From: a virus | Strand: one strand, 5' to 3' | Virus record (IMG/VR): IMGVR_UViG_3300022562_001969 | Coordinates: 1-64,000 of that record | DNA length: 64,000 nt | Shown here: positions 1 through 64,000 of the stretch, piece by piece | Numbering within the stretch: position 1 is the first letter of the stretch | How the letters are laid out: each line of letters opens with the position of its first letter | Notes under the pieces: generated by a model | What the model saw: the letters and a program-made list of their open reading frames with translations, nothing else | What the model was told of the DNA's origin: nothing | Database searches by the model: none | Position numbers and translations under genes: made by a program

Positions 1-651
1 CAGGGCGACCAGGTCGGCGCAACTCAAAGCGGCCTCATCCGGGACGGGTCGGACCAGCGGGGCCACCAATTGAGGCTCCTGCACGCTGGGCAGCGGCAGC
101 CCGATGCAATCCCCCATTTTCGACAGGAGCGGGCTGGGGTTGAGGGTATTGCCGATTAGCACCTGGCCGGTCACCTCATCGTTGCCCGCGTCCAGCCACC
201 AGAGGGGTTGGTTATGAATAATCGACTCCTCCATTTTATCCTCAATGGCCTCGCCAATCGTTCGTCTCGCCTCCGGGTTGTCCACGCAACCCACGACCAG
301 GGTCAAGCGGCCATTGGCGCTCCAATCCGGCCGATAATCAGCCAATAAGGCCGCCTCAAACCGGCCCACTATGGGCGTAATTTGCAGCCCAAAGGCCAGA
401 TTCAGGCGGGTGGCCAGGACCTGCGCCTTGGGGCGGCCCACATCGGCCGGGCAAAAATATTGGCGGCCAATATTCTTTTCTTCCACCTGGTCGAAATCGA
501 CGAAAAGCAGCCTGATTTTTAGCTGCGGATTGCTAACCGCAAACCTGGCCAGGTTGAGGGCGACAAAACTACCGGTGCCCCCACAACCGACCAGGATGAT
601 GACGATATTGTCCGGCCGGCCGATTTGAATTTTATGACGTTTTTGGATCAT
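1..651 (-). CDS. PRTRC system ThiF/E1-like adenylyltransferase (runs off the window start)
   Basis: Manual translation from ATG at 651: ILVGCGGTGS, DFDQVEEKNIGRQ, GRPKAQVLA, VGCVDN, WWLDAGN. ATGA overlap with the JAB gene stop. Confidence 0.9.
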   Translation of the reverse strand, partial: MIQKRHKIQIGRPDNIVIILVGCGGTGSFVALNLARFAVSNPQLKIRLLFVDFDQVEEKNIGRQYFCPADVGRPKAQVLATRLNLAFGLQITPIVGRFEAALLADYRPDWSANGRLTLVVGCVDNPEARRTIGEAIEDKMEESIIHNQPLWWLDAGNDEVTGQVLIGNTLNPSPLLSKMGDCIGLPLPSVQEPQLVAPLVRPVPDEAALSCADLVAL

Positions 652-1205
652 GCTTTCACCTCAAATAAAGCGTTTAAACTTACCCGTTGGTACGTCCCCC
701 ACACCCCCACCCGCAGGGCGATCTCCGGACGATCATAAATATGGCCGATCACCCCGTAGAAGCGGCAACCCTGCTCATCCCGGTCATCGGTGGCGCTGAA
801 AAAGGCCCCCATATTGTGATGGCTGTGCAGGTCCAGGATGATTGAGCGATCATCGCCCCCCTGGTAACAGACCCGGCCCGGCGTGGCCAGTTGGCGCGGC
901 AGACTGACCCGCCAGCGCGACCCCAGATAATGGAAGTGGTACATTTGCTCTACAACGACCCGCCGGGCGTGAGCCAGGACTTCATTAAGCCGTTCGATGG
1001 GGATTTTGGCTGTTAATAGGTGTGGCTGGTCGTCAAAATCCGGCAGACCGGCCACCCGGCAACGGACCAGTGGGGCAACCGCCCTAAAGTCAGGGGGACG
1101 CGCCCACTTGTAAAGGCCATTGCCGGCCAACACGTAGGCGTAATATTTCGGCTGCGGCAATGGTTGCCCCCGATAGATGTGATACTCAATTGGATCAGGC
1201 AACAT
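648..1205 (-). CDS. PRTRC system protein A, JAB/MPN metalloprotease
   Basis: E...HSHHNMGAFFSATDDRDE JAMM motif; operon context. Confidence 0.9.
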   Translation of the reverse strand: MLPDPIEYHIYRGQPLPQPKYYAYVLAGNGLYKWARPPDFRAVAPLVRCRVAGLPDFDDQPHLLTAKIPIERLNEVLAHARRVVVEQMYHFHYLGSRWRVSLPRQLATPGRVCYQGGDDRSIILDLHSHHNMGAFFSATDDRDEQGCRFYGVIGHIYDRPEIALRVGVWGTYQRVSLNALFEVKA

Positions 1206-1461
1206 CGTCCACCTCGCAGACAGGGCAGCGATCATAGCTGATATGGACCTCCGCCTCGCACTCCGGGCATAGCCAATAGAAATCTACCCGGTGTTTTTCG
1301 GCGGCGTCTGCCATCTCCAGTTCGAATAGCGCCCCCTGCCCCGCCTTTTGGCCAACACGGGATTTGGGCGCAAATGGTCTCAGGAAACCCCGTTGGGCGA
1401 CGCCACTAAAGAGGGGCAAATCTTCCCCGTTAGGAAACATACAAGCCTGAATATATTTCAC
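1195..1461 (-). CDS. small zinc-ribbon protein
   Basis: CPEC...CPVC; GTG start overlapping the upstream TGA. Confidence 0.55.
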   Translation of the reverse strand: MKYIQACMFPNGEDLPLFSGVAQRGFLRPFAPKSRVGQKAGQGALFELEMADAAEKHRVDFYWLCPECEAEVHISYDRCPVCEVDDVA

Positions 1462-2165
1462 CCAATCACCCCCTGCAGCGTGTGCCCCGCCTCGATCAGA
1501 TCGCCCAATGGGTAAACCGTCGCCCCCTTGTCCTGGAGAGTTTGCCACATCTCCAGGACATTTTCCGGGTGAGCGGCGCTCTTTTTGTTGGCCAGATGCC
1601 GGTTGAAGCCACTCTCAAAAAACATATGCAGCGCCTCCCAAATCGTGGCTGAACTGGCGGCCGGAAACGGGGCGTTACCGCCGCAGATCAGGCCGCCCAC
1701 GTCCACATTGGGCGACGGGAAGCGGTATAAAATCGTCTCGGCCCCCGGCGGCTGATCCTGAACCGCAAAAATTTTGTAATCCGTCCCCTGGCCCACAAAA
1801 ACCACGCCGGGCAAGGGAATATGCCAGGTCTTTTTATGGCCGTGGACCGCCACCGGCCAGACCTGCGGCTCGACATAGATCGCCAGCCGTTCAAGCCCAT
1901 CCTTGCGGCCCCAGCATAAACAGCCGGGGGGCAGCAGCCCGCTATGGGCCGTCAGGCCGTTCAGGGCCTGGGCCAGGTCGGTCGGATCAACCGCAAAAAC
2001 GGCCTCCGCCTGGGCCGCCTCGCCGAACTTGGTCGCCAGGATCAGATCGTCATACAAGTCCAGGCGCATCCGCAGCCGGGCGTAATTCTCCGGGTCCAGG
2101 TCCAGGGTGGGGAAAATCAGGTTAGGGGTGGTATAGCTCGCTCTTGTCTCAGTCATCGTCGTCAT
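1458..2165 (-). CDS. PRTRC system protein B, prokaryotic E2 family
   Basis: IPLPGVVF and FPSPNVDVGGLICGGN with a candidate catalytic Cys; context. Confidence 0.85.
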   Translation of the reverse strand: MTTMTETRASYTTPNLIFPTLDLDPENYARLRMRLDLYDDLILATKFGEAAQAEAVFAVDPTDLAQALNGLTAHSGLLPPGCLCWGRKDGLERLAIYVEPQVWPVAVHGHKKTWHIPLPGVVFVGQGTDYKIFAVQDQPPGAETILYRFPSPNVDVGGLICGGNAPFPAASSATIWEALHMFFESGFNRHLANKKSAAHPENVLEMWQTLQDKGATVYPLGDLIEAGHTLQGVIG

Positions 2166-3021
2166 CGCCTCCATCACAGCCAATGATGGCCCAGGCCATC
2201 TCAATGTAGTTGTTGGAATTTTCGTTCAGCCATTGAACCAGCAGCTCCAACTTTTCAACCACTGGCTTGGCTTGTTGCCAATGCTGCCGCAGTAAATTCA
2301 GGTCCTGGTCCCACCTGAACTCGTGAGACCAGGATTCGAATAGATCTTGCGAGGTGTCCAGAATGATATTGCCGGTGTCCCTGGTGGCCACCCCGGCGAT
2401 CTCCGGCAGCCAGCACAGTGGCTCCGGGAAGTGGCTAAAGTCTTCGCTGCGCAGGCGTTCCCGCAGCTGCTCTTTGCTGATTTCAGCCAGATTATCATAT
2501 AACTCAATATCCTCCAGATAGTCAACGGTCAGCGGAATATCATCGTGCAGCAGCCCGGCCAGGATGTGCAAGCCGGGGTAATTCTCAAGGTCCCACTCGT
2601 TGAGGCCATAGCACCGGACCGGGATGCCGGTCAGATATTCAGCCAATTCAAATTCGTAATCGTCGCCATTCATATACGCTTCCCAAAGGTAGTCCAGTAC
2701 ACCATAGCTGCGATATGTTTTTCGCTCAGTCTCCCAATCAATGTGGAACCAATCCGCCTTTTCGACCAGACCGAAAAAATGAGATTGAATACTGATCCAA
2801 TCGGTCCTATCAAAGTTGAGATTCGCCCCCTCCTCCGGGAAATGGGTCTCAATCAGTTGGATGGCTTCCGCCTTCCAACCCCACTCGCGCAGTTGGGCGG
2901 CAATCACCTCTAATCTGAGCGGCCGGAAGCGCTGCAACACCTGCAGCCGGGGCAACCGGGCCGGCCAGGCTAAAAGCCGTCCGGTGTCGTTCGCGTTGGT
3001 ATAGCTCGCAGTTGCAAACAT
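2149..3021 (-). CDS. acidic hypothetical protein in the position of PRTRC protein F
   Basis: 290 aa ORF between Ubl and E2 genes; assignment by position only. Confidence 0.55.
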   Translation of the reverse strand: MFATASYTNANDTGRLLAWPARLPRLQVLQRFRPLRLEVIAAQLREWGWKAEAIQLIETHFPEEGANLNFDRTDWISIQSHFFGLVEKADWFHIDWETERKTYRSYGVLDYLWEAYMNGDDYEFELAEYLTGIPVRCYGLNEWDLENYPGLHILAGLLHDDIPLTVDYLEDIELYDNLAEISKEQLRERLRSEDFSHFPEPLCWLPEIAGVATRDTGNIILDTSQDLFESWSHEFRWDQDLNLLRQHWQQAKPVVEKLELLVQWLNENSNNYIEMAWAIIGCDGGDDDDD

Positions 3022-3398
3022 CGGGTCACCACCTTTTCAGATTCTCGGCTGATCCGCTCCGCTTCCGGGATAGCCGCTTCAATATCGGCGGCCAGGCGCA
3101 ATAAATTCTCTGTGCCGCTATCGGCCGCTATCGCCTGTAGCAATTCAACCGCCGCAATTTGCGCCGGCTCAAGGGTCAGCAGGGCCTCGACCACCGGGGC
3201 GCTGCCCTTCGTCCCCACTTTTTTGGCGAAAATGACCTTGCGGGGGGTATCCCCCTGGGCCGGGATCACCGTATAGGTGGCCTGGGCCAATTCGCCAAAG
3301 TGCTGGCTGTAGTGGGCCTGAATCTCCTCGATGGTATAGGCCCCGCCCTCGTCCTTAAATAGTTCCTCGTTATTGTACTCATACACGGTCGCTGTCAT
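2970..3398 (-). CDS. PRTRC system protein C (prokaryotic ubiquitin-like) with a C-terminal extension
   Basis: 65 aa Ubl-like part ending FAKKVGTKG, then 77 more residues; GGAGG RBS. Confidence 0.8.
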   Translation of the reverse strand: MTATVYEYNNEELFKDEGGAYTIEEIQAHYSQHFGELAQATYTVIPAQGDTPRKVIFAKKVGTKGSAPVVEALLTLEPAQIAAVELLQAIAADSGTENLLRLAADIEAAIPEAERISRESEKVVTRCLQLRAIPTRTTPDGF

Positions 3399-4599
3399 GG
3401 TCATTACCTCCAAAATGCTCAATAACAATCGTTTCAATCGCCTGTTGTAGCAGGCCATAGGTTGTTTGTCGCGTCACCAGTTGGCCCGCGGCTCCGGTGG
3501 TCAGCATCACCGGGCAGGCGGCCGGCGTGGTGGCGTGTTTGATGGTCAGGCTGATCTGTAGGTCGGCCGGCCGGGCCGGGGCTTGTGGTGTAGCCGGGGG
3601 TGGCGGTGGGGGTGGGGCCAATTTTGCCGGTGGAGGGGGCGGCGGGGGTGGGGCCAATTTTGCCGGTGGAGGGGGCGGCGGGGGCAACGGGGACGCCTCG
3701 TCAGGGGGCGCTACCGCTTCCCCTCCGGCGTTCAGCCATTGCGGTTCGTCAGCCGCGGTTGATGTTCGCGCGCGAACATCGGGCGGGGGGGGTGGAGGGG
3801 GAGCCGCTTCCGGTTGCCGCGCCCCGGCCGCCGCCTCGCGTTCAGCCCGCTCGCGCTTGGCCCGCTCATCCGCCTCCCAGCGCCGCAGTTTGGCCGCCTC
3901 TATTTTCCCCTTGATCTTCTCCACCAATTTACGGATTTGATCGCTGGTCAAATCGCCGCCGGCGAGCAACCTTTCCTGAATCGCCGCCGGGGTGGGGCAA
4001 TCCAGGGGCGAATCCGGGCTAAAATCGGGGCTGTCAGACAGGCTGGCTATAGCCAAATCCGCCGCCGAAATCTCCAGCGCCGGTAATAGCTCCATCCCTT
4101 GCCGCTCGCTAATCCGGCCCTGGTCAATGGCCTCAAGGACCCCTGCCGGCAATCTGAGTAAGCGTAATTTGTTGGAGATTGAGCTGCGCCCCATCTGGCG
4201 TAGCCTGGCCAGTTGCTCCTGGGTCAGCTGGCGGCTTTCCATCGTCCGCTGCAACGCCCGCGCCTGCTCGACCGGCGATAAATCGGAGCGGTCCTTATTC
4301 TCATCCCAGGCGATATCATCCATCGCCTGGTCATCCAGCGCGAGCAGGTTGACCGGGAAATACCCGTACTCCCCATCCCCCTCAGCCAGCTGGCGAAAGG
4401 CCCGCAGTCGCCGGTGGCCCTCCGCCAGTTGGATGCGGCCATTAACCCGCCGGCCGGTGGGGACGTGGATCAAGCCCTTTGTGGCCGGCAGGGTGGGCCG
4501 CATGGCCGCAATTTTATCCGCCAATTCGACAATGCCCTCATACCGCTGCCGGGGTTGGTAGGGGTTGTCATCAATTTCATCTAGCCGTATGTAGTCCAT
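3379..4599 (-). CDS. parB: ParB/Spo0J family partition protein with Pro-rich linker
   Basis: NPYQPRQ, AEGHRRLRAF, ENKDRSDLSPVEQA, HTH LTQEQLA...SSISNKLRLL. Confidence 0.9.
   Translation of the reverse strand: MDYIRLDEIDDNPYQPRQRYEGIVELADKIAAMRPTLPATKGLIHVPTGRRVNGRIQLAEGHRRLRAFRQLAEGDGEYGYFPVNLLALDDQAMDDIAWDENKDRSDLSPVEQARALQRTMESRQLTQEQLARLRQMGRSSISNKLRLLRLPAGVLEAIDQGRISERQGMELLPALEISAADLAIASLSDSPDFSPDSPLDCPTPAAIQERLLAGGDLTSDQIRKLVEKIKGKIEAAKLRRWEADERAKRERAEREAAAGARQPEAAPPPPPPPDVRARTSTAADEPQWLNAGGEAVAPPDEASPLPPPPPPPAKLAPPPPPPPPAKLAPPPPPPPATPQAPARPADLQISLTIKHATTPAACPVMLTTGAAGQLVTRQTTYGLLQQAIETIVIEHFGGNDHDSDRV
3763..3778. promoter_or_regulatory. parS-like 16-bp palindrome TGTTCGCGCGCGAACA, copy 1 (inside parB)
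   Basis: Six near-identical copies in the window. Confidence 0.6.
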
Positions 4600-4967
4600 T
4601 ATGCCTCCTGAAAAATAACTTGCTTGATTATCCGCTGGCGACGGTATCGCCCGGGCGCGTCGAAAATCAACTCGCTCCGCAAATACCCTCGCCGGCAATA
4701 TGAATCCAATGTCGCTTTGCTAATGCCCGATTCGCCGGCCACGGCCTTAACCGTAGGTGTTTCCAGCCTCTCGACCGCCGCCTCGATTTTGAGGAGGCGC
4801 TCGTATCGACGCTGATCAAAGTCCACCTGGGGCCGGGCCCCGTCGATGGGGCAAACGTCCTCCGGTCTGGCCTCCGGCATATGGACACATTCCCACAGCG
4901 GACACGCCAGACAAATATCACGGCCCTGGGGGGCCACGGTATAATAAGTTTTTTCAATATCAGCCAT
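4599..4967 (-). CDS. Cys-rich N-terminus plus HTH protein
   Basis: CLACPLWEC..C; TVKAVAGESGISKATL HTH-like segment. Confidence 0.55.
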   Translation of the reverse strand: MADIEKTYYTVAPQGRDICLACPLWECVHMPEARPEDVCPIDGARPQVDFDQRRYERLLKIEAAVERLETPTVKAVAGESGISKATLDSYCRRGYLRSELIFDAPGRYRRQRIIKQVIFQEA

Positions 4968-5382
4968 AGTCCGCCCCCTTTATCCGGCCACGCTCCTCGG
5001 TCAAGCCGGTGGTTCCCAACCAGGGGTCCCACTTAAATAGGCCGTAGTGGCCAACTGCCCCGGCCACCAGATCGGCCACCCCATCACAAGCCATATTGGC
5101 CAACCGCCAGCGCGATCTGAAAGCCCGGCCCCGGCTGGCCGCTTCCGGCGGCTCATGGTAATGGCGGCCGGCAATGGCTTCGTACAGGCTCTGCGCCAGA
5201 TCTCCGCCGATTGCCACCGCGCCCGGATGGCTGTCCAATAACGGCTGGCGCAGGTGGGGATGGTCAAAAGCGACCTGGACGACCCGATAGCTGGCCGGGT
5301 CGATCAGGAGGATGACGTTTTCGGTGTCTATTGTCCGGATATGGGTGGTCGGGCCGGTTGAAAATCTGGTTTGAGCCGTCAT
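4960..5382 (-). CDS. hypothetical protein
   Basis: ORF tightly coupled to neighbours. Confidence 0.6.
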   Translation of the reverse strand: MTAQTRFSTGPTTHIRTIDTENVILLIDPASYRVVQVAFDHPHLRQPLLDSHPGAVAIGGDLAQSLYEAIAGRHYHEPPEAASRGRAFRSRWRLANMACDGVADLVAGAVGHYGLFKWDPWLGTTGLTEERGRIKGADYG

Positions 5383-5780
5383 TAGAAGTCAACCTCCTCA
5401 TAATTGGCCGCCCGGCGGCGCTCATCCACGATCCGGGCCACCTGCTTCTCTACCTCGGCCAGGGCCTCCAGCCGCTCGGCCTCGGCGATCAGGCGATGGA
5501 CCCAGGGGCCATATTTGAAGACGCTGATGAAATGGCCGTAGTTGGTCGCCCGGTAGAGGGTATTTTCCTCAGTGGCCATATTCGAGCCGTCATCAATGCT
5601 GACCACCGCGCTATTGGTCCCCGCGCCAAAGGTGGCGCTGATATGGAGCTTTTCAAATCGGGCGTAATAGTTGATGTGGTTGCTATGGTTATAATAGCGT
5701 TCTTTGGCCACCGTTCTGACCGCCTGGTCGATGTTTAATTCTCTGGCCCGGTGGATGGCCAGTCTTTGTTGCTCGTCCAT
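5382..5780 (-). CDS. hypothetical protein
   Basis: ORF with RBS, coupled to neighbour. Confidence 0.6.
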   Translation of the reverse strand: MDEQQRLAIHRARELNIDQAVRTVAKERYYNHSNHINYYARFEKLHISATFGAGTNSAVVSIDDGSNMATEENTLYRATNYGHFISVFKYGPWVHRLIAEAERLEALAEVEKQVARIVDERRRAANYEEVDF

Positions 5781-5852
5781 TAGGTTGCCCCTTTCGATAG
5801 TCTCAATTTCTTTGCCCCGGCCAGAGCGCCGGGGCCTCTTTATATTACTGAG

Positions 5853-6959
5853 TTAAGCGGCGACTTTGAGGCCGCCATTCATTGCCTTTTCCAGGGTCCG
5901 CCAGGCGTTAACCTGGTCTGTGTCATTGCGTAACTTCGTGGCGGTAACGTGGTCGATCTGGCCGTTCCTGATCGCCTCGCTTACGTTGGCCTGAAATAAT
6001 CGTCGCGCTTCCTCGTTGCTCATGGTCTGCGCGGCGACGGCTACGACCTGGGCCTGGCTCATCGGCGACGCCGGGGGCGCTGGGGGTGTAGCCCGTCGTT
6101 GATCGTGATCCGCAAATGTCTGAGTATTGTCGGTCCACATCCGTTGTTCTTCGGAGCTGATCGGGGCCGGGCCGCTGGGCGGCTGTGGGTTCCGGGGCGG
6201 AGCCGGGTTGTTGTCCCCGCCGCCGTTGGCCAGCGATTCCCGCCAGGCGCGGGCCTCGTCCCAACCGGCGCTCAGGATATGTTGGTAGAGATAATCCGGG
6301 ATAGCCAGCTCTCGCAGGATGTCTATTTGCGTCTGGGGATCAAGGTCCCCTATGGCCACATCCCAGTAGGGCGTAGGCGGAGCTATAGTGTAGGGTGTTG
6401 CGGCGTCAGGAAAAAAGACACGGCCATTACTGCCTATGACAGCATAGTAAAAATAGTGCGGGCAACGTAACCCGCTCAGTTTGTCGGCCGTGGTCAGGAC
6501 CTGGCTGCGGAAATCTCGCAGCACATTCTTAAAACCCTGGGCCACCCTCGATTTTACGCTGAGGACAACCGGCGTTAGCCGGGCCGATTGTTCGATTTCG
6601 GCGGCGTAGCAAAAATAGAGGGTGCGGCTCCGAAAGCCCTCGTCAAAAAGGGGGGTGGCTGACCATTCGGTATTGTCGCCATTTTCCCGGTAGTAGGATG
6701 TATGGCTCTGCACTATGGCCAGATTCATTACCGGTAGCAAGTAGCCAGGTTCTATTACCGTCCCGTTGCGGTGCGGAATTTCCAAAATTTCACCACTGAT
6801 TAAATTTCTAAACTGGCTCAACGGCAATTCAAAGCCGCCGCTGGCCAGGACGCCGGTCGCGCCGGTATAGCCATTGTTCCATTGGAGGGTGGGGTATTCA
6901 TAGCTATTTTCAATGTGATCTTCAGGGGCTTGTCGATTCAAGAAATCATTATTGGTCAT
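5853..6959 (-). CDS. hypothetical phage protein, possibly ssDNA-binding or recombination
   Basis: 368 aa, GGAG RBS, globular N-terminus with Pro/Gln-rich tail; function is a guess. Confidence 0.55.
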   Translation of the reverse strand: MTNNDFLNRQAPEDHIENSYEYPTLQWNNGYTGATGVLASGGFELPLSQFRNLISGEILEIPHRNGTVIEPGYLLPVMNLAIVQSHTSYYRENGDNTEWSATPLFDEGFRSRTLYFCYAAEIEQSARLTPVVLSVKSRVAQGFKNVLRDFRSQVLTTADKLSGLRCPHYFYYAVIGSNGRVFFPDAATPYTIAPPTPYWDVAIGDLDPQTQIDILRELAIPDYLYQHILSAGWDEARAWRESLANGGGDNNPAPPRNPQPPSGPAPISSEEQRMWTDNTQTFADHDQRRATPPAPPASPMSQAQVVAVAAQTMSNEEARRLFQANVSEAIRNGQIDHVTATKLRNDTDQVNAWRTLEKAMNGGLKVAA

Positions 6960-7186
6960 TGTTTAATCTCCATTATTAACCGCACCCCTGGCCGCTATAC
7001 CAGGGCGTAGGCGGCCATAGGGTTAAAAAATTGCGTTTAATTCGGTTACGCTGTCTTGCCACGAGTTCGGTAACGGTGGGGCGGTGAGCGCCGCCCGGAT
7101 CTCCGCCCGGCTCATAGAGAGGAAGCGGCCCAGCAAGCCGGCTTCCCGCGAGATGATGTTGCGCCAGCGACGGAGACGACCCAACA

Positions 7187-7666
7187 TTAAACCACCTCCG
7201 CCATAAAATCGTCGGCCAGGCCCTCAGCCCCCCATTCAGCCCAATCCGTTTCTACTTCAGCGGTCTCGGCCTCGCGGCGGAAATTGGCCAAAATCTCATC
7301 ATCCAGGCGACGCTTGATCTCGGCCGGGCGCAGGCCGTAAGGAAACAGAACCTCTTCATCCTGCCAACGAGCCACCAGGCCAATCCGGCCGGGCGCTATC
7401 TGCCAGACCGGGCAATTGGGGACGCCGGGCCAGGTGTAGCTGTAGCTGCTCGTGGTCTCCTCGGTGAAGCCCAGGTCTGTCAGGGTCTGTTCGCGAAACG
7501 CGGCCCAGTCGCGGGACCGTGGTTGGCCGGTTCCCCCGTCCTTTTTATTGCCGCGCCGCCGGGGGGCGTTTGTCTTGACTTCCAAGTAATTGGTCATTAT
7601 AATATCCTTGTCCTTTCGCCCCGTGTGGGGCATAAGCATAAAATGGGGGACCTCGGAACTTTCCAC
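7187..7666 (-). CDS. hypothetical protein (true start probably MTNYL)
   Basis: ORF in the early leftward cluster. Confidence 0.55.
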   Translation of the reverse strand: MESSEVPHFMLMPHTGRKDKDIIMTNYLEVKTNAPRRRGNKKDGGTGQPRSRDWAAFREQTLTDLGFTEETTSSYSYTWPGVPNCPVWQIAPGRIGLVARWQDEEVLFPYGLRPAEIKRRLDDEILANFRREAETAEVETDWAEWGAEGLADDFMAEVV

Positions 7667-7688
7667 GGCTACGAGGTCCCTCGTCTAT

Positions 7689-8159
7689 TTAGAACACCCT
7701 GGTCCAAACTGGTTCAATATCCGCGTTCGGGAAAAGACGCTTCAACAAAGAGCGCCAGGCAACGGCGTCGCTGTATGATACGTTGGCTTTCAGGGGCTGG
7801 CCGTCAATGACCAGGGTGACGCCTTCGGCGTCAAAGATTATGGGTTGGTCGTTTTTGGCTCGAATCCATTGTTGGAATGCCGGGTCCAGGGCGGGTATAA
7901 TGTGGCAGGGCTGGCAATAACCATCATCAGTCAGGCCACCCTCGCAATCGGGACAAATGCCATTATTTATTTTCTCGAAACGATTGATTTTTTGACTGCG
8001 GAGTTCCTTGTACCAATTTTGTTGGCATACACAATCTAAATAACCGCAGGCGACGCAAACATAGGGGCGACCGGAGTCGGCTTCGGTCTGGTCTTCGTCG
8101 CGCTCGGCGGCCTGTTCGCGTTCAAGATAAATCCGATCTAGTTCTGCTTCTGTTAACAT
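7689..8159 (-). CDS. Cys-rich (zinc finger) hypothetical protein
   Basis: CVAC, CVC, CPDC, CQPC; AGGAG RBS. Confidence 0.6.
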   Translation of the reverse strand: MLTEAELDRIYLEREQAAERDEDQTEADSGRPYVCVACGYLDCVCQQNWYKELRSQKINRFEKINNGICPDCEGGLTDDGYCQPCHIIPALDPAFQQWIRAKNDQPIIFDAEGVTLVIDGQPLKANVSYSDAVAWRSLLKRLFPNADIEPVWTRVF

Positions 8160-8187
8160 TGTTTTTGCTCCTTAAACTTATTGAAAA

Positions 8188-8445
8188 TTATTGGGCGACG
8201 TAGGCTTTTAGCGCGTCCCACGCCTTAAAATGAAAATCACCCGGATCACCACACGGCCGGTTTTTACCGCGTGTGTTCTCAGGGTGATACCACCAGCCCC
8301 AGGAATAAGGGGGTCTGGTCAAGTTGCTATTATCTGGCTGAAATTTCCAGCCAATAGAAAAAAGATGCGCTACCGTCGCATGTAGATGATCTGCGGTCGG
8401 GTTGATTGTTCTTAATTCTCTGGCTGTCATTTCTGATATGGGCAT
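8188..8445 (-). CDS. hypothetical protein
   Basis: AAGGA RBS; first gene after the leftward promoter. Confidence 0.55.
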   Translation of the reverse strand: MPISEMTARELRTINPTADHLHATVAHLFSIGWKFQPDNSNLTRPPYSWGWWYHPENTRGKNRPCGDPGDFHFKAWDALKAYVAQ

Positions 8446-8469
8446 TTTTAGTTCCTTTAAGTCAATTGT

Positions 8470-8572
8470 TTAATTACAGTATGGTATTACAACACTGTAA
8501 GAGTATTGTATCATAACTCGAAAAAAAATGCAATACCCAATTTTCATATTTGTATTACAATTTTGTAATAAG
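8470..8572 (-). promoter_or_regulatory. leftward sigma70 promoter with TATTAC/GTAATA operator-like repeats
   Basis: TTGCAT...TGaTACAAT on the minus strand; palindrome TATTACAA-TT-TTGTAATA near 8553-8570. Confidence 0.5.
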
Positions 8573-8670
8573 TTTGGGGAATAAAAAAAGCCCTGGCTAA
8601 AACCAGGGCTTATCCAGACCTAAAGGTTTAAAAACCGGTCAGGTTTGTTAGCTCGCTACGCCGCCGCGTA

Positions 8671-9048
8671 TTACTCGTATTTCGGCAACATCTCAAGCGG
8701 ATCACGGCCGGTTATCCGGCCAAGAGCCGTTTCCCACTCTTCACTACAAAGGGTGTTGTCCATGGCCTCAACGGCCTGGACCAGGGCGCCATCCAGGTCC
8801 AGGAGAGCAATAATGTCTACCGCTCCGCTCGCGTCTCGTTTGGGGTTGGCGGCGAAATCGGTCAAGGCCGTAATGGCCTCGGCTAAACGCCCCAGACCGG
8901 GCAAGTCCACCCCGGGGGCTGCTTCTGTCTCCGGCGCAGCTTCGGGCGACAGGAGCGCCGCCGCCAGCAGGCCAGTGGCCGCCAAAAAACGACGACGGCT
9001 TATTTTGTTGATTAAGTTGGAGAATGTTAAAATAGTTTCAGTCTTCAT
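8671..9048 (-). CDS. small acidic protein with twin-arginine-like N-terminus (paralog of 37336-37728)
   Basis: SRRRFLAATGLLAA; GGGAGG RBS; strong similarity to the 37.3 kb gene. Confidence 0.75.
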   Translation of the reverse strand: MKTETILTFSNLINKISRRRFLAATGLLAAALLSPEAAPETEAAPGVDLPGLGRLAEAITALTDFAANPKRDASGAVDIIALLDLDGALVQAVEAMDNTLCSEEWETALGRITGRDPLEMLPKYE

Positions 9049-9159
9049 CAGTACCTCCCGTACTGTTGTGGATTAGAGCCGGTTTGATGGTTTCAACATC
9101 AGGCCGGCTCGTTCGTTTAAAGTTGACCGCATTATATACCCGAAGTCAGGACAGGTCAA
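9049..9159 (-). promoter_or_regulatory. repeated promoter/leader cassette, copy 1
   Basis: TTGACC-17-TATAAT, downstream GGTCAA inverted repeat, GC hairpin, RBS. Confidence 0.75.
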
Positions 9160-9284
9160 ATTCGCGTCAGATTTTTTTACAACGCTTGCGCCGGCGCACA
9201 TTGCCCTCCCCCAAACTTATGCTAAAATAAACATAACCCAAAACAAAAAGGCGCCCCACCTTAGTAATAGCTGATTCTGCAACT

Positions 9285-9734
9285 GTGGGAATAACCCGCG
9301 AGGACGACTATTTCTTCGGCGTTCTCCACTCAAAACTCCACGAACTTTGGGCGCTTCGCCAAGGCACATCCCTCGAAGACCGCCCCCGCTACACCCCCAC
9401 CACCACCTTCGAAACCTTCCCCTTCCCCTGGCCCCCCGGCCAGGAACCAGCCGGCCACCCCCACGTCCAGGCCATCGCCCAGGCCGCCCAGGAGTTGGTC
9501 GAAAAACGCGACCGCTGGCTCAACCCGGCCGGGATCAGCCAAAAGGACCTCAACAAACGCACTCTGACCAACCTCTACAACCAGCGCCCCACCTGGCTCG
9601 ACCTGGCCCACCAAACCCTCGACCGGGCGGTCTTTGACGCCTACGGCTGGCCCCACGATTTGAGCGATGAGGCGATTTTGGAACGACTGCTGGCCTTGAA
9701 TTTGGAGCGGGCCAAAACCCAACAAACCGGCTAA
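9285..9734 (+). pseudogene. C-terminal fragment of an MmeI-like (type IIL/IIG) restriction-modification enzyme
   Basis: RYTPTTTFETFPFP and TLTNLYNQRPTWLDLAHQTLDRAVFDAYGW; no MTase or nuclease domain upstream. Confidence 0.75.
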
Positions 9735-9884
9735 CGCCGCCAGAGGCGACCACTATCATTTCAGGAGCAATTAGTATGGCTGATTTTACCACCTGGTAAT
9801 AATTTTACATCCCTGTATTGCATTACTGAAAAATATATGGTATTATATCTACAAATCATTATGAAGAAAGGAGGTCTATTGGAC

Positions 9885-10178
9885 ATGAGCGGACTGATGG
9901 AGCTGATAAAAGTCAGACAAGGTGATGTTTCGAATGAAAAATATGCCAACCTGATTGGACTGACTGGCGTGTCGTTATGGCGATATCACAACGACAAAAG
10001 CGAAATCAACCTCGAGGCCATACAAAAACTTGGCGCGTTTTTTGCCAACAACAACGACCCGGAAATGGTAGGCGCATTAGCCGCCTACGCGCTTGGGTTG
10101 CCTGTTGATAACACCGCCCTGGGCGCAATAGGCGAAACTGTTCTAAAAACGCTCAAAAATCCAACTCCATCAGTATAA
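9885..10178 (+). CDS. XRE-family HTH regulator (CI/Cro-like)
   Basis: SNEKYANLIGLTGVSLWRYHN HTH; AGGAGG RBS. Confidence 0.75.
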   Translation: MSGLMELIKVRQGDVSNEKYANLIGLTGVSLWRYHNDKSEINLEAIQKLGAFFANNNDPEMVGALAAYALGLPVDNTALGAIGETVLKTLKNPTPSV

Positions 10179-10365
10179 TACAATAAAACGCCCTCTTAAA
10201 AAAAAGGACGTTTCATTGTAGATGGATCTGGCCTCTAAGCCCTGATCCTATTCAATCCCGTAGCTTGCCGGCGGGGGATTGAGATCATCACACCAAATGG
10301 TGAATGATTGATGAAAGGAGAGTTGTAATACCTGGGGTGTTTAAAATAAAAATCCCCGGTTTCGG

Positions 10366-10428
10366 TAGCCTCGCTGATTGATCTACTGATCCGAAGTCAG
10401 CTGCTCTTATCCATTGAGCTACGAGGGC
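10366..10428 (-). tRNA. tRNA-Arg(UCG)-like RNA lacking the T-arm (pseudo-tRNA)
   Basis: GCCCTCG-TA-GCTCAATGGATAAGAGC-A-GCTGA-CTTCGGA-TCAGT then no TTCGA loop; short 3' acceptor strand CGAGG. Confidence 0.7.
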
Positions 10429-10530
10429 GAACGAAACCGAGGATTTTCTCGGTCATGATTAATCATTATTATAGCCATTTTTACCATATAGTCAATTCCG
10501 CACCCCCCACCCCGGGCCAAATGAATAACC

Positions 10531-11538
10531 CTACTGATTCTCACTAGTAAGCGCCCGCTGCGCCTCGTCTAATCGTTGGCCCAGCCCGCCGGCCTGATAG
10601 GCCGCCACCTGTTCCTGATTGCGAAGTTGCAAATACACTTCCGTCATTTTTATGGACCGGTGGCCTAACTGATCTTTAACTTTATGAATCGGAATATTTT
10701 GGTCCATCGCCGCCAAAGCGGATGAATGGCGAAGCGCATGGAATTTGCGATGCGGCAGTCCACAATCGCGACAATGCCGCCGCAACATCTGGTTCAGCGC
10801 ATCGCGGCCCAATGGCTTGCCGATCCCCACCCGCCCCCCATAAGAGACAAACAGTTCGGGCGAGCCGGATCGGGGCCGGATCTGCAACCAGGCCAAAAGC
10901 GCGGCGGCTACCTCATCATCAAAGCCGACGAAACGGTCCCGTTTAGATTTTGAGGTTTCTCGCCGGATGAGGGCCTGGCGACCGGGGATATCGACATCGG
11001 TCAGCTTCAAGCAAACAATCTCATTCGCCCTGGCGCCGGTCACATAGGCAAAATAGATGATGGCGTAATCGCGTTTCACCCGTTCATCCTTCTTAAAAAG
11101 GCTTTTAGCCCGGTTAGCCAAATGACGCAGCAATAGGGCAATTTCCTGATCAGTAAAGGCCGTCGGCGACAGGTCCGGCATCCGGGGGAACATCCCGGCC
11201 AGTTTCATCCGCCGCACCGGGTTCTCATCAACGGATAACAGGCCAACCCCTTCGCAATAGTTGAGAAAGGAGCGCAGATGCCGCCAGTAGTTGTGAACCG
11301 TGGCCTCGCTGTTGGACAGACTGACCGTTTCCAGCCAGTCCATCACCAGGTCAACCGAGGGTGGCCACGGCTCCGCCTCGGCGTACTGGGCGAATAGACG
11401 CAGGACGGAATTGTAGGCGCGGCGGGTGCTGGCCGCTTTGAATCGTTTGGCCCGGTTAAATTGGTCAATGTAGCTTAATAGGTCTGTTTCTGTTTCTTGA
11501 ATCATACCAAACCAATCGACGAGAGGGGTGATTACCAT
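10531..11538 (-). CDS. tyrosine recombinase/integrase 1 (XerC/D-like)
   Basis: TGARANE, SKSK, FHALRH, LGHRSIKMTEVY catalytic set. Confidence 0.92.
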   Translation of the reverse strand: MVITPLVDWFGMIQETETDLLSYIDQFNRAKRFKAASTRRAYNSVLRLFAQYAEAEPWPPSVDLVMDWLETVSLSNSEATVHNYWRHLRSFLNYCEGVGLLSVDENPVRRMKLAGMFPRMPDLSPTAFTDQEIALLLRHLANRAKSLFKKDERVKRDYAIIYFAYVTGARANEIVCLKLTDVDIPGRQALIRRETSKSKRDRFVGFDDEVAAALLAWLQIRPRSGSPELFVSYGGRVGIGKPLGRDALNQMLRRHCRDCGLPHRKFHALRHSSALAAMDQNIPIHKVKDQLGHRSIKMTEVYLQLRNQEQVAAYQAGGLGQRLDEAQRALTSENQ

Positions 11539-11570
11539 CTACAACCATCATATCATAAAGAGGTGTTTTT

Positions 11571-11900
11571 GTGATTACATTCGTCAAACCAATATTGATT
11601 TATTTAATCTATGTGGCTGTGGCCATCGCTCTCTGGCATTGGTTGGTGCAACAGCGATGGAAACCGCACGAAGACGCCAGATGGTTGCCCGCCATTTTGT
11701 TCGTGTTTCTACCGGGCTTCTACTTCGTCTGGCTGGAAATGCCGAGCCACTGGATTATCATCGTCCAATTTTTTGGTTTTGTCGCCGCCTTTTTAACGAA
11801 AAAGGGGCTTGATTTTCAATCTGAGACCAGAATAACATCGTCACTGCGGAGGAAAATCTATGACGAACTCGGAGGATCGTCCCCGCATCCCGGATCATGA
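11571..11900 (+). CDS. small membrane protein
   Basis: Three hydrophobic segments; GAGG RBS. Confidence 0.6.
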   Translation: MITFVKPILIYLIYVAVAIALWHWLVQQRWKPHEDARWLPAILFVFLPGFYFVWLEMPSHWIIIVQFFGFVAAFLTKKGLDFQSETRITSSLRRKIYDELGGSSPHPGS

Positions 11901-12228
11901 GCTGGCCCTGCTGGAAAATAGCATGGCGTTGGTCCTGGACGCTATTCACCACTTACAACGGGCCACTATGTCAACGACCGACCCGGAGACGTTGACCCAT
12001 ATTTACGGGGTGGCCCGCAGTTTAAGCAGACTAAAGAAATTATTGTTGAGCTGGAAACCGCTGCGCACCGGGAACGCCGGCCAGCCGACCCTGACAATGC
12101 CCGCCCCATTGGTCAAAGAAGAGGCCATCAAGGAACTTAATGGCTCCCTCGACTTGCTGGAACAGGCGTTTCAGGAGATAAGCGCCTTAAAAACAAAGCT
12201 AGAAGCCCAAAGGAGCCTGAACGAATGA
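11860..12228 (+). CDS. hypothetical coiled-coil protein
   Basis: GGAGG RBS; overlaps neighbours. Confidence 0.6.
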   Translation: MTNSEDRPRIPDHELALLENSMALVLDAIHHLQRATMSTTDPETLTHIYGVARSLSRLKKLLLSWKPLRTGNAGQPTLTMPAPLVKEEAIKELNGSLDLLEQAFQEISALKTKLEAQRSLNE

Positions 12229-12440
12229 AAACAAAATCAATTTATCGTACCTGGGCCAGGGCGGAGGAGGTCCGCCGAAAGACCTTGCGCGCCATACGCC
12301 GCCAGGGCCGGCGTGTCCCCATGCTGCGCATCTACCGGGCAGGGACCGGCTGGGCAATCACCAGCCGCCCGCAGCGCCAACGCCAGGCCACCCCCTATCA
12401 ACGCCGCCCCTGGCGTTGGGAATGGATCAGCGCCAATTGA
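12225..12440 (+). CDS. small basic hypothetical protein
   Basis: ATGA coupling. Confidence 0.5.
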   Translation: MKTKSIYRTWARAEEVRRKTLRAIRRQGRRVPMLRIYRAGTGWAITSRPQRQRQATPYQRRPWRWEWISAN

Positions 12441-13466
12441 ATGAGTTACGAATTCCAAAATCGTGTCTTGTCTGTCTCCAAAACAAAACAGTCCCAACGG
12501 CTGCTAATGCTCACCCTGGCCCTGCATGCCGATAAATATGGCGTGTGTTGGCCCTCAGTCAACACCCTGGCCAAAGAACTCAACGCCGCCGTCAGAAATA
12601 CCAACGCCCTCATCGCCAGGCTCAAAGACAGTGGCGAGATAATCATCATCGAGGGGGGAGGGCGCGAAATTAGCAACACCTATATTATCACCCTGGGACA
12701 ATCGGAAACAGATATCGCCCGCATATTAAAAACCCACCCCCGCCTGATCGGGCGTGTAAACCCTGATGATAACATCATAGTATCCAATGACATAAACCCT
12801 GATGATAGTGACATAAACCCTGATGATAGTGACATAAACCCTGATGATAACATCATAGTATCCGATGACATAAACCCTGATGATAGTGGCATAAACCCTG
12901 ATGATAGTGGCATAAACCCTGATGATAGTGGCATAAACCCTGATGATAACATCAGACGAATAGATAGAATATATAGAATCAGTGAATCTAAGAAGAAGAC
13001 ATGTGCGCCTGCGCCTGCGATCACGTTACCCGCTTGCGATCCGGAATTGGGCCGCTGTTATAACATCTATCTCAACAACATGGGAGGCTCGCTGACCGAT
13101 GTCCTGGTGCAGGATATTCGCACCGTTTATTACAGCCTCGCCCCTCCCGGCGGCGAGAAACAGTCAGACTGGTTTGAGTACGCCATCCTGGAGGCGCAAT
13201 CGAACCGGAAAAATAGTTGGTCCTATGTCAAAAAGATCGTCACCGCTATTGCAAATAATGGCAGTTTAGAAAAACATAAGGAGATCCGGCAAAATGGATA
13301 TTCAAACCGCGAATCAGAAACTAATGGCCTTACGCCAGGCGGACGAAATCAAGCGCAATCAACAACGAACGGCCATAGTGGGCCACCCGGCGAATCATAC
13401 GCCGAGTCCTATAGCCGCGTTAACGACGAAAACATTAGCGCCTATATGCGACGTTACTCCAACTGA
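12441..13466 (+). CDS. phage replication initiator (N-terminal HTH, C-terminal DnaD-like)
   Basis: CWPSVNTLAKEL HTH; WFEYAILEA...SWSYVKKIV; internal iterons; next to DnaC-like gene. Confidence 0.8.
   Translation: MSYEFQNRVLSVSKTKQSQRLLMLTLALHADKYGVCWPSVNTLAKELNAAVRNTNALIARLKDSGEIIIIEGGGREISNTYIITLGQSETDIARILKTHPRLIGRVNPDDNIIVSNDINPDDSDINPDDSDINPDDNIIVSDDINPDDSGINPDDSGINPDDSGINPDDNIRRIDRIYRISESKKKTCAPAPAITLPACDPELGRCYNIYLNNMGGSLTDVLVQDIRTVYYSLAPPGGEKQSDWFEYAILEAQSNRKNSWSYVKKIVTAIANNGSLEKHKEIRQNGYSNRESETNGLTPGGRNQAQSTTNGHSGPPGESYAESYSRVNDENISAYMRRYSN
12757..12948. repeat. iteron array, probable replication origin (8 x TAAACCCTGATGATA, 21/36-bp spacing)
   Basis: Direct repeats inside the initiator gene encoding NPDD x8. 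Confidence 0.8.
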
Positions 13467-14262
13467 GTATGAATGGCGCTGCCCCGATTGCGGCGCCATC
13501 GTCGGCCCGGTCGAAGTGGAGGACCATAAGGGTCATATTTTCTACTATCGCCGCCAGTTTTGCCATTGTGCGGCCCAGAGCGCAAAAAAAACCGAGTATG
13601 AACGCCAGATGGCCTATCAAGACTGGCGCGATCAGGCCCGGCGCTTGGCCGATCAAGCCGGTCTCAATCAGGGGCTCTATGATAGCTTCCGCTTCACCCG
13701 CTGGAATAAGGAACGCCCTCAGTCTAACGCCGGAGAGGTCTTTGACAAGGTCAATCTGTATATCGACCAGGTCCTGAATGATCCTGAGTATCCCCGTCGC
13801 TGGCTGTATCTCTACGGCCCCAACGGCAACGGCAAAACCCACCTGGGGGTGGCCGCCCTGCGCAAAATCGCCCTCTCCAAACTGTGGCGGCCCTATATCG
13901 TGGTCTGGCCGGAATTATGCCAGGCCACTAAAGAGAGCTGGTCGAGCGATCATGGCCCCTCTGAGGGCCAATTGTGGGGACCGGCCAAGACGGCCCCGAT
14001 TTTGTTGCTTGATGACCTGGACAAGGTGACCACCTCCGAGTGGTCGATGGAGAAACTTTTGGGAACGATTCATTGCCGGGTAGTGCGCAGGTTGCCCACC
14101 ATCATCACCGCTAACCGGGCTCTGGATGTACTGAAGAGGCAATGGCAAGGCTCCAAATTGCCCCATGTGCAGGATACCGGCCTGGCCATCCTCTCTCGCA
14201 TCGCCAACGAATTATGGAGTATGATTCGCTTTTCCGGACCCGATCAAAGGTGGATAGACTGA
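13294..14262 (+). CDS. DnaC/IstB-like AAA+ helicase loader
   Basis: Walker A GPNGNGKT, Walker B LLLDDL, PTIITAN, zinc-binding CPDC/CHC. Confidence 0.88.
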   Translation: MDIQTANQKLMALRQADEIKRNQQRTAIVGHPANHTPSPIAALTTKTLAPICDVTPTEYEWRCPDCGAIVGPVEVEDHKGHIFYYRRQFCHCAAQSAKKTEYERQMAYQDWRDQARRLADQAGLNQGLYDSFRFTRWNKERPQSNAGEVFDKVNLYIDQVLNDPEYPRRWLYLYGPNGNGKTHLGVAALRKIALSKLWRPYIVVWPELCQATKESWSSDHGPSEGQLWGPAKTAPILLLDDLDKVTTSEWSMEKLLGTIHCRVVRRLPTIITANRALDVLKRQWQGSKLPHVQDTGLAILSRIANELWSMIRFSGPDQRWID

Positions 14263-14471
14263 TGCAAAAGGGTGTTGCAATTCGTAAATGTTCGCGCGCG
14301 AACATTGCCACGCCGCTCTATTACGCCGCGCTGAAGCTGGTCGAACTGATTGACCAGCGCCTGGCCACCGGCACAGGCCATTATCGCGACCGCAACGGGC
14401 GGCTACTGACCGATTTGGGCGAGGTGGTGCAGGCTATTATTAGTGGCCATCTGGAAGCGGGTGACCACTAA
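14262..14471 (+). CDS. hypothetical protein
   Basis: Coupled ORF starting MQKG. Confidence 0.5.
   Translation: MQKGVAIRKCSRANIATPLYYAALKLVELIDQRLATGTGHYRDRNGRLLTDLGEVVQAIISGHLEAGDH
14289..14304. promoter_or_regulatory. parS-like palindrome, copy 2
   Basis: TGTTCGCGCGCGAACA. Confidence 0.6.
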
Positions 14472-14827
14472 TGAGCAAGCTAATTGGAATCGCCGCCGAA
14501 ATGAAGCGCGAGGCCCGGGCCAATCTGGGCCAACCCGTCCGCCGCCAACTAAAAGGCGGCCTCCACCTGGTCCTGTTGCAAACCATCCGCCAGAGCCAAT
14601 TGTCCCTGATTCGCGATGGCGTCACCCCCTCCCCCAAAGAAGTCGAGGTCATCCGCCGCGATTTCGAGGTCCCGGCGGCGGCCAGGCTGGAGCGGGATCA
14701 AAAGTTAACCCAGGGGCGGTCATTTTATATCGTTCGCCTGATCTGGCCGCAAACCAATCAATTAACCCTCTTCGCGGAAGAGGACAATCGGGTCGTGATG
14801 ACCTGGAAAGGACAATCAACCTTATGA
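14471..14827 (+). CDS. hypothetical protein
   Basis: Coupled ORF. Confidence 0.55.
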   Translation: MSKLIGIAAEMKREARANLGQPVRRQLKGGLHLVLLQTIRQSQLSLIRDGVTPSPKEVEVIRRDFEVPAAARLERDQKLTQGRSFYIVRLIWPQTNQLTLFAEEDNRVVMTWKGQSTL

Positions 14828-15549
14828 AGTATTTAGCGTTTGACCTTGAAATTGCAGCGGAGATACCAGAAGGAGAAACCGATTGGAAGCAATACCGCCC
14901 CCTGGGGATCACCTGCGCGGCGGCCGCCGATAACGAGGGGAATTTGTGGAACTGGTGGGCCCACGATGACTATGGGCGATTTACGCCCCGGATGACCGGC
15001 GAGCAATGCCGGCAGATGTTGGCCGATCTGGGCCGGCTGGTCGATGGCTTTGATTACACCCTGCTCACCTGGAATGGCCTGGGCTTTGACTTCGATATTT
15101 TGGCGGAGGAGAGCGGGGAGCCTGAAATATGCAAACGGATGGCCTTGGATCACGTTGATTTAATGTTCCAGTTTTTTTGTTTCAAGGGTTACCCGCTGGG
15201 GCTGGACACCGCCGCAAAGGGGATGGGCCTGCCCGGCAAAACTGAGGGGATGGACAGGGCTAAAGCGCCGGAGTTGTGGGCTGCCGGGGAATATCATAAA
15301 GTCCTGGCGTATGTCAGCCAGGATGTCAAAGTGACCGTCACCTTAGCCCAGGCTATTAAAGCGCGAGGCGCGTTGAACTGGATCAGCCGGTCGGGCCGCG
15401 AAAATCAGTGCCAGTTTTTGGGTTTTATACCGGTCAGAGAGTGTATTACCGTGCCCGGTCCTGACACGTCCTGGATGACCGACCCCTGGCCCCGGTCGAA
15501 ATTTTACGAGTGGACGACGACGGAACAACTGTTAGTAATTGATAATTGA
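14824..15549 (+). CDS. DEDD 3'-5' exonuclease (RNase H-like fold)
   Basis: AFDLE, TWNGLGFDF, YVSQDV motifs. Confidence 0.85.
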   Translation: MKYLAFDLEIAAEIPEGETDWKQYRPLGITCAAAADNEGNLWNWWAHDDYGRFTPRMTGEQCRQMLADLGRLVDGFDYTLLTWNGLGFDFDILAEESGEPEICKRMALDHVDLMFQFFCFKGYPLGLDTAAKGMGLPGKTEGMDRAKAPELWAAGEYHKVLAYVSQDVKVTVTLAQAIKARGALNWISRSGRENQCQFLGFIPVRECITVPGPDTSWMTDPWPRSKFYEWTTTEQLLVIDN

Positions 15550-15600
15550 TAATTGATAATTGATAATTGACATTTTGGTTTAATTGAGGAGCTAACAACG

Positions 15601-16350
15601 ATGGAAATCAAAAACGTAACCGTTAAATATGGCCTGACTTACAACCTCGGCGATTATAACAATGTCCGGCCGGAGGTGGTCCTGTCGGCTGAACTGGCGG
15701 CAAATGAGGATCCGGCGGCCGCCTTGACCCTGCTGGAAGATCGAGCCCGGGCGCGGGTAGAGGCGATGGTAGATGAGGCGCTGGAACGGCTGGACGAGGC
15801 GCCATTTTTTTATGATGGCCCGCGATATACGCTTTATACGATGGACACGGATAAATTGGCCGTCATCGCCCCGGCCGGAGATCCCGCTCTGGCAGCGTGG
15901 CATGAGAAAGTCAGGAACCGGCGCTGCGCGGTGGTCAGCGCTGCGCTTGCCAGTGATAAGTATGCCGGTTATCGCCGGTTTGATTGCTCCAGTGGCGATC
16001 TATCTCGTCTGCCGCTATTGGAGAGTTTTAAGCGAATTGTCAACGCCGACTATGACCGCAATGCGACCACTTTCGCTTTGATAATGGCTGACGCTGACAT
16101 TCCCGACGGCTGGCGTTCTTCATCCTGGCATCTATCCAACCGGCTCAGAGAAAATGTGATCATTCAAATCGCGACAGAAGCTCAGGAAAAAGGCGTGGCT
16201 TTCATTGACGCCACCGGCGGCGATTTCACCAAGCTGCCGCCGCCGGTCAGCCGGCCGCCTGAGCCGGCGAGAATAGATGAGGATGAATTCGACGATGAAG
16301 ACGATGAGGATGAATTCGACGATGAAGACGATTATGAAGTCGAATTTTAA
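15601..16350 (+). CDS. hypothetical protein with acidic tail
   Basis: GAGGAG RBS; 27-bp duplication encoding DEDEFDDED. Confidence 0.65.
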   Translation: MEIKNVTVKYGLTYNLGDYNNVRPEVVLSAELAANEDPAAALTLLEDRARARVEAMVDEALERLDEAPFFYDGPRYTLYTMDTDKLAVIAPAGDPALAAWHEKVRNRRCAVVSAALASDKYAGYRRFDCSSGDLSRLPLLESFKRIVNADYDRNATTFALIMADADIPDGWRSSSWHLSNRLRENVIIQIATEAQEKGVAFIDATGGDFTKLPPPVSRPPEPARIDEDEFDDEDDEDEFDDEDDYEVEF

Positions 16351-16548
16351 TTCGTCCGGCGACAGCTCAATCAGCCGCAGCCAATCGGCCGAAACCAGGC
16401 CGGGCCAGATGGTGGATTGGCTGGCTTTATTGGCGGTGTTGTTGGCCGCCCTGGCCATTATCGTGACCAGCGTCGGCCAGGATACCGGGGACGCCAGTTG
16501 CCAACAACAGGCTATTATAAACCAGATTATTAGCGGAGAGAGCGAACG

Positions 16549-17115
16549 ATGAGTATCAAGGCCGATGTTTGGATTGAGAAAATGGCCCTCGAGTACGGCA
16601 TGATTGAGTCCTTTCAGGCCGACCAGGTTCGCGAGGGGGTCATTTCCTACGGCCTCTCTTCCTATGGCTATGACATCCGTGTGGCAGACGAGTTCAAAAT
16701 CTTCACCAACGTCAACACCACCGTCGTCGATCCGAAAAACTTTGATCCTCAATCGTTTGTCGAGTTTCAGGGTGAGATTTGCACCATTCCCCCTAACTCT
16801 TTTGCCCTGGCCCGCAGCGTTGAATATATACGGATGCTGCGTAATGTAATAGGGATTACGTTGGGCAAATCGACTTATGCCCGCTGTGGGGTGATAACGA
16901 ATTTTACCCCCTTAGAAGCTGGTTGGGAGGGCCACATCACCATCGAGATTAGCAATACCACCCCCCTCCCGGCCCGCATCTACGCCAACGAGGGAATCGC
17001 CCAAATCCTGTTTTTCGCCAGCGATGAAGCTTGCCGGGTTAGCTACGCCGACCGGCGCGGCGGCCAGGGCGGCAAGTATCAGGGGCAGCGGGGTATCACG
17101 TTGCCGAGATTGTGA
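16549..17115 (+). CDS. dcd: dCTP deaminase
   Basis: [37 protein letters not shown]. Confidence 0.95.
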
Positions 17116-17178
17116 CGATGGACGATGGACGACCGACGATAGACGACGGGCACGGCGCCCAAAGGAGGAATCAAGACT

Positions 17179-17658
17179 ATGAGACTACTTGAAAAAATAT
17201 CTGATATGAATTGGTTTTCAGTAAAAGACGGCGATGCCAGAGCATTTGCCCTGATGCGCAGACACTATAGTTTTAATCACTATGCAGACAATAGGCGGGA
17301 AAACCTGAATTATCGGAACCGTTTTTTATTTGTCGGCCCCGGAGAGAAGATGATTTTAATGACTGCCGACTGCAAGGCGCTTTTTGTGTGGCGGAAATTC
17401 ATTGACGCTTCCGGCCAGAATGGCATTAATTGCGCCGTATTTCGCAACGAAAGCGCGTTGCTCTCAAGTAGTTTAATACTGGAAGCTGAAGCGCTCGCCT
17501 GGCGAAGATGGCCAAACGAGCGGTTGTACACCTATGTCAATCCCGACAAGGTGAGCGATAATCCTGGATATTGTTTCAAGTGCGCCGGATGGGTATATGT
17601 GGGAAAGACAAAGTATAATCGGCTCCATATTTTGGAAAAATGCGCCGGAGGGCAATGA
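17179..17658 (+). CDS. Mom-like/GNAT-fold phage protein
   Basis: RRHYS...AVFRNE...RLYTYVNP...PGYCFKCAGW resembles Mom-type DNA modification proteins. Confidence 0.5.
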   Translation: MRLLEKISDMNWFSVKDGDARAFALMRRHYSFNHYADNRRENLNYRNRFLFVGPGEKMILMTADCKALFVWRKFIDASGQNGINCAVFRNESALLSSSLILEAEALAWRRWPNERLYTYVNPDKVSDNPGYCFKCAGWVYVGKTKYNRLHILEKCAGGQ

Positions 17659-17987
17659 GGCTCTTGAATAAGGAAATGGAGCCTCATAAATTTGATGCCA
17701 TTTTGGGCGGGGCCGCCCCAACGACAGGGGACCAACGGCATAGGCCAGCCATCCGCAGGGCATAAGCTGCGGACGTAACACCGCCCGATTAGATGATATA
17801 GCCCGGAAGCCATAGCCCATAGGGTTGATATACCGGGACAGGTAGGCCAATAAATCATATATGGCGGAATGGTCTACCCGCAAGCTGAGTGTGCGTGTTG
17901 ACAGTAGGATACTGGAACCGGCTGGCCCGGCCGTCTCAGTAGGGCCCAGAAATATCCACCATTCATTACGTTGAAAGGAAGGTAGAT

Positions 17988-18551
17988 TTGAATCAATTAA
18001 CAAGCATCACTGATCAACCGGCTCGCTGTACTTGCGGCTGGCAGGGGACGGTATGGGATTGCGAGGCCAATGAAGCCGAGGATAGCGATGGGGAACTACT
18101 TTGCCCAAATTGTTTGGCGGAAGTAGCCGTTTATGCGTCGCCAACTTTTAATGAGATTGTGGCCCTGTTGGACCGCTGTGGTTTACCGGTGACGATTCGT
18201 TACGATCCTGAGCGGGCGGCGAATCGGTTTACCGTAATTGGCCCGGCTGAGGTGGGGCGACTGTGCGATACGGATGAGCCGCTGGTAGTTTTGCGCGGGT
18301 GGTTAGTCGAAAGACTGATGATCTGTGATGGTTGCCAACATTTACGAAAAAGCCTTCATCGTTCTGGCAGGAATCCGGTTTATCAATCTCATTGTGAACA
18401 TCCTCAGATTATCCAGGATCACGATGTTATTTGTAGAGGCAGGATGAATATGGTCAAAAGGCCGGGCCGATATATTATCAGAAGCGCGTCAATTCAAATC
18501 AATAGGCCCAATTGGTGTCCAATATTAAATAATAAAGAGCTAGAGGCATAA
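17988..18551 (+). CDS. Cys-rich hypothetical protein
   Basis: CTCG, CPNC, CDGC, PNWCP. Confidence 0.55.
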   Translation: MNQLTSITDQPARCTCGWQGTVWDCEANEAEDSDGELLCPNCLAEVAVYASPTFNEIVALLDRCGLPVTIRYDPERAANRFTVIGPAEVGRLCDTDEPLVVLRGWLVERLMICDGCQHLRKSLHRSGRNPVYQSHCEHPQIIQDHDVICRGRMNMVKRPGRYIIRSASIQINRPNWCPILNNKELEA

Positions 18552-18553
18552 TC

Positions 18554-19141
18554 ATGGCATTTGATCCGCAAAGTTGGAATAAACAATTCTTGGCCAGCCC
18601 CGGCTACAATGACGCCCAAAATTATGGGGCGCAGATTAAGACCACGCCCGGCGCAACGTGGCGGGTGATCGGGGTGCATCATCTGAGCGGGGCGGAGAAT
18701 ATGGGCAATCACCATATTTATTGCGATGTCCTGGCCGCAGGGGGAGAACGGGTTAACCTGGCCCGTTTGAGGTTATTGCAAGGCCAACAAGCCCCGGTGT
18801 ACGCCGTAATTGACAAGCCGGCCAATGAGCCGGGGACCAACTTCCCCCTCTGGGGCGAGACGCCGGCAACGGTGATGGTGGCCGGCGCGACCAGCGATTC
18901 GGTCAGCGGTCTGCGGATCAACCATGCGGACGAGGAGATCGGCAATACAATCGGCCATCATTCGTTTTATGTGGTTTGGCAAGCCGCCGCCGGGGTGGTT
19001 GAGCCGGAGCCTGAGCCGGAGCCGCCCGCTGAAACTGTTAGCGTCTTGACCTTGCGGGTAAAACGCGAGGATTTGCTAAAGATTAGCCCCGATGCGGCCG
19101 GGTTTATCGAGTTGGTTTTTGATGTGCAGGGGCCGAAATGA
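18554..19141 (+). CDS. hypothetical protein
   Basis: GAGG RBS; 195 aa with PE linker. Confidence 0.6.
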   Translation: MAFDPQSWNKQFLASPGYNDAQNYGAQIKTTPGATWRVIGVHHLSGAENMGNHHIYCDVLAAGGERVNLARLRLLQGQQAPVYAVIDKPANEPGTNFPLWGETPATVMVAGATSDSVSGLRINHADEEIGNTIGHHSFYVVWQAAAGVVEPEPEPEPPAETVSVLTLRVKREDLLKISPDAAGFIELVFDVQGPK

Positions 19142-19473
19142 ACTATTACTACGCCTGGAAGAATAACGAGAAAGGAGGAATCAAGACGATGAGCAAAGAA
19201 AAGCCGATTTGGCGAGACGGGGAACCTGAAAACTTAGCAGCGGCAGCGAATGATGCGTTGGAGTGGCTTAGATTATTTCAGAATTATTTAAGCCAACATA
19301 TCACTTCTGAAAAATCGGAGTGGGATCAAGCCAAAATAACGCTTGGCGGAGCTATAAGGAACTTATTGGCTTATCTCCCATCCGGCGAACCGCTGTATTT
19401 GGAAACTCACACAAAAACCGGGGTGGTTTTTGAGGTGGTAATATCATCGCAGAAAAAGATAGCGACGAAATGA
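19138..19473 (+). CDS. hypothetical protein (true start probably MSKEK)
   Basis: Internal AGGAGG RBS. Confidence 0.55.
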   Translation: MNYYYAWKNNEKGGIKTMSKEKPIWRDGEPENLAAAANDALEWLRLFQNYLSQHITSEKSEWDQAKITLGGAIRNLLAYLPSGEPLYLETHTKTGVVFEVVISSQKKIATK

Positions 19474-19538
19474 ACTATTACTACCGCCAGTGTCGAGTTA
19501 TCGCTCACGGCGCAACTACGACGCGCAGCCGTTGAAGG

Positions 19539-19763
19539 ATGAAAGGTGCGATAATGGCTAGATTGACAATCATGGCAAGCGAGAAACAAGCGATTGAGAT
19601 TGGAGGGCTGGTTGACGAGTTAGGAGTTGGATTTTATCGTGACGTTAAAGCAAAGTCAGGAGTCGGTAGAATGAAACCTTTCTCTCATCTAACCAGGTTA
19701 GAGGCTGATACAGTTATCGAGATGTTGAAGACTGAATTAAATAAGCAGTCTTCATCTCATTAA
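19539..19763 (+). CDS. hypothetical protein
   Basis: Short ORF before nrdJ. Confidence 0.45.
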   Translation: MKGAIMARLTIMASEKQAIEIGGLVDELGVGFYRDVKAKSGVGRMKPFSHLTRLEADTVIEMLKTELNKQSSSH

Positions 19764-19782
19764 ACTAAACGAGGTAAATATA

Positions 19783-22242
19783 GTGAATAGCGAATTAAAT
19801 GAAGTAAAGACCGAGCAAGGATTCACCCCGGTCGAATGGACTGAATCGGCGTTAAGAATTCTAAGAGAGCGCTACCTGCAATCGGGCGAAAGCCCGGAGG
19901 ATATGCTTAGGCGCGTGGCCGGAGCCATAGCTGAGGGGGACCGGGATGTAATAAGAGCAAAGTGGGAGGATCGTATTAAACATCATGAAAAGGCCGATAA
20001 CCCTAGCGTTAAGACCGATATCGAAGCGATGGTTGAATCCGAAATAAGTAAGATCGCCAAAGAATTTTACGACCTGATGGCCAGCCATAAATTTATGCCA
20101 AATTCGCCCACCCTGATGAACGCCGGGCTGGATAATGATCTGCAATACTCGGCCTGTTATGTTTTGCCGGTTGAAGATAGCATTGAGGGTATCTTTGATG
20201 CGATTAAGCACGCCGCGCTGATTCACAAAACCGGCGGCGGGACGGGCTTCGCCTTTAGTCGTTTGCGCCCCAATGGAAACCGGGTCAATACCAGCGGCGG
20301 GGTGGCCAGCGGCCCGGTGAGCTTTATGAGGGTCTTTGATGGGGCCACTGAAGCCATTAAGCAAGGCGGCCGCCGCCGGGGGGCCAATATGGGCATCCTC
20401 CGGGTTGATCACCCCGACATAGAAGAATTTATCAGCTGTAAACTCGACGGCGGGATCACGAATTTTAATATCTCGGTGGCCGTCACTGAAGCCTTTATGG
20501 ACGCATTGTTAAACCATAGCAACGACAGCGTGGTTGGTAGCAACTATAATTTAATCGCCCAACCAGGCTGGCCCAAGTCAAACGGAGATGGAGTTTACGA
20601 GGGGGGCGAGGTCATTGGCCAGAAAAACGCTCGGCAGATTTGGGACATGATCGTAGACGCAGCCTGGCATACTGGGGACCCAGGGTTAATTTTCCTGGAT
20701 CGGATAAATCATAGCGGCGCTAACCCCGTTCCCGATTTATACAACATAGAGACGTGTAACCCGTGCGGTGAACAAAATTTATATCCAAATGACGCTTGCA
20801 ACCTCGGTTCTATAAACCTGTCCAAATTCATCGTAAATGGCGATTTCGATTGGGAAGAACTTTCAGACGCCGTAAAAACTGCGGTCCATTTCCTGGATAA
20901 CGTAATCACCGTAAATCCATATCCTCTGCCTGAGATAGACAAAATGGTCAAATCAGTCAGGCGAATTGGTCTGGGCGTAATGGGTTGGGCGGACGTTCTA
21001 TTTGAGTTGGGAATTCCGTATAACAGCGAACGCGCGCTTGGTCTGGCGGCTACGGTCAGCACACACATTAATGCGGTGGCCACCGTAGCGTCTAAAGGCT
21101 TGTCGAAAGAAAGAGGCGTTTTCCCGTTGTGGGACAAAAGCATTTATAAATATGGTCCAGAATTAAGAAACGGAACTTTGACCACCATCGCCCCCACCGG
21201 CTCAATTAGCATCATCGCGGGTTGCAGCAGCGGCATTGAGCCAATTTTTGCCCTGGCCTATCAACACAAAGTTAAGCAGCCCGATGGCGAGCGGGTGTTA
21301 ACCTTTGTCAATCCAATATTTGAACGAGTGGCCAGGGAAAAGGGCTTTTGGCGTGATGATTTGAAAGAAAAAATCCTTGAAACCGGGTCTTGTCAGGGGG
21401 CGCCGGAAGTCCCTGAAGATGTTCGAAATGTATTTGTGACCGCTCATGAGATCAGCCCGGATTGGCACGTTCGTATGCAAGCGGCCTTCCAGAAACATAC
21501 CGATAATGGGGTTAGCAAGACGATCAATCTACCTAATAGCGCCACCCGCCAGGATATTGAAGACGCTTACCTGTTGGCCTATCAAACCGGGTGTTTGGGG
21601 ATTACGGTTTTTCGGGACGGCTGCAAAAGCGAACAAGTGCTAAATGTGGGGGTCAAAAAAGAGACAACGCCGGCCAAAGCAAATGGAGACTTGACCGGCG
21701 GGGCCTCAACCATCAGTAAAACCCCTAAAGTGCGACCGGTGAAATTGCATGGCGCCACCTACCGCAAGAAGACACCGGTCGGCACAGCCTATATTACCGT
21801 CAACGCCAATGGCGATGGTGATCAAGACCCCTTTGAGGTCTTCATCAATGTGGGCAAGGCCGGCTCCGATGTGGCCGCCGACGCTGAGGGCCTGGGCCGC
21901 TTGATTAGTCTCATTTTACGCCTGCCCGGCCCTCTAAGCGCTACCGAGCGAGCCAAAGATATTGTCAGCCAACTACGCGGCATTGGGTCCGGCCGGGCGC
22001 AGGGCTTTGGCCCGAATCGGGTGATGAGCCTGGCGGACGGCGTGGCCCAGGCCCTGGCCGAGCGTCTGGGGATTCAGCTGACGGTCAGTTTGCCCGGCTT
22101 GCCCGATGTGGGTGAGAGCGCGCCGGGCGAGCAGCCTCTGGGCCGGCCGGCCGGCGACCTGTGCCCGGAATGTGGCCAGGCGGCTTTTGTGCTTGAGGAG
22201 GGGTGTCAGAAATGTTATGGTTGTGGGTTTAGTGAATGTTGA
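19783..22242 (+). CDS. nrdJ: class II (adenosylcobalamin-dependent) ribonucleotide reductase
   Basis: PNSPTLMNAG, SAC, NPCGEQ, TIAPTGSIS, SKTIN, C-terminal TSCPD-like domain and CPEC..CYGCGFSEC. Confidence 0.95.
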   Translation: MNSELNEVKTEQGFTPVEWTESALRILRERYLQSGESPEDMLRRVAGAIAEGDRDVIRAKWEDRIKHHEKADNPSVKTDIEAMVESEISKIAKEFYDLMASHKFMPNSPTLMNAGLDNDLQYSACYVLPVEDSIEGIFDAIKHAALIHKTGGGTGFAFSRLRPNGNRVNTSGGVASGPVSFMRVFDGATEAIKQGGRRRGANMGILRVDHPDIEEFISCKLDGGITNFNISVAVTEAFMDALLNHSNDSVVGSNYNLIAQPGWPKSNGDGVYEGGEVIGQKNARQIWDMIVDAAWHTGDPGLIFLDRINHSGANPVPDLYNIETCNPCGEQNLYPNDACNLGSINLSKFIVNGDFDWEELSDAVKTAVHFLDNVITVNPYPLPEIDKMVKSVRRIGLGVMGWADVLFELGIPYNSERALGLAATVSTHINAVATVASKGLSKERGVFPLWDKSIYKYGPELRNGTLTTIAPTGSISIIAGCSSGIEPIFALAYQHKVKQPDGERVLTFVNPIFERVAREKGFWRDDLKEKILETGSCQGAPEVPEDVRNVFVTAHEISPDWHVRMQAAFQKHTDNGVSKTINLPNSATRQDIEDAYLLAYQTGCLGITVFRDGCKSEQVLNVGVKKETTPAKANGDLTGGASTISKTPKVRPVKLHGATYRKKTPVGTAYITVNANGDGDQDPFEVFINVGKAGSDVAADAEGLGRLISLILRLPGPLSATERAKDIVSQLRGIGSGRAQGFGPNRVMSLADGVAQALAERLGIQLTVSLPGLPDVGESAPGEQPLGRPAGDLCPECGQAAFVLEEGCQKCYGCGFSEC

Positions 22243-22243
22243 A

Positions 22244-22726
22244 ATGAAAATGATATTTATTAAACCGGACTTAGAAGCGATTACCTTGTGGGAGCCGTGG
22301 GCCACTCTGGTGGCCTATGGATACAAACAATATGAAACGCGATCCTGGCAGACACAGCATCGAGGGCCATTGCTGATTCACGCCGCCAGGCGGCCGCCCA
22401 TGGCAGCGGATTTATCGCCCGCTCCTATTCGCCAGGCATTGGATGAAATTGGTATCAAGGCTGAAACTGATTTCCATTTAGGTTGCGGGATAGCCATTGT
22501 GCAACTAACGGGAGTTTATCGAACTGAAGCGATAGTAGATAGATTGACTGACCAGGATTTAGCTTTTGGTGATTTTGCACTTGATCGTTACACCTGGGTC
22601 TTAATCGCTCCCCAACGCTTAAAAGAACCATTGCCATTGCGTGACCAAGAGGGAATATGGTCAGTAAGCGATGATGTAGCAAGGCGACTGCGGGCTTTTG
22701 AATTAGCAGGTGTTAAAAGTATATGA
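22244..22726 (+). CDS. ASCH domain protein
   Basis: AITLWEPWATLVAYGYKQYETRSWQTQHRGPLLIHA. Confidence 0.88.
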   Translation: MKMIFIKPDLEAITLWEPWATLVAYGYKQYETRSWQTQHRGPLLIHAARRPPMAADLSPAPIRQALDEIGIKAETDFHLGCGIAIVQLTGVYRTEAIVDRLTDQDLAFGDFALDRYTWVLIAPQRLKEPLPLRDQEGIWSVSDDVARRLRAFELAGVKSI

Positions 22727-22881
22727 AGATCATAGTCAGAAGCAGAGCGGGCGGCTATTCTGGCCCGCTGCGTGGTTAAACGGCGGGGTGGCTTTGGCTT
22801 ATTTCGTAGTTTCAATGTGCCCCCTAAAGGGCAACGGGATCGCAGAAAATTTATTCAGCAATCACAGGAGGATACAGGCGC

Positions 22882-23838
22882 GTGAGTTTTGAGATCAGGC
22901 GGAGATCGAAGCCGGTGGGCGTTTTCTCGGACAACGGGACGTTGGGGCTGGATGTTTATTTGAGGCACATTGGCGGCCACGGTTATTTGAGCCGGGCCGG
23001 GGAATTGGCGCTATTTAACCAACTGGATGAGGCTTATCCGGAGCGGCTGGCCGCTAAACCGGGGGCCAGTTTCCCGGTCAACTGCCGGCCGATTGTCGCT
23101 GAAATCTCCGGCTATTATTACAAATTGGTGGTGGCGGTGGCCAACGGCTACAAAGGGGGCCACACCCTCCCTTTCGCCGATCTCATCCAGGCCGGCAATG
23201 AGGGCCTGCTGCGGGCGATCTGGCGCTTTGATCAATCTCGCGGCCATCGCTTTTCCACCTACGCCACCTATTGGATCAGGCAGGCTGTTCTCCGGGCCAT
23301 CCCGGAGCAGGGTCGCGCCATCCGGCTGCCGGTTTACCAATATAGCCGCTGGGTGCAGATCTGCCAATTGATAGATAATGGGGATCGGGATCAGGAGCCG
23401 GATTGGGCGGAAATCGCCCGGAAAGTCAGCACCGCCGAGGCCCCGGTTACACCGGGGGGGGCGGTCCAGACCTTCCACCTGGGGCTGCGGTCGTTGACAG
23501 TCTCGCTGGATGAGCAATGGTACCCGGAGGAGGAGGAGACCGATAAATACGCGACAATTGCCGCCGAAACGCCGGGCGCGGAAGCGCTGATGGAAAAGAT
23601 GGACGCCGCCGAAGTCATTAACCGGGCTTTAGATAAGCTGCCGGCCCGGCTGGCCAAAATCATCAGCCTCCGCTTTGGCCTGTCCGGGGACGCCCCGCTG
23701 ATCCTGGAAGATATTGCCAAAAAGTTTGGTCTGACCCGGGAGCGGGTCCGCCAACTGGAAAAGGAGGCGCTGGTGATGCTGCGCCAAAATGGCGACCTGG
23801 CCTGTTTGGTCGCGAAAAGTGAGACTGAAGATGGCTGA
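22882..23838 (+). CDS. RNA polymerase sigma70-family factor
   Basis: DLIQAGNEGLLRAIWRFD, RFSTYATYWIRQAV, region 4 LEDIAKKFGLTRERVRQLE. Confidence 0.92.
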   Translation: MSFEIRRRSKPVGVFSDNGTLGLDVYLRHIGGHGYLSRAGELALFNQLDEAYPERLAAKPGASFPVNCRPIVAEISGYYYKLVVAVANGYKGGHTLPFADLIQAGNEGLLRAIWRFDQSRGHRFSTYATYWIRQAVLRAIPEQGRAIRLPVYQYSRWVQICQLIDNGDRDQEPDWAEIARKVSTAEAPVTPGGAVQTFHLGLRSLTVSLDEQWYPEEEETDKYATIAAETPGAEALMEKMDAAEVINRALDKLPARLAKIISLRFGLSGDAPLILEDIAKKFGLTRERVRQLEKEALVMLRQNGDLACLVAKSETEDG

Positions 23839-23856
23839 CGAAATCGGTTTCAATCG

Positions 23857-23893
23857 GTTTCAATCTCTCATTCGAGATAATCGGCCTTTGAAC
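23857..23893 (-). CRISPR. isolated perfect copy of the 37-bp array-1 repeat
   Basis: Identical to the repeats at 25478-26098; adjacent partial GTTTCAATC duplication at 23847. Confidence 0.9.
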
Positions 23894-24038
23894 GCGGCGT
23901 AGGCCGGGGCCGGCGCTCGCAAGGGAATGACGCCCGGCCGCTCGGCCGCGCCAGGCGCTAACCCCAACCAGACCAGGAGGCCCAACAAGCCCAGCAGCCC
24001 CCATTTGATATATGACAAAATATGGCTATAATTCATCT

Positions 24039-24123
24039 TAGTCTTTACTCCTCTCTTTATACGTCAGGAGTTTGGATAATGAGTGAAGCCCCCCGCCTAT
24101 CAGTAAAGCGGGGGACTTTTTTT
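24039..24123 (+). ncRNA. candidate small RNA with own promoter and intrinsic terminator
   Basis: TTGATA(24005)-16-TATAAT(24027); ACTCCT/AGGAGT stem; CCCCCGC/GCGGGGG stem plus T7. Confidence 0.45.
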
Positions 24124-24146
24124 ATGATCTGATTGGTAACCCCCTA

Positions 24147-24431
24147 TTAAGGATTTCTGTATATATCGTGATGCCCAATTTTTCTGAAAACAAAGGTAAT
24201 TTCGCCAGTTTCGTCGTCTTCTTCCCGGTGAAATGTAAAGACATACCCAAGTGTTATATGGCCTTCCCAGATATCAGAATGTCCCTTCATTGGCTTAATC
24301 CGTAATGAGGGATGATAAGGATGGAAAGGCTGTTCTTTGAATAACTTAAAGCTTTTTTTTGCTTGGTCTCGAATGTCAGTCGGCAATTGCTCAAAACACT
24401 TGCGAAAATGCCGGGTTACACGATATTTCAT
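24147..24431 (-). CDS. RelE/ParE-superfamily toxin
   Basis: TRHFRKCFEQLP...HPSLRIKPMKG..IWEGHI...IGHHDIY. Confidence 0.82.
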   Translation of the reverse strand: MKYRVTRHFRKCFEQLPTDIRDQAKKSFKLFKEQPFHPYHPSLRIKPMKGHSDIWEGHITLGYVFTFHREEDDETGEITFVFRKIGHHDIYRNP

Positions 24432-24441
24432 TATTGATAGG

Positions 24442-24765
24442 TTATAATGTCTCCAGGAAACCATCGAGCGAGTCAAAATCTTCGTACTGTCCGGTTTGTA
24501 AGTCGCGTTCAACTTCGCGTTCCCCGGCTTGCCATTCCGGTGTCCAGAACCAGGCCTGGGTTTGATCGGTTTCAACCGTTATCAAGCTGGAGGATGTATA
24601 TATATTGGCGATCAATTGGCCGGTCATTACATTATTTCGCACATCAAATATATAAAAACAGGCCGGCGGTTGTCCCCATTCTTCTTCGCCAGGATGACTA
24701 TGAATAAAAATAGCGGCTGATCCTTCTTCACTTGAAGCCAGCGTTTTGGTGTTACTTTCAATCAT
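24442..24765 (-). CDS. antitoxin-like protein
   Basis: C-terminal QAWFWTPEWQAGEREVERDL motif typical of antitoxins upstream of this RelE type. Confidence 0.7.
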   Translation of the reverse strand: MIESNTKTLASSEEGSAAIFIHSHPGEEEWGQPPACFYIFDVRNNVMTGQLIANIYTSSSLITVETDQTQAWFWTPEWQAGEREVERDLQTGQYEDFDSLDGFLETL

Positions 24766-25441
24766 GGTTGTTCCCCTGTATAAATGTTTTGACTTGATTT
24801 TCAATAAACCTGTCAACCTCGGTGATCCGGTCTGTTGGCTTAAATTCCCCTGTTTGTACCCACTTAAAAATAGCCTCGATAAAGAATTGTTTTGTATTCC
24901 CTAGATATGACTCTATTTTGATCTCTATTTGCGGCGAACCATCATCAGTGTGGGGCATAACAAATCTAAGCCCCCCCCCCAGAATTGGCCTGCCAAATAT
25001 GGATAATGACGCTTCAGGCTGTCTTAAGCGAGTGACCCATAATTCTTGAAATGCATGGTCACCTGAAGCTTGATAAAGATAACGAATAGATGCGTCACAA
25101 GATAAAATCTGACGCGATCCTGTCCAGGTAGACCGGAAAGCTTGAATAACCATATCGACGATTCTGGAAAATTCATCCGGTATATAGGTCGGATTAGGGT
25201 TAGCGATTATGAGTAACTGGCCGATAGGAGCATCAATATTGGCCCCAATTTTTATTTGAAGCGGCGGCGTCTTTTTGAGAATCAGTATCCCATTATCAGC
25301 TGTTAGCTCACCTCTATCATAATCAACGCCAGCGTTCAATATCGCTTGTTGAAAGGCGATCAATCGTTGTTTATTTATTTCAGGTGGGGGGGATAAAACA
25401 TAATTAATTCCTAAATGTAACAAAACCCCTTCATCATGCAT
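24758..25441 (-). CDS. hypothetical protein, TIGR04255-like, first gene of the TA operon
   Basis: 227 aa, AT-rich, coupled to antitoxin; family by resemblance only. Confidence 0.55.
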   Translation of the reverse strand: MHDEGVLLHLGINYVLSPPPEINKQRLIAFQQAILNAGVDYDRGELTADNGILILKKTPPLQIKIGANIDAPIGQLLIIANPNPTYIPDEFSRIVDMVIQAFRSTWTGSRQILSCDASIRYLYQASGDHAFQELWVTRLRQPEASLSIFGRPILGGGLRFVMPHTDDGSPQIEIKIESYLGNTKQFFIEAIFKWVQTGEFKPTDRITEVDRFIENQVKTFIQGNNHD

Positions 25442-25477
25442 TCCTTAAACCCCTTTCTGTAAAAGTTTTGAAGATGA

Positions 25478-26098
25478 GTTTCAATCTCTCATTCGAGATA
25501 ATCGGCCTTTGAACCTGACGCAAAAAGCGGCGCAAAAAATGGCGCAGATTGAGTTTCAATCTCTCATTCGAGATAATCGGCCTTTGAACAGCATCTAACC
25601 ACATCTAGCAATAGGCAAAAAAGAGGTTTCAATCTCTCATTCGAGATAATCGGCCTTTGAACATAAAAATAGTATACCATAAATTTGCCGAGTGTGCAGT
25701 TTCAATCTCTCATTCGAGATAATCGGCCTTTGAACTGATGTTAAGATTGTGGGGACGGTGGCCAGCTTGTTGTTTCAATCTCTCATTCGAGATAATCGGC
25801 CTTTGAACCAGATAATGGCCAAGGTTGCCAAGTATTACGGTGTGTTTCAATCTCTCATTCGAGATAATCGGCCTTTGAACAGGACAAATGAGCGGAATTG
25901 TAGAGGTTGTAAACGGGTTTCAATCTCTCATTCGAGATAATCGGCCTTTGAACAGTGACGATCCACTAGCAGGCGCAACTTTTTAAGGAGTTTCAATCTC
26001 TCATTCGAGATAATCGGCCTTTGAACGCGGGCGCAATTGGATGAGGCCATCAATGAGGCGGGTTTCAATCTCTCATTCGAGATAATCGGCCTTTGAAC
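25478..26098 (-). CRISPR. CRISPR array 1: 9 identical 37-bp repeats, 8 spacers of 35-38 bp (I-D/III-like)
   Basis: Minus-strand repeat GTTCAAAGGCCGATTATCTCGAATGAGAGATTGAAAC ends in the ATTGAAAC handle. Confidence 0.97.
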
Positions 26099-26133
26099 AG
26101 CGGTCGTCCATCGTCTATCGTCGCCGGTCGTCG

Positions 26134-26586
26134 TCAGTTCCGCAGGCGCTTAATCCGGTCCATCTTGCGGGTCATGAGGCCGCTCAAGCGATAAATGGCC
26201 TTAACCACGATAGCCTGACGGCTGAGGCCGAGCAGCAGGCCGTCGTGATAGCTGGAAAGGTCGCCGATGTGGGAGGCGATGGCCGGGCTGTGGAAGCCGG
26301 GCCGGGGGTAGTCGTGGGCGAAGCGGTTGCGGATGTGGTTAATGATCGTCAGGTCGTCAAAGTCGGCCTGGTCTATCAGGCCGGTGCAGAGGGCCAGCCG
26401 GCGGCGGGTGACCGCCCGTTCCAGGAGGGCCGTTTTCTGGGTTTTGCTGCCCAGGAGGGCCACGTCCAGGAGTCGGTAGAGGACCTGGTCCAGGTGGGCC
26501 GCGCCGCGAATGGCGATCTCGGAATCGATGACGGTCTTGATTTGGGGATTGGTTTGGGGCTGTGCTAAAATAGATACAGCTTGCAT
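26134..26586 (-). CDS. HEPN-superfamily (MtlR-like) protein
   Basis: AAHLDQVL...GLID...INHIRNRFAHD, an RxxxxH motif. Confidence 0.7.
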   Translation of the reverse strand: MQAVSILAQPQTNPQIKTVIDSEIAIRGAAHLDQVLYRLLDVALLGSKTQKTALLERAVTRRRLALCTGLIDQADFDDLTIINHIRNRFAHDYPRPGFHSPAIASHIGDLSSYHDGLLLGLSRQAIVVKAIYRLSGLMTRKMDRIKRLRN

Positions 26587-26697
26587 GGTAAGTTCACTCC
26601 TTACTGTGCTTGTTAGAGTTCCGTCGGTGGTATCAACACCGGCGGAATTCGTCATTTAATTGACCTTCATTATAAATCTGTTTGGGGAAAAGGTCAA
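26587..26697 (-). promoter_or_regulatory. repeated promoter/leader cassette, copy 2
   Basis: TTGACC-17-TATAAT, GGTCAA inverted repeat, hairpin, CACAGTAAGGAG RBS. Confidence 0.72.
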
Positions 26698-26710
26698 AAA
26701 GCGGGGGGGA

Positions 26711-26726
26711 TGTTCGCACGCGAACA
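26711..26726. promoter_or_regulatory. parS-like palindrome, copy 3
   Basis: TGTTCGCACGCGAACA. Confidence 0.55.
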
Positions 26727-26854
26727 TTCGACGATAGACGTTGATAATTGACAATTGACAATTGACAATTGACAATGGTCGTCCATCGTCCATCGTCGTC
26801 TAATTGATTTCATGCGCGTTGACAGGCGGGCATAATATATGTATCATATGTAAT

Positions 26855-27025
26855 ATGACGACAGAACGCGAACCGGAAAAAATGAAACCGTATCCTGTAA
26901 ATTTTCCGCCCAGCCTATGGCTGGCTGCCCGCCGTAAAGCGGGGGTGCGTTCGCTGGCCGGGATTATCCGGCGGCTGATAATAATGTGGTTAAGGGAGGA
27001 GGTTGTTCTGATGGATGATGAATAG
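26855..27025 (+). CDS. ribbon-helix-helix (CopG/Arc-like) regulator
   Basis: YPVNFPPSLWLAARRKAGVRSLAGIIRRLI; TTGACA-17-TATCAT promoter upstream. Confidence 0.6.
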   Translation: MTTEREPEKMKPYPVNFPPSLWLAARRKAGVRSLAGIIRRLIIMWLREEVVLMDDE

Positions 27026-27205
27026 ATAATAGATAATTGTCAATTGTCAATTATCAATTGTCAATTATAAACAGAGGGCCATCCGGGTGCAACCGGTGGC
27101 CCCGCTTACATACTATATCAGGGGCACAGCATGCAAGGTACTTTTTATTTTACCAACGATAAAAAAAATAGACAAATGCCGCCGCCCCCTTTCAATTTTT
27201 TGTTA

Positions 27206-27234
27206 GTTTTCCCCACAGGCGTGGGGGTGAACCG
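27206..27234 (+). CRISPR. solitary type I-E-like repeat abutting an RBS
   Basis: GTTTTCCCCACAGGCGTGGGGGTGAACCG followed directly by GGAGGAGCT-ATG. Confidence 0.85.
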
Positions 27235-27243
27235 GGAGGAGCT

Positions 27244-27996
27244 ATGGCAAAGCGTAGGGTTAAGTGCCCGCAGTGCGGGTATAGACACATCATCAACATT
27301 CCCAGTCGGAAAGCGATGACGGTGGGCGTGCGAGCCAAACGGATCACGGCCAACCAGTTTGAATACACCCTAAACGGTCCCGCCGAAATCTCGGATGACG
27401 CCAGATTTAGCACGGTGGCTGACGACCTGGTCCTGTCCGGCGCGTTTGGCGGCGCGTTGGGAGCCGTGGCGGGGGGCGCGGTGGCTGTCTTCGCGCCGGA
27501 GTACGCCCTGCACGGGGCCGGCGTGGGCATGAGCGCCGGGGTAGCCCTGGCCTGGGGCTGGTTGTGCGCGGAACATAACCAACGGCTGAAACGGGTGTTG
27601 CCCTGGTTCGTTGAGCAGCGGCAAAACTGGAAACGGCCCGAGCTGGGGGACGATGGCGAGATCAGGCTGACGGTAGATCATCTCCATCGGGACAGCTACA
27701 GCGAGCAAGGCCGCTCCATCGCCCTCCTGGGGACCCTACCGGTCGATGTGGAGCGCTTCCGGGCCTGGGCGCAAGGGGCCATCCGGGGCGATAGCCTGGC
27801 CATCAAACACTGGACGGGAGCCGAACGGCCTTTCAGCCGGGATGAGTATGATCGCCTGCTGCTCAAAATGAGGGCGGCCAATATAGTGACCAATCTGCCG
27901 GGGAAGGGCAATACCCTGACCAATCCCGGCAAGCACGCTCTGAAACGTATCCTGGCCGAGACCCCCTCCCCTACCCCGGCTGAGGAGCGTGCGTGA
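27244..27996 (+). CDS. zinc-ribbon, membrane and winged-helix-like protein
   Basis: CPQCG N-terminus, two Gly/Ala-rich TM segments. Confidence 0.65.
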   Translation: MAKRRVKCPQCGYRHIINIPSRKAMTVGVRAKRITANQFEYTLNGPAEISDDARFSTVADDLVLSGAFGGALGAVAGGAVAVFAPEYALHGAGVGMSAGVALAWGWLCAEHNQRLKRVLPWFVEQRQNWKRPELGDDGEIRLTVDHLHRDSYSEQGRSIALLGTLPVDVERFRAWAQGAIRGDSLAIKHWTGAERPFSRDEYDRLLLKMRAANIVTNLPGKGNTLTNPGKHALKRILAETPSPTPAEERA

Positions 27997-28202
27997 TGCC
28001 AAAAAGCCCGGAAAATGCACGCACGCACGTGCCCGCCCGCTCCAGATGGGGCTATAGCGTCTCCTATTGGCCCAGCAAAAGCGAATTCAGGATTGTTAAC
28101 TATGGCCAGGGGGAGCTGATCAAGTCGTTGCTGTTTTGGTGGCGTTTGCGCCGCCATCCCTCATTTAAGAATGTACGATGGTCGTTAATCACTGATTGGT
28201 AA
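27993..28202 (+). CDS. small hypothetical protein
   Basis: Coupled ORF. Confidence 0.45.
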   Translation: MMPKSPENARTHVPARSRWGYSVSYWPSKSEFRIVNYGQGELIKSLLFWWRLRRHPSFKNVRWSLITDW

Positions 28203-28208
28203 GGTGCT

Positions 28209-29024
28209 ATGACAAAACCAGACAATAAACAGAAACCTTTCATCATCCGCTATAGAGAATTTTGGACCAATGTCCAGGCGATGATCTTCTACCCCTTCCA
28301 GAATATCGGCCCTTTCATTGTGGCCGCTATGCCGGCGCTCTTCACCGGCCATAGCGTCTACACCTGGTACGCGGAAACCAGCGCCGCCTGGCTGGCCATG
28401 CTCATTAGCTGCGTGGTGGCTATTGCCATGGAGGCGATCAATATCAACGTGGTCCATACATCCCTCGATCTTTTTGAGCAAAAACAAAATGGCAAGGGTT
28501 GGCTGATGGCCCTTTTCTCCCTCATTGTAATGGCCCTGGTTTCGACCGTTATCGGCTTCAGTGAAGGGGACCTATCCCCCTTGATCAAGGGGTTGGCCGT
28601 CTCCAGCCCCTGGCTCACCGGCATTGTCTACCTGGCGGTCGGGATGGCGCAGGGCATCCACCAGGAGAAACAGCAAGCCGATTTGGACAGAAACGAGCGG
28701 CGTCAATCCGAGGCGGAACAACGTGAGTTCGAGCGACAATTGAAGCTAAAAGAGATAGACAAAAATCACGAATTACGATTAGCCAAAATTGAAGCGGCTA
28801 AAAGTGTTCAATCGAGTGTCAAGCCAACTGTTCAATCGAGTGTCAAGGGGTTGACACCTGAAGATGTCAAAAACGCTGTTTCCCAATCGGAAAAGCCGGT
28901 TAACATTACACAATTGGCTAAAGATTTACAAGTAAGCCGGACAACACTTTACACTAAACTGAACGGTCTGGTAGATAGTGGGGAAATGATTAAAAATGGG
29001 AACGGTTACGAGGTAATCAAATAA
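28209..29024 (+). CDS. 4-TM membrane protein with coiled coil and C-terminal HTH
   Basis: Hydrophobic helices; NITQLAKDLQVSRTTLY. Confidence 0.7.
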   Translation: MTKPDNKQKPFIIRYREFWTNVQAMIFYPFQNIGPFIVAAMPALFTGHSVYTWYAETSAAWLAMLISCVVAIAMEAININVVHTSLDLFEQKQNGKGWLMALFSLIVMALVSTVIGFSEGDLSPLIKGLAVSSPWLTGIVYLAVGMAQGIHQEKQQADLDRNERRQSEAEQREFERQLKLKEIDKNHELRLAKIEAAKSVQSSVKPTVQSSVKGLTPEDVKNAVSQSEKPVNITQLAKDLQVSRTTLYTKLNGLVDSGEMIKNGNGYEVIK

Positions 29025-29169
29025 TTTATGAAGACCGCTTGGTCAAACGCTGTTTATGGTGCAATGGTTTAGGTTATGATACCTACCTGGGCCACACTTG
29101 CGATATGTGTAACGGCAAAGGTGGAAAATGGGAACGGGTGAGGGTACTAGTAGGTGAGGAAGTAATAGA

Positions 29170-29661
29170 ATGAGAAAAATAATGCTCTTGGCATTAACTT
29201 TAATTATCTTGACAGGCTGCAATAGTAGCGTCAAAAACGCTAAAGCCGAAGCCATACGTCACCAGACTGACCGCGCAGACGATTGGCACATTGCCAGATT
29301 AGAGGAATCCGAGGCTTTAATGCCAGTCAGAATTATGGTCAAGGAAGTGCTTTGGTATACCGGTATGGTTAGCGGTATCCTTCTCCTTTTAGGTAGCGGC
29401 CTGGCCGGTGGCTGGTGGATGGTAGGCACATCAGTCAACAGGGTGAAATTTCACCGGGTCAGTCTGGATGTCCAGACAAGGCAGTATCCACTGTTGGTTT
29501 ATGGCAACGGCCGGCGGGTCTTCAACCCGAATACCGGCGAACGGCTATTGTTGGCCGAAAACAGTGAAGCGTCTTTGACCCGGATCGAGGCCAGTACAAA
29601 GGTACAACTGGCGGGGATGCTACCGGATCGGATGATAATAGATGATCCTCATCATCACTAA
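29170..29661 (+). CDS. putative lipoprotein
   Basis: Lipobox LTGC and one further TM segment. Confidence 0.65.
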   Translation: MRKIMLLALTLIILTGCNSSVKNAKAEAIRHQTDRADDWHIARLEESEALMPVRIMVKEVLWYTGMVSGILLLLGSGLAGGWWMVGTSVNRVKFHRVSLDVQTRQYPLLVYGNGRRVFNPNTGERLLLAENSEASLTRIEASTKVQLAGMLPDRMIIDDPHHH

Positions 29662-29836
29662 CCCCACCAGGCGCAGCCGGTCATCGAGCGGCAGATTATC
29701 ATGGTGGTGGGGCCGGGTCAGTCGCGGGGGGAGATGTGGCGGCAGTTAAGCGCGAGCTATGACGATAGACGACGGTAGACGATAGACGATAGACGGCCGG
29801 TGACCGTTTAGCTATCGTCCATCGTCCATCGTCGAA

Positions 29837-29852
29837 TGTTCGCGTGCGAACA
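29837..29852. promoter_or_regulatory. parS-like palindrome, copy 4
   Basis: TGTTCGCGTGCGAACA. Confidence 0.55.
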
Positions 29853-30125
29853 CTTACCTTAGATCTACTCTTCGCCGGTGGCGTAACCCAGTATCTGACC
29901 TATCGGCCGCCCGGTGACAATCTCCAGCAAAGTGTCAGTGTCATCCGGACCAACCTCATCAAATCGCCTCGCCAAATGCGATACAACCTGAAATACGGCT
30001 TCCTGGACGGCCAGGGCCTCGGCCGGGTCTATCTGGTCGGCCGGAGTGTTACCAGCACTCGGGCGGCCTGCCAATCAAATCCTTACCAGGTGGACGCGGA
30101 TGAGGGGAGTTTTATGGTTAGTGAG

Positions 30126-30533
30126 TCAAGGTTGTGAGGTAGGGTCTTGAGGACCTTGGATGATCATTTGTTCACCGCTCTCTGCTTCGGCCAGAGCGCG
30201 AAGCAACCGTTCCTGGAAACGCCGGCTATCTTCCTGGTCTACATCCGACTTTTTGAACATTTTTATATAAAACGCCTTGTAGGAACATTGCCAATGGCTA
30301 CCAACATAATAAACCCGGTGACGGCCAATTCTGATTTTGCGAACATTTTCCAAACCTGGCGGCATCCGCTTCAGCTTTTTATCGGAGGCGTCTAACGACC
30401 CCCTCCGCTCAGAGTTGGCCTCGTCGGCAAAACCAAAGAGCCTTTTTTCGATCATTGTCTTATCTCTGCTATTGGCGCGTTGAAGCTGGTCCAGTTGTTT
30501 ATCGACCGTCTTATTTATCGAGATCGAGCACAC
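30126..30533 (-). CDS. RelE-like toxin
   Basis: KKLK...VRKIRIGRHRVYY...FKKSD. Confidence 0.6.
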   Translation of the reverse strand: MCSISINKTVDKQLDQLQRANSRDKTMIEKRLFGFADEANSERRGSLDASDKKLKRMPPGLENVRKIRIGRHRVYYVGSHWQCSYKAFYIKMFKKSDVDQEDSRRFQERLLRALAEAESGEQMIIQGPQDPTSQP

Positions 30534-31017
30534 GATACGTCTCCTGATCTTTAAAGGCTTTTTCTAATTGGATCAGTAAGGTATCATCCCGGATCAGGCG
30601 CTCATCTTCTAACGCATCAAGATCGATCCCCCGGATATTGAATTGAGCCATCTTCCGCAAGAAAGAAATGGCGCTATTGATCTGGGCGAAGGATAGATTA
30701 GGGAATTCTCCCTGTAATTCGTCATAATCTATAAGGCCGTCCAGGGCCTCCACAAATTCGTAGAGGGAGACTGATTGCCCGTCGTTCCCGACCAATACCG
30801 GGAGAAATCCAAGGTCTGGGTTCAGGTGAATATAGCCGCCGGTGGCTTTATTCCACGCCTCAAAAGAACTAAGGACGCTTGTACGGGTAGTTAGTTTCAG
30901 GCTGTCCCTTAGAAACCGCTCAATCAGGTAATTTGTTTGGCCGGAGGGGCCACTATCCTGAACAATAAAAACAAGTCTGTTCTCAGCCTCGGTTGTTTTG
31001 ACAATAGGATCATTCAT
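30511..31017 (-). CDS. DUF433-like antitoxin
   Basis: NPDLGFLPVLVG...ELQGEFPNLSFAQINSAISF. Confidence 0.65.
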   Translation of the reverse strand: MNDPIVKTTEAENRLVFIVQDSGPSGQTNYLIERFLRDSLKLTTRTSVLSSFEAWNKATGGYIHLNPDLGFLPVLVGNDGQSVSLYEFVEALDGLIDYDELQGEFPNLSFAQINSAISFLRKMAQFNIRGIDLDALEDERLIRDDTLLIQLEKAFKDQETYRVLDLDK

Positions 31018-31339
31018 CAGCTGTTTGTCCTTCCAAAGCTTTACGCGCTTCAGGCGTTAATCGATTTTCCGGATTAGCCTCAATCTCTCCAAATAGTTGC
31101 TCATAGGCATTGAGGCTATTTGTTAAAGCATCGGCAACACGTTTGGCATGGGGGACGCTCAGATAAATTTTCGCCACGCCAACCGCCCCATCAGATTCTA
31201 CATTCTTCTTTAAGCCAAAGTGCAAGACAATTTCTTCGGCGGTCACTTTTATTTCCATCAGGTCCGAGTAACACACCTTTTGATCAGGCGCATCAAGGAT
31301 TTTTTCTTTCCTTTTCGCCACTTTGTCATCATCGGCCAT
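31010..31339 (-). CDS. DUF3467-like small protein
   Basis: YSD...EIVLHFG...AKIYLSVPHAKRVADAL...YEQLFGEI. Confidence 0.7.
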   Translation of the reverse strand: MADDDKVAKRKEKILDAPDQKVCYSDLMEIKVTAEEIVLHFGLKKNVESDGAVGVAKIYLSVPHAKRVADALTNSLNAYEQLFGEIEANPENRLTPEARKALEGQTADE

Positions 31340-31431
31340 TATGGTCCTCCAAACTGGACTGTATTTTGTTCTGTTTATAACTATACTATAGCCGATCATT
31401 ATCTGGCAAAAACGATAAATCTTTCGTCGAA

Positions 31432-31447
31432 TGTTCGCACGCGAACA
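31432..31447. promoter_or_regulatory. parS-like palindrome, copy 5
   Basis: TGTTCGCACGCGAACA. Confidence 0.55.
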
Positions 31448-31549
31448 TTGACGATGGACGATTGACGACCGCTGTCTTTTAGTTGTGGCTGGTTTGGTGT
31501 CGGGTGGCTCTTTGGCAGTTTGGACGATGGACGATGGACGACCGCCGGT

Positions 31550-33199
31550 TTATATCTCCAACCGCCCTTGTGTTGGCCCTGCTCTTTCTTCTCTTTGGGC
31601 TTGTTTGAAGGTTCCATAGGCGGGCGGCATTTGTACACTTGCCCCCCCTAACAACGCCTCAATGGTAAGTATCTGAATTTTAGGGTATTTTTGGCCCCAG
31701 GCTACAGCCTCATAAAAACCGGCTGACACCGCCTCCTGGATCATCGGCTGCGTTGGTTCTTCCAGGGTGATAAAAACGCCGATAGCCGCCTTTTCCCGTT
31801 CAACCGTCCCAACCAGATCACGAATATCCCGGCTTGACACCTTGCCGCTCTTGACTTGCGCTAAAACCCGCTTAGGTTTGCCTTTTGCCGTATCAATAAA
31901 GGTGATAACCCCATCGATCCCTTTATCCGCTCCTTTTTTGCCCTTTTTACTGCCCTGGGTCGCTTTGCCCGGTCTGGCCCTAACTAACGACAAGGCCCAC
32001 CATTCAAACTGAAAGCGGTCTTGTTCTGCCAGAAAACGAGCAGAGCCTATTGTTTCAGGCTCGCCCTTGACTTCAAACGTTGTGTCCGGAAAGGCTTCTT
32101 GTAGACGATATTTTTGCAAGGCAATAGATAAATGGGTGATGTCAATACCTATCCACTTTCGGCCTAGTTTTTCAGCGGCTACTATCGCAGTACCACAACC
32201 GCAAAATGGATCAAGGACTACATCACCAGGGTTGCTACTGGCTGAAATGATACGTTCTAGTAAAGGTAAAGGTTTTTGTGTAGGATAACCCAGACGTTCA
32301 GCATCAGAACTTTGCAAAGGATTTATATCAGCCCAAATGTTTGTAATAATTGTTCCTTTTTGTTCGTTCAAAAAACGTTTAAGCGCAGGACGTTTACTAA
32401 AATCATAGGAACCATCTTTGTGACGTGGATAATAAATGCGCCCTTCATCGTGTAACTTTTGCATGGTTTCAGGTTTATAACGCCAACCTTTAGCAGGATA
32501 CGGAAAGCCTAGCCATTCGTACATCATATTGGGTCTAGGATTTGGACTTGTCATATTATCCAAACGATATAAACCGCGTCCATTATTATCATCAAATCGG
32601 TAATTTTTTTGGATATATTCCAAATCATATGGTCCATATTGAACAATAAACAGGTTTTTTTTGGAACGTTTATAAAAAAGAATTATGTCAGCAATATCAG
32701 CAAATTTCGTCTTTGCGTCACTATGGGCTGACTGTCGTTTCCAAATAATTTCATTGCCAAAGTTCTCAGCCCCAAAAATAGTATCAAGGATGACCTTCAA
32801 ATAATGGCTTGCTGTTGGGTCACAATGCAGATATAAGCTACCAGTAGGGTTCAATACCCGATGAAGTTCAACCAATCGACTAGCCATCATAACCAAATAA
32901 GCCATCATTTGGTTAGCGCCAATAAAATCACGCATGGCCCCAATCATCTTACTTATATGATCTGGTGATTCTGTTATCAATTCGTGATAGGTTTCCTCAG
33001 CGGCCGCGTTCCAGTGCCAAGTATCATCAAAAGCCGTTATCTGCGCCTGGCTATCTTGCCCACTTTCATCTTTGAATAAGACATTATAGCTGCGCTTTGA
33101 GTTAAAGGGGGGGTCAAGATAGACTAAATCAATACTTTCATCTGCTATGTAATCACGTAGAATTTGAAGGTTATCGCCATAATAAAGGGTATTTTTCAT
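31550..33199 (-). CDS. N6-adenine/N4-cytosine DNA methyltransferase fused to an Mrr-like endonuclease domain
   Basis: DPPF, YPTQKP, DPFCGCGT; C-terminal DKGIDG...QVKSG. Confidence 0.9.
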   Translation of the reverse strand: MKNTLYYGDNLQILRDYIADESIDLVYLDPPFNSKRSYNVLFKDESGQDSQAQITAFDDTWHWNAAAEETYHELITESPDHISKMIGAMRDFIGANQMMAYLVMMASRLVELHRVLNPTGSLYLHCDPTASHYLKVILDTIFGAENFGNEIIWKRQSAHSDAKTKFADIADIILFYKRSKKNLFIVQYGPYDLEYIQKNYRFDDNNGRGLYRLDNMTSPNPRPNMMYEWLGFPYPAKGWRYKPETMQKLHDEGRIYYPRHKDGSYDFSKRPALKRFLNEQKGTIITNIWADINPLQSSDAERLGYPTQKPLPLLERIISASSNPGDVVLDPFCGCGTAIVAAEKLGRKWIGIDITHLSIALQKYRLQEAFPDTTFEVKGEPETIGSARFLAEQDRFQFEWWALSLVRARPGKATQGSKKGKKGADKGIDGVITFIDTAKGKPKRVLAQVKSGKVSSRDIRDLVGTVEREKAAIGVFITLEEPTQPMIQEAVSAGFYEAVAWGQKYPKIQILTIEALLGGASVQMPPAYGTFKQAQREERAGPTQGRLEI

Positions 33200-33575
33200 T
33201 GGTTGACCACCTGACCAGGCCAGGCTATAACAAATGGCAAGTGAACGGTTCACCATCATGCCCGTGGAGAATACCCTGATTTTATCCGAGTTTGGGATGA
33301 CAGGCAAAAAAGACGGTCGTCCATCGTCCATCGCCCATCGTCGGTTACTTGTTTTCAGGCCAAAAGGGTATATAATTGATTTAGCGACATTTTGGCTTGA
33401 TAGTCTGATCAAGATATAATAGTAAAAGAAGCTCCAACCTCTGACAGGCTATCTGTCCAAAGTGTCGCAACTTGAGAGGTCTGGGGCTTCTTTTTGGTGC
33501 TTCAGGATTTTCCGTGGGAACCACTATATCGCCATACAAGAAAAGTAAGCCAACTTTCAAAGATAGGTTCGCAAG

Positions 33576-35627
33576 ATGACTGAAAGCCGCCAACCTGGTA
33601 GGAATTTTAGGGATGAATTACTTAAGATTTTGTCAGGGATGACCGCTTTGGATGACCCTGACAACCGATATCGGCTATTGGACAAGTTGCCACTAGAGGC
33701 AGTAGCAACCATACGACGCAATTCTGCTAAGGGGACCGACCTATACAATATCGTTCAGGCTGCCGAAGGATGGGGACAATTGACCTCTGGAGAGTGGGCC
33801 TTGGTCGTTATCGCCCAAAACGCCCTATCTCTAGTTAAAGGAACCCACCCCGGTCGTCAGCTAGAGGCTCTTTTAGCTGAAAGGGTTATTCATCAGGCCA
33901 AGCCAGGCCGGCAGATCCCCCTTGATCTGCCAGCGCGAGAGGAGAATTTTATAGACCGTAAGGACGAACTGGTATCTCTACTCACCGAATTACAACCAGG
34001 ACGAGTAGTCACTTTGACTGGGCCGGGGGGCATGGGCAAGACTGCCCTGGCCGCGGAAGCCGTTGGCCAACTGGTGGTTGATCATAAGCCCCCTGAGCGT
34101 TTCCCGGATGGCATCTTCTTTCATAGCTTTTACAACCAACCCCAAGCCGGTTTAGCCCTGGAAAGTCTGGCCCTGGCCTTTGGCGAGGAAGCCAGGCCAA
34201 CGGCCCAGGTAGCGGCACAACGGGCGTTGAGCGGCCGGCAGGCCTTATTGGTGTTGGATGGCGCTGAAGATGCGGATGACTTGGCGGCCGTGTTAGCGGT
34301 GCGCGGGGGGTGTGGGGTTTTAATAACCAGCCGTAATCGGGGCGATGCGCCGGCCGTGTTGCAAGACCTGGCGCCCCTCAAACAGCAAGACGCCCTGGAC
34401 TTATTACAACGCTGGGCTGAAGCGCAGCTTGATGACCAGGCGGCGGCCATTGCCATCTGCGAACTGGTGGGGAGGCTGCCGCTGGCGGTGCGTCTGGTAG
34501 GGCGGTATCTGCGTGAGACCGGGGAGACGGCCAGCGAGTATCTAGCCTGGTTACAAGAAACCCCGTTAGAGGCCCTGAACCAGGGGCGGCGACGCGAAGA
34601 AAGTATACCTGTCTTACTTGAGCGCAGTCTAAAGCAGGTCAGTGAGGCGGCGCGGCAAGTGTTGGCGGTGGCCGGCCGGCTGGCGCTGGCCCCGCTGCAA
34701 CAAGAGGTGATGGGGGCCGCTTTGGCAGCCGAAGCGCGTGAGGTGAGACAGTGGTTAGGAGAATTGGTGCGCTATGGCTTGCTGAGCCGGGACAAAGGGC
34801 GTTATGCCATCAGTCACGCCCTCATTCACACCTACGCCAGTGAGCGGCTCAATGTGGCGGAGGAGATGGTCGAGCGGTTGGTGGCTTTCTATGTCGCTTT
34901 GGCTGAACACTTTAGCCAGCAAGGATTGGCAGGCTACCAGGCGCTTGATGGGGAGCGGCCTCACCTGCTGCGCTTGATTGCAGGCTGCGCGAAAGGAGAT
35001 GATTGGCTGGGGGTTCGCAAGCTGGTCTGGGCCATTGATGGTTATTTGTCAATTCAGGGTCACGCCAGCGAACGACAAACTGCCCTAGCGACAGGGCTAA
35101 CAGCCGCCCAACAACTGGGCGACCGCCAAGATGAAGGGGCATTTTTAGGCAGCCTGGGGACCGCCTACTACGACCAGGGGGAGCTGGACAAAGCCATCGC
35201 CCATTCTCAGCAAGCCCTGGTCATCCACCGCGAGATTGGCTACCGCCAGGGGGAGGCTGCTGTTTTAGGCTACCTGGGAACCGCCTACAGCATCCAGGGG
35301 GAGCTGGCCAAAGGCATCGACCATTATCAGCAAGCCCTGGTCATCCACCGCGAGATTGGCTACCGCCAGGGGGAGGCTTATAATTTAGGCATCCTGGGTC
35401 TCGCCTACCGCGCCCAGGGGGAGAGGGCCAAAGCCAGAGAATACTTAGCCCAGGCGCTCACTATTTTTGAGGCGATCAAATCGCCCCAGGCAGACGCAAT
35501 TCGTGAACAGTTGACTATGCTGACTATGTTAGGCCGCCTCCATATACTCTTAGCAATGTGTCAGGCCATCTACGAGAAAGGATTGATGAGGCAGCTTTTG
35601 CCGCTTTTCAAAAGGCTTATTCACTAA
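33576..35627 (+). CDS. NLR-like STAND protein: effector-associated-like N-domain, NB-ARC, TPR repeats
   Basis: GPGGMGKT, LLVLDGAE, LITSR, GRLPLAV; 40-aa TPR repeats. Confidence 0.88.
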   Translation: MTESRQPGRNFRDELLKILSGMTALDDPDNRYRLLDKLPLEAVATIRRNSAKGTDLYNIVQAAEGWGQLTSGEWALVVIAQNALSLVKGTHPGRQLEALLAERVIHQAKPGRQIPLDLPAREENFIDRKDELVSLLTELQPGRVVTLTGPGGMGKTALAAEAVGQLVVDHKPPERFPDGIFFHSFYNQPQAGLALESLALAFGEEARPTAQVAAQRALSGRQALLVLDGAEDADDLAAVLAVRGGCGVLITSRNRGDAPAVLQDLAPLKQQDALDLLQRWAEAQLDDQAAAIAICELVGRLPLAVRLVGRYLRETGETASEYLAWLQETPLEALNQGRRREESIPVLLERSLKQVSEAARQVLAVAGRLALAPLQQEVMGAALAAEAREVRQWLGELVRYGLLSRDKGRYAISHALIHTYASERLNVAEEMVERLVAFYVALAEHFSQQGLAGYQALDGERPHLLRLIAGCAKGDDWLGVRKLVWAIDGYLSIQGHASERQTALATGLTAAQQLGDRQDEGAFLGSLGTAYYDQGELDKAIAHSQQALVIHREIGYRQGEAAVLGYLGTAYSIQGELAKGIDHYQQALVIHREIGYRQGEAYNLGILGLAYRAQGERAKAREYLAQALTIFEAIKSPQADAIREQLTMLTMLGRLHILLAMCQAIYEKGLMRQLLPLFKRLIH

Positions 35628-35914
35628 AGACAATGCGTGAGGCAGCAACTCAGTTTCCGGCAATGACTGAGGAGACGTTTCGGGACGCTGTAAAGGCGTT
35701 CATAGATGAGCAAGTGCCAAAGAACTATATATTTTCGTTTAAGCAACGATTGATGTGGTTAGGTCAACTTCTTGATGAGTGGCCAGATGAACCAGTCTCA
35801 GGATCGTTAAAAAAGGAAACTTCCGCTGTGAGATCTATAATCAAGCCAAAATCGCTTAAAGAGCGGAAGAAGATTAAAGCGCAAAGGAAGTGGTGGCAGT
35901 TTTGGAAGAAATGA
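35558..35914 (+). CDS. hypothetical protein
   Basis: ORF ending KWWQFWKK. Confidence 0.5.
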   Translation: MSGHLRERIDEAAFAAFQKAYSLKTMREAATQFPAMTEETFRDAVKAFIDEQVPKNYIFSFKQRLMWLGQLLDEWPDEPVSGSLKKETSAVRSIIKPKSLKERKKIKAQRKWWQFWKK

Positions 35915-35929
35915 GGTTGATTTTTAGCT

Positions 35930-36128
35930 TTGGACGATGGACGACCGGCGGCGACTTAAGACTGCGGCCGCCCATCGTCCATCGTCCATCGTCGCCAAGG
36001 CGAAGCGACCACCGACGACACAACACCGCCGCCCATCGTCCATCGTCCATCGTCGCCAAGGCGAAGCGACCACCGACGACACAACACCGCCGCCCGCCGT
36101 CCATCGTCTATCGTCCATCGTCCGTCGT
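35930..36128. repeat. heptamer REP/STRR-like tract (GACGATG/CATCGTC)
   Basis: Also near 17.1, 26.1, 26.8, 29.8, 31.5, 33.3, 38.0-38.46 and 39.3 kb. Confidence 0.8.
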
Positions 36129-37049
36129 CAGCCCCCGGTACGCCCGGGCCCGGGCCTCATCCCGGCCGCGCAGATAGACCGAAGTCGTGGCGATGTCCGC
36201 ATGGCCCAATTGGTCGCGCACCTTGTCCAGGGAGACGCCGGCTTCGAGGGCCAGCAAAGCCGAGGTGTGGCGCAGGGCGTGAAAGTAAGCCCGGGGCAAG
36301 CCGGCCGCCCTGGCCCGGCGCTTGAACAGTTGGCTCACCCCGGAGGCGGTCAGGCCGGGCCCCGGGCGGCCCCAGCGCCAGGCCGGGAAGACATGAGCGG
36401 GCCGGTGGCCACCCTCGGCCAGATAACGTTGCCAGGCCCACAAATCCCCTTTGACCGCCAAATTAAAATAGACCACCCGCCCCCGGCGCGTCTTGGCCGT
36501 CTCCGCCGCCACCTCGGCGGCCAGCTCGGCCAGGCGCAGTTGCTCCCAGCGCAGGGCGGCCACTTCCCCGGCCCGGCAGCCGGTGACCAGGGCAAAATGG
36601 ACCAGGGCCAGGTCGCGCAGCTCACGCCCCTCGCCGGCGGCGGCCGCCCGGCGCAACTGGGCCAGCAGGCGCTCCACTTCGGCCCGGCTGAGGGCCACCG
36701 GCGGCAGGTGGGGCCGGGGCGGCAAGAGGCGCAATTGGGCAATTTGCCGGGTCGGGTTGCGGTTGGCCTCAATGATCTCTAATTGTTCCAAAAAGTTGAA
36801 AAATGCGCGCAGGTGGGTATAATAGGTGCGCACCGTCACCTCTCCACCGGCGGTGGAGTCTATCCAGCCCATTACCTGACCGGCCGTGACCGGCCAGGCC
36901 GGGCCGATGTAGTCGGCGAAGCGGCTTAAGATATTGGTGTAGTTCTGTAGCGTCTTCGGCCGCCACGAACGTCTCTTGAGAGTGATAAAACCTTTAATGT
37001 GCCCTCCCAGAATGGTATCCGGGAGGGACACAGAAGGCGGCGTAGCCAT
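36108..37049 (-). CDS. tyrosine recombinase/integrase 2 (paralog of 10531-11538)
   Basis: TGCRAGE, AKT, FHALRH, LGHADIATTSVY. Confidence 0.92.
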   Translation of the reverse strand: MATPPSVSLPDTILGGHIKGFITLKRRSWRPKTLQNYTNILSRFADYIGPAWPVTAGQVMGWIDSTAGGEVTVRTYYTHLRAFFNFLEQLEIIEANRNPTRQIAQLRLLPPRPHLPPVALSRAEVERLLAQLRRAAAAGEGRELRDLALVHFALVTGCRAGEVAALRWEQLRLAELAAEVAAETAKTRRGRVVYFNLAVKGDLWAWQRYLAEGGHRPAHVFPAWRWGRPGPGLTASGVSQLFKRRARAAGLPRAYFHALRHTSALLALEAGVSLDKVRDQLGHADIATTSVYLRGRDEARARAYRGLTTDDGR

Positions 37050-37071
37050 ACGATTGGAGGCTCCGGAGAGA

Positions 37072-37152
37072 CTTCGGAGTCAAAACCTTTAGGTTTTTCT
37101 TCGGAGTCGAAACCTTTAGGTTTTTCTTCGGAGTCAAAACCTTTAGGTTTTT
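37072..37152. repeat. 3 x 27-bp tandem repeat upstream of recombinase 2
   Basis: CTTCGGAGTC(A/G)AAACCTTTAGGTTTTT x3. Confidence 0.92.
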
Positions 37153-37222
37153 CAAGCCTGAAGGCTTGGACTCCTCTATTCCGGAGTCGAAACCGGTTCA
37201 CCCCCACGTCTGTGGGGAATAC
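37153..37222 (-). CRISPR. solitary type I-E-like repeat (37194-37222) plus 25-nt spacer-like segment and hairpin
   Basis: GTATTCCCCACAGACGTGGGGGTGAACCG, then GTTTCGACTCCGGAATAGAGGAGTC, then CAAGCC-TTCA-GGCTTG. Confidence 0.8.
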
Positions 37223-37335
37223 GGGCTCCGGTTAATGCCCAAACCTAAAGGCTTGGACTCCTTTGAGCCTTTGAGCCTTTGAGCCTAAAATAAAAACCTG
37301 ACCGGTTTTTGAAACCAGTCAGGTTTGTTACCTCG

Positions 37336-37728
37336 CTACGCCGCCGTGCGTTGCTGGTATTCCACCAGCATCTCGACCGGATCGCGGCCGGCCACGCGGC
37401 CCAGGGCCTCTTCCCAGTCGCCGCTGTGGAGGATGGCGTTGAGGGATTCGACGGCCTGCACCAGGGCCACCTCAAGGTCCAGCAGGGCGACGATGTCCAC
37501 CGCCCCACTCGCCTCTCTGGTAGGGTTGGCGGCGAAGTCAGTCAGGGCCGCAATGGCCTCGACCAGTCTCGCCAGCCCGGGCAACTCAGCGCCGGGGGCT
37601 ACTTCTGCTTCCGGCGCCAGCTCGCCCAACGCCAGGCTGGCCGCCAGCAGACCGGTTGCCGCCAGAAATCCGCGACGGTCTATTTGGTTGTTGGTTTGGG
37701 GGTGTGCTAAAATACGTTCAGTTCTCAT
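37336..37728 (-). CDS. small acidic protein with twin-arginine-like N-terminus (paralog of 8671-9048)
   Basis: DRRGFLAATGLLAA; GAGGAG RBS. Confidence 0.75.
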   Translation of the reverse strand: MRTERILAHPQTNNQIDRRGFLAATGLLAASLALGELAPEAEVAPGAELPGLARLVEAIAALTDFAANPTREASGAVDIVALLDLEVALVQAVESLNAILHSGDWEEALGRVAGRDPVEMLVEYQQRTAA

Positions 37729-37913
37729 GGTAAGCTCCTCTTACTGTGTGAATTAGGGCCGGTTTGATGTTTCAGCATCAGGCCGGCTCGTTCGTTTAAA
37801 GTTGACCACATTATATGCCCAAACTCAGCATTAGTCAAATCCGGCTCAGGATTTATTTTTTTACGACGCTTGCGGCTGGCCGCCGGGCGACGTATACTAA
37901 TAGTAGCTCTCAT
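37725..37913 (-). CDS. small basic peptide (62 aa)
   Basis: Strong RBS CACAGTAAGGAG, but the ORF overlaps the downstream promoter. Confidence 0.35.
   Translation of the reverse strand: MRATISIRRPAASRKRRKKINPEPDLTNAEFGHIMWSTLNERAGLMLKHQTGPNSHSKRSLP
37729..37838 (-). promoter_or_regulatory. repeated promoter/leader cassette, copy 3
   Basis: TTGACT-17-TATAAT, GGTCAA, hairpin nearly identical to copy 1. Confidence 0.75.
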
Positions 37914-37982
37914 GGTATCTCCTTACTGTGAGAGTATGGTTTCGCCTCGTTTTTTAGCCCGCGAGGCGAAGCCTGTTTTTTT

Positions 37983-38277
37983 GGACGATAGACGATGGAC
38001 GATGGACGGCGGGCGGCGGTTTGACGGGCGGCGGTCGTCCATCGTCGGTCGTCGCTTCGCCTTGACGACGATAGACGATGGACGGCGGTTTGACGGTCGT
38101 CGGTCGTCCATCGTCGGTCGTCACTTTGCCTTGGCGACGCTAGACGATAGACGATAGACCGCGGTTTGACGGTCGTCTATCGTCCATCGTCGGTCGTCAC
38201 TTCGCCTTGGCGACGCTAGACGATAGACGATGGATGGCTGTATGGCATCGTCGGTCGTCGGTCGTCGGTCGTCGTTC
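37983..38277. repeat. heptamer REP/STRR-like inverted tract
   Basis: GACGATAGACGATGGACG and its complement repeated. Confidence 0.8.
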
Positions 38278-38377
38278 CGCCAGGCGTCAACTTGTTTGGA
38301 TAGCATACCTCTACGTAGGTCTCCCGTTAGGTTTCCGTTTTGCCGGTTTGGTAAAACGGCCTTGCTGGGGGGGGATT

Positions 38378-38407
38378 ATCGTATCATAGGTGGGGGGGAT
38401 CTGTCAA
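38378..38407 (-). promoter_or_regulatory. sigma70 promoter
   Basis: TTGACA-18-TACGAT with TGn extended -10. Confidence 0.6.
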
Positions 38408-38495
38408 GCGGTTTTAAGCTTCGCGACGATGGACGATAGACGACCGGCGACTAACGACGACCGTCTCTTTTGTTTATTTGTTTATTTGTTTATTT

Positions 38496-38854
38496 ATTTC
38501 AATCCACGCCCCCCGTGAGGGGAGCGACTTCGGTGAAGGAAAAAATTCCTTAACCGATGGGGTTTCAATCCACGCCCCCCGCGAGGGGAGCGACATAAAA
38601 ACAGGCTTCGCTTTGCGGGCTATTTCAATCCACGCCCCCCGCGAGGGGAGCGACTTGGCCGGTCAAGGTGATCCGCCAACCGGTTGCGGTTTCAATCCAC
38701 GCCCCCCGCGAGGGGAGCGACTTGCTGAAACGTTCGTGGTAGACTGTTTCAGTTTGTTTCAATCCACGCCCCCCACAAGGGGAGCGACGCGACCAGCTCA
38801 TCACTATCCAATTCAAAAAGCGTTTCAATCCACGCCCCCCACAAGGGGAGCGAC
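38496..38854 (-). CRISPR. CRISPR array 2: type I-C-like, 6 repeats of 33 bp, spacers of 33, 27, 34, 34, 33 bp
   Basis: Minus-strand repeat GTCGCTCCCCTCGCGGGGGGCGTGGATTGAAAC with variants. Confidence 0.95.
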
Positions 38855-39020
38855 GGCAACATCTGGGTATACCCAGATTATACATAATATATATTGTGGC
38901 GCCTTTTTTGTCAATCGGACAACCGGCTCAATATTGCTCGCTAAATGTTCTTTTTTGGGGTGGTTAAGGTACAAAATAGGCGCGAACCCTCCGGGCAATG
39001 GCTGGGCGCTTGGGGTTCGC
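38855..39020 (-). promoter_or_regulatory. type I-C leader
   Basis: AT-rich segment with GCGAACC...GGTTCGC inverted motif typical of I-C leaders. Confidence 0.65.
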
Positions 39021-39041
39021 AAACCCAGATTAAAGGATGAT

Positions 39042-39124
39042 CGGTTCACCCCCACGCCTGTGGGGAATACTCGTCCATCGTCCATCGTCGCGAAGCGGTT
39101 CACCCCCCCGCCTGTGGGGAATAC
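39042..39124 (-). CRISPR. type I-E-like mini-array: two 29-bp repeats, one 25-bp spacer
   Basis: Repeats at 39042-39070 and 39096-39124; spacer 39071-39095. Confidence 0.9.
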
Positions 39125-39311
39125 GCTCCAAAACGTTATAAAGTTTTAATGTTACAACCGTTCGCTAGCTTAGAACACGGATATGGGGAGGGTAACGGAT
39201 TTTCGACCTGGCTATAAGTAATCCGTTACCTTCTGCCAATCCGCTGTTCTCAAGCTAACCGTGCAATAGCAGCAACGCCCAAACGGTCGTCCATCGTCCA
39301 TCGTCAGCCGT

Positions 39312-39617
39312 CTATCGTCCACCGTCCATCGTCACCCCCGGGCAGCCTTCGACAAGCTCAGGCTGCTGCGGTCGTCCATCGTCGGTCGTCCATCGTCGGT
39401 CGTCCATCGTCGCCCCCCGGGCGGCCAGCGCCGTATTAAGCGCCTTGAGTTCCGCCTCAAGATCACCTATTTTTTTTTGCAAAGCGGTTTCGTTGGCGGC
39501 CATCTTGGCCAACCGCTTCTCCAGGGTAATATTCAGGAGAAGCGCCTGGCTTAATAGTGAGCCCCAGCGTTGGCCGAGGGTATCGACCAGCTCCAAAATT
39601 TGCTGTTCGGTCATCAT
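39312..39617 (-). CDS. small coiled-coil protein (3' end runs into a REP tract)
   Basis: Coupled to the upstream ORF. Confidence 0.5.
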   Translation of the reverse strand: MMTEQQILELVDTLGQRWGSLLSQALLLNITLEKRLAKMAANETALQKKIGDLEAELKALNTALAARGATMDDRRWTTDDGRPQQPELVEGCPGVTMDGGR

Positions 39618-39880
39618 GGTCTCTCGAACAGGAATTGGTCAATGTTCGTACCGTGGCCGCCCGCTAACCAGATATTCAGTAGGTCATTGATTGATGAATA
39701 TGCGTTGTCATACTGCGTTTTATTAACCGCTCGCCCGTCAAAATCCCCGCTGACCAATGCAATATAATTATTATGAGTATGCCTGCTATACAATCCTTCT
39801 AAGTCGGTCAAAATCTTTCTAAATTCTTGTAATTTCTGACCGGTTTCTTCGATGTGACTGTTAAACGTATTTATTGCCAT
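39614..39880 (-). CDS. hypothetical phage protein
   Basis: ORF after the tail fibre gene. Confidence 0.6.
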   Translation of the reverse strand: MAINTFNSHIEETGQKLQEFRKILTDLEGLYSRHTHNNYIALVSGDFDGRAVNKTQYDNAYSSINDLLNIWLAGGHGTNIDQFLFERP

Positions 39881-39884
39881 ATTA

Positions 39885-41567
39885 TTATCCTAAAATTCCC
39901 GCTGTCTGAAAATCGTTAATGAGTGTTCCCAGCACGTCGGCTATTTCGGCCAATGTCGTACTATCCGCGTCGAATGACCTGTCCGTGGTGACATTGGTCG
40001 GCGTGTAGGTTTGCAAGCCGCCGTCTTTGGCAATGATAACCGTATTGCCGGAGCTAAAAACTACTTTTTGCTGAGTGGTTCCCCCCCCATCATCCTCAGC
40101 GTATAGACGAGTGGTGTTTGCCCCGCCTGCGCCCGGCGCAGTCATCTCTGTAAATTCAATATCTCCCGCCCCCAGGTCGATTTTGGCTGATGGTGAGGCT
40201 ACGCCAACGCCAATATTAGCGGCGGCGGTAATGACCAACCTGTTACCACTGCCCCCTACCGTAAACCGCATCTCATCAGCCGAGTGGTTGTAGACAAACT
40301 GACCAACATTGGCGCTACTGGCGTCGCCAAAATCTATAATGGAGTTTGCCGCCGCGCCCCCTATCAGGGTTAGGCGGACATTGTCTGTAGTATTGACGTT
40401 GTTTTGGACAAAAATCCCGTTACCCGTTGGGATGGAGGGCAACGAGCCGGCTCCGCCAGTAACGTGCAATTTGTATTGCGGGCTGCTTTCACTGATGCCG
40501 ACATTGCCACCCGGCAACACCCGTAATCTTTCGACATTGCCGCCGCTATTATTGGGACTGGTTTTAATGAAAAATGACATCGGCACGGTATTGGCGGCCA
40601 CACTGCCCTCTATCTCGGCCCCAAACTGGGCGGCCAGATTATAATCGGTGCCGTCGTGGGCCTCAAAATTGAACAGCCCTACAGTGTCTCCAGCCTGAAC
40701 TGCCGCCCCCCCGGCTCTGGCTCGCAAAAATGCGGCCTGGCTGCCACGCCCGGCCGTATCCGATTGTCGCGACAACACGATAGCGCGGACGTTGGCCACG
40801 TCCGCATCCTGCACGGACAGTTGCGCCTGAGTGACCGTACCTTGAAACGTATATTGCGTATCGGCCGACCTGATACTAACAGCCTCATTAGTCACATCGA
40901 CATTAAACACCGGCGCGCCGCCATCAGCGTCCAATACCTGGAAAAAGTCCGTACTATCAGTCGTTGGTTGTAGCTTTATCTGGCCGGTAGAGGTAGGTTT
41001 AATGGTTAAGTCGTGGCTGGCGTCTACCGCCAGCGTGGCGTAGACCGAATTATCCGTATGGGTGAGCCGTAGTTGCGGGCCGGCGTTATTGAGGATGTCC
41101 ACCTGATTGCGAGGCGTGGCCACGCCAACGCCGAAAAAGCCGTCACTGCCCCGCAAAAACATATCGCCATTGAAATTGATGTCCACATCCCCTGAGCCGG
41201 GGCCAAGGGTAATCAAATCCTGGGTGGTCTCTGTCAATTTCAGCATCGACAGGCCGCCAGCGGTAAACTCTATCTCATCGTCAGCGAAACAAATTTTGGT
41301 GTCCGGGTCGCCAGTGTGAATGATGCAATCGGCCAGGGTCAGATTACCCACCCCACTCAGATCGCCGGTGATAATCAGGTTTCCGGCCAGGGTGACATCG
41401 CCGTTATTGTCAACGCTCACAGCCGGATCAACCGTCCCATCCGGCGAGACCATGACGCTATGAGGCGGCGCTTCCAGAGTTTTCAATTGGTTCAGATCGG
41501 TAATTAGCCGGATCATCCCCTGATTGCTTTGCTGGCCAATCACCTCGTTGAAATTTGGATCAGGCAT
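39885..41567 (-). CDS. tail fibre protein
   Basis: Repeated GNVGI...P..KLHV fibre motifs; Gly/Thr-rich. Confidence 0.8.
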   Translation of the reverse strand: MPDPNFNEVIGQQSNQGMIRLITDLNQLKTLEAPPHSVMVSPDGTVDPAVSVDNNGDVTLAGNLIITGDLSGVGNLTLADCIIHTGDPDTKICFADDEIEFTAGGLSMLKLTETTQDLITLGPGSGDVDINFNGDMFLRGSDGFFGVGVATPRNQVDILNNAGPQLRLTHTDNSVYATLAVDASHDLTIKPTSTGQIKLQPTTDSTDFFQVLDADGGAPVFNVDVTNEAVSIRSADTQYTFQGTVTQAQLSVQDADVANVRAIVLSRQSDTAGRGSQAAFLRARAGGAAVQAGDTVGLFNFEAHDGTDYNLAAQFGAEIEGSVAANTVPMSFFIKTSPNNSGGNVERLRVLPGGNVGISESSPQYKLHVTGGAGSLPSIPTGNGIFVQNNVNTTDNVRLTLIGGAAANSIIDFGDASSANVGQFVYNHSADEMRFTVGGSGNRLVITAAANIGVGVASPSAKIDLGAGDIEFTEMTAPGAGGANTTRLYAEDDGGGTTQQKVVFSSGNTVIIAKDGGLQTYTPTNVTTDRSFDADSTTLAEIADVLGTLINDFQTAGILG

Positions 41568-42727
41568 TATATATCCTCAAACTCCATCCGGATTTCATCC
41601 ACCTCCTCGCCATCCGGGTTGACGCTGGTGGAGATGCTGCGCAATTGTTTGTTCACCCGCACCCCGGAGCGATTGGACTGCGCAGTCACAAAATCGGCCA
41701 GAAAATAATCCCGGTATAACACCTGCGCCCCCCGGCGCGGGTTGAAGTTGAATTGCTCTTTGGAGACCAGCTCCTTCAGCTTGGCCTTGGCCGACCCTAC
41801 CAGGTCGGCCGCCGTGTCACTCTGCACCGAGTTGACCACGCTCTCACGCTGGGCGATACCCGACACCGCCAGGCTGTCCGTGTCGGTGGCCACCTCTACC
41901 CGGCGATCAGAGCCATAGCCCTGCCCCAGGGCGACCACCACATTGGCTTCGTTGTAGCGGCTGCGGCTGAGGCGCTCCGACTGAATGTTGCCCAATTGCG
42001 CGCTGAAAATGAGAGGGGCGTTGCCGGCGGCGTTTAGACCACCGCTGCCAATGTGCAGCCCCTCGGTGGTCCGGTCAATGCCCAATTGACCGACCTCAAA
42101 TTGAAACTGAAACCCACCCAGATAAGTCACCCGGAAATCGACCTTGTCGGTGATGGCGGCGTTATTCTCGCGGGTGAAATCGCTAATCTCGCGGATGGTG
42201 GCCATTAAATTCTTTCTGGCCTTGGAGCCGGACCAGGTTCCCCCCAGGATCGGATCCGCCGCCAGAGTGACCAAATTCTGGGCCGGATAGTCGCGGCTGG
42301 CCGTCCCACCGGCCCCCACGTTTTCATACACGTATGAGAGCATGACGCTGGAAGCGGCCCCGCTTTTGTTGGCCTGGGCGCTGTCGGTCGGATATAAAAT
42401 CCAGGTTTTTTCTAATAGCTCCTCCATCGCCGGGCCGTAGGAAGTGTAAATCTGCTGGCCGTTTGGCGAGAGTGAATCGCTAAAAGTTTTGTGGATACCG
42501 TTGAAGATGTTGAGCCAGTCAATGCCAAAGGTGTTATCCTGAAACCAAATCCGGACAATGGAGTCGTCCTGAATTTCGCCAATGCGACTATCAAACCCGG
42601 ATAAGGTGAGCTGGTATTCCCCCTTGGCCGAGATACGTTGGGTGAAAGAGAGCGAGCGGAAATCCTCAAAAATGGCCACAGTGGAGCCGGCCGAGTTTTC
42701 AATATCCACCCGATAAAGAACCGGCAT
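41567..42727 (-). CDS. siphovirus minor tail protein (Gp37-like hub)
   Basis: NVVVALGQGYG..R, YRDYFLADFV; position. Confidence 0.75.
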   Translation of the reverse strand: MPVLYRVDIENSAGSTVAIFEDFRSLSFTQRISAKGEYQLTLSGFDSRIGEIQDDSIVRIWFQDNTFGIDWLNIFNGIHKTFSDSLSPNGQQIYTSYGPAMEELLEKTWILYPTDSAQANKSGAASSVMLSYVYENVGAGGTASRDYPAQNLVTLAADPILGGTWSGSKARKNLMATIREISDFTRENNAAITDKVDFRVTYLGGFQFQFEVGQLGIDRTTEGLHIGSGGLNAAGNAPLIFSAQLGNIQSERLSRSRYNEANVVVALGQGYGSDRRVEVATDTDSLAVSGIAQRESVVNSVQSDTAADLVGSAKAKLKELVSKEQFNFNPRRGAQVLYRDYFLADFVTAQSNRSGVRVNKQLRSISTSVNPDGEEVDEIRMEFEDI

Positions 42728-43725
42728 TAGATCAGCCCCATCAATGTTATACTCGACCCATCGGCGAAATTCCCGGCCGCCACTGCAATATCAATTCGAG
42801 TAATAGCGCCTGTGTTCCGCCACCAGGCCGCCCCCTGGGTAATTTCAAAAGCGGCGCCGTCCCCGAAGAAAGTATTTTTGGAAAGGGCGTTTTTATACCC
42901 GGTGGTTAATCTGTAAAACGGTATCAGAATTTCAAAGCTGTCATAATAATCAGTGGTCCCATTGGCCGCAGTTGTTTTCATATTGCCAATGGACGTGTCG
43001 GCTGCCGCATCGGTCTCGCTCAGTGTGCCGGCTGAGTTAGCTGTGTGCGCAATCCAGTCGTAATTAGCCCCCCCGTCACTGTTGAAGGTCATTTGTAGAG
43101 CGACAGATGCAGCCGCAGTGGTGCCTCTGATACGACCTTTCAACAACAGGTGGGAGAAAAGAGGGGCAATACTTGAAAAAGTGGCCGTGGCGGAGCCACC
43201 GGCGCTGGTAAATACGCCCAGTTTGACCGCCGTCCCTGAAGGGGTGGCCAACACCCGGGCGTCCGAAATGGAAGAGAAATTACCAGCCCCATCCAGGACG
43301 ACATCTACAATGGGCACTTCCCAGGTGGCGGCGGTCTGGGTCAAAACAGCCTTAGAGCTGACTGCGCCGCCTATCCGGGCCAGCCTGACTGTCTGAGAGG
43401 CCGCCACACGCTGCAAAACAATGATATCGGTGGCGTTGATGTTGCCGGGGCTGGCGTTAATATCAAAATCGACATTGGCGTCATTGGTATAAACCCAACC
43501 CTCGACAATGCCCACCCCGCTGGCGATACGGACGGTGGAACCGGCTGGGTTCGTCGGTTCTAACAGACCAGAGTAAGGGGATTGGGTCCAGTAGATCACC
43601 CCGGCCGTGTCAGGGGTGATATTGCTTAAAAATTTGTTTGTGTCCTCCACAATAGCCAGGCTGTAAGAGGAGGCGCCCCCGTCTCCGGCGACTGTGCAAC
43701 TCCATGGAAATGAAAATTCTGTCAT
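42727..43725 (-). CDS. minor tail/baseplate protein (paralog B)
   Basis: VRIASGVGIVEGWVY, DIIVL, LTQTAATWEVP. Confidence 0.72.
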   Translation of the reverse strand: MTEFSFPWSCTVAGDGGASSYSLAIVEDTNKFLSNITPDTAGVIYWTQSPYSGLLEPTNPAGSTVRIASGVGIVEGWVYTNDANVDFDINASPGNINATDIIVLQRVAASQTVRLARIGGAVSSKAVLTQTAATWEVPIVDVVLDGAGNFSSISDARVLATPSGTAVKLGVFTSAGGSATATFSSIAPLFSHLLLKGRIRGTTAAASVALQMTFNSDGGANYDWIAHTANSAGTLSETDAAADTSIGNMKTTAANGTTDYYDSFEILIPFYRLTTGYKNALSKNTFFGDGAAFEITQGAAWWRNTGAITRIDIAVAAGNFADGSSITLMGLI

Positions 43726-44699
43726 TATACTACTCCATATAGCGTCATCGCAGTGCCGGCTCCGCCACCAGCCGCCACAACTACTCTTAAGGAATTTATG
43801 GGAGAGGCGGAACGAAAAAACCAGCATCCACTCCGGCTAATCTTGAAATCTGCCACACTCTGGAAAAATGCGCTGCGGGTCAGAAAACTTTTGGCGGGGG
43901 CATTGGTAGCGTAGTCAGGCATAAGGATTTCAAAAACGCTAAAATAGTTGGCCGTGCTGTTGGTCTCAACCGCTGTATAACTGGCGCCTCCCCCCGTGCC
44001 GTTCGTCTCGGACTGAGTACCGCTTGCGTCGGCCGAATGAATTATTTGAGAGCCAATCGGTACACTGGTGTTAACTTGCAGGCTGATGAATGAGGAAACA
44101 GTGGCGTTGCCACGCCCAATCAGTTTTAATGCAGAGAAAACGGGGGGGATATTATCGAACCGGTTATCCAGCGTGTCGAATATTTCCGCTATTTTTATTA
44201 TTGTCCCGGACGATACGGCCAAAGCTCTGACATCGGTTATTGAGACTAACTTCCCCGTTCCATCCAGGGACAATTCCACCAGGGGCACTTCCCAGGTGGC
44301 GGCGGTTTGGGTCAGCGTGGCTTTGGCGTTTGCTTCCCCCCGCAGTCGCACTAATCGCACGGTCTGATTAATCAAAGAGCGGCGTAAAACAATGATATCA
44401 GTGGCGCTGGCGTTGCCGGGGTTGCCGTTAATATCAAAATCGACATTGGCGTCATTGGTATACAGCCACCCCTCTACAAAGCCCACCCCACTGGCGATAC
44501 GGACGGTATTGACACCATCTGGCAAACTCGGTCCTAATAAATTTTCGTAGGGTGATGTTGTCCAATAAACGACCCCATTTTCGGTGGGATTGAAATTACA
44601 CAACAAGCGATTGGTCGCGGTCACCATACTCAAGCTGAGCGAATTCGGGCCACCGTCGCCGGTGGCCGTACAACTCCAGGGAAAGGAAAATTGGGTCAT
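43725..44699 (-). CDS. minor tail/baseplate protein (paralog A)
   Basis: N-terminal half highly similar to the next gene. Confidence 0.72.
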   Translation of the reverse strand: MTQFSFPWSCTATGDGGPNSLSLSMVTATNRLLCNFNPTENGVVYWTTSPYENLLGPSLPDGVNTVRIASGVGFVEGWLYTNDANVDFDINGNPGNASATDIIVLRRSLINQTVRLVRLRGEANAKATLTQTAATWEVPLVELSLDGTGKLVSITDVRALAVSSGTIIKIAEIFDTLDNRFDNIPPVFSALKLIGRGNATVSSFISLQVNTSVPIGSQIIHSADASGTQSETNGTGGGASYTAVETNSTANYFSVFEILMPDYATNAPAKSFLTRSAFFQSVADFKISRSGCWFFRSASPINSLRVVVAAGGGAGTAMTLYGVV

Positions 44700-44708
44700 C
44701 GGTCTACC

Positions 44709-45650
44709 TCAACAGGGCGCAAAGGCCGAAATATGGCGCACATAATAGGTAAAGGTCACCTGCGAGACGCCCTCCTCTACCGCCGCGCCCACGACGGTGA
44801 TGGAGTTGTCGCCGCTGGCGGTCAAATCCCCCACGGTGGCCAGGGCAAAGGTCGCCAGGTCGGAATCGCTGGAAACTGTGCCAATCAGGTTAACCCCCAG
44901 GTCGTTGAGGACGGTGACCGTATTGGGCAGGATGGTGATGGTCACCGTCTCGCCACTGGCCACAATGTAATCCAGTTGAATACTCTGGCCGGTGGTGTTG
45001 TTGATGATTTCCGGCGAGGTCATGGGGCCGGTAATGACGATGGTGATCTGATCACCTTCCCAGGTGCCCGGGTAATTGATGGTCGTGGTGGTGGCGATAT
45101 AGTCATTGGCCAGGCAGGTGTCCAGACAGGTGTCCAGACAGGCCCCGGTGATGGTTGAGGTAAACGTTTCGGTCAGGGCCGTGGGCAGCCGCCAAATGGG
45201 GTCCTCGCAAAAAAAGCGCACCGATTCGCGCAAATCGGCCGTGGACAGGCTGCTCTCCCCATCCCAATTGCCGGCCGGCCCTTCCAGGATTCTGGCCCCG
45301 ATCTCAATCTCGACATTATCGGGCCGGATAAAGAGCAATGTCCCGGCGGCGACCACACTGGACCGGTTGGGCCGTAAGGCGTTAATCATCTCGGCCTCAT
45401 TGCACCAAAAATCATCCCGCAGGCAACCCCGCTCGTAGAGTTGCAGATTGATAATCCGGGCGTCCAGCCGGAAATCGCGCACCGTGACCCCGTTCTGGAA
45501 GGGCCCGCGATCTTGCAGATAGGTAATCGGCGGCATCCCGGCCGCTTGCCAGGACATCAGCGCCCGCCGGCCGCCAAAAAGGGGATATTGCACCCCGTCC
45601 GGCGTGATATAGTAGGCGAATTCAATTAGCTGATAATTTCGATTAAACAT
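44709..45650 (-). CDS. distal tail protein (Dit-like)
   Basis: Follows the tape measure gene; FFCEDPIW, ITIVITGPMTSPEI. Confidence 0.78.
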   Translation of the reverse strand: MFNRNYQLIEFAYYITPDGVQYPLFGGRRALMSWQAAGMPPITYLQDRGPFQNGVTVRDFRLDARIINLQLYERGCLRDDFWCNEAEMINALRPNRSSVVAAGTLLFIRPDNVEIEIGARILEGPAGNWDGESSLSTADLRESVRFFCEDPIWRLPTALTETFTSTITGACLDTCLDTCLANDYIATTTTINYPGTWEGDQITIVITGPMTSPEIINNTTGQSIQLDYIVASGETVTITILPNTVTVLNDLGVNLIGTVSSDSDLATFALATVGDLTASGDNSITVVGAAVEEGVSQVTFTYYVRHISAFAPC

Positions 45651-45656
45651 AGCCTT

Positions 45657-48600
45657 TTATGGCGCGCTGGCCAAAATATAGGATAACTGGGATTGATCCG
45701 CAATCGGCGTCCCGCTATTATTGGTATAGTTAACCGTGGTGTTATTGGTGGTGTTATTTTGCGAGAGCGCGCTGTTAGTGATTTGCTGGGCCGACGCCGG
45801 TTGCTCATAAACGCCCGCCTCCACCTGGGCCACAATCTGGTCAAAGGTCAGGCCGCTCGAAAAGGCGGTCGAGGGCACAATCCGGGCCAACTCGCGCACC
45901 TGATCCAATATCTGGCTGAAGGTCATCCCGCTATCCAGCCCGCCCAGGCTTAAAAATCGTTGTTCAGCGACTTTTTGCATATCGCCCGCGGATAAAGGCG
46001 GCGGCGGCGCGGGGGGTGGGGGCGGTGGCGGCGGTGGGGGGGGCGGTGGCGGGGGCGGCAAGGCCGGGGTGGACCGCTGAGACATCATCTGGATGAACCT
46101 ATCCCATTCGCTCATCTCCGGGCCCTGCACATCCAACTTTATCGGAGGCGGCGAGGTGATCACCAAATCCTTATTGATCTGGGAGACCGTATTTTTGAGC
46201 GCCCCTCGTTGGCTCTCAATGCCCCCGACCAGGCCGGTCATGATATCGGTGCCGATGCCGGCAAAGACGGTACTGGGCGATCTGATGCCCAGTACGGCTT
46301 TAGCCTGGCTAATGGCCCGGCTGACCACATCGCCCAGGGCGTTTACGATCTGGGAGGCGTTGGTCACAATGCCCGATAATAGCCCCTGCATCAGGCTGGC
46401 CGCAACGGTCACGAATTGAGGGACGCTGCTTTGTAGCAGGCCAATGGCCTCCCGGACCAGGGTGGCAATGCCCACCAAGAAATTAGCTACAAACCGTTTC
46501 CCGGCCTCGATGATGGCCGTAAACATATCCGGGATGATCGAGCCGCCGATCAGGGCGTCGGACAGAGAGGTGAAGTAGTCAATGACGCCGGTGACCAGGC
46601 CGCTAATCAGGGAGTAGATAGTTTGCACGAAGCCGGTCACCAGACCGACGACGCCACTGATTAAGCCCCCGACGATATTTTTTAGCCCCTGGCCCATCTG
46701 CGTCCAGGCCGCCTGCACCTGCTCGCTATTGCCTTGGAATAGGCCGACAACCAACTGCACAAAGCCGGTTATAAATTGCACGACGCCGGTCAAGGCGGTA
46801 GTGATCCCGGTGGCCACCTTTATGAAGGTGTCAATCAGGGGGCCAATGGCCTGCGAGATACCGGTCACCATCCCCACCGCCACCCCGACCGCAGCCAACA
46901 TTGCCGCCCCGATGACCGTCAAGACAACGGTGATGGCCGGCTGTAACGCCTGCCACAATTGGCCCAGTTGAGCCAGGAGTGGCCCAAAACGGCCCAGGGC
47001 GGCTGAGGCGTTTTCAACGAAAGTGGCGATAACCGGCCCAATTAAAGAGATAGCCACCCCAATGACAGTGGAGATCAGAGACCATGCGGTGGCGATGACG
47101 CGCTGAACATTTTCCCAGGTGTCCCGGATTGTCTGGCGAATACCCTCGCTATTTTTCTCCAAAAAGGCCAGCATATTGGCCAGCCCATCCCGGATGGCGA
47201 CCACTATCCGGCCCAGGCTGAGGAAGATCGTATCCGAGATATTGCTCATAGAATTACTGGCGTCGCGGTCACTTTTTCCCCAGAATGTGCGCCAGATACC
47301 GCCAATCGTCTCCAACGCTCCACTAAAAATTTCCTGAATAATCGGGAAGGCAGCCCCTAAAATATCCTGCACCAGGCCAAACGCCTCTTTTACCACCCCC
47401 CCATATTCCGCCCAGAATGAGGCCCAGAAGATTTTTAAGGCGTCAAATGTTTCGGTTATGAAGCCACTGATAAAGCTGATGGCCGTCTGGGTCTTTTCCT
47501 GGATGCCGCCCCAATTGTTGCTCCAGACCACCCCCAGGGCCACCACCGCGCCGGCCACCAGGCCAATCGGCGAGAGCAACAGCCCAATCGCGCTCACCAG
47601 GGCTGTAATGCCAAGGTAAATAGCGCCGCCGGCCAAAATGCCCCCGATAGCGATCAAAACCCCCTTGAGCGCCTCCGCATGGTCAGAGACAAAGTCGCCA
47701 ATCGTCATCCCCAGGTTGATAACGCCGGCGGCAAAGTTTTTGATCCGGGTTAACTCCGGCCCTTCTACCCCAAAGGCGGCCAGCCCGGCGATAAAGGAAT
47801 CTAGTAGCCCTTGTCCCCCTAGCAAACTGCCGATGAAGGTAGTCAGACCCTCGCCGGCCCGTTTGAAGAAATCTACAAATGGCTCCGCGTTATTGGCCAC
47901 AAAATCAGTGATAGCCCGGACAACGGCCGTCAGAGCGGGCAGCAAGGCCGTCCCCAGTTGGAGCTGGATGTCCTCAACCACCCCGCCCAAAATGTCCATT
48001 GCCCCGGCGAAGTTGTCAACCCGGGTCGCCGCCGCTTCCTGGGCCTGTCCAGAGGCGTTGACCGTGGTGGAAAGGGCCTCAAATTCAGAGCGAGTCAGGC
48101 CGGCCAGGGCCAGCACTGTCCGGGCAGCGTCCGCTCCCCCCAGGGCGGTGGCGGTCTGAGCTTGCTGGGCCTCTGTCATCCCACTAAAGGCCCCGTGTAA
48201 TTGGTCCACCACCTCGGCCATTGACCGCATTTGGCCAGATTCGTCGAAAAGGGTGATACCCAATTCGTCCAATGTCTCCTGCAGCTTGTCGGTCGGAGCG
48301 GCCAATCGTTGCAAAAAAGTCTTGAAACTGGTGCCGGCGTCGGCCCCGCTACTGAATGAAGAGGCTGAAGCGGCCAGGACGGTATTCAGGTCGCCAAAGC
48401 TGACCCCCATCCCGGCGGCGATCCCCCCGGCGTTGGCCAGAGCCAACCCGTAGTCATTAATATCGAATTTAGAGGCCGTGGTCACCCCGGTGATGCCATC
48501 AATGGCGGTTGACATATCGTTGGCTTCAATGTGAAACAGGGCCATCGCGTCGGTGGCAATATCGGCCGCTCTGGAAAAATCGGCTCCGGTCGCGTTCGAC

Positions 48601-49064
48601 AGAGCCACGGTAGCCCGGGCCGCGCCGGAGACAATATCCTCTACCTGTAAACCGTTTTTCGCCAGCATCTCAATAGCCTGGGCCGCCTCCAATGAAGAAA
48701 CCTTCAGATTGGGATCCATCCCCAGGTCAGACACCAGCTTCTTTAGCTGGCTCATCTCATCATCGCTGGCCCCCAGGACGGCGTTAACGCCATCCATCTG
48801 GACTTCCAGATCGGCGGCCATTGAGACGCTATTGGAGAGGAAACCGCCGGCAGCCTGAGTGACCGAGGTGAAACCCCTGGCCAGGAGAGACAGGCCCCCC
48901 GTGGCCAGGTTGCCCAGGACCGTACCGAAGGCGACCGAGCCGGCCCCGGCCCCTTTGACGGTCTTTTCAAACCCATCAACGGAGCCGGAGGCTTTATTCA
49001 TCCCTTGGATAAAGCCGCCCTCGTTCTCCAGTATCAACCTTGCCCCAACCGGTTTTAAGGCCAT
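45657..49064 (-). CDS. tape measure protein (TP901 family)
   Basis: EAAQAIEMLAKNG, GADAGTSFKT, amphipathic repeats, LGIRSPSTVF. Confidence 0.93.
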   Translation of the reverse strand: MALKPVGARLILENEGGFIQGMNKASGSVDGFEKTVKGAGAGSVAFGTVLGNLATGGLSLLARGFTSVTQAAGGFLSNSVSMAADLEVQMDGVNAVLGASDDEMSQLKKLVSDLGMDPNLKVSSLEAAQAIEMLAKNGLQVEDIVSGAARATVALSNATGADFSRAADIATDAMALFHIEANDMSTAIDGITGVTTASKFDINDYGLALANAGGIAAGMGVSFGDLNTVLAASASSFSSGADAGTSFKTFLQRLAAPTDKLQETLDELGITLFDESGQMRSMAEVVDQLHGAFSGMTEAQQAQTATALGGADAARTVLALAGLTRSEFEALSTTVNASGQAQEAAATRVDNFAGAMDILGGVVEDIQLQLGTALLPALTAVVRAITDFVANNAEPFVDFFKRAGEGLTTFIGSLLGGQGLLDSFIAGLAAFGVEGPELTRIKNFAAGVINLGMTIGDFVSDHAEALKGVLIAIGGILAGGAIYLGITALVSAIGLLLSPIGLVAGAVVALGVVWSNNWGGIQEKTQTAISFISGFITETFDALKIFWASFWAEYGGVVKEAFGLVQDILGAAFPIIQEIFSGALETIGGIWRTFWGKSDRDASNSMSNISDTIFLSLGRIVVAIRDGLANMLAFLEKNSEGIRQTIRDTWENVQRVIATAWSLISTVIGVAISLIGPVIATFVENASAALGRFGPLLAQLGQLWQALQPAITVVLTVIGAAMLAAVGVAVGMVTGISQAIGPLIDTFIKVATGITTALTGVVQFITGFVQLVVGLFQGNSEQVQAAWTQMGQGLKNIVGGLISGVVGLVTGFVQTIYSLISGLVTGVIDYFTSLSDALIGGSIIPDMFTAIIEAGKRFVANFLVGIATLVREAIGLLQSSVPQFVTVAASLMQGLLSGIVTNASQIVNALGDVVSRAISQAKAVLGIRSPSTVFAGIGTDIMTGLVGGIESQRGALKNTVSQINKDLVITSPPPIKLDVQGPEMSEWDRFIQMMSQRSTPALPPPPPPPPPPPPPPPPAPPPPLSAGDMQKVAEQRFLSLGGLDSGMTFSQILDQVRELARIVPSTAFSSGLTFDQIVAQVEAGVYEQPASAQQITNSALSQNNTTNNTTVNYTNNSGTPIADQSQLSYILASAP

Positions 49065-49074
49065 TTAAACAGCG

Positions 49075-49350
49075 TCATCTCCTGCCACGGCGTGGCGGCC
49101 GGGGGCGGGGGGGCTGGGCGCGTTTTCTGGGGCGATTGGCGTGGGCCACCACGGCCTCAATTTGTTGTTTGGTTTCAAAATGGGCGATCAATTTTTCTTG
49201 ATAATCCACCGGTTTTTGTCTGAACTCCTCATAACTCAGCTGGTCGGCGTGGGCGGCCTCAATCCAATTCATCTCCACGCCATGGATCGTAATGCCGGAA
49301 CGGGGCGCAACGCAGCGCCAGATGTCGCGGCCCTTATATCTAACGTCGAA
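49075..49350 (-). CDS. tail assembly chaperone, frameshifted (gpT-like) part
   Basis: +1 frame is open from TTT-CGA at 49351-49346 through ORF 49075-49278. Confidence 0.6.
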   Translation of the reverse strand, partial: FDVRYKGRDIWRCVAPRSGITIHGVEMNWIEAAHADQLSYEEFRQKPVDYQEKLIAHFETKQQIEAVVAHANRPRKRAQPPRPRPPRRGRR

Positions 49351-49816
49351 AGTTTTGCTTGGCCGCCTCGACGCCCTCCCGGCTCGGGTCCTTTAAGCCG
49401 GACACCGCGTTGAGAATATCCCGTAAATCCTGGTCGTTCCCGATTGCGATTTCGGTCAACCAGACCAATTGGTCCGATTCGGGCAACTGCTCGTCCGAAA
49501 GAATTTCGCGCAATTCCGCCACCTCTTTTTTCTGGGCCTCAGTCAATTTTTGTTTGGCGGCCAGGCGCTTAATCATGCGATCTGTCACCTCAAGCTGGAG
49601 CAAATTCTCCCAGACTTTGATCGACTCAATGTAATCCGGGTCGGCGTGATTTCGTTCGACGACCCGTTTGCCCAGCAGCTCCACCTCAACCAGCGGCGGC
49701 TTCGGCTGGGGGATTTCCCGCCGCACCTTTAAGCCCAGGCTCACCTGGGAAATTGGGAAAATCTGGATCGTTTCACCGGTGCTTTCGCACAGATACGGTG
49801 TTAGTTTGACAGTCAT
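49340..49816 (-). CDS. tail assembly chaperone (gpG-like)
   Basis: Position between tail tube and tape measure genes. Confidence 0.7.
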   Translation of the reverse strand: MTVKLTPYLCESTGETIQIFPISQVSLGLKVRREIPQPKPPLVEVELLGKRVVERNHADPDYIESIKVWENLLQLEVTDRMIKRLAAKQKLTEAQKKEVAELREILSDEQLPESDQLVWLTEIAIGNDQDLRDILNAVSGLKDPSREGVEAAKQNFRR

Positions 49817-49881
49817 TTACAGGTCCCTCCTGTGTGATAAAAAAAAATGTCAATTATCAATTGTCAATTATCAATTACTAA

Positions 49882-51441
49882 TTAGCCGCGCACCGGGGCC
49901 GCCCCGATCAGGATGATGCCATCTGTACCGTTGCCGGCCAGGCCGCCAAAGACCAGGTTGTTGGCCGCCACGGCCTGGTTACTGACCACCGGATAGGCTA
50001 ACCGGTTTACCCGGTCCAGCGTGGGGAAGGTGTTGACCGAAATGTCGGCTTCCCAGGTGCGGCCGCCGTTAATGGTGGCGTAGAAAATCGCGGCTGGGCC
50101 ACTGGTGGCGGCCACAATATAGCCGACTTCGTCGGTGGCAAAAACGATGTCCTGTACCGTAGCCGGCGCGCCGGCGGTAGCGGCCGGCAAGGTGGTCTCA
50201 TTCCAGGCCGTTTCCCCCCGGTTGTTGGTCCAGTAAACATCACCCTCACTATCCCCTACCCACCAACGAAACTCATCAATCACTTCCAGGGCGTCCAGGC
50301 TGAAAGCGGCCGGGGCGTTACTGGCCACGGCAAAGGTGCTACCCCGATTGAGCGAGTAAATAATGGCCGCCCCATCGCCTACCGCCACCACCGTATTTTC
50401 ATAGCCATCAATCCGGTTAAGATTATCTGTGGCAGTGTTGGCCGGGTCCAGAACGTCTACTCCGCTGGTGATCACTTCCGATTTGTAGATGTAGCCGCCA
50501 TCACCGCAGAAATAAATCTCACGCGGGTTAGAGACCCAGATGTCATTGGGGGCGTTGCCGCTGACGAAACCAGTGGTGACCTTGCTCCAGGTTCCGGGAA
50601 TACCGGTGATACTATTCAGGGTAGAGATAAAGTAGCCGCCGGTAGCCCCATCGTTGAAGACGACAATGAGCCGCTGGCCCACCACATCAATCGCCTTGGG
50701 GATATCGTTGCTGGTCGCTCCATTGATGGCCGCCACCGTCCAGGTCAGGCCACCGTCCAGGCTATAAGCCACGCTTGGCCCCACGCCGGGAGAGGCGACG
50801 GTATTGTTCAGGACGGCGTATACCAACTTTGTGCCATTGTCATTAGGCCCACAGGCCCCACAACGGACCTTGGAGCCATAAACGACATCAATCACTTCGC
50901 TGGCGACCTCGGCGGCGGCTTTTTCACCGACGCTCATGCCGGCGACCACATATACCCCCGACTGGGCGGTGTAATCCTGGTCATCCTGGACCATTGAGTC
51001 GCCGTCGAAAGCGCTGCCGCCCGCAGTGGTAGAGGTTGATTTGGCGTTCGAGTAGATTTTGACGTAATCGGCCGCGTTGCGGGTGAAGACGCCGGGGTCT
51101 TTACATTTCCCGGTGACCTCGTAATAGTCAACCACGCAGTCGCGCAGGTCATACAATTGGCGAGGAATGGCCCCATGATGTTGCAGGAAATTGACGGTAA
51201 AGGTGTCAAAATCCGGGGCTGAAACTTCTGTCCCCACCCGGCGAAACTTTTTAAACTCGCTGGGGTCGCCCACGTTGATTGGGCTAATATCGCCATCGGG
51301 CAAGGTCCCGCTTTCAATGACCATGTACTGGCCATCAACGCCGGCGTAAAAAATGGGATTGTCGGCCCCGGGGCCTTGCGGTTGGTAAAAATACCGCTTA
51401 TGTTGTTGGGTTACGATCTGATCTGCTGTTGGCAGTGGCAT
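49882..51441 (-). CDS. probable major tail protein with C-terminal BNR/beta-propeller domain
   Basis: Position; Asp-box motifs SLDGGLTW, SLNRGSTF, TINGGRTW. Confidence 0.62.
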   Translation of the reverse strand: MPLPTADQIVTQQHKRYFYQPQGPGADNPIFYAGVDGQYMVIESGTLPDGDISPINVGDPSEFKKFRRVGTEVSAPDFDTFTVNFLQHHGAIPRQLYDLRDCVVDYYEVTGKCKDPGVFTRNAADYVKIYSNAKSTSTTAGGSAFDGDSMVQDDQDYTAQSGVYVVAGMSVGEKAAAEVASEVIDVVYGSKVRCGACGPNDNGTKLVYAVLNNTVASPGVGPSVAYSLDGGLTWTVAAINGATSNDIPKAIDVVGQRLIVVFNDGATGGYFISTLNSITGIPGTWSKVTTGFVSGNAPNDIWVSNPREIYFCGDGGYIYKSEVITSGVDVLDPANTATDNLNRIDGYENTVVAVGDGAAIIYSLNRGSTFAVASNAPAAFSLDALEVIDEFRWWVGDSEGDVYWTNNRGETAWNETTLPAATAGAPATVQDIVFATDEVGYIVAATSGPAAIFYATINGGRTWEADISVNTFPTLDRVNRLAYPVVSNQAVAANNLVFGGLAGNGTDGIILIGAAPVRG

Positions 51442-51460
51442 AATATGCTCCTTTAAGAAA

Positions 51461-52810
51461 TTAAACTGATACCCCGCGAGACATCACGAGGTTTTTAACC
51501 TGTTTCCAGGCGTAAATATGACCGGAGAGCGTGCCAAATGGATTATTCAGATCCTCCGGGCTAACACTGTAACGCTCATCATTGGTCCCCCCCACTCTGG
51601 CCCGGTCAAACTGCCACCGCCATAGCCGTTGGTTGGCGTTGTCGCAGCCACAAATCCGGTAGGGGGCTAATTCGGCCATCGCCAGCCGGGCCACAATATG
51701 GCGCCACGAGCCGCCATAGCGGACCGAGCTATTGATTTCGCTTTCGTCCGCTCCGGCCAGATAGCGGATAGTCACCCGGTCTGGCTGGCGGCAAACAGAC
51801 CAATTGACGGCCACATAGCGCTCATTGGTCGCGTCCCAGACAGCCTCGCCGACCGCAATCTCACCCAGGCGGTTGTCCCGGATGACCGCCCTGGCCAGGG
51901 CATAAGCCTGCGCGGCCGGATCGTTGGCGTAAGGATCAAATTCGGCCGATCCGGCGCAGGAGAGGCACGGGCAACAATTGTAAGGGGGGTCGGTTTCCCA
52001 GATTAGCATGGCCTGGGCCGTCTGAGGCGTGATCCCATTCGGGTCGGTATATACGCGCTGCACCGACAACTGGGTGACAAAATTAGCGGCGTCCGTGGGG
52101 TCAAGTTGTTGCGGATTCCAGGTCTGATACAAAACCGGCTTGACCAATAACCAACGCCGCCCGGTAATGGTGGCCACTGTGCCGGATACGGTCACCTGCA
52201 CCGGCTCGATCTGCCAGCGGGGGCTGATCGGATCGCCAAAGCGGTCGGCTGAAATGAAATAGACCGCTATTTCAGCCGGGTCTGTGCCGGCGGTAACGGC
52301 GGCGGTGACGGTAAACGTGTCATCCAGGCCGCCGTTAAAAATTTCCGAGTAGGTCACCGGGTTGTCGCCCAGGTCTTCGAACGCCGCTGTGCCAATAGCG
52401 CGAATAAATCCCTCCCCGGCGTCAATCGCCAGATAGCGGCCGGTGGCGTCGGCCGGGCTGCCGAATTCCATACGCCGGTCATAAGGCCGGGGATATTGGA
52501 AGGTTTTCTCCACGTACTGGGGAGCTACCCGAAAATTGAGATATTCAAATAACCGTTGCTGGGCCGTTTCAATACTTTCCCGGATTTGTTCGCGCCCGGC
52601 CACGTCCGCATTTTGCCAGGCGTGTTCATAAACCAGGCCGTTGCAGGCGCTATCTATCTCCAGCCCGGCGATACTGTTGGTAGCCATTTGCCAAAAATGC
52701 CAGGGATGATAGCCCAAAATTTGCCGCCACGCTTCCAGGGAAAGCCCCAAAGCGCCACTGGCGGTGGATAACGTTGACGTTGTGACCGGCGTGCCGATGA
52801 TACCACCCAT
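51461..52810 (-). CDS. virion structural protein (head-tail connector-like)
   Basis: VTIRYLAG motif and position; assignment tentative. Confidence 0.5.
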   Translation of the reverse strand: MGGIIGTPVTTSTLSTASGALGLSLEAWRQILGYHPWHFWQMATNSIAGLEIDSACNGLVYEHAWQNADVAGREQIRESIETAQQRLFEYLNFRVAPQYVEKTFQYPRPYDRRMEFGSPADATGRYLAIDAGEGFIRAIGTAAFEDLGDNPVTYSEIFNGGLDDTFTVTAAVTAGTDPAEIAVYFISADRFGDPISPRWQIEPVQVTVSGTVATITGRRWLLVKPVLYQTWNPQQLDPTDAANFVTQLSVQRVYTDPNGITPQTAQAMLIWETDPPYNCCPCLSCAGSAEFDPYANDPAAQAYALARAVIRDNRLGEIAVGEAVWDATNERYVAVNWSVCRQPDRVTIRYLAGADESEINSSVRYGGSWRHIVARLAMAELAPYRICGCDNANQRLWRWQFDRARVGGTNDERYSVSPEDLNNPFGTLSGHIYAWKQVKNLVMSRGVSV

Positions 52811-53349
52811 TAGCTGACCACCTCCGTGTCAGGGTTCGGAAAGGTGTAGCCCGCTTTCTGAACCCAGATGAAATAAGTGCCCGGATCAAGGAACGGCTTT
52901 TCGTTGTTTGTGGCGTCGCGGGCCACGCCAAAGGTGTCTGTAACCCCCCGCCAGACGACATTAGCGCCGGCGTTATCGGTGGCGATGGAGACATTAGCCC
53001 CCTCAATCGGGTTACCGCTTCCCGCTTCGGTGACCGTATAGGTGTAGTCAACCCCGGCCACATTTCGGGCTTTGACCACATATTCCAGATTTTGCTGGAT
53101 GGCCCCGGTCCCGGTTACCCGGATTGATACCGGGCCAACCGTGTCCGCTTCGGCCGCTGTGCTGAGATAGGTGTACCAGCCGTCACTCATCTCGGCTTTG
53201 GTTCCTCCGCTGGCGGCAAACGCGCCGCCGTTTTTGGCGATTTCCAGGGTAAAGCCCGCTCCCAGGCCGCTCACCTCGTTGCCGCTGGCGTCCACCATGA
53301 CAAAGGTAATCCTATTCTGTTGGCTTTGCTCCCACATAAAGCCGGGCAT
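52810..53349 (-). CDS. Ig-like virion protein
   Basis: Beta-rich; GNPIEGANV...TDTFG...LDPGTY. Confidence 0.55.
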   Translation of the reverse strand: MPGFMWEQSQQNRITFVMVDASGNEVSGLGAGFTLEIAKNGGAFAASGGTKAEMSDGWYTYLSTAAEADTVGPVSIRVTGTGAIQQNLEYVVKARNVAGVDYTYTVTEAGSGNPIEGANVSIATDNAGANVVWRGVTDTFGVARDATNNEKPFLDPGTYFIWVQKAGYTFPNPDTEVVS

Positions 53350-53354
53350 TACCC

Positions 53355-53750
53355 TTATCCTCCCACCTTATCCCTGGTTTTTATCGTATCCTGCACGCGG
53401 ACGCCCAGCGTTTTGGGGTGCCCCTCTGGCGTCAGTTCGACCGGCGCTTCTTGCTTTTGGGGTTGCGGTAATCTGGCAAAAAGATCAACCACATCCTGCC
53501 TGAATTTGAGAAAACAAAGCAGGGCCTCGATTGCCTTATCCGCGTCCTCTACCGGCGTCTCAAATTTAGCCGCTATCTCCCGGGCGAATTGTTGCCGGGC
53601 CGGGGTATTAATCACGGGAACACCTCCCCATCGGGGTTGATATGTTGGCAAAATATGGCGGTGTCCACCAGGAACGGGTACGTCATTTCCTGATAGGCGT
53701 CCCAGCCGGCTTTTTTGAAATAGCCCTCTTTCATCACCCGGTTGCACCAA
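53355..53750 (-). CDS. hypothetical protein (start uncertain)
   Basis: ORF in the late operon. Confidence 0.4.
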   Translation of the reverse strand: MVQPGDERGLFQKSRLGRLSGNDVPVPGGHRHILPTYQPRWGGVPVINTPARQQFAREIAAKFETPVEDADKAIEALLCFLKFRQDVVDLFARLPQPQKQEAPVELTPEGHPKTLGVRVQDTIKTRDKVGG

Positions 53751-54451
53751 TTCAGGTCGGAAGTGCCCCCGAAAATACTCATATTTTGCGGTTCTTCCGG
53801 GTCGTACCAGATATCGCGGGGGCTTTCGAAGACGCGCCGGGTTTGTTGGCCGCCTACCTGATATGGGTCGCTATCGGCCCACATCTCACGCAGAATGCCC
53901 ATATGGATTAGCAAGATGCCCGTGGGCACGCCATCGGCCCAGACCTTATCTCCCAGCTCGAAATCGGTATAAACCGAATTGCCGCGCCCCCGAAAAACGA
54001 GCGGGTACGATGGCCGCCCGCGACAAAAATAAAGCCCGCTGACGACCGGCGTCTCTTCCTTGAGCATATATTCATTAAATCTGATAAAAGCGTCGGGGGG
54101 CATAATGACATCATGCTCAATTAGTAATAGCCACTCCATCTCTTTTTCGATGGCGTATTTGACAATCAGGTTTTGGGCGTCGGCCACCTGGTAGCGGAGG
54201 GGCATATAGGCGCTAATGAATTGGTTCATATACAAATAAGACCAATTCATCGGAATGACCTGGCCGTAGCGGGCCCCCACCCATTCGATTCTGACCAGGC
54301 CGGTGACGGGGGTGCCGATCATAACCCGGTTAATATAGGAGTTGCCATTTTCATCAATGATGGTCCGGTATTGACGCACCGGGCTATTCGTATTTCGTTT
54401 CGGAAATAGCCTCTCCGGCGTTTCCGTTTTCGTCTGCGTTCCGTTTAACAA
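53612..54451 (-). CDS. GT-A fold glycosyltransferase-like protein
   Basis: VADAQNLIV, LLLIEHDV, PVVSGLY, SDLNWC. Confidence 0.7.
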   Translation of the reverse strand: MLNGTQTKTETPERLFPKRNTNSPVRQYRTIIDENGNSYINRVMIGTPVTGLVRIEWVGARYGQVIPMNWSYLYMNQFISAYMPLRYQVADAQNLIVKYAIEKEMEWLLLIEHDVIMPPDAFIRFNEYMLKEETPVVSGLYFCRGRPSYPLVFRGRGNSVYTDFELGDKVWADGVPTGILLIHMGILREMWADSDPYQVGGQQTRRVFESPRDIWYDPEEPQNMSIFGGTSDLNWCNRVMKEGYFKKAGWDAYQEMTYPFLVDTAIFCQHINPDGEVFP

Positions 54452-55052
54452 GGATCACCTCAATATTTGCGTCCGGAGACCAGTTCAAAAACTTGATCTC
54501 CCAGGGCTTAGGCCGGTAAATGTTATAAAGGAGGCCGTTAGTTCGATTTTCGTATGGATCAAAATAGGCCCAGGTGGTTTCATTGATTTCGTTGATGTGG
54601 GTTGGGTCCTGCAAAAAACCGTTTGAGCGGCCGTGCGGGCAACAAATGGCGAATTTCGCGCCAGGTTTCAAAATTCGCCACACCTCATTCATAAACCGGA
54701 TAAAAGTGGGGACCGGCTCGATATCCCCGATGTAGGCGGCAATTTCGCTCTGGCTGATCAGTTCCCGATCCAGGAGCAACCGGATCAACCCCAACAGGCG
54801 TGGGTCAGGCAGAAAGGGGGGAATATGCTCCACCAGGTGGCTGGAGATAGCGTTGATTACGCTTTCGTCGGGTAGCGGCCAGGGGAATTTTTGAATATCC
54901 CAAACAATATCCACGCCGGGCAGTGGCCGGATGTCCAGCCCGACAAACCCTGCTTGCTTGTTGCCCCCACACCCGATGTCGAGCATAATGCCTGTCTGCT
55001 TTTGCAGGACCGTGGTTACGGCCTCATCATTAGCCGGTAAAGTCAATGTCAT
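54384..55052 (-). CDS. class I SAM-dependent methyltransferase
   Basis: LDIGCGG, SHLVEH, EVWRILKPG, QDPTH. Confidence 0.85.
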   Translation of the reverse strand: MTLTLPANDEAVTTVLQKQTGIMLDIGCGGNKQAGFVGLDIRPLPGVDIVWDIQKFPWPLPDESVINAISSHLVEHIPPFLPDPRLLGLIRLLLDRELISQSEIAAYIGDIEPVPTFIRFMNEVWRILKPGAKFAICCPHGRSNGFLQDPTHINEINETTWAYFDPYENRTNGLLYNIYRPKPWEIKFLNWSPDANIEVILVKRNADENGNAGEAISETKYE

Positions 55053-55515
55053 AAGTCACGTTTACATTTTGGTTGGTGTTCACCTGCGAACTGGCGTAGG
55101 TGTTACCGGCGAAAATCGTGCCGGTATCGGTATTGGATTGCTGGAAGAGCCCCACATTGGAAATGTTGGCCGTATTGGTCACAAACGATTGGGTGCTATC
55201 AAACGTGGCGGTGACTCGCAGGCGGCTGCTGGCCGAGGTGGCCAGAGTGGCCGCCGCCCGGCTATTAGCGCCGTGGGTCAATTCCCCCGGTAGCCCGGTC
55301 GCGGTATCGTTGACGGTTGTGCCGGTGCCCAGGGCGACGTGGGAGACCCGCAGGCTGCCGGCGCCGCCACTCATCAATTGCAAGATGTAGCGGTCCATCC
55401 CCTCGTTGGTGACGTTATTGGGCACATAGCCCGAATCGCCCACGATTTCGCCATCCTGCGTGATCTGGATGCGGTAAAACCCTTTAATCTTGGCTCTATC
55501 TTGTTGTCTCATCAC
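55030..55515 (-). CDS. virion structural protein
   Basis: NNVTNEG, HVALGTGT, ISNVGLF motifs typical of phage baseplate/fibre proteins. Confidence 0.6.
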   Translation of the reverse strand: MMRQQDRAKIKGFYRIQITQDGEIVGDSGYVPNNVTNEGMDRYILQLMSGGAGSLRVSHVALGTGTTVNDTATGLPGELTHGANSRAAATLATSASSRLRVTATFDSTQSFVTNTANISNVGLFQQSNTDTGTIFAGNTYASSQVNTNQNVNVTYDIDFTG

Positions 55516-55531
55516 ATAACTCCTTTAAGAC

Positions 55532-57202
55532 CTACATATTCTTAAACATTCCCCGGAACATTCCTTTGAAAACGACCTCCCGCAAAAATGCGGCTACAAT
55601 CAAAAGGGTGACCGTATCGCTAACGCCAATAGTCTCCGCCGCCTGGATGAATAGTTCCGGTAAAAGCGCTGTGGTTGCCTCGCTGATTGCTACTGTTTCC
55701 GAGGCGTTAATAAAGCTGGTCAATTGGGCAGCCATCAGTTCAGTCATGGTGATCGTCTCGCCTGCCGCTATATTCAGGCTGAATAGGACCTGCGCACTTT
55801 CGGCCAGGGTGATGGCCTCAGCCACAACCACAAAACTGGTCAAGAGCAGACCGGCCGTCTCGCTTAGACTGATGCCGTCTGAAACCAGGATTTGTAACGC
55901 CCCCACGGCCTGAATGAGAACCGAGATGATTTCCGAAATGGTGATAGTTTCCGAAACGGTGATGAAGTTGGTTAAGAGCAACTTGATCGTTTCATTGATG
56001 GTCACTGTCTCGGAGGCGTTTACCATGCTGGTCAAGAGGAGGGTGATTGTTTCACTCAGGCTGATCCCATCCGAAACACTAATAAAACTGGATAAGAGTA
56101 GCTTGACCGCTTCGCCAATGGTGACGCTATCAGCCACGGCAATCAGATTGATTAAGGCCACATTGACCGCTTCCACTATGCTGATCGGATCGCTAACCTG
56201 AATAAAACTGGTCAGCAGCAACGCGGCGGCTTCGTTAACCGTGATAGTCTCGGAAACATTAACGAAACTGGTCAGGAGTAGTTTGACCGTCTCGCCAATG
56301 GTGACGCTATCAGAAACCATCAACTGCAAAACGCCTTCAATCTGGACAATGACGCTAACCGCCTCGCCAAGACTGATACTATCAGCCGCCCGGATAAAAC
56401 TGGTCAGGAGTAGTTTGACTGTCTCGCCAATGGTGACACCATCCGAGACGCTAATCAGATGCGCCAGGGTCAAGGCGACTGTTTCCGGGATGGTTACGCC
56501 ATCAGAAACCTGGATCAAATGAATCAGGGCCAAATTGACCGCTTCAGTTATAGCAATCGGGTCGCTGACCTGAATGAAACCGACCAGCGCCATGCTAACC
56601 GTTTCGCTTAAGCTGATCGTTTCGCTGGCCTGAATGAAACCGGTTAAAAGCGCCTTAACCGTCTCACCTACGGTTACACTATCCGAGACGCTAATCAGAT
56701 TGATCAGGGTCACGGCTACCGCTTCGCTGATCGTTACACTGTCCGAGACGTTGACGAAACTGGTCAAAAGCAGCTTAATCGGCGTCGAAATCGTCAGGCT
56801 TTCCGAAACGCTAATAAAACTCGTCAACAGGGGGCTGGCCGTTTCGTTTAAGCTGATCCCATCGGAAACATTAATGAAACTGGTCAAAAGTAGTTTGACC
56901 GCTTCACTGACAATCACACTCTCAGTAACCGTCACCATGTGCGTCAAGATCATATTGACCGCTTCAGCCACCGTAATGGTGTCCGAAACACCAACGAAAT
57001 TGACGACCAGCAATTTAACGGCTTCCGAAATCGTCACCCCTTCAGAAGCGCTGATAGCCAGCGGATTAGCTGCTGCATACTCATAAAAATATTCCCGGTC
57101 TGTAAGCCACCGGTCAAAATCGCCACTGCTACCGGCCAGCGGTTTTAATACCTGGAAGGAAGTCTGAGCCGTGATCCAGGTGTTAAAAATGGTTGAGGTC
57201 AT
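55532..57202 (-). CDS. repetitive (about 21-aa period) fibre-like structural protein
   Basis: About 20+ repeats resembling VSDSVTIGETVKLLLTSFI. Confidence 0.7.
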   Translation of the reverse strand: MTSTIFNTWITAQTSFQVLKPLAGSSGDFDRWLTDREYFYEYAAANPLAISASEGVTISEAVKLLVVNFVGVSDTITVAEAVNMILTHMVTVTESVIVSEAVKLLLTSFINVSDGISLNETASPLLTSFISVSESLTISTPIKLLLTSFVNVSDSVTISEAVAVTLINLISVSDSVTVGETVKALLTGFIQASETISLSETVSMALVGFIQVSDPIAITEAVNLALIHLIQVSDGVTIPETVALTLAHLISVSDGVTIGETVKLLLTSFIRAADSISLGEAVSVIVQIEGVLQLMVSDSVTIGETVKLLLTSFVNVSETITVNEAAALLLTSFIQVSDPISIVEAVNVALINLIAVADSVTIGEAVKLLLSSFISVSDGISLSETITLLLTSMVNASETVTINETIKLLLTNFITVSETITISEIISVLIQAVGALQILVSDGISLSETAGLLLTSFVVVAEAITLAESAQVLFSLNIAAGETITMTELMAAQLTSFINASETVAISEATTALLPELFIQAAETIGVSDTVTLLIVAAFLREVVFKGMFRGMFKNM

Positions 57203-57285
57203 TTAGCGCCGCTCCCTCTTCAAATAGCCCGACTTGGGAGGAAAATCGGAGGCTTTGGGTCGTTTGATATAAACGCGCCAGGGCA

Positions 57286-58671
57286 TCAGCTCACCTCCAG
57301 ATCATCAAAATAGGTGGCGTAGCTACCGGAGGTGGCTGTATTGTTGCTGACCAGTTCCACAATGAAATAGTCAGGCGTGGCCGCCGGCGTAAACGTATCG
57401 CTCAATTGGTTCCAGGCGCCACTTGACCCGACATCGGTCGTCGTCCGATCCGCTTGCCCCGGCTGCTTGATAATCATCTGGGGATTTGTGCCGGCGTAAT
57501 TGGCCTCGCGTCGCACGTAGACGCTAACCGTGGTGCTGATCGCCGCGCCGGCTGGCACAATGAATTGGCGACGGTCGGCGTCAGGCATTTGGGCGGCCGC
57601 CGTGCCACTGCGCACCGTAGTGGTCTCCCGTTGGAAATCATTAAATTGGGTCGTCCCCCACGATTTCTTGGCCGAGGTGGTAGGCCGCGCTATGCCGAAA
57701 ATATCGTCTGTCGCTTCACCTGTCCCCGCAATAGCGGCGATGGGTGACCATTCAGAAAGGGCGCTAAAAAACCAGGGGACCAATCTGAATTCAGCCAACA
57801 AAATGGGCAACGCGAAAAGCGGCGGGTAGGTCTGGCTATTCGAGCCGGTGGCTGTGTTGGCGCGGTCGGTGCTGTTGTTGAAAAAGGTATTGTAATCTTC
57901 AACGATATCGCCGGTGACTGTCCCCACGAGCGCCGTGTTATCGGTATTGGTGAAAATCGAATTATTGACGCTGGTGAATTGGCCGGCCCCGGTGCCGGCG
58001 GTGACGGTCACATCTATCCCATTACTCCCGGAAGCGAAAAAGAGACAATTCTTAAAAAGGGTATCGCCGATTCGGTCAATCCTGGCTATAGCGGCGGCAG
58101 AGGAGATGAAAAGGCAGTTTTCAATCAAATGGTTGGTCCCGGTCACCACCGAGGTGTGAGTTAGCCGGATATGATTGCCTGAACAACCAATGAAAACACA
58201 TCGCCGGCAGGTGAAGTCACTTTGGCTCGCGCCGTCAACCCGGATGCTGGTGGCGGTGGCGCTGAAGGCGCAATCTTCTACGATCCAGTTGGTGCCATTG
58301 GTATTGTTAATGGCCGAGACCGAGGGCAGATCAAAATGAAACCCCCGGAAAGTGCGGTAGTCGAACGAGGTGCCGCTGATACAATTAGAGCGGGTGGTGG
58401 TTTGATCATCGTCTGATCCGGTTATCCTGACCACGCCCCCCACGCCATCGGTGTTAACCCCGCTGACATCGGCGATGTAAGTGATCGGGGAACCCGAAGA
58501 GCCGGAAACGTCAACCGTCAACGTTTCCCGGTAGACGCCCGGCCCCACATATACCGTGTCGCCGGCGGTGACCGCAATATCTTCTACGCCGTTGAGTGTT
58601 AACTTTCTATTAGCCCAGCTAGTCCCCGAATTGCCGTTATTGCCTCCGGGTCCCACGAAGTAATCGGTCAC
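57286..58671 (-). CDS. right-handed beta-helix (pectin-lyase-like) protein
   Basis: GNNGNSGTSW, AGDTVYVGPGVYRE, repeated IENCLF. Confidence 0.75.
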   Translation of the reverse strand: MTDYFVGPGGNNGNSGTSWANRKLTLNGVEDIAVTAGDTVYVGPGVYRETLTVDVSGSSGSPITYIADVSGVNTDGVGGVVRITGSDDDQTTTRSNCISGTSFDYRTFRGFHFDLPSVSAINNTNGTNWIVEDCAFSATATSIRVDGASQSDFTCRRCVFIGCSGNHIRLTHTSVVTGTNHLIENCLFISSAAAIARIDRIGDTLFKNCLFFASGSNGIDVTVTAGTGAGQFTSVNNSIFTNTDNTALVGTVTGDIVEDYNTFFNNSTDRANTATGSNSQTYPPLFALPILLAEFRLVPWFFSALSEWSPIAAIAGTGEATDDIFGIARPTTSAKKSWGTTQFNDFQRETTTVRSGTAAAQMPDADRRQFIVPAGAAISTTVSVYVRREANYAGTNPQMIIKQPGQADRTTTDVGSSGAWNQLSDTFTPAATPDYFIVELVSNNTATSGSYATYFDDLEVS

Positions 58672-58919
58672 GGACTATCCACTCCTGCGATTTCACGTAA
58701 AGCGGCCAACATCAGCTCGGTCAGATGTTGTTTAAGCCATTGGTTACTGATGGCCGGGTTGCCCAAAATGTTGGGGAACAAAATTGTCTGGCTGACGCTG
58801 CCGGGGGTACCATCATTTTTAATCCACTCGATGAATAGATCGACTGAGTATTGATCAACCAGTACCTGGGCGCCGGTGGCCTGATAATTTTCTATGGTTA
58901 CGTTGACATTGCGGGCCAT
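58668..58919 (-). CDS. hypothetical protein
   Basis: Coupled ORF. Confidence 0.55.
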   Translation of the reverse strand: MARNVNVTIENYQATGAQVLVDQYSVDLFIEWIKNDGTPGSVSQTILFPNILGNPAISNQWLKQHLTELMLAALREIAGVDSP

Positions 58920-59209
58920 TATTTCTCCATCCCATAATCAATTAAGCGTCGCGCCCCTTCGGCCACGGCCAACCATTCTCGCAGCCGGGGCGGGGCAATG
59001 ATAAAAACCAGCGCCAGCCAAAATGAAATGCAGTAAGGGCAGCTAAACCCCCGATAAATCCAGTGATCGGGGGGGTAATGGTCATAGATATAATTTCTAA
59101 GGCGGCCAAAAATATCGGCCGGTCCATCCTCGGTCAAAATCATCCAGGTTAGCCGGTAAGCCGCCAGGACCGCCAAACAGAGGTCAAGCCCGCGTTGCAT
59201 TACGTACAT
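58919..59209 (-). CDS. DUF1360-like membrane protein
   Basis: YRLTWMILTEDGP..IF..LR, CPYCISFW. Confidence 0.7.
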   Translation of the reverse strand: MYVMQRGLDLCLAVLAAYRLTWMILTEDGPADIFGRLRNYIYDHYPPDHWIYRGFSCPYCISFWLALVFIIAPPRLREWLAVAEGARRLIDYGMEK

Positions 59210-62138
59210 CTCGCACCGTAATCAACCCATCTTTCCCGGTGCCGGTGATGGTGTGCAGATCAATCCCCGCTTCCGTCGCCCGTTCAATGGCGGTCGGGGT
59301 GGCGTTAATCGTCCCATTGGTTTGGCCAATCTCTTCCGGCGGACTGGTGGCCACCGCCTCTTGACTGATAGCCTGATAATTGATGGCCACCGGCGGCGGT
59401 AAATTTGAGCTATTCGTCGCCGTTTGGGGCGTCTCCTCTACCCTCCACTCCCCGGTCGATTTTAACCGCTCAACGTCCGCCGGATCGGCGTCGATGTAGC
59501 GACCCACGGCGTTATTGCCGCCGCGATAGGTTCGAGTTAATTTCACGCCGCCCACCCGGACATAATCTTTCGAGCCGGGGCGGCTGCCAACAAACTTCAT
59601 TCTGGTCATGCTGTTCGTCTCCTGATTAGTTTCTTCTTCCAGCGCAGCCGCAGCCATCTGTCCCCAGATAGTCGCTTTTTTCGCCTTCAGCAATACATTC
59701 GCGCCATTACCACGGCATCCACAACTCATGATCTCATTCGCTCCTGTGTAATAGGCTTGATAGCGTTTTTTTAGGATTGGTAAAAGCTCTTTCATCTGCG
59801 AGGCGGCCCGGTCGCGCCGTTGACCGCTATAGTTGCGATAGACAAACGTTTCTACCGGCAACAAAACGCCACACACGCCATTAATGGCGCATTTAAGGGC
59901 AAAGTCCCAATCTTCCCAGCCGGGCAACGCCTCATCAAAGCCCCCCACCCCGATGGCGTCCTGCCGCCACATCAGCACATTCATGGCGTGCTGTCCGTGC
60001 CAATCGGTCTGGACGTATGGCTTCAGGCGCTCGTGTTTCATCTTCCCCTGCGGGCTGACAGAGATGTAGTTGCTATAGATGTAGCGGCTCGCGCCGTGTT
60101 TGATGAACGCCTGCAAACTGTCGTGTAGAGCGTTTGAGAGTAGCCAGTCATCGCCATCCAAAAAATAAACCAACTCCCCCTTGGCGGCTTGCAGCCCCAG
60201 GTTACGGGCGTGACCCGCCCCACGCGGGGCATTCTCTGTTTCCAGGATGGTGGCCCACTGGTGACCCGGCAGAGGTAACGGTCGCCCGGTGTCGTTAATA
60301 ACGATGGCTTCCCAGTTGGTGACTGCTTGAGCGTGCAGGCTGTCCAGGGCGTCAAGGACATATTCACTATGCCCCGGGCCGACCGGGATGATAACGCTAA
60401 TTAACGGGTCTTGTTGGTGGTCAATATTCCAACTTTTTATATCGGAGGGCGGCTTGGCCTGCGCTCCAAAGGGTACTAAGAGGGGCGGCGGCGTGAGCCG
60501 TTTGGCCATCGCTCGCGTGCCCTCATGATAATTCGAGGCCAGCCGCCAGCCATACCAGGCGCACCAGTCGCCATCACCATCCGCATATTTTTGGCGCTCT
60601 GTACTCCCTTTTGAATCCGGGCGCAAGCGGTAAAAGATAGTGGGTTGATCAGTGACCTTTTTAGCCCGGAAGCCGAATGAGGTCAGCCGGCACCAGAGCG
60701 AGGCGTCTTCTGCTCGCCAATCACGCCGGCGATAGCCGCCTGAATTTTCAAGCGCTTCCCGGCGCATCAGAGCGCAATAAAAGGGCTGGTTGATGTGGGC
60801 CATTTGCGCCAGCCAGTTGAATTCATTGGCCTGGCTGATCTCGCTATGGAATGATTGGCCATCCTCACTCATCATCAGTAGATTGCCATAGGCGATGTGA
60901 ATTGAGGGGTCTTTATCCAGGGCCTCCATTAAGGGCAATAATCCGGCCGGCGTCAGCATATCATCCGCGTCCAGCGGGAAAACATACTCGCCGCTGCTAA
61001 ACGAAAAGCCGAAATTTCTGGCCCCGGAGAGACCCAGGTTATGCTCCGGCTCCCGGTAAATAAACCGCTCGTCCCTGGCGCAAAAGAGTCTGGCCACGCT
61101 GCGGGTGTCATCGCTTGATTTGTCATCAACGATAACACATTCCCAATTATCAAATGGCAGCCCCAGCACGCTGCTGAGACAGGCTTCCAGATAACGGCCC
61201 AGGTTGTAGCAGGTAACAATGATGGACACCTTGGGGCGGGGGGTGTTCGCGCGCGAACATTGTTCATGGAAAATATTCGCGTACTGTTCGATTTTATTGA
61301 GCCAGCCCCAGCGTTCGCGGACATCGGCCAGACAGTTGGCGCTCAGGCGATCCCTTTCAACCCAGGCGGTGTTGACCGCCTCGATCAGGGCGTCATAATC
61401 TTCAAACGGGACCAGGTAGCCGGTCTGGCCGGGGATGATAATCTCGGAGTTGCCCCCAAAATCCCAGCCGACCACGGGCACGCCACAGGCCATCGCCTCC
61501 AAGGTGCCAATGCCAAACGTCTCCCGGGCGGTTGATAGATATAGCCCGGCTTCCTGGATGTAGGGTTTCATCTGCTGGTAAGGCTGCGGGCCGATCACCT
61601 TGATATTGCCGGCTGTGCGCGGGCCAATCGTGGAGACAAAGGTTTGTTTGGGGAGTCGTTGGGCCAGATTGATCATCTGATTGACATTAGAAACGACATC
61701 CGAGCGGGCTTTATTCCACAGGATATAGCCGCCATTATTACCGGGCGCCCATTCGTCCGGATCGACGCCATGATGGATGGGCCTGACCGGCCGGTAAATG
61801 CCCCGCCGCAACGCCCTCGCGACCCAATGAGAAGGGGCGGTCACTATTTTCGCCCGAACCATATTTTCGATGACCATCTGATTGGCCAGATAACAATCAG
61901 GCGGCCAATCGTAATTGGACCAATAGAGGCCGTGACAGGAAGCGACCAGGGGCTTATGGGGCGGGTAATCAACCAGGTCGCCGGCGTGGCAATTGATAAC
62001 ATCGGCCTCGTCTGGCTTATCAACCACTTCTACCTCGAAAATAGGCAGGTATTTGCGCTGGGCTTCAATTACCCGGCGGATGCCGCCATCAGCCCGATCC
62101 GGGTTTTTTAATTGGGGAGAGATGTATACTTTGGTCAT
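59184..62138 (-). CDS. multidomain glycosyltransferase (GT4 + GT2 + GT2) with C-terminal E3-binding/PSBD-like domain
   Basis: ETFGIGTLEAMACG; VSIIVTCYN..LDADD; ISVIIP..LDGDD; ATPTA...GIDL..ITGTGKDGLITVRDV. Confidence 0.9.
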   Translation of the reverse strand: MTKVYISPQLKNPDRADGGIRRVIEAQRKYLPIFEVEVVDKPDEADVINCHAGDLVDYPPHKPLVASCHGLYWSNYDWPPDCYLANQMVIENMVRAKIVTAPSHWVARALRRGIYRPVRPIHHGVDPDEWAPGNNGGYILWNKARSDVVSNVNQMINLAQRLPKQTFVSTIGPRTAGNIKVIGPQPYQQMKPYIQEAGLYLSTARETFGIGTLEAMACGVPVVGWDFGGNSEIIIPGQTGYLVPFEDYDALIEAVNTAWVERDRLSANCLADVRERWGWLNKIEQYANIFHEQCSRANTPRPKVSIIVTCYNLGRYLEACLSSVLGLPFDNWECVIVDDKSSDDTRSVARLFCARDERFIYREPEHNLGLSGARNFGFSFSSGEYVFPLDADDMLTPAGLLPLMEALDKDPSIHIAYGNLLMMSEDGQSFHSEISQANEFNWLAQMAHINQPFYCALMRREALENSGGYRRRDWRAEDASLWCRLTSFGFRAKKVTDQPTIFYRLRPDSKGSTERQKYADGDGDWCAWYGWRLASNYHEGTRAMAKRLTPPPLLVPFGAQAKPPSDIKSWNIDHQQDPLISVIIPVGPGHSEYVLDALDSLHAQAVTNWEAIVINDTGRPLPLPGHQWATILETENAPRGAGHARNLGLQAAKGELVYFLDGDDWLLSNALHDSLQAFIKHGASRYIYSNYISVSPQGKMKHERLKPYVQTDWHGQHAMNVLMWRQDAIGVGGFDEALPGWEDWDFALKCAINGVCGVLLPVETFVYRNYSGQRRDRAASQMKELLPILKKRYQAYYTGANEIMSCGCRGNGANVLLKAKKATIWGQMAAAALEEETNQETNSMTRMKFVGSRPGSKDYVRVGGVKLTRTYRGGNNAVGRYIDADPADVERLKSTGEWRVEETPQTATNSSNLPPPVAINYQAISQEAVATSPPEEIGQTNGTINATPTAIERATEAGIDLHTITGTGKDGLITVRDVRNATRA
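61244..61259. promoter_or_regulatory. parS-like palindrome, copy 6
   Basis: TGTTCGCGCGCGAACA. Confidence 0.55.
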
Positions 62139-62139
62139 T

Positions 62140-63378
62140 TTACACCGCCACCAGGTTGTAGTCCCAGGAAGCCGTTATATTCGTGTCTGTATCTGACACG
62201 CTAATCACCGCCAGCCTGATATTAGTTAAGGCGTCAAACACAAGCCCACTTTCCGGCTTGTTTAGGGGGCTGCTGGTAGTAATCTCGAAATTTCGCTTGG
62301 TTATCCAGGAGCCGCCACTGATTCGCGACTGTAATTCAATGTTGGCGCTTCCAGGCAGGCCATTGGCCCGGGCGCAGTAGACGAAAAGTTGTTTGATCTG
62401 GTATTTCATCCCGGCAGGAACGGTATCTGTCGCTTGCTGCGTTTGCCCTTTGCCGGGGGGAATGTAGGCCAGAACGGTAGATAAGTCATTGGGGACGCCA
62501 CCGGTGTGGGCGTTTTGGGTATTGAGATAGACGTGCCCCACATTTATATTTTCATTGCTAACGACCAACCGGTTGCTATCCAGTCCTGTTACCCCCAGGC
62601 TGACCGCCGTCTGACCATTAAGGTTGACTGTTATTGTCTGCCGGTTCCCGTCGCTATCCAGATAATACACATCCACATCCACATCGGTGTCGCTGCCGCT
62701 ACTGGAGGATAGATAAAGCGATTGGGCGCTGGTCGGAAAGGTTTTTCTGTCAACCCGATTAGCCAGGTTATCATCGGCCAATCGCCATGCGTCCACGGTA
62801 TTGTCCGCCGCGTCCAGAAATTTCACTCCACCGAATTTCTCATCTTCCAAGATACCACCAATGCGTCCCAGCGCCAGGTCTACTGACGTAGGCACCGAGC
62901 GCACAATGATAGCGTCCGCGTCTGCGGCAATGCTCAGATTCAGGGGGGCGTTCCCTTGCCGAAACATTCCCCAAAATGTACTCAGGGAGAAACTTCCCTG
63001 AGCTACGGAACCATTGAGAAATCGCACCCGGGTGGGGCGTGGCAGTTTAACCGCCGTGTGGAATTCCGGTGTGTTCGCCGCCACCGAAAAACCATTTGTC
63101 GGGAAGGCTCGCCAGGAGCCTCCCTCATCTTGAAACTCAAAAAACAGCGTGCCATCCTGGTCGGCCACGCAAAAAACGCCAATATCAGGATAGCCATTCT
63201 CTTCACCCTCGCCGGTAAATTCACCATCAGATCCCAAAATAGTCGTACTGCTATTAGCCGTAGATTTGATACCGGTTTGGCCAATCTGGGACAAGTCCAG
63301 CGAAACGGGCACTGATATATCGGCGGCGGCTGAGGCGATATGAATAGGCGTGGCGGCAGCCCCTATTAGTTTTGCCAT
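62140..63378 (-). CDS. virion structural protein
   Basis: Beta-rich, Ser/Thr/Gly-rich; late operon. Confidence 0.55.
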   Translation of the reverse strand: MAKLIGAAATPIHIASAAADISVPVSLDLSQIGQTGIKSTANSSTTILGSDGEFTGEGEENGYPDIGVFCVADQDGTLFFEFQDEGGSWRAFPTNGFSVAANTPEFHTAVKLPRPTRVRFLNGSVAQGSFSLSTFWGMFRQGNAPLNLSIAADADAIIVRSVPTSVDLALGRIGGILEDEKFGGVKFLDAADNTVDAWRLADDNLANRVDRKTFPTSAQSLYLSSSSGSDTDVDVDVYYLDSDGNRQTITVNLNGQTAVSLGVTGLDSNRLVVSNENINVGHVYLNTQNAHTGGVPNDLSTVLAYIPPGKGQTQQATDTVPAGMKYQIKQLFVYCARANGLPGSANIELQSRISGGSWITKRNFEITTSSPLNKPESGLVFDALTNIRLAVISVSDTDTNITASWDYNLVAV

Positions 63379-64000
63379 CAGTAGCTCCTCTCCGCGCCAA
63401 TATGGCCGAATAGGCCCCAGGTGCCTATATCAATCGGAATCAGGATGTCAGGACCTTTTCTTTGCTGCACCCGGGTGTCATAAGCCACCTCGGTGTCGCC
63501 CGGTTTTAGGCCGGTCGGGTAATCGCCATAGGCCTGGTGAAAGCGGTTGTGACGCAGGGAGGGGTTACCGGAGAAATAATAAGCCGGCCCTTTTTGTAGT
63601 TTGAGATAGACCTGCGCGCCGTCGCCAACGATTTGGCCCTGCAACCCGACCGGGATGCGACCCAGCCGGATCATACCCACGTCAGACTGGTTAATGAGCG
63701 CCTGCTCATAATGGCTGGGATTAAAGGGGCGATCTAATACCCAATCATCCTCCAGCCACATGGTCACCGGGTCGTGTTTGGCTGATTCCCGCCAGGCGAT
63801 ATTGGCCAGCGCCCCGTACCCGATGCGAGACGAATAAAGGCTGATCATATCAAAACCGATTTCTGTTTCCAGCGCCTTGAGGTGATCAATCGGGCTACCA
63901 TCGTCAACCACCAGCCAACGGGCCGGATAATCCAGCCGCTCCTTAATGGCCCGGATGGTGGCCAGAGCGTAAGCGGTGCGAGCGTAGGTTTGCAGGATGA
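63378..64000 (-). CDS. GT2 family glycosyltransferase (5' end outside the window)
   Basis: ILQTYAR, LVVDDGS, WLEDDW, FGHIG. Confidence 0.8.
   Translation of the reverse strand, partial: ILQTYARTAYALATIRAIKERLDYPARWLVVDDGSPIDHLKALETEIGFDMISLYSSRIGYGALANIAWRESAKHDPVTMWLEDDWVLDRPFNPSHYEQALINQSDVGMIRLGRIPVGLQGQIVGDGAQVYLKLQKGPAYYFSGNPSLRHNRFHQAYGDYPTGLKPGDTEVAYDTRVQQRKGPDILIPIDIGTWGLFGHIGAERSY

Follow-up and report, generated by a model that had tools for sequence, protein, structure and literature searches.

A toxin–antitoxin cassette enclosed by identical CRISPR repeats in a phage genome looks more like captured cargo than a CRISPR-controlled switch

In a 64,000-nt window, which is part of a complete virus record of 86,114 bp with 144-bp terminal repeats, we analysed a three-gene toxin–antitoxin (TA) cassette situated between a CRISPR array and one further, identical CRISPR repeat. 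This repeat-enclosed cassette is real and unusual. Its features point to captured cargo that has lost its own promoter more than to a switch with demonstrated CRISPR control. The reading that we favour, with moderate confidence, is that the interval between the repeats represents cargo captured by recombination at CRISPR repeats. The initial annotation had presented the locus as a TA operon enclosed as a giant spacer and coupled to host CRISPR activity, with capture by repeat-mediated insertion as an alternative, and it is the latter that best fits our results.

Repeats, array and junctions

A pattern search of the window allowing up to three mismatches recovered exactly ten copies of the 37-nt repeat, all perfect, where none is expected by chance, and the same ten are all the copies in the whole genome. 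Nine belong to array 1, which has the composition expected of a CRISPR array (at least three near-identical direct repeats of 23–50 nt with unique spacers of similar length). The tenth lies on its own, 1584 bp from array 1 (23894–25477), as had originally been reported. The reverse complement of the repeat terminates in ATTGAAAC, the usual 8-nt crRNA 5' handle; the crRNA strand is therefore minus, as for the cassette genes, and the lone repeat is consequently on the trailer side. The repeats and cassette genes are arranged as follows:

25478–26098, minus strand: array 1, nine perfect 37-nt repeats and eight unique spacers of 35–38 nt
25441–24758, minus strand: ORF A, 227 aa, first gene of the cassette, tandem TBP-like fold
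24765–24442, minus strand: ORF B, 107 aa, modular antitoxin
24431–24147, minus strand: ORF C, 94 aa, toxin with a RelE/YoeB/YafQ fold
23857–23893, minus strand: lone perfect 37-nt repeat, trailer side of array 1
23847–23856, minus strand: partial repeat copy of 10 nt, handle end (GTTTCAATCG on the plus strand), directly abutting the lone repeat
27206–27234, 37193–37221 and 39042–39125: I-E type solitary or mini repeat units

The description of the interval as a giant spacer did not survive comparison with the array, since it measures 1584 bp and the spacers only 35–38 nt; it reads as acquired cargo, not as a spacer. A true giant spacer would require that Cas1–Cas2 integrated a 1.58-kb fragment and duplicated the repeat. 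Identical repeats in direct orientation do flank the insert, but this origin is extremely unlikely, as the insert is at the trailer end rather than the leader end, is ~44 times the length otherwise kept by the array and is accompanied by a 10-nt partial repeat that integration would not be expected to leave. Moreover, integration by Cas1–Cas2 is governed by a length ruler, a property that speaks against such an event, and Cas1 was not found in the phage.

The junctions are supported by independent contigs from a marine-sediment run, which span 22800–23885 and 23868–25507 with zero differences at depths of 14.1 and 13.9, respectively (12.8 for the other flank). The absence of differences and the equal depths indicate that the junctions are in the data and that the insert is present at phage abundance. 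These contigs also bear on whether an assembler spliced a host-derived, repeat-flanked segment into a phage array, a join that identical repeats on either side would permit, and Logan contigs do break inside the repeats. However, the depth of the insert equals that of its flanks, the 37-nt repeat is shorter than a standard read, so that reads span it, and the record closes with terminal repeats, all of which render an assembly chimera very improbable.

Three minus-strand genes are present between the repeats, as the initial annotation had stated, but they do not make up the whole insert, whose toxin side is a 253-bp tail (23894–24146) with features of its own:

23860–24036, minus strand: orphan ORF of 58 codons, preceded by a GAGGAG RBS and encoding a single hydrophobic helix
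24005–24032, plus strand: promoter-like site, TTGATA-16-TATAAT
24090–24123, plus strand: intrinsic terminator, a GC hairpin with U7 (z −3.3)

The lone repeat supplies the final 11 codons and the stop of the orphan ORF, for which no homologues were found and which is probably a truncated or fortuitous ORF. No similar copy of the tail was found elsewhere in the phage, and its segment 23894–24000, at 76% GC, matches neither phage nor cassette. Transcription arriving from the flanking sigma-factor gene would likewise end at the plus-strand terminator. Beyond the lone repeat, a 93–95% identical relative from another sediment run (X3) diverges from the phage at 23847, a point obtained by eye through re-alignment of a loose end at 23828. 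The 10-nt partial repeat at this outer junction has the appearance of a scar left by recombination, as does the orphan ORF that the repeat truncates.

It is also conceivable that two independent CRISPR-derived elements are present, i.e., that the lone repeat was acquired separately, as a decoy of the RNA anti-CRISPR type or as part of a small-ORF unit, and the TA genes landed in between. The I-E type solitary or mini units listed above show that the phage has other such elements, and viral solitary repeats are common and able to inhibit Cas proteins (PMC10651486, PMC11656645). In addition, 253 bp containing other features separate the lone repeat from the stop codon of the toxin gene. Nevertheless, we judge this history to be unlikely. 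Solitary repeat units as reported are often located right after a promoter (PMC10651486), whereas a consensus scan of the tail identified no sense-strand promoter for the lone repeat and no promoter-like site directly upstream of it. The lone repeat matches the array repeats at 100% identity and is accompanied by a partial copy, as would be expected of a truncated array more than of a single unit made by design. While its nearest full repeat is 1584 bp away, the abutting 10-nt partial copy means that it does not have the 100 bp free of full or partial repeats by which a solitary unit is recognised.

The cassette family and its likely route into the phage

ORF A, which has a tandem TBP-like fold, is a member of an uncharacterised family. 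It had been labelled TIGR04255-like, which proved to be wrong by HMM: at E-values up to 10, the TIGR04255 profile matched neither ORF A nor 34 members of its family nor 10 more distant relatives, and six-frame scanning gave no hit either. Neither ORF A nor ORF B matched anything in PHROGs, Pfam or NCBIfam. The end of ORF A overlaps the start of ORF B by 8 nt, and the score of the predicted complex of their products (0.20) was below the mark. ORF B has a conserved N-terminal domain with a WGQPPA motif and a C-terminal segment that is specific to RelE-like partners, and is followed after 10 nt by ORF C, in which every invariant residue of its family is kept. The naming of the toxin as RelE was borne out at the level of fold rather than by profile, as its match to the RelE HMM is weak (E 0.012), but the RelE/YoeB/YafQ fold is clear in its predicted structure. 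The AF2 model has a pLDDT of 93 and its top Foldseek match is YoeB/ParE 6n90 (TM 0.72, rmsd 2.3), followed by RelE, YafQ and HigB. ORF C thus has the fold expected of the RelE/ParE superfamily, and the gene that immediately precedes it in the operon is that of its cognate antitoxin.

Relatives of ORF A were identified at 76 genome loci, mostly of Anaerolineae/Chloroflexota, and none were found in IMG/VR. At 41 of 73 loci, the order is gene A, a B-like gene and a gene for a MazF-like, Doc or RelE-like toxin, and across loci the C-terminus of B co-varies with the toxin family. The cassette is thus a three-gene module mainly of Chloroflexota chromosomes, an architecture of which we found no earlier description, and in which a conserved first gene with a TBP-like fold precedes an antitoxin that swaps its C-terminus to match a MazF, Doc or RelE-type toxin. 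The module in the phage would itself act as an ordinary moron of the addiction or abortive-infection type. No CRISPR array was found within up to 8 kb of any of the 76 bacterial loci.

By composition, the cassette is foreign to the phage. Its ORFs have the lowest GC (0.41–0.43) among 78 phage ORFs, whose median is 0.56, and the GC of array 1 is 0.43. It sits in an accessory, defence-gene region of the phage that includes a tyrosine integrase, a STAND NTPase and an MTase-Mrr fusion; since it carries the integrase, the phage is probably temperate. Repeats of both the I-C and I-E types are also present in the phage. No match to the GenBank phage collection was obtained by blastn, and no Rfam family was found within 23500–26700. 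For the flanking sigma-factor gene, no relative in IMG/VR or in metagenomes exceeds 43% identity, and none of the 18 IMG/VR loci with such relatives shows an array.

The origin of the repeat was sought in several collections. The exact 37-nt repeat is absent from IMG/VR, GTDB genome contigs and JGI metagenome contigs, and its 21-nt stem-and-handle half is absent from IMG/VR. With up to three mismatches, the repeat is absent from 401 genomes of a single class (that of the Anaerolineae MAG L009), as well as from the three genomes with the closest relatives of ORF A; none of the genomes searched provided a host or donor. Two spacer 22-mers had no match in IMG/VR. Within the phage, no self-targets of the array-1 spacers were found, and matches of the spacers and the pseudo-spacer did not exceed 10–15 nt, which is chance level, with no guide-to-promoter complementarity.

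In the reading that we favour, the 1584-bp interval is horizontally acquired cargo that consists of an intact three-gene type II TA cassette and the 253-bp tail. Recombination at or next to CRISPR repeats most likely produced the arrangement, whether in the phage or earlier, in a host array from which the low-GC block was then taken up in its entirety, and the same event would have removed the cassette's own promoter. Several points weigh against capture. It is a single instance, no relative with the pre-insertion state was retrieved, and neither the donor nor the host array was found in the genomes and contigs searched. Ten perfect repeats and a 5' UTR exactly one spacer long are not predicted by a purely accidental junction, three intact genes with no promoter of their own would equally be expected if coupling to the array had been selected, and the 76% GC segment of the tail fits neither phage nor cassette.

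Transcription of the cassette and possible coupling to CRISPR activity

Both the cassette genes and the crRNAs are on the minus strand, which confirms the proposal that the genes are on the sense strand of the array. The sequences upstream of the cassette that are relevant to its transcription are:

26697–26669, minus strand: best minus-strand promoter, TTGACC-17-TATAAT
26099–26697, minus strand: upstream unit of a 35-nt linker, a 150-aa ORF and the promoter
26586–26134, minus strand: the 150-aa ORF (orf150)
25442–25477, minus strand: 5' UTR of ORF A, 36 nt, with a G-rich RBS

The linker of the upstream unit is the TCGTCCA heptamer tract of the phage, and no conventional leader was found upstream of array 1. 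At native homologous loci, the ATG of the first gene is preceded by a TATAAT-like −10 box at a distance of 40–60 nt. The phage keeps the G-rich RBS but has a CRISPR repeat at the position of the box. As previously noted, the ATG is 36 nt from the last repeat and preceded by an RBS, and 36 nt is the length of one spacer; yet the position of the G-rich RBS is the same as in the closest native 5' UTRs, from which we conclude that the 36 nt are cassette sequence rather than a spacer. An independent TA promoter, named in the initial annotation together with a lack of processing at either repeat as what would refute coupling, was not found there: from the last repeat to the ATG of ORF A, a promoter scan identified no promoter-like site, and the same stretch read by hand reached about 8/12, below the scan cut-off. 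In addition, no minus-strand terminator was predicted between the promoter at 26697–26669 and the cassette. Given the shared strand, the repeat at the place of the −10 box and the lack of a near promoter or a terminator, TA mRNA most likely comes from transcription that continues through the array, and TA expression probably depends on such read-through. The TA operon would then probably be the distal part of an orf150-array-TA transcript. In a host with a cognate Cas6, cleavage of this transcript at the repeats would follow as a by-product.

A more elaborate explanation is that the repeats are functional punctuation, such that host Cas6 frees the TA mRNA, or a crRNP on the 5' handle covers the RBS of ORF A. 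As ORF B would be translationally coupled to ORF A, the toxin:antitoxin balance would then report host CRISPR-Cas activity. Much of the anatomy is compatible with this explanation, including the common strand of genes and crRNAs with a repeat that terminates in the ATTGAAAC handle, the perfection of the repeats, the 8-nt overlap of A and B, the repeat in place of the native promoter and the lack of both an independent promoter and a terminator. The RBS and ATG are within the first 40 nt after the handle, a stretch that the Cas7 backbone would cover, given the established architecture of crRNPs. Furthermore, CRISPR-regulated toxins and phage crRNA-like regulators are already known.

Despite this, we consider such adaptive coupling quite unlikely. 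No match to PF01881 or PF01867 was found when the complete 86-kb genome was scanned for Cas6 and Cas1 with these two families (controls were positive), and the locus therefore has neither of the adjacent genes by which a CRISPR-Cas locus is recognised. No cognate host system was found in the genomes searched, the cassette family has no CRISPR link elsewhere, and the 5' region of ORF A has no special structure (z 0.03). Clean excision of the operon is doubtful, as the toxin gene is separated from the 3' repeat by an additional ORF, an antisense promoter and a terminator in convergent orientation; the 76% GC segment also lies in this stretch. A phage would gain no obvious benefit from poisoning a CRISPR-active host. 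Thus, of the original proposal of CRISPR-coupled TA expression, the sense strand and the lack of a near promoter were upheld, but nothing shows regulatory design. That the operon was deliberately wired into an array without cas genes, enabling the phage to sense or exploit host CRISPR-Cas activity, appears improbable. 

Significance and comparison with known systems

Orphan arrays and solitary repeats of phages have lately been recognised as a layer of counter-defence, and TA modules often occur close to CRISPR loci for no known reason; here the two are physically fused, with the promoter of the module lost to the array. If the arrangement is only a product of recombination, it would mean that CRISPR repeats can serve phages as sites for the pick-up or exchange of host cargo. 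A functional arrangement would provide the first example of a protein TA system with its expression set by CRISPR RNA processing.

The cassette resembles type II RelE/YoeB/YafQ operons in the fold and size of its toxin, its small upstream antitoxin with a toxin-specific C-terminus and its tight organisation, but the N-domain of its antitoxin is not a known DNA-binding domain. Tripartite TA systems (e.g., toxin–antitoxin–chaperone) also have a third conserved gene, whereas the one described here is first in the operon, has a tandem TBP-like fold and belongs to no known family. CreTA, which lies beside host cas genes, relies on an RNA flanked by repeats that directs Cascade to a toxin promoter and thereby represses it. 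The idea of CRISPR-Cas components controlling a toxin is common to both, and deliberate wiring, were it true, would make the phage locus a viral, protein-based counterpart of CreTA. However, the phage has a RelE-fold toxin, with no Cas6 or Cas1 and no guide-to-promoter complementarity found, and does not qualify as a CreTA system.

Interruption of an array at a repeat by foreign DNA is a further parallel, to Tn7-like transposons that target CRISPR repeats (PMC11837452). The 1.58-kb insert differs from them in having no transposase, its three genes being those of a TA cassette. In Clostridioides difficile, type I TA modules are adjacent to CRISPR arrays, including arrays in prophages (PMC5961336). 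The similarity extends beyond the position of the TA genes directly beside an array, since the tail of the insert also has a hydrophobic small ORF with an opposing promoter and terminator. Nonetheless, in C. difficile the modules flank the array as convergent transcripts independent of it, whereas the phage has a type II-like, protein-based three-gene cassette that is enclosed by repeats and promoterless, and its small ORF has no homologues.

Closest to the repeats themselves are the CRISPR mini-arrays without cas genes and the solitary repeat units of viruses, including the Racr RNA anti-CRISPRs (PMC10651486, PMC11656645). Like those viruses, this phage, in which Cas6 and Cas1 were not found, bears host-type repeats as both arrays and single units. 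Its lone repeat differs from Racr elements in having no promoter of its own by our scan, and neither a host match nor a spacer target was found. The greater difference is that here a 1.3-kb protein-coding operon stands between an array and a further identical repeat.

Arrangement of the repeats and the cassette

A pattern search identified ten copies of the 37-nt repeat, all of them perfect, compared to a chance expectation of none. Nine form the CRISPR array designated array 1 and the tenth, the lone repeat, is 1584 bp from it, confirming the additional perfect repeat reported in the initial annotation. Read on the minus strand, the 3' end of the repeat is ATTGAAAC, the usual 8-nt 5' handle of Cas6-made crRNAs. 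As the repeat ends in that handle, the three minus-strand cassette genes (ORFs A to C) lie on the crRNA strand, as had been proposed, and array 1 has the lone repeat on its trailer side.

Features of array 1, the cassette and the lone repeat
25478-26098, array 1: nine 37-nt repeats and eight unique spacers of 35-38 nt
25441-24758, minus strand, ORF A, 227 aa
24765-24442, minus strand, ORF B, 107 aa, with an 8-nt overlap with the end of ORF A
24431-24147, minus strand, ORF C, 94 aa
23857-23893, lone repeat: perfect 37-nt copy
23847-23856, partial repeat: 10-nt copy of the repeat's handle end, adjoining the lone repeat

Cassette proteins and their relatives

ORF A had no match in Pfam, NCBIfam or PHROG. 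Its earlier description as TIGR04255-like was ruled out, with 0 matches to that profile in ORF A, 34 relatives, 10 distant relatives and a six-frame scan. In the confident ORF A model (pLDDT 94) the fold is TBP-like and tandem, with a Z of 9.4 to TBP itself; the family of ORF A comprises ~281 clusters at 50% identity, every member seen being unannotated. Relatives were identified at 76 genome loci, the majority in Anaerolineae or other Chloroflexota, and none were found in IMG/VR. Relatives of ORF A that lack toxin-antitoxin (TA) genes also occur in Leptospira, Gemmatimonadota and Planctomycetota.

A B-like gene directly follows A in 41 of 73 loci, and the toxin after it is MazF-like in ~33 loci, Doc in locus L031 and RelE-like, as is ORF C, in four. 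The B proteins have a common N-terminal domain with a WGQPPA motif and a C-terminal segment that varies by toxin family, a combination that marks them as modular antitoxins. The assignment of the third gene to RelE was upheld by fold, as the ORF C model (pLDDT 93) matched YoeB/ParE, RelE and YafQ structures at TM ~0.7 (rmsd 2.3-2.6), whereas its profile matches were weak (RelE/StbE, E 0.012; YafQ in 7 of 27 relatives). The modular pattern of the B proteins identifies A-B-toxin as a conserved three-gene architecture of predicted TA type. No description of this cassette (24147-25441; loci L009-L084 in bacterial genomes) was found in the literature searched, and none of the 76 loci had a CRISPR array in the flanks examined, which extended up to 8 kb.

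Expression, junctions and origin of the interval

The initial annotation had placed the first ATG one spacer length past the last repeat of array 1. The 36-nt distance and the G-rich ribosome-binding site (RBS) within it were both verified. Native loci have recognisable -10 boxes that precede the start codon of A by 40-60 nt, and in the phage a CRISPR repeat fills that stretch while the G-rich RBS of the closest relatives is retained. The 36 nt are therefore the cassette's 5' UTR, whose structure was not unusual in a fold test, rather than a spacer. On this comparison, the junction at array 1 took away the cassette's putative native promoter. That the 1584-bp interval is a true "giant spacer" inserted by Cas1-Cas2 is extremely unlikely.

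Promoters and terminators were called as consensus matches.

Predicted expression signals and the orphan ORF
26697-26669, minus strand, best minus-strand promoter (11/12), upstream of orf150, a 150-aa ORF preceding array 1
24005-24032, plus strand, promoter-like site (11/12) in the first codons of the orphan ORF
24090-24123, plus strand, hairpin and U7 terminator, fold z -3.3
Within 23860-24130, orphan ORF of 58 codons, preceded by a strong RBS and encoding a single hydrophobic helix; its stop is inside the lone repeat

An independent TA promoter, which would have spoken against coupling to the array, was sought in the stretch from the last repeat to the ATG; the scan identified none, and manual reading gave 8/12 at best. 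Since no minus-strand terminator was predicted from the 26697-26669 promoter to the cassette either, read-through from the array is the likeliest predicted source of TA mRNA, which a cognate Cas6 would cut at the repeat. Between the stop of orf150 and the first repeat is a 35-nt linker, which is a TCGTCCA heptamer tract, not a conventional leader. Beyond the toxin gene, GC reaches 76% at 23894-24000. The orphan ORF, for which a search found no homologue, faces the plus-strand promoter and U7 terminator in a layout like that of type I TA, and the terminator would also stop transcripts of the convergent sigma-factor gene beyond the lone repeat.

The first reading of this locus, adaptive coupling of the TA to CRISPR, is compatible with the perfect repeats, lost promoter, intact genes and RBS position. 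Nevertheless, the case for it comes from a single locus, for which neither a host nor a recurrence was found, and we regard the coupling as unlikely. Somewhat less improbable, though still doubtful, is that the lone repeat is a separate, Racr-type solitary unit (PMC10651486), against which are the consensus scan, which showed no promoter of its own, and the partial repeat adjoining it.

When the 78 ORFs of the phage with a length of 100 aa or more were compared, GC was lowest in those of the cassette (0.41-0.43, versus a median of 0.56), which indicates that the cassette is foreign and recent. Array 1 has a similarly low GC (0.43), and the two may have been acquired together. A relative from another sediment run, 93-95% identical, has the sigma-factor gene and orf150 in common with the phage and, by manual re-alignment of its loose end, diverges at 23847. 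The partial repeat, the orphan ORF truncated by the lone repeat, this divergence point and the lost promoter look like recombination scars. An assembly artefact is very unlikely, as independent contigs from a marine-sediment run span both junctions with zero differences and contig depth (13.9) equals that of the flanks (14.1 and 12.8), which is evidence against a chimera.

Our best reading, held with moderate confidence, is that the interval was captured as cargo. Recombination at CRISPR repeats or close by would have put a promoter-less TA cassette at the trailer end of the array, either in a host array later copied by the phage or in the phage itself. Cas6 cutting would then be a by-product of capture, and the TA an ordinary addiction or abortive-infection moron.

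Phage context and comparison with known systems

The record, of which the window makes up the first 64 kb, is an 86,114-bp IMG/VR virus with 144-bp direct terminal repeats that is rated complete. Cas6 and Cas1, the two cas families scanned, were absent from the whole genome, and control genomes were positive. The cassette sits in an accessory, defence-rich part of a phage that has borrowed repeats of three CRISPR types. This region also encodes a tyrosine integrase, and the phage is thus probably temperate.

Other CRISPR elements and defence-type genes
38497-38855, second array, cas-less, six copies of a type I-C-like repeat
27206-27234, 37193-37221 and 39042-39125, 29-nt repeats resembling type I-E, either solitary or in a mini-array of two
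33576-35627, STAND NTPase (EAD8, NB-ARC/NACHT and TPR domains), and 31550-33412, DNA methylase-Mrr-like nuclease fusion: defence-type morons adjoining the CRISPR elements

The I-C-like array has a degenerate repeat at its low-coordinate end and an AT-rich stretch on its high-coordinate side. The I-E-like copies at 27206 (plus) and 37193 (minus) are inverted and flank a 10-kb block containing the methylase-Mrr fusion, STAND NTPase and integrase; the RBS and ATG of ORF 27244 directly follow the former. TCGTCCA tracts occur at 26103-26125, in the linker on the leader side of array 1, and at >30 other sites, many at intergenic junctions of the accessory region (such as 29778-29834, 35967-36129, 37984-38275 and 39284-39414; also genome positions 80358-85603), and separate TTGACAA tracts are likewise at such junctions. 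Both may be module-boundary or regulatory repeats. Two overlapping minus-strand ORFs at 30126-31017 (168 and 135 aa, no Pfam match) may be a second TA pair, the second having a RIGRHRVYY motif that we take to be RelE/ParE-like.

CreTA is an existing case of a CRISPR-controlled toxin, and a protein TA operon lying within phage-array repeats and without a promoter was not found in the literature searched. Cas-less arrays and solitary repeats are already known in viruses (PMC10651486, PMC11656645). In addition, TA loci accumulate on the CRISPR plasmid pSYSA (PMC4963859), and in C. difficile type I TA modules are located beside CRISPR arrays, including those of prophages (PMC5961336).

What the first reader, a model, noticed from the sequence alone, without database searches (positions are those of the whole stretch)
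27206..27246. Solitary I-E repeat fused to the ribosome-binding site of a membrane-protein operon
The 29-bp repeat ends at 27234 and GGAGGAGCT-ATG follows immediately, so the RBS and start codon occupy the 'spacer' position. Cas6e cleavage or Cascade assembly would directly alter translation of 27244-29661. It could also act as an RNA anti-CRISPR (solitary repeat units are established Racr candidates). A weak 7-nt seed match with AAG PAM exists at 26992-27001 and may be chance.
Basis: partly seen in the sequence, partly recalled or inferred. Interest (0 to 1): 0.75.

Follow-up and report, generated by a model that had tools for sequence, protein, structure and literature searches.

The report
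Phage CRISPR repeat abutting a ribosome-binding site
A complete phage with no cas genes carries an intact copy of its hosts' type I-E CRISPR repeat exactly in front of the ribosome-binding site of a conserved phage gene, so the host's CRISPR RNA-cutting enzyme would probably bind and cut this message; whether that blunts immunity, controls the gene or does nothing has not been tested.

Summary
A perfect 29-nt type I-E repeat lies at 27206-27234. GGAGGAG follows at 27235-27241, then the ATG at 27244. Thirty-three homologues confirm that ATG as the true start.

The window is a complete 86-kb, cas-less, integrase-bearing siphophage with two other CRISPR arrays and five I-E units. All five lie sense to the gene or array downstream of them. 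The 28-nt core of this unit equals the array repeat of Phototrophicaceae (Chloroflexota) genomes.

The "seed match" at 26992 is chance. I found no guide target and no leader homology.

One Anaerolineae genome with Cas6e shows the same geometry. It has about 30 exact lone repeats or mini-arrays in housekeeping operons. One sits 1 nt before the conserved ribosome-binding site of rpoC, and several lie just after solute-binding-protein genes.

My best reading is a Cas6e-recognised leader that is cut 17 nt before the AUG (confidence 0.4). A pure decoy (Racr) and a neutral recent insertion remain serious rivals.

No RNA data and no DNA from relatives could be obtained. Earlier notes of this scan report repeat-before-RBS arrangements on other DNA.

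I class it as a new variant of a known kind; interest 0.6.

The parts
26819..26847 (+). Promoter-like site TTGACA-17-TATCAT (11 of 12). It is the nearest consensus promoter upstream on the same strand.
   Evidence: The same scan lists no terminator-like site on the + strand between this site and the end of the scanned region (29900), so none lies between it and 27244.
26882..27025 (+). 47-aa ORF between the promoter and the repeat, without annotation. It contains the AAG-GGAGGAG 'seed' site at 26992-27001.
   Evidence: no PHROG match; reading frame worked out.
27037..27071 (+). Heptamer tract (TTGTCAA/TTATCAA) holding a weaker candidate promoter, TTGTCA(27044-27049)-16-TATAAA(27066-27071).
   Evidence: Read by eye. 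The scan did not call it because its last base is A. Low confidence.
27206..27234 (+). Intact type I-E CRISPR repeat unit (c1). The stem-loop spans 27210-27227. The predicted Cas6e cut lies between 27226 and 27227, leaving the 8-nt handle GUGAACCG (27227-27234) on the downstream RNA.
   Evidence: The 28-nt core occurs 252 times in the fetched stretches of arrays from four Phototrophicaceae genomes. The cut position is inferred from published Cas6e biochemistry, recalled from memory and not tested here.
27235..27241 (+). Shine-Dalgarno sequence GGAGGAG. It starts at the first base after the repeat and can be extended by the repeat's last G.
27244..27996 (+). Conserved 250-aa phage protein. It has an N-terminal CPxCG zinc-ribbon-like beta region, two long hydrophobic helices (residues 57-130) and a C-terminal winged helix.
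   Evidence: 33 homologues; AlphaFold2 model, C-terminal pLDDT about 88; weak matches to eS19/MntR winged helices; no Pfam or PHROG match.
27993..29661 (+). Rest of the co-oriented gene string: a 69-aa ORF that overlaps the preceding stop by 4 nt, a 271-aa ORF with below-cut-off C-terminal helix-turn-helix matches (28209-29024) and a 163-aa ORF (29170-29661).
33246..33274 (-). Fifth, decayed I-E unit, 24 of 29 identical to c4. All 5 changes lie in the stem-loop and the handle GTGAACCG is intact. It lies 46 nt before the ATG (33199) of the methylase-Mrr gene, in sense.
   Evidence: (family D18).
37194..37222 (-). I-E unit c2, 144 nt before the integrase ATG (37049), in sense. It is flanked by direct repeats. 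The 12 nt that follow it recur behind an AAG PAM at 37102-37113.
39042..39124 (-). I-E mini-array (units c3 and c4) with a 25-nt spacer built from the phage's own heptamers. The spacer matches 38419-38443 at 24 of 25 behind AAG.

Best explanation
The unit is a working copy of the host's type I-E CRISPR repeat, built into the transcribed leader of a conserved phage gene string.

Inferred mechanism. The leader is transcribed from the near-consensus promoter at 26819, or from a weaker one at 27044. In a host with a matching I-E system, Cas6e binds the hairpin and cuts between 27226 and 27227. The upstream RNA keeps Cas6e on its 3' hairpin. The downstream message then begins with the 8-nt crRNA handle, followed at once by the ribosome-binding site and, 17 nt from the new end, the AUG.

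I commit to the reading that the main effect is control of this gene string by the host's I-E proteins. Cutting frees a short-leader message, and Cas5e/Cas7e loading on the handle would cover the ribosome-binding site. Titration of Cas6e, as by a decoy, would be a side effect. On this reading the unit belongs to a set of phage leaders (units c1, c5 and c2, plus the mini-array) wired to host Cascade.

Shown here: the sequence, the fold, the identity to natural repeats, the geometry, the true start codon and the cas-less phage context. Inferred: transcription, cleavage, protein loading and any effect on expression or immunity.
For: 1. The unit is intact, and its 28-nt core equals a natural array repeat seen 252 times in the fetched stretches of arrays from four Phototrophicaceae genomes. 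In one genome, arrays of the near-identical variant lie next to a Cas6e gene.
2. The complete phage has no Cas6e, Cas7e or Cas1 gene, so any protein partner must come from the host.
3. The unit lies sense to the gene. The scan found no terminator between the promoter and the ATG.
4. The repeat ends exactly where the Shine-Dalgarno sequence starts, within a 218-nt gap. By rough, after-the-fact placement odds this is about 1 in 100.
5. The arrangement recurs within the phage. All five I-E units lie sense to the downstream gene or array. Three of them (c1, c5, c2) lie 9, 46 and 144 nt before genes. The last 37-nt repeat of another array lies 36 nt before ATG 25441.
6. The two other units whose following sequence was tested and gave a hit, c2 and c3, have PAM-flanked partial matches to the phage's own DNA. 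That fits a use of host Cascade on phage genes.
7. The same junction appears independently in genome G001. There the repeat is followed by C, then GGAGGT, 5 nt and the TTG start of rpoC. Six relatives keep that ribosome-binding site and start codon without any repeat.
8. Lone repeats in G001 also follow solute-binding-protein genes at L022, L046, L040 and L038. At L044 they flank such an operon.
Against: There is no RNA evidence of any kind. No promoter was called within 250 bp by the scan, and the closer one was read by eye only. Folding does not show the ribosome-binding site hidden in the uncut leader (z-score -0.63). No relative's DNA could be read, so conservation of the junction is unknown. 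Only one other viral contig in IMG/VR holds this repeat, as a mini-array. In G001 one exact copy lies inside an open polyketide-synthase frame, and all copies there are identical and absent from relatives. That pattern looks like a recent, partly neutral spread. The host of the phage was not identified.
Confidence: 0.4

Rival explanations
1. RNA anti-CRISPR (Racr-type decoy). The leader RNA ending in the repeat hairpin soaks up Cas6e, and Cas7e on the RNA upstream of it. This forms dead-end complexes and lowers interference. The position against the ribosome-binding site would then be incidental economy: the decoy rides on an early message.
For: Viral solitary repeat units are established Racr candidates. 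Two I-E Racrs were validated, and one Racr is co-transcribed 11 nt behind an acr gene (PMC10651486). The unit meets the solitary-repeat-unit criteria. A near-consensus promoter lies 360 nt upstream with no terminator between. The phage's I-E units copy three different natural repeat variants, as expected for covering several host systems. The phage also carries other CRISPR mimics.
Against: This does not explain the exact abutment on the ribosome-binding site. It does not explain the same geometry in a bacterial chromosome, where an anti-CRISPR makes no sense. Nor does it explain the PAM-flanked self-matches of units c2 and c3. No small-RNA boundaries are visible, and the scan called no promoter within 250 bp. 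The neighbouring genes are unannotated, so no acr context can be claimed.
Confidence: 0.28
2. Neutral or nearly neutral recent insertion. In some Chloroflexota, exact I-E repeats spread as small REP-like units into transcribed gaps. The phage picked up copies while resident as a prophage, and only positions that do not harm expression survive.
For: G001 holds about 30 identical lone copies or mini-arrays at 23 loci. They are absent at rpoC in six relatives. One lies inside an open polyketide-synthase frame and some are antisense (L006). Unit c5 of the phage has decayed. IMG/VR shows no relative with the same junction.
Against: The phage's units copy three different natural variants, so a single burst in one host does not explain them. 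All five phage units lie sense to the gene or array downstream. All five changes in c5 fall in the stem-loop and none in the handle (by my count, about 0.02 by chance). The G001 copies favour sense orientation (about 37 to 16 by crude gene calls) and positions just after solute-binding-protein genes, the classical REP position. That suggests selection on the RNA.
Confidence: 0.22
3. crRNA-like regulatory guide (Cracr/CreA-CreR type). The handle plus the following 24-27 nt, ending at the GC hairpin at 27264-27282, would load into host Cascade and repress a partly matching promoter in the host, for example a cas or toxin promoter.
For: Phage I-E Cracr RNAs with 21-24-nt pseudo-spacers are described (bioRxiv 10.1101/2024.10.29.618823). 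Units c2 and c3 of this phage do have PAM-flanked partial targets. An 8-bp hairpin lies 29 nt after the repeat.
Against: No target was found. In the phage the best match is 11 nt, flanked by GAT. A scan that ignores every sixth position found nothing better. The 40-odd fetched host loci gave no seed of 9 nt or more behind a PAM. The 'pseudo-spacer' is a working ribosome-binding site plus conserved codons, and the hairpin is the CPxCG coding motif, about half alike to the repeat.
Confidence: 0.06
4. DNA-level recombination site. The near-palindromic repeat would serve the phage integrase for integration into host arrays, or for inversion between c1 and the oppositely oriented c2.
For: Unit c2 lies 144 nt from the integrase gene and is flanked by direct repeats, like an attP core. 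Units c1 and c2 are inverted copies 10 kb apart. The Racr paper mentions integration into CRISPR arrays as a proposed role of viral repeat units.
Against: Unit c1 has no integrase beside it and no arm-type repeats. The source assembly's contig runs through c1 with no alternative joint.
Confidence: 0.04

Closest known systems
Viral solitary repeat units / RNA anti-CRISPRs (RacrIF1, RacrIE1, RacrIE2, RacrIC1; Camara-Wilpert et al. 2023, PMC10651486)
   Same: It is a full-length copy of a host CRISPR repeat on a cas-less phage, intergenic and not part of an array. Type I-E examples are validated. One Racr shares a transcript with a protein gene.
   Different: Known Racrs are small non-coding RNAs with their own promoter, or lie behind a gene. 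This unit sits inside a 5' leader and ends exactly at a ribosome-binding site, so cleavage would also redefine a message. Its activity is untested.
Phage Cracr RNAs and host CreA/CreR crRNA-like regulators (Liu et al., bioRxiv 10.1101/2024.10.29.618823; 10.1101/2024.12.27.630466)
   Same: These are repeat-derived RNAs that use host Cas proteins for regulation rather than cleavage. Short-spacer I-E examples exist in phages. Units c2 and c3 of this phage fit that pattern.
   Different: Unit c1 has no second repeat-like element and no PAM-flanked partial target. Any regulation would act in cis on its own RNA, not through DNA binding.
Engineered Cas6/Csy4 cleavage sites placed between a 5' leader and the RBS (Qi et al. 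2012; recalled from memory, not read here)
   Same: The geometry is identical: a repeat hairpin directly before the ribosome-binding site, so that cutting gives a defined short leader.
   Different: That is a synthetic device used without Cascade. Here the arrangement is natural and in a phage, and the host supplies the full I-E complex.
REP/BIME intercistronic hairpins, for example malE-malF (recalled from memory)
   Same: These are short GC hairpins spread through transcribed gaps, often just after solute-binding-protein genes. The lone repeats in genome G001 have the same distribution.
   Different: REPs are not CRISPR repeats and have no dedicated nuclease partner. Here the dispersed unit is letter for letter the array repeat.
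Standalone repeat-like sequences inside CRISPR-cas loci (Shmakov et al. 2023, PMC10120712; cited through earlier scan notes, not read here)
   Same: Single repeats in front of genes, proposed to tie gene expression to Cas proteins.
   Different: Those lie within cas loci and control cas or toxin genes. This one is in a phage, before a gene unrelated to CRISPR.

Membership tests
Type I-E CRISPR repeat | Length of 28-29 nt, with a GC-rich stem of 6-7 bp, a 4-nt loop and an 8-nt 3' tail ending in AACCG | tested here: met
   7-bp stem, loop AGGC, tail GUGAACCG, -13.5 kcal/mol.
Type I-E CRISPR repeat | The same sequence forms regular arrays (period about 61 nt) in genomes | tested here: met
   the 28-nt core occurs 252 times in the fetched stretches of arrays from four Phototrophicaceae genomes.
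Type I-E CRISPR repeat | The arrays lie beside I-E cas genes, including Cas6e | tested here: met
   a Cas6e gene (PF08798, E 3e-55) lies 1.4 kb from the array in G001. The G001 repeat differs from c1 only in its first three bases. This was not checked for the Phototrophicaceae arrays.
Viral solitary repeat unit (SRUFinder definition, PMC10651486) | A full-length match to a known repeat, in an intergenic region | tested here: met
   The overlapping ORFs 27131-27319(+) and 27192-27530(-) are not supported: one is out of frame with, and the other antisense to, the conserved gene.
Viral solitary repeat unit (SRUFinder definition, PMC10651486) | No other full or partial repeat within 100 bp | tested here: met
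   The nearest unit is 6 kb away. By hand alignment the hairpin at 27262-27288 is only about half alike to the repeat.
Viral solitary repeat unit (SRUFinder definition, PMC10651486) | Located on a mobile element without the matching cas genes | tested here: met
   complete virus record with terminal repeats; no Cas6e, Cas7e or Cas1.
Racr (RNA anti-CRISPR) | A promoter within 250 bp and expression as an abundant small RNA | tested here: inconclusive
   the scan called no promoter within 250 bp. A TTGTCA-16-TATAAA candidate lies 135 nt upstream (by eye) and an 11-of-12 promoter lies 360 nt upstream. No RNA data.
Racr (RNA anti-CRISPR) | Binds Cas6 and Cas7 into an aberrant subcomplex and inhibits interference | not testable with these tools
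   This needs biochemistry and interference assays.
Cracr / CreA-CreR crRNA-like regulator | A pseudo-spacer with at least 9 PAM-proximal matches to a promoter target | tested here: not met
   the best match is 11 nt with a GAT flank. The AAG site matches 7 nt only. The true host genome was not available.
Cracr / CreA-CreR crRNA-like regulator | A second repeat-like element closing the pseudo-spacer | tested here: not met
   Only the coding hairpin of the CPxCG motif is present.
Repeat-mimicking attP site | A core site next to an integrase gene, with flanking arm-type repeats | tested here: not met
   for c1. Unit c2 does show this layout.

The most novel reading that the evidence does not exclude
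CRISPR repeats may serve as natural Cas6e-dependent modules in messenger-RNA leaders and between cistrons. A phage would place them before its accessory genes. At least one Anaerolineae bacterium would place them before rpoC and after solute-binding-protein genes. The CRISPR RNA-processing enzyme would then double as a post-transcriptional regulator of ordinary genes, and the phage would read the host's CRISPR state through it.
Probability: 0.25. Interest if true: 0.85.

Novelty: new variant of a known kind. Interest (0 to 1): 0.6.

Why it matters
If Cas6e really cuts this leader, the phage gene string would be switched by the presence of the host's CRISPR system. That would be a way for a virus to sense and respond to immunity that differs from blocking it. 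The same geometry before rpoC and inside transporter operons of a bacterium hints that CRISPR repeats can be recruited as general RNA-processing signals, a natural counterpart of an engineered trick. If the unit is only a decoy, it adds a Chloroflexota phage example in which a Racr rides in a message leader. If it is neutral, the spread of exact repeats across a chromosome still needs a mechanism.

Tried and rejected
1. Guide-target idea. The 32 nt after the repeat were scanned against the whole phage, with contiguous seeds and with every sixth position ignored, and against all fetched host loci.
2. Captured leader-plus-repeat idea. The flank shows no likeness to ten host array leaders.
3. Flank shared with the other units or elsewhere in the phage: none.
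IMG/VR and metagenome scans with the protein and with its alignment gave only distant C-terminal relatives or false hits to release factor 2. GenBank phages gave no match. A sample of 400 Anaerolineae genomes and five Phototrophicaceae or Promineifilaceae genomes gave distant matches or none. A scan for the repeat-RBS junction in IMG/VR gave nine unrelated coding matches.
5. Expression. No RNA holder was listed. Laid contigs show the same phage in a second sediment study, and a variant about 90% alike (27330-27716) in a third, but none bridges the junction. The extra cover over the repeat comes from ordinary arrays.
6. Host identification. 484 spacers from fetched arrays and 7 from laid contigs do not match the phage. 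The phage's 37-nt repeat was not found in 10 candidate genomes or in a sample of 400 from the phylum, and its I-C-type repeat was not found in five candidate genomes.
7. Prophage origin of the G001 copies. No phage protein has a homologue at those loci, and no integrase lies between paired copies.
8. Orthologous empty site for a G001 transporter locus: the relatives are too diverged.
9. Rfam has no matching family.
10. Function of the 250-aa protein: no Pfam or PHROG match, and only weak winged-helix fold matches.

Full report
**What is there.** The 29 bases at 27206-27234 read GTTTTCCCCACAGGCGTGGGGGTGAACCG. A search allowing up to three mismatches finds four copies in the window, while 100 shuffles gave none. 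Alone, the unit folds into a 7-bp stem with a 4-nt loop, followed by the 8-nt tail GUGAACCG, at -13.5 kcal/mol. GGAGGAG occupies 27235-27241 and the ATG is at 27244. That ATG is the true start. The 250-aa product has 33 homologues at 41-70% identity, and all aligned ones keep the N-terminus M-x-K...C-P-x-C-G. One gene caller had picked a later Met.

**Where it sits.** The window is the first 64 kb of an 86,114-bp virus record with direct terminal repeats, rated complete. It encodes a tape-measure protein, a Dit-type tail component, a Gp37-type tail protein, a tyrosine integrase, a ribonucleotide reductase, a sigma factor, a methylase-Mrr fusion and a NACHT/NB-ARC-TPR protein. It has no Cas6e, Cas7e or Cas1 gene.

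It does carry three kinds of CRISPR repeat. There is a ten-repeat array of a 37-nt repeat (25469-26102) plus one distant copy. There is a six-repeat I-C-like array (38496-38864). And there are five I-E units:
- c1 at 27206, on the + strand;
- c5 at 33246-33274(-), decayed, with five mismatches;
- c2 at 37194-37222(-);
- the mini-array c3/c4 at 39096-39124 and 39042-39070(-), with a 25-nt spacer.

All five lie sense to what follows them. Unit c1 is 9 nt before the 250-aa gene. Unit c5 is 46 nt before the methylase-Mrr gene. Unit c2 is 144 nt before the integrase gene. The mini-array lies before the I-C array. The last 37-nt repeat of the other array also lies 36 nt before ATG 25441, in sense.

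**Whose repeat it is.** The 28-nt core of c1 is the array repeat of four Phototrophicaceae genomes, with 252 copies in the stretches I fetched. Unit c4 equals the repeat of Caldilineaceae, Promineifilaceae and a few other genomes. Unit c2 equals that of a Cloacimonadota genome and of a viral mini-array. In the Anaerolineae genome G001, arrays of the variant beginning ATATT lie 1.4 kb from a Cas6e gene. That settles the subtype. Contigs from two other sediment studies that hold pieces of this phage, or of a variant about 90% alike, also hold ordinary arrays of this repeat. The host itself was not found. One clue is that the phage's heptamer tandem repeats resemble those in intergenic regions of relatives of G001.

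**Ideas that failed.**
- The AAG-flanked 'seed' at 26992-27001 matches 7 nt only and lies in coding sequence. GGAGGAG occurs 13 times in the genome.
- No other PAM-flanked partial match to the 32 nt after c1 exists in the phage or in the fetched host loci.
- The flank of c1 resembles no host array leader and nothing else in the phage.
- The GC hairpin 29 nt downstream (27264-27282) is the coding sequence of the conserved CPxCG motif. By hand alignment it is only about half alike to the repeat.

The mini-array spacer matches 38419-38443 at 24 of 25 behind AAG. The 12 nt after c2 recur behind AAG at 37102-37113.

**A parallel outside the phage.** G001 holds, besides its big arrays, exact lone repeats or two- and three-repeat mini-arrays at 23 loci. 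These are not prophage sites.
- By crude gene calls the units are mostly sense to their neighbours, about 37 to 16.
- At seven loci a gene with a Pfam match starts 3-18 nt after the unit: permease genes at L022, L040 and L046, ccmF, a CoA-transferase, an FAD oxidoreductase and an FG-GAP protein.
- Units follow solute-binding-protein genes at L022, L046, L040 and L038, and flank such an operon at L044. This is the classical position of REP hairpins (from memory).
- Before rpoC lies a promoter-like TTGACA-17-TACAAT, a partial repeat and two full repeats. The last repeat ends 1 nt before GGAGGT, which is followed by 5 nt and the TTG start.
- Six relatives keep that ribosome-binding site and start codon but have no repeat there. 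The repeat was therefore placed exactly at the 5' edge of a conserved ribosome-binding site, as in the phage.

Against a purely functional reading, all copies are identical and recent, some are antisense (L006), and one lies inside an open polyketide-synthase frame.

**How it most likely works.** A near-consensus promoter (26819-26847) points at the unit, and the scan found no terminator in between. A weaker candidate promoter at 27044-27071 was read by eye. If the unit is transcribed in a host with a matching I-E system, Cas6e should bind the hairpin and cut 8 nt before the repeat's end. That expectation comes from established Cas6e biochemistry, recalled from memory. The cut would fall between 27226 and 27227, 17 nt before the AUG. 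The upstream RNA would keep Cas6e. The message would start with the crRNA handle, followed directly by the ribosome-binding site.

I favour control of the gene string by host I-E proteins (confidence 0.4), for three reasons. The abutment on the ribosome-binding site is exact. It recurs in a chromosome, where an anti-CRISPR role makes no sense. And c2 and c3 look like guides aimed at the phage's own DNA.

A pure Racr decoy (0.28) has experimental precedent. I-E Racrs were validated, and one Racr is co-transcribed with a gene (PMC10651486). It also fits the three repeat variants, but it leaves the geometry unexplained. A neutral recent insertion (0.22) fits the burst-like spread in G001 and the decay of c5. 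It fits less well with the three variants, the uniform sense orientation and the intact handle of c5. A guide with an unknown host target (0.06) and a recombination site (0.04) are minor. Unit c2, beside the integrase gene and flanked by direct repeats, is a better candidate for the recombination role.

**Comparison with what is known.** The unit meets every criterion I could test for a viral solitary repeat unit. For Racr membership the promoter criterion was inconclusive and activity could not be tested. The two Cracr/crlRNA criteria I could test were not met. What is new is the position: inside a message leader and flush with the ribosome-binding site. That is the layout of engineered Csy4 insulators (from memory). 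Earlier notes of this scan, which I did not check, report lone repeats before ribosome-binding sites in Cas12m-bearing phages and before cas6 or cas2 genes on other DNA. The arrangement may therefore be a wider theme.

**Limits.** There are no RNA data. The host is unknown, and the 250-aa protein (zinc-ribbon-like part, two hydrophobic helices, winged helix) has no known function. All functional statements are inference.

Noticed in passing
L020:7440-7860 (-) = G001:C1, about 543.4-543.8 kb; relatives L071-L077: In an Anaerolineae genome that has Cas6e, rpoC is preceded by a promoter-like TTGACA-17-TACAAT, a partial I-E repeat and two full ones. The last repeat ends 1 nt before the ribosome-binding site, which six relatives keep without any repeat.
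   Followed up: partly
G001 loci L006-L047 (for example L022, L038, L040, L044, L046, L034, L018): Exact I-E repeats or mini-arrays with 32-nt spacers are scattered at 23 loci through housekeeping operons. They are mostly in sense and often lie right after solute-binding-protein genes, as REP elements do. One lies inside an open polyketide-synthase frame. How they spread is unknown.
   Followed up: partly
window 33246-33274 (-): This is a fifth, decayed I-E unit, 46 nt before the methylase-Mrr gene. All five changes fall in the stem-loop, while the 8-nt handle and the first six bases are intact.
   Followed up: partly
window 37050-37320 (-): The I-E unit next to the integrase gene is flanked by a direct repeat (GGAGTCCAAGCCTT...) and followed by three 27-nt tandem repeats. 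This layout resembles an attP core with arm sites, so the phage may integrate into host CRISPR repeats.
   Followed up: no
window 25441-26697 (-): The ten-repeat array of 37-nt repeats is embedded in a gene string: a promoter at 26697-26669, a 173-aa ORF, the array, then a 227-aa ORF whose ATG lies 36 nt after the last repeat.
   Followed up: partly
window, many sites (for example 26741-26798, 27021-27070, 35960-36140, 38025-38270); L072, L075: Tandem heptamer repeats (TTGACAA, CGTCCAT and others) fill the phage's intergenic regions. Similar heptamer tracts occur before rpoC in Anaerolineae genomes, which is a possible clue to the host.
   Followed up: no
window 31550-35627: The phage carries defence-like genes side by side: a DNA methylase fused to an Mrr-type nuclease domain, and a NACHT/NB-ARC-TPR protein with an EAD8 effector-associated domain.
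   Followed up: no
window 27244-27996: The 250-aa protein founds an unannotated family, with 33 metagenome homologues. It has an N-terminal CPxCG beta region, two long hydrophobic helices with an invariant WGWLCAEHNQRLK stretch, and a C-terminal winged helix.
   Followed up: partly
L005:3927-4186 (IMGVR_UViG_3300048059_000001): This is the only other IMG/VR contig with the repeat. It has a two-repeat mini-array with a 32-nt spacer, and its repeat variant is identical to unit c2 of this phage.
   Followed up: no

Follow-up and report, generated by a model that had tools for sequence, protein, structure and literature searches.

We analysed a window of 64,000 nucleotides, positions 1 to 64,000 of the IMG/VR virus record IMGVR_UViG_3300022562_001969. 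The complete 86-kb record is a siphovirus-like temperate phage, in which terminase, portal and tail genes were found. The CRISPR-derived elements, all encoded on the minus strand, comprise a Type I-C array, a Type I-E mini-array and solitary I-E repeats. They lie outside any cas locus in this viral record, and a Pfam scan of ~60 ORFs detected no cas genes, which bears out the initial annotation of an element that lacks cas genes and carries repeats of two subtypes. The same region encodes a tyrosine integrase and a 130-aa protein, and the features are listed in Table 1.

Table 1. Genes, CRISPR-derived elements, matched sites and regulatory signals discussed in the text
Feature	Position	Strand	Remarks
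Paralog of the 130-aa protein	8674-9048		66% identical; promoter and 5'-UTR hairpin the same
Second integrase	10531-11538
Other lone I-E(-like) repeats	27206-27234; 33246-33274 (degenerate)
Tyrosine integrase ("recombinase 2")	36108-37049	minus
Tandem units, 3 x 27 bp	37072-37153	minus	AAG and 12-nt seed site in each
Guide-like flank of solitary repeat	37169-37193	minus	tandem-site match limited to first 12 nt
Solitary I-E repeat	37194-37222	minus	AGAC variant of loop; integrase ATG 144 nt downstream
Strong terminator	37326-37294		between 130-aa gene and integrase
130-aa protein gene	37336-37728	minus	weak match to TAT signal model, below Pfam cut-off
130-aa gene promoter	37838-37810	minus	TTGACT-17-TATAAT; downstream of I-C target
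I-C short-spacer target	37956-37982	plus	TTT at 37953-37955
Heptamer hairpin units	37982-38274		3 in tandem, 69-76 bp each; heptamer TCGTCCA and variants
Promoter-like site	38378-38407	minus	TTGACA-18-TACGAT; reads into heptamer hairpin leader
I-E spacer target	38419-38443	plus	AAG PAM at 38416-38418; half heptamer-hairpin element
I-C array	38496-38854	minus	6 repeats, 5 spacers; leader-proximal end at 38854
I-C spacer 1	38529-38561	minus	full-length, 33 nt; matches contig 82892-82924, outside window
I-C short spacer	38595-38621	minus	27 nt; fourth of five counted from leader
I-C leader promoter-like site	38886-38914	minus	strong; TTGACA-17-TATATT, 11/12
I-E mini-array	39042-39124	minus	both repeats in canonical orientation
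Mini-array repeat 2	39042-39070	minus	identical to Chloroflexota I-E repeats
I-E short spacer	39071-39095	minus	25 nt
Mini-array repeat 1	39096-39124	minus	single T-to-G in hairpin stem; 8-nt 5' handle intact

The host is probably a member of the Chloroflexota. The phage I-E repeat is identical to that of arrays in Chloroflexota genomes, all five of which encode Cse1, and in the source sample it is also present within ordinary array units. The I-C repeat has one mismatch to a 58-repeat array of an Anaerolineae-class genome; in G345, the genome with the closest I-C repeat, Csd1 was not seen (the assembly may be incomplete), and in G102 a close variant of the repeat and Csd1 are found on one contig, ~14 kb apart. 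A host genome with both I-E and I-C systems and matching repeats, as anticipated in the initial annotation, did not emerge, as none of the 10 candidates carries both repeat types. The spacers of the host arrays gave no convincing match to the phage, and no relatives that would show co-variation of guides and targets were found. One host-lineage genome has a CreR-like mini-array upstream of cse1.

Read in the crRNA sense, the 25-nt spacer of the I-E mini-array pairs with its target at 24 of 25 positions, the sole mismatch being guide position 20. The target is located upstream of a promoter-like site without overlapping it, and its AAG is 8 bp from the -35 box. With 25 nt against 32, the spacer is 7 nt short (canonical I-E range 32-33 nt); spacers of 28 nt or less account for ~3% of ~520 I-E spacers in host-lineage arrays. 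It is composed of the phage heptamer repeat, and the 7-nt shortening could therefore have arisen by replication slippage.

The I-C array has spacers of 33, 27, 34, 34, and 33 nt, and its repeat variants differ in the loop. The 27-nt spacer is 6-7 nt shorter than its neighbours of 33-34 nt (canonical range 32-39 nt), and no I-C spacer of 31 nt or less occurs among 155 in host-lineage arrays. The clean 6-nt shortening by one Cas7 step that had been proposed for the guides does not match these values (7 nt and 6-7 nt). The 27-nt spacer matches its target at 24 of 27 positions, the exceptions being 8, 10, and 26, and the target is preceded by TTT; the usual I-C PAM is TTC. No repeat family is involved in this match, and it cannot be due to chance, as we estimate that ~1e-6 such matches would be expected in the contig. 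On the plus strand, the motif and target together (37953-37982) supply the T-run and the 3' half for a terminator-like hairpin. They precede the RBS of a 62-aa ORF by ~30 nt; this ORF is doubtful and lacks conservation in the paralogous cassette.

The two short spacers share several properties. Guide positions 1-7 are perfectly paired in both, the motif is on the correct side, and the length has been lost at the PAM-distal end. They are the only spacers with targets within ~0.63 kb, and these targets, like the tandem sites described below, are non-coding; the description of nearby non-coding targets with subtype-fitting motifs (AAG for I-E, TTT for I-C) thus stands. The statement that full-length spacers have no match is correct inside the window but fails for the remainder of the contig, where the full-length I-C spacer 1 matches a site within a ParB-HTH-like gene at 30 of 33 positions. 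The mismatches there are guide positions 2-4 and the flank is ACC, which is not a PAM. This loss of both PAM and seed is a classical escape pattern and the reverse of what the short spacers show.

The solitary I-E repeat upstream of the integrase is embedded in a strongly structured RNA with four hairpins (predicted fold, z = -5.0). The first 12 nt of its flank have three further copies, an exact one at 37102-37113 (12/12) and two with 11/12 identity at 37075-37086 and 37129-37140. Each is behind an AAG, and they precede the integrase start by 26-94 bp. Among five flanks of lone or trailing repeats in the phage, this is the only one with PAM-flanked seed sites, and in a host-lineage genome none of 38 units with lone I-E repeats in 5' leaders has a nearby seed match. 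The 12-nt seed is base-paired in the predicted RNA fold. Of the three short guides described in the initial annotation, the 25-nt and 27-nt spacers are confirmed, whereas the third, adjoining this repeat, has no 3' boundary: its length of 25 nt was a guess, and 12 nt are matched. The 27-bp tandem units each contain a short palindrome and may be protein-binding sites. The lone repeats differ from Chloroflexota I-E repeats by 0-1 mismatch, and the repeat at 37194 is similar to other lone I-E repeats, which occur in 5' leaders as a broader class.

The targets are not arranged along one minus-strand cluster, as had been supposed, and span three separate transcription units delimited by the internal promoter of the 130-aa gene and the strong terminator behind it. 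This gene layout rules out the cluster-wide switch proposed in the initial annotation. Transcription of the 130-aa gene starts from a promoter beyond the I-C target, and the gene therefore escapes control. A promoter scan found none for the integrase; directly 5' of 37222 and of 39124 it likewise detected no promoter-like site.

Our preferred explanation, to which we assign a probability of roughly 40%, is that the short spacers are crRNA-like regulatory guides directed at the DNA of the phage itself, which would make them a further variant of the CreA/CreR/Cracr RNAs. The phage would make RNAs for the I-E and I-C effectors of its host, and the two short spacers, perhaps together with the flank of the repeat at 37194, would be guides of the CreA/CreR/Cracr kind. 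Such short guides would load host Cascade as smaller complexes, which could then be parked on PAM-flanked sites of the accessory region without productive Cas3 cutting: beside the -35 box of the promoter at 38407-38378, at the leader hairpin that includes the I-C target, and at the three tandem sites before the integrase. The expected outcome is a Cascade-dependent damping of read-through from the upstream promoter and of integrase expression, rather than silencing of a whole cluster. Ordinary competition with related phages would be the task of the full-length I-C spacers; spacer 1 fits this, since the version of its target in the phage itself retains neither PAM nor seed. More tentatively, the host I-E and I-C Cascades may act as transcription factors for the phage genome, the expression of the units reporting whether the effectors are present and active or, for example, blocked by the anti-CRISPR of a competitor. 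That the phage senses the anti-CRISPRs of a superinfecting phage is pure inference.

The intact PAM-proximal seed and the PAM that the short spacers keep at nearby phage sites correspond to the design of known regulatory crRNA-like RNAs. A degenerate hairpin in the first repeat with an intact 8-nt handle, followed by a perfect second repeat, is the usual build of a crRNA-like regulator. Viral crRNA-like guides with I-E spacers of 21-24 nt turn Cascade into a repressor (10.1101/2024.10.29.618823). The earlier premise that truncated guides bind without cutting holds for a Type I-B system, in which a 24-bp spacer gave repression and interference was lost (PMC10989794), but not for E. coli I-E, in which spacers of more than 20 nt still give interference (PMC5159557). 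A 24/25 match next to AAG could therefore be suicidal and not regulatory.

The self-matches could instead be neutralised leftovers without any regulatory role. Host adaptation would have inserted PAM-flanked fragments of the phage or its kin, and the surviving carriers would be those in which the spacers had been disabled by shortening, by mismatches to the target, by a weakened PAM or by damage to a repeat. We regard this as rather unlikely. Spacer 1 proves that the I-C array contains spacers against the gene pool to which the phage belongs, PAM and seed showing escape changes, and related viruses are the usual target of viral arrays (PMC6858448; PMC11656645). The closeness and the PAMs of the self-matches would be explained because hotspots of spacer uptake adjoin active arrays, as found in E. 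coli and Pyrococcus (PMC5737086). TTT in place of TTC, mispairing at guide positions 8 and 10, the T-to-G substitution in the hairpin of repeat 1, and the 7-nt loss all fit neutralisation, and two G-to-A differences of the 27-nt spacer fall in a stem arm, as a variant hairpin from a relative would lead one to expect. However, escape normally occurs at the PAM or seed or by deletion of the whole spacer, and here the seeds and the AAG are intact and the distal ends are gone. The E. coli data imply that length alone would not disarm an I-E spacer of 25 nt, no related phage with the exact protospacer was found in the viral collection searched, and the lone repeat with its three PAM-flanked seed sites is left unexplained. 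An origin in repetitive DNA alone appears improbable. In this reading the I-E spacer and its target both belong to the heptamer hairpin family, the PAMs are luck, and the lone repeat landed in a protein-binding 27-bp tandem array (for example, integrase arm or operator sites); in a minor variant, the 25-nt inverted repeats bound a mobile or invertible I-C cassette. The heptamer family is indeed scattered across both accessory regions, where it marks cassette junctions (contig positions 17-39 kb and 80-86 kb). Among heptamer-derived 25-mers, 29% are matched at 24/25 or more elsewhere in the contig, and the I-C array is bracketed by the I-E spacer and its target as a 25-nt inverted repeat. The palindrome-bearing tandem units adjoin the integrase gene, and AAG precedes 2 of the 27 registers of the unit. 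Yet just 3 of 1126 heptamer-derived 25-mers (~0.3%) have a partner with AAG at the PAM place, the 24/27 I-C match is outside any repeat family, and three independent coincidences with the right motif, all starting from guide position 1, are jointly unlikely. Joints of an inversion were not observed, although contigs do not cover this region.

RNA anti-CRISPRs offer another account, which we consider unlikely: the mini-array and the short I-C spacer would be Cracr guides acting on host cas or creT promoters, the lone repeats would be decoys of the Racr type that sequester Cas6e, Cas7, and Cas5, and the self-matches would be incidental. Cracr RNAs are phage-borne with short spacers (21-24 nt for I-E), sometimes reside within longer arrays, and include I-E and I-C examples; Racrs are solitary viral repeats and have been validated for I-E and I-C (PMC10651486). 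The phage has at least three lone I-E(-like) repeats, its repeats are identical or near-identical to those of the host lineage, and a compact structured RNA is predicted around 37194. Against this, the near-complete PAM-flanked self-matches would have to be coincidence (~0.3% for the I-E match), and a promoter directly upstream of the lone repeats or the mini-array is not evident. No guide matched the cse1 upstream regions of the five I-E genomes, 46 I-E loci, or, for the I-C guide, five I-C genomes, a result that weighs little, as the true host may not be among them. The criterion for a Cracr is a match of at least nine PAM-proximal spacer bases to the target of the host CreR or CreA, a cas or creT promoter (10.1101/2024.10.29.618823).

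If the short spacers are regulatory guides aimed at the promoters and integrase of the phage itself, they would add a third use to crRNA-like regulators, whose known cellular targets are cas genes and toxins and of which, according to very recent work, phages carry copies that silence host cas or toxin promoters. Host CRISPR effectors would then be both sensor and repressor in a phage circuit with inputs from two subtypes, with a bearing on how temperate phages read the immunity status of the host, and the short spacers would be natural length-tuned guides for binding without cutting. If they are disabled self-acquired spacers instead, the locus still illustrates clearly how an array on a phage takes up spacers from its carrier and how the resulting damage is contained.

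Among known systems, the Cracr RNAs (Liu et al., 10.1101/2024.10.29.618823) share with this locus a phage-encoded repeat-spacer-repeat unit outside a cas locus and shortened spacers; they form smaller Cascade complexes that bind rather than cut, may occur in multi-spacer arrays and include I-E and I-C examples. Cracrs mimic host CreR or CreA and act on host cas or creT promoters, whereas the matches found here are to phage DNA only. CreA and CreR of CreTA and cas autorepression (Shmakov et al. 2023, PMC10120712) likewise have a guide near a PAM-flanked target, seed-anchored pairing, and a degenerate first repeat with an intact handle; their targets are at promoters and they use Cascade as a repressor, as the guides here may also do. 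Unlike the present elements, they belong to cellular cas loci, where they regulate cas genes or a toxin; the phage has neither a cas locus nor an identified toxin, the downstream products being the doubtful 62-aa ORF, the 130-aa protein with its weak TAT-signal match, and the integrase. Their pairing is partial, whereas two of the matches here are nearly full length (24/25 and 24/27). Racrs (Camara-Wilpert et al. 2023, PMC10651486) resemble the lone host-similar repeats and the structured RNA at 37194, but Racrs, transcribed from a promoter immediately upstream, sequester Cas proteins and need no target, whereas one repeat here is accompanied by three PAM-flanked seed sites and has no obvious promoter of its own. 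Virus-borne mini-arrays (Medvedeva et al. 2019, PMC6858448) also lack cas genes and combine host repeats with spacers against their own kind, which I-C spacer 1 would fit with its self-escape at PAM and seed; their spacers are full length and directed at competitors, whereas the short spacers here keep PAM and seed against the carrier. Self-targeting autoimmunity (PMC6990116; PMC5737086) similarly yields array-near carrier matches with PAMs and defects, but the defects of this phage consist of distal shortening that spares PAM and seed, as a regulator needs and as is not usual in escape.

The virus record is a single contig of 86,114 bp, and the window covers its opening 64 kb. Among its structural genes are those for terminase, Dit, a tape-measure protein and a tail protein like Gp37; a portal-like match was weak and scored under the Pfam cut-off. 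Further genes encode two tyrosine integrases, ParB-like proteins, a sigma factor, ribonucleotide reductase, sugar-modification enzymes, DNA methylases and a STAND NTPase. No cas family was matched among ~60 scanned ORFs (nearly every ORF > ~190 aa), and to that extent the description of the phage as cas-less in the initial annotation holds. Small neighbouring ORFs obtained no function from PHROGs. Defence-type genes were found in accessory regions (31550-35627 and 648-2204): a fusion of a methylase with an Mrr-like nuclease domain, a STAND NTPase of NB-ARC/TPR type that also carries an effector-associated domain, and a pair formed by a prokaryotic E2 and a JAB gene.

The type I-C array, the I-E mini-array and the lone I-E repeats are in canonical orientation on the minus strand, and the I-C leader contains a strong promoter-like site (TTGACA-17-TATATT). 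In repeat 1 of the mini-array, a T-to-G substitution changes the hairpin and leaves the 8-nt handle intact; repeat 2 is perfect. No Rfam family was matched in 23-40 kb. The 37-nt repeat of the third array had no exact match in the genome collection and is absent from candidate host genomes. An extra identical copy is located 1.58 kb from that array (both within 23857-26098), separated from it by two or three small ORFs without family matches.

Coordinates of the repeat elements, the self-matched sites and neighbouring features
Feature	Position	Strand	Details
Type I-C array	38496-38854	-	six repeats; spacers of 33, 27, 34, 34 and 33 nt
Type I-E mini-array	39042-39124	-	single 25-nt spacer; directly upstream of I-C leader
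Lone I-E repeat	37194-37222	-	
Lone I-E repeat	27206-27234	-	
Lone I-E repeat	33246-33274	-	degenerate
Third array	25478-26098		nine identical 37-nt repeats; spacers of 35-38 nt
Match of I-E spacer (crRNA sense)	38419-38443	+	24/25
Match of 27-nt I-C spacer	37956-37982		24/27
I-C spacer 1	38529-38561		full-length
Match of I-C spacer 1	82892-82924 (L121:16778-16810)		30/33; ParB-HTH-like gene
Promoter of 130-aa gene	37838-37810		near-consensus
130-aa gene	37336-37728	-	
Terminator	37326-37294		strong
Integrase gene	36108-37049	-	
Paralog of 130-aa protein	8674-9048		66% identity
Duplicated cassette	8590-9200; 37290-37870		

Rechecking of spacers, sites and motifs reproduced the coordinates and counts of the three self-pairings from which regulation of the phage's own genes by host Cascades had been proposed. 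The I-E spacer matches its site with one mismatch at position 20 and AAG directly 5', and the 27-nt I-C spacer matches with mismatches at 8, 10 and 26 and TTT 5'. A 27-bp tandem array has three further copies of the 12 nt that follow the lone repeat at 37194 (one exact and two with one mismatch); each copy is preceded by AAG, and they are located 26-94 bp upstream of the integrase ATG. This third guide has no 3' end; the length of 25 nt assigned to it could not be upheld, since no 3' boundary is present at the lone repeat. The RNA is strongly structured (z = -5.0), and in the predicted fold the seed of this guide pairs with the flank upstream. Full-length spacers have no match inside the window, as reported, but I-C spacer 1 matches a site beyond it, with ACC in the PAM place and mismatches at guide positions 2-4. 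Such a pattern is classical for a spacer that is aimed at the phage's own kind and from which the carrier itself has escaped. I-C spacer 1 is itself near-palindromic.

The gene cluster carrying the matched sites had been treated as one unit. It is divided into three by the promoter of the 130-aa gene, located downstream of the I-C target, and by the terminator ahead of the integrase leader. The paralog of the 130-aa protein has the same promoter and 5'-UTR hairpin; the 62-aa ORF near the I-C target is out of frame in the paralogous cassette and is therefore doubtful. Each copy of the duplicated cassette (near-consensus promoter, conserved 5'-UTR hairpin and a 125/130-aa protein) is found 0.3-1.5 kb from one of the two integrases; the TAT signal model matched the 130-aa copy weakly, with a score under the threshold.

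The subtype assignment is consistent with Chloroflexota genomes carrying the same or similar repeats (host lineage). Array repeats identical to the I-E repeat occur in genomes of Promineifilaceae and Caldilineaceae and near-identical ones in other Chloroflexota, and Cse1 is encoded in 5/5 tested genomes carrying them. The I-C repeat differs by one mismatch from a 58-repeat array of an Anaerolineae-class genome, and a close variant is on the same contig as Csd1. No candidate genome has both repeat types together. Among 667 host-lineage spacers none matched the phage convincingly, and the phage array leaders matched no host locus. An 8-nt spacer start common to the lone-repeat flank and a mini-array on another IMG/VR contig (L123) led to no host target and was treated as chance.

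The phage collection contained no match to the phage. IMG/VR, queried with the integrase, the 130-aa protein, a tail protein, both spacers, the short-spacer I-E pattern and the I-E repeat, gave distant matches only, without repeats, and a metagenome scan with the integrase reached a best identity of 31%. Contigs of two sediment sequencing runs from another study include stretches 90-95% identical to parts of the integrase, the leader and the 130-aa gene; the arrays are outside their coverage. No RNA dataset was among the listed runs with such sequence.

Solitary repeats were also seen elsewhere. The 6.1-Mb chromosome of the Anaerolineae MAG OZ241372.1 (L008-L053) has >25 loci, away from the big arrays, at which an I-E repeat stands alone or in two copies; in 11/30 cases a sense-oriented repeat is followed after 3-60 nt by the start codon of a long ORF (control direction, 4). 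The phage lone repeats are alike: one adjoins an RBS, and the others precede a methylase ATG by ~55 nt and the integrase ATG by 144 nt. In this lineage, lone CRISPR repeats may be 5'-leader elements. A Phototrophicaceae genome has, ~150-200 bp upstream of cse1, a mini-array of two degenerate I-E repeats around a 32-nt spacer (L126:1287-1376); CreR-type autoregulators have been described at this place. In the Phototrophicaceae sequence CBDBOC010000001.1 (L014, L030), the 'spacers' of I-E arrays are very irregular in length (3-52 nt) and contain incomplete pieces of repeat, which suggests decay or rearrangement. Hairpin elements of the heptamer TCGTCCA and its variants form 30 runs at accessory cassette junctions of the phage (17119-39406 and contig 80357-85583; for example 35967-36135, 37982-38274 and 39287-39406) and are missing from the structural module (40-80 kb); in T4-type phages, similar junction elements are the promoter-early stem-loops.

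The 24/27 I-C match cannot be due to chance, and no repeat family is involved. The I-E spacer is composed of the heptamer and its variants, and 29% of heptamer 25-mers (n = 1126) have a partner at >=24/25, but for only three of them does AAG stand in the PAM position; a match by itself is commonplace, one combined with the PAM is not. It is highly improbable that the pairings are a by-product of such repeats. Seed sites were absent for the phage's other lone or trailing repeat flanks, and 0/38 lone or mini-array units of one host-lineage chromosome had a seed site inside their own locus. The lone repeat was also considered as the core of the phage attachment site. Host-lineage I-E spacers are 32-33 nt (~3% at <=28 nt, mostly from one decayed array) and I-C spacers 32-39 nt (0/155 below 32). 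The shortening is 7 nt for I-E (25 against 32 nt) and 6-7 nt for I-C (27 against 33-34 nt), not a single 6-nt Cas7 step. The 7-nt loss in a heptamer-repeat spacer could reflect replication slippage.

We give regulatory self-targeting by the phage guides a probability of about 40%. Adaptation machinery preferentially takes PAM-flanked spacers from DNA beside active arrays (PMC5737086), which explains both closeness and PAMs, and relatives are the normal targets of viral arrays (PMC6858448; PMC11656645). A serious alternative is therefore that the spacers came from the phage itself or its kin and were later disabled, which also fits the weakness of TTT as a motif, the mismatches at positions 8 and 10 and the damage in the first I-E repeat. 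We nevertheless consider this reading somewhat unlikely: the defects spare the PAM and positions 1-7, which a regulator needs, and remove distal length, which cutting needs, whereas escape from the full-length spacer in the same phage took the usual form, with PAM and seed changed, and the lone repeat with its three PAM-flanked seed sites is left unexplained. The premise that truncated guides bind with little cutting is system-dependent: a 24-bp spacer gave repression without cutting in Haloarcula I-B (PMC10989794), but interference and priming persist with spacers > 20 nt in E. coli I-E (PMC5159557). If the phage guides do regulate its own genes, it might conceivably sense competitors' anti-CRISPRs through multiple inputs.

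Viral Cracrs, crRNA-like regulatory anti-CRISPR RNAs, are expressed from phage mini-arrays with I-E spacers of 21-24 nt, sometimes within longer arrays, and make Cascade a repressor of host cas or creT promoters (10.1101/2024.10.29.618823). The lone repeats could likewise be Racr (solitary-repeat) decoys (PMC10651486). An anti-CRISPR role of either kind is unlikely but plausible. The guides matched neither cse1 upstream regions nor other loci in the candidate hosts, to which the true host may not belong. Cracr RNAs are the closest documented class to the phage guides, and regulatory self-targeting, if true, would be a variant of crRNA-like regulators and not a new category.

Follow-up and report, generated by a model that had tools for sequence, protein, structure and literature searches.

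The recombinase gene of a virus from marine sediment carries, in its 5' leader, a perfect copy of a type I-E CRISPR repeat that is found in real arrays of its probable host clade. We read this element, with somewhat less than even confidence, as a recognition hairpin for the host's Cas6e that serves either as a processing site or as a Racr-like decoy. The surrounding pattern is real and resembles known CRISPR-derived regulators, while control of the recombinase could not be derived from the sequence alone. All positions refer to the window, i.e. the initial 64,000 nucleotides of a virus record that is 86,114 bp long, has terminal overlap and is rated complete.

Architecture of the repeat and the recombinase leader

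The repeat (GTATTCCCCACAGACGTGGGGGTGAACCG, 29 nt) occupies positions 37194-37222 on the minus strand, and copies with at most three mismatches occur four times in the window compared with none expected from shuffles. It is identical (29/29) to the array repeats of locus L017 and to a phage mini-array (L012), and differs by one base from the arrays of Caldilineaceae and Anaerolineae MAGs. No repeat-like sequence (seven or fewer mismatches) lies closer than 1.8 kb, and the earlier description of a solitary repeat is therefore true locally; four other I-E copies are present elsewhere in the phage genome. The element shows the features of a solitary repeat unit (SRU): a near-full-length repeat match, a viral intergenic site (here between a terminator and the recombinase start) and no other repeat within 100 bp. 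No Rfam family was found over the repeat and the recombinase leader. Two more viruses in IMG/VR possess the I-E repeat (L012 at 3422-3511 and L011 at 3486-3560), one of them as a mini-array of repeat, 32-nt spacer and repeat, and the other as a repeat with a degenerate second copy.

On the minus strand the repeat is followed by GTTTCGACTCCGGAATAGAGGAGTC, then by the hairpin CAAGCC-TTCA-GGCTTG (37153-37168), the 27-bp tandem repeat in three copies and finally the recombinase ATG at 37049, about 144-145 nt from the repeat. The 12-nt guide-like seed GTTTCGACTCCG (37182-37193, minus strand) abuts the repeat and opens the 25-nt stretch (37169-37193, minus strand) that was proposed earlier as the guide. 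Nucleotides 6-11 of this stretch pair with nucleotides 20-25 (GACUCC/GGAGUC), and the predicted minimum-energy fold indeed includes this self-pairing, as had been claimed. The hairpin has a 6-bp stem and a 4-nt loop. It was suggested to replace the 3' handle, and its geometry does agree with that of the repeat hairpin, but no sequence is shared between the two.

Several further repeats surround the element. Two copies of a 23-bp direct repeat (AGGAGTCCAAGCCTTYAGGYTTG; 37240-37262 upstream and 37153-37175 downstream, both on the minus strand and identical at 21 of 23 positions) bracket a 64-nt module made up of the I-E repeat and the seed, and none of 2000 shuffles reaches the score of this pair. 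An 8-bp tandem (CCTTTGAG, 3.4 copies, 37260-37286) is predicted to pair, in the leader RNA, with GGAGCC near the ribosome-binding site. The leader RNA as a whole is predicted to be highly structured (z = -5.7 and -4.1), an outer stem lengthening the repeat hairpin. In the predicted folds guide nucleotides 1-5 pair with the upstream leader and nucleotides 6-11 with GGAGUC.

The gene itself (36108-37049, minus strand) encodes a Xer-like tyrosine recombinase of 313 aa with the catalytic R, H-x-x-R, H and Y conserved in homologues and without an arm-binding domain. Its start at 37049 is supported by a conserved N-terminus in the only two homologues found (58% and 48% identity), and the best match in IMG/VR, the metagenome contigs and 400 Anaerolineae genomes has at most 39% identity. 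Xer-type models gave the best scores, all below their cut-offs. An integron integrase with an attC-type cassette system was rejected, as the integron model scored 39.5 bits against a cut-off of 265. Since the recombinase lacks an arm-binding domain, the tandem repeats are unlikely to be integrase arm-type sites, which the earlier note had named among the observations that would refute its idea; binding of DNA-binding proteins other than an arm-binding recombinase at these repeats is possible.

No sigma-70-like promoter was found between the repeat and the recombinase ATG, relaxed rules included; the phage encodes a sigma factor of its own, and the search covered the sigma-70-like type. Upstream of the repeat, the single promoter-like site is weak (7/12) and lies inside the intrinsic terminator of the upstream moron (37294-37326, minus strand). 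Hence the repeat would be on the recombinase transcript, and the seed sites would belong to a transcribed leader and not to an operator.

The moron is duplicated in the phage (8632-9190 and 37312-37874, 75% identity), each copy consisting of a tiny ORF and a 125-130-aa protein with a twin-arginine signal and having one of the two Xer-like recombinases no more than 1.5 kb away. Homology between the two copies stops at the terminator, and the duplicate is thus uninformative on the ancestral state of the repeat region. IMG/VR returned nothing for the neighbouring 130-aa protein, the 27-bp unit, I-C spacer 5 or the mini-array spacer. In one sediment run a relative of the phage (~92-95% identity) was detected, whose listed contigs span 36034-36723 and 37306-37946 but not the stretch with the repeat and tandem; this absence counts neither way. 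No RNA run was among those listed as containing the stretch.

Seed matches in the tandem repeat

Tandem Repeats Finder reports the 27-bp repeat at 37072-37153 (3.0 copies, 96% matches), upstream of the recombinase ATG as the earlier note had it, and each unit consists of a small hairpin and GACTCCG. The three seed matches described there were recovered. The sole perfect 12-nt match lies at 37102-37113, with AAG at 37114-37116 (together 37102-37116, minus strand), while the matches at 37075-37086 and 37129-37140 (with their AAG 37075-37089 and 37129-37143, minus strand) carry one mismatch each, in both cases at guide position 5. AAG precedes every one of the three sites on the minus strand. As the sites are copies of one tandem unit, they represent one coincidence and not three. 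The seed of the E. coli I-E system comprises positions 1-5, 7 and 8. The mismatch at position 5 accordingly falls on a seed position, and only the middle site (37102-37113) is a good target.

How surprising is this match? A usable PAM is present in 3 of the 27 phases of the unit (AAG twice and AGG once, counted from the sequence), and for a repeat that landed at random the PAM phase alone would thus be about a 1-in-10 event. The 12-nt identity within 100 bp is not due to chance. The real coincidences are two, namely that the identity begins at the repeat edge exactly where the units have AAG, and that it ends sharply. Past nucleotide 12 (nucleotides 13-41 after the repeat) the similarity to the 27-bp unit is not significant (p = 0.35), and the idea that the guide is a fourth, diverged tandem unit was rejected as stated on these grounds. 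Where the paralogous units have the G of their AAG, the element has the final G of its repeat. Host-clade loci contributed 62 terminal or solitary repeat copies for comparison; only two of them have a 10-nt match within 1.5 kb and neither match follows AAG, indicating that the copy at 37194-37222 is unusual and that seed matches are no general trait of lone repeats.

Known regulators of this kind (CreR, CreA and crlRNA) show at least nine PAM-proximal matching bases beside a cognate PAM, two flanking repeat-like elements, and a target inside or next to the promoter of the gene they regulate. Here 12 of 12 bases match at 37102-37113, with AAG taken as the PAM of the host clade; there is one repeat, and the downstream hairpin shares its geometry but not its sequence.

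The carrier virus and its other CRISPR material

The carrier is a siphovirus, with tape-measure, tail and tail-fibre genes at 39.9-49 kb, and its host is probably a member of Anaerolineae. The phage has two Xer-like recombinases, and neither cas6e nor cas1 was found in it. Its CRISPR material is nevertheless varied and comprises five I-E copies, a six-repeat I-C array, and a nine-repeat array with a 37-nt repeat of which one lone copy also exists. This third type is split over 23857-23893 and 25478-26098, with the lone copy 1.58 kb away from the nine arrayed copies and genes in between.

All three solitary I-E copies of the phage are in sense orientation upstream of a gene. Besides the one in the recombinase leader, a second (27206-27234, plus strand) abuts the GGAGGAGCT-ATG of a 250-aa ORF without known family (27206-27246), and a third (33246-33274, minus strand) is decayed, with five mismatches and a broken stem, and lies some 57 nt ahead of the probable start of a methylase-endonuclease gene. 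In the latter, a DNA methylase is joined to an Mrr-like endonuclease domain (31550-33412, minus strand); the gene adjoins that of an EAD8-NACHT/NB-ARC-TPR STAND protein (33576-35627, plus strand), both being defence-type genes beside the recombinase.

The remaining two I-E copies form a mini-array of repeat, 25-nt spacer and repeat (39042-39124, minus strand). Its spacer matches 38419-38443 at 24 of 25 positions, next to AAG (38416-38443, plus strand) and at a distance of 8 bp from the -35 box of a promoter-like site (38407-38378, minus strand) that is good and heads the same leftward region as the recombinase. The spacer is made of heptamers, and as 25 equals 32 minus 7, its length is accounted for by a lost heptamer no less well than by design. 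Heptamer tandems of the GACGATG/GACGATA type and relatives occupy many intergenic regions of the phage (17114, 26777, 29814, 31523, 33313, 35967-36129, 38012-38273 and 39283-39400 for GACGATG-type heptamers, and 81.6-85.6 kb of the genome), and a second heptamer family, CAATTGA/TTGACAA, is seen at 26746, 27040, 49848 and other places. Directly upstream of the mini-array, at 39170-39270 (minus strand), lies an imperfect hairpin of ~96 nt (z = -4.8) without a match to Rfam or tRNA.

In the I-C array (six repeats, 38496-38854, minus strand) two spacers resemble the phage itself. Spacer 4 (27 nt) agrees with 37956-37982 at 24 of 27 positions by direct comparison, where blastn-short aligned 23 of 25. 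Spacer 5 (33 nt; 38529-38561, minus strand) matches 29 of 29 positions of the phage's own coding sequence at 82896-82924, outside the window, but the seed is mismatched over the first four positions and the 5' flank is ACC, not the canonical I-C PAM TTC. Such a pattern is the one expected for a spacer directed against related phages.

Lone repeats in the host clade

The I-E repeat makes up real arrays in MAGs of Chloroflexota and in other sediment MAGs (Anaerolineae, Caldilineaceae, Phototrophicaceae and a few others), and contigs in which it flanks spacers of 30-31 nt come from the same sediment runs as the phage. The I-C repeat of the phage occurs exactly in an Anaerolineae-class genome. The host is thus probably of this clade, for which AAG is assumed as the PAM. 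None of 518 spacers from host-clade arrays matches the phage over 24 nt or more.

One complete Anaerolineae chromosome of this clade (L141) encodes cas6e and a full I-E operon, and holds about 29 lone I-E repeat copies away from the arrays (for instance at 11600-11628 and 13249-13277; further dispersed copies were seen in loci L013-L058). An ORF of at least 200 aa starts no more than 60 nt downstream of the lone copy in 12 of 29 cases in sense orientation as against 1 of 29 in antisense (baseline 17.5%, p = 0.002). The copies upstream of ORFs include those before cas6e and cas2: degenerate copies precede the cas6e ATG by 3 nt and occur in the gap between cas1 and cas2, and the 3' half of these leader copies has changed to GGAGGTGA, a Shine-Dalgarno sequence. 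The dispersed leader copies of the host clade look like Cas6e acting on messenger RNAs, its own included.

No tyrosine recombinases were found beside the dispersed repeats of this chromosome, and a search of 46 repeat-bearing host loci gave no homologue of the phage enzyme; together these results favour a role in RNA, with Cas6e acting on sites in leaders, over recombination scars. The same chromosome has a creR-like degenerate mini-CRISPR between cas3 and cas8e (L141 ~6990-7083, minus strand; repeat-like element, 32 nt, repeat-like element) with TATAAT just upstream, and its surroundings showed no seed match of at least 8 nt.

Possible roles of the element

If the element is a recognition hairpin for the host's Cas6e, it would represent a captured copy of the host I-E repeat, kept in sense orientation in the 5' leader of the recombinase gene. 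Transcripts arriving from upstream, either by read-through of the moron terminator or from the weak promoter inside it, would carry the hairpin; Cas6e may then bind and cut 8 nt before the repeat end, between G and GUGAACCG. The cut would remove the upstream leader that is predicted to pair near the ribosome-binding site and leave an RNA headed by the crRNA 5' handle, and this RNA might soak up Cas5 and Cas7 in the manner of a Racr decoy. Processing or decoy action would in this way tie recombinase expression to the state of the host CRISPR-Cas system. The 12-nt AAG-phased match would most likely be an arrival record, left by a spacer that either originated in the tandem unit or recombined with it, and Cascade may in addition bind weakly through this match at the only perfect site. 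Consistent with a Cas6e hairpin are the identity of the repeat, the cas6e of the host clade, the arrays in the same runs and a phage devoid of cas6e and cas1, as well as the leader position of the other phage copies, the leader bias of the host copies (12/29 against 1/29) and the repeat-like copies before cas6e and between cas1 and cas2. The structured leader RNA points in the same direction, as does the probable presence of the repeat on the recombinase transcript, with no sigma-70-like promoter in between. Some observations fit less well: the copy lies 144 nt from the ATG while the others abut the start or lie within ~60 nt, and a plain Cas6e site needs no PAM-phased 12-nt match to a neighbouring repeat. 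Nor does it account for the AAG-flanked 24/25 match of the mini-array beside the promoter of the same region, and the decay of one of the three phage copies implies that such copies are not always maintained.

The earlier note proposed that the repeat gives rise to a crRNA-like guide for a repressor. In such a scheme a Cas6e-cut RNA (8-nt handle and seed) would load host Cascade, bind the AAG site or sites without Cas3 cleavage and lower transcription of the recombinase. The anatomy does fit the pattern of known regulators: the 12-nt match stands in the exact PAM phase, the identity halts sharply after nucleotide 12 (p = 0.35) as it should for a seed, and seed matches near lone repeats are otherwise rare (2/62, none with a PAM). 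An I-E CreR works with 15 nt and AAG, phage Cracr pseudo-spacers are 24 nt long after losing the 3' repeat, and I-E function needs neither Cas6e nor the 3' hairpin when a unit-length RNA is supplied (PMC4499155). A creR-like element also exists in the cas locus of the host clade. On the other side, a second repeat-like element is absent and the seed is sequestered in the predicted hairpins; moreover, the mismatch at position 5 leaves one good site of three, there is no sigma-70-like promoter at the sites, and the guide runs in the same sense as the mRNA, so that its partner would be the template strand. Within transcribed regions the Cascade of E. coli represses only on the non-template strand, and pairing with the template strand gives little repression (PMC4288209), making it a poor roadblock. 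The claim of a multimerised operator is unsupported on the same five points. Self-matching may also be costly: spacers as short as 14 nt provoke primed adaptation in E. coli and those longer than 20 nt interfere (PMC5159557), so that we infer that a 12-nt match might prime and a 25-nt guide would interfere unless Cas3 is blocked. Taken together, regulation by this guide is a possible but weak reading, and we regard it as unlikely, if slightly less so than the alternatives below.

This guide might act together with the 25-nt guide of the I-E mini-array and the 27-nt I-C spacer as a circuit that reads the host CRISPR-Cas system. A cas-less, probably temperate Anaerolineae phage would then program host Cascade against its own DNA by means of three crRNA-like guides (the solitary repeat with its 12-nt seed, the mini-array with its 25-nt spacer and the short I-C spacer), each directed to a non-coding, PAM-flanked site, all within one leftward region with the recombinase at its end, and integration or excision would be switched by host CRISPR-Cas activity. 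The 24/25 match of the mini-array spacer beside the promoter of this region and the match of I-C spacer 4 to its leader support such a circuit, and the guide proposal with it. However, the mini-array self-match would be dangerous unless Cas3 is blocked, the spacer length of 25 falls one 7-nt heptamer short of 32, more in keeping with slippage than with a 6-nt Cas7 step, and I-C spacer 5, which also matches the phage itself, follows the logic of conflict between related viruses. We consider the circuit in all its parts doubtful.

The element could instead be an evolutionary scar without present function, in which an I-E array of the host or of a phage took up a spacer at the AAG of a tandem unit, or the repeat was copied in by recombination between spacer and protospacer, so that the repeat now sits where the PAM was and the 12 homologous nucleotides mark the junction. 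During I-E spacer acquisition the last G of the repeat coincides with the G of the PAM. The shared G of the repeat and the paralogous AAG is just what this process produces, and the 64-nt module of repeat and seed, bracketed by the 23-bp direct repeat, resembles an insertion or duplication. Other phage spacers are likewise derived from the phage itself or from relatives, one solitary copy is visibly decaying, and prophage excision from CRISPR loci can carry repeats and spacers into phage genomes. Yet a perfect repeat (29/29) implies either recent arrival or selection, escape through one replaced PAM would make little sense while three tandem copies keep theirs, and a scar does not predict that all three solitary copies lie in sense orientation in gene leaders. 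A functionless scar is improbable in our view.

Least probable among the readings considered here is an attP core, i.e. that the recombinase integrates the phage into host I-E repeats, whether arrayed or dispersed, with the flanking repeats binding accessory factors. Such cores are usually recognised by identity to host DNA close to a recombinase gene, and here 29 bp are identical some 145 bp from the gene; direct and inverted repeats are present on both flanks, the recombinase is intact and no tRNA-type att candidate was found in the window. Integration into CRISPR repeats has been raised as an idea for viral solitary repeats (PMC10651486), precedent exists, and aberrant excision could explain the array fragments on the phage. 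Nevertheless, the 46 repeat-bearing host loci contain no homologue of the recombinase, the dispersed repeats of the host clade lie away from tyrosine recombinases, the enzyme has no arm-binding domain for the tandem repeats, and the four other I-E copies of the phage are left unexplained. No joint to host DNA is listed at the repeat (two runs, contigs only), and no integrated copies flanked by repeat halves were found in the host-clade loci and genome searched.

Implications

Phage solitary repeats are known as decoys (Racr), and the silencing of host immunity genes by crRNA-like RNAs of phages is likewise known (Cracr). Should the host's Cascade or Cas6e be turned on the leader of the phage's own recombinase, this would be a third use, in which a virus reads the immune state of its host to set its own life-cycle genes. 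Of all the readings, repression guided by Cascade would matter most. More modestly, lone repeats before genes in the phage, in the host-clade chromosome and before cas6e itself point to Cas6e acting on messenger RNAs. Even if the element is only a scar, it is still a record of recombination between a phage and a CRISPR array.

Comparison with known systems

The streptococcal phage AP1.1 integrates into type II-A CRISPR repeats (bioRxiv 10.1101/2020.10.09.333658). Its attP resembles the present element in being a repeat-identical site by the recombination module of a probably temperate phage, and the array fragments found here are such as aberrant excision could leave. However, AP1.1 shares 8 bp with the repeat and has documented prophages, while 29 bp are shared here and no integrated copy was found. 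Virus-borne mini-CRISPR arrays that take part in conflicts between viruses are also cas-less, have spacers resembling the carrier genome and protect the carrier's own copy by mismatches (PMC6858448), as I-C spacer 5 does. Those arrays are complete units of repeat, spacer and repeat against genes of relatives, in contrast to the single repeat at 37194-37222 with a 12-nt match to adjacent non-coding DNA.

The phage I-E Cracr RNAs mature to an 8-nt handle and a 24-nt pseudo-spacer, with the 3' repeat trimmed (bioRxiv 10.1101/2024.10.29.618823), and like the putative RNA described here they are encoded by a cas-less phage and rely on host Cascade. They copy spacers of host CreR or CreA and silence host cas or toxin promoters, whereas the seed of the present element matches the phage itself. 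Mimicry of a host CreR was rejected: neither the host-clade cas locus examined nor any of the 46 repeat-bearing loci contains the seed, and the pseudo-spacer of the creR-like element does not resemble it. In the I-E CreR of S. enterica, 15 consecutive nucleotides match beside AAG ~140 bp upstream of casA (bioRxiv 10.1101/2023.03.10.532045). Both CreR and the present element combine a repeat-derived 5' handle with a short PAM-proximal match, too short for cleavage, to an AAG site upstream of a gene. CreR is chromosomal, lies in the cas locus, has two degenerate repeats and targets the cas promoter; the element described here has a single perfect repeat on a phage, 12 instead of 15 nt, and its own leader without a recognisable promoter as the target.

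Many solitary repeats of phages function as RNA anti-CRISPRs (PMC10651486). Like these Racr and SRU elements, the present one is a single host repeat located between genes of a virus, and the matching CRISPR subtype occurs in the host clade. Racr, by definition a small RNA that binds Cas6/Cas7 and lowers CRISPR interference, acts by sequestration, needs no spacer match and usually lies just downstream of its own promoter, while the repeat reported here lies in a gene leader after a terminator and is followed by a PAM-phased match to the phage itself.
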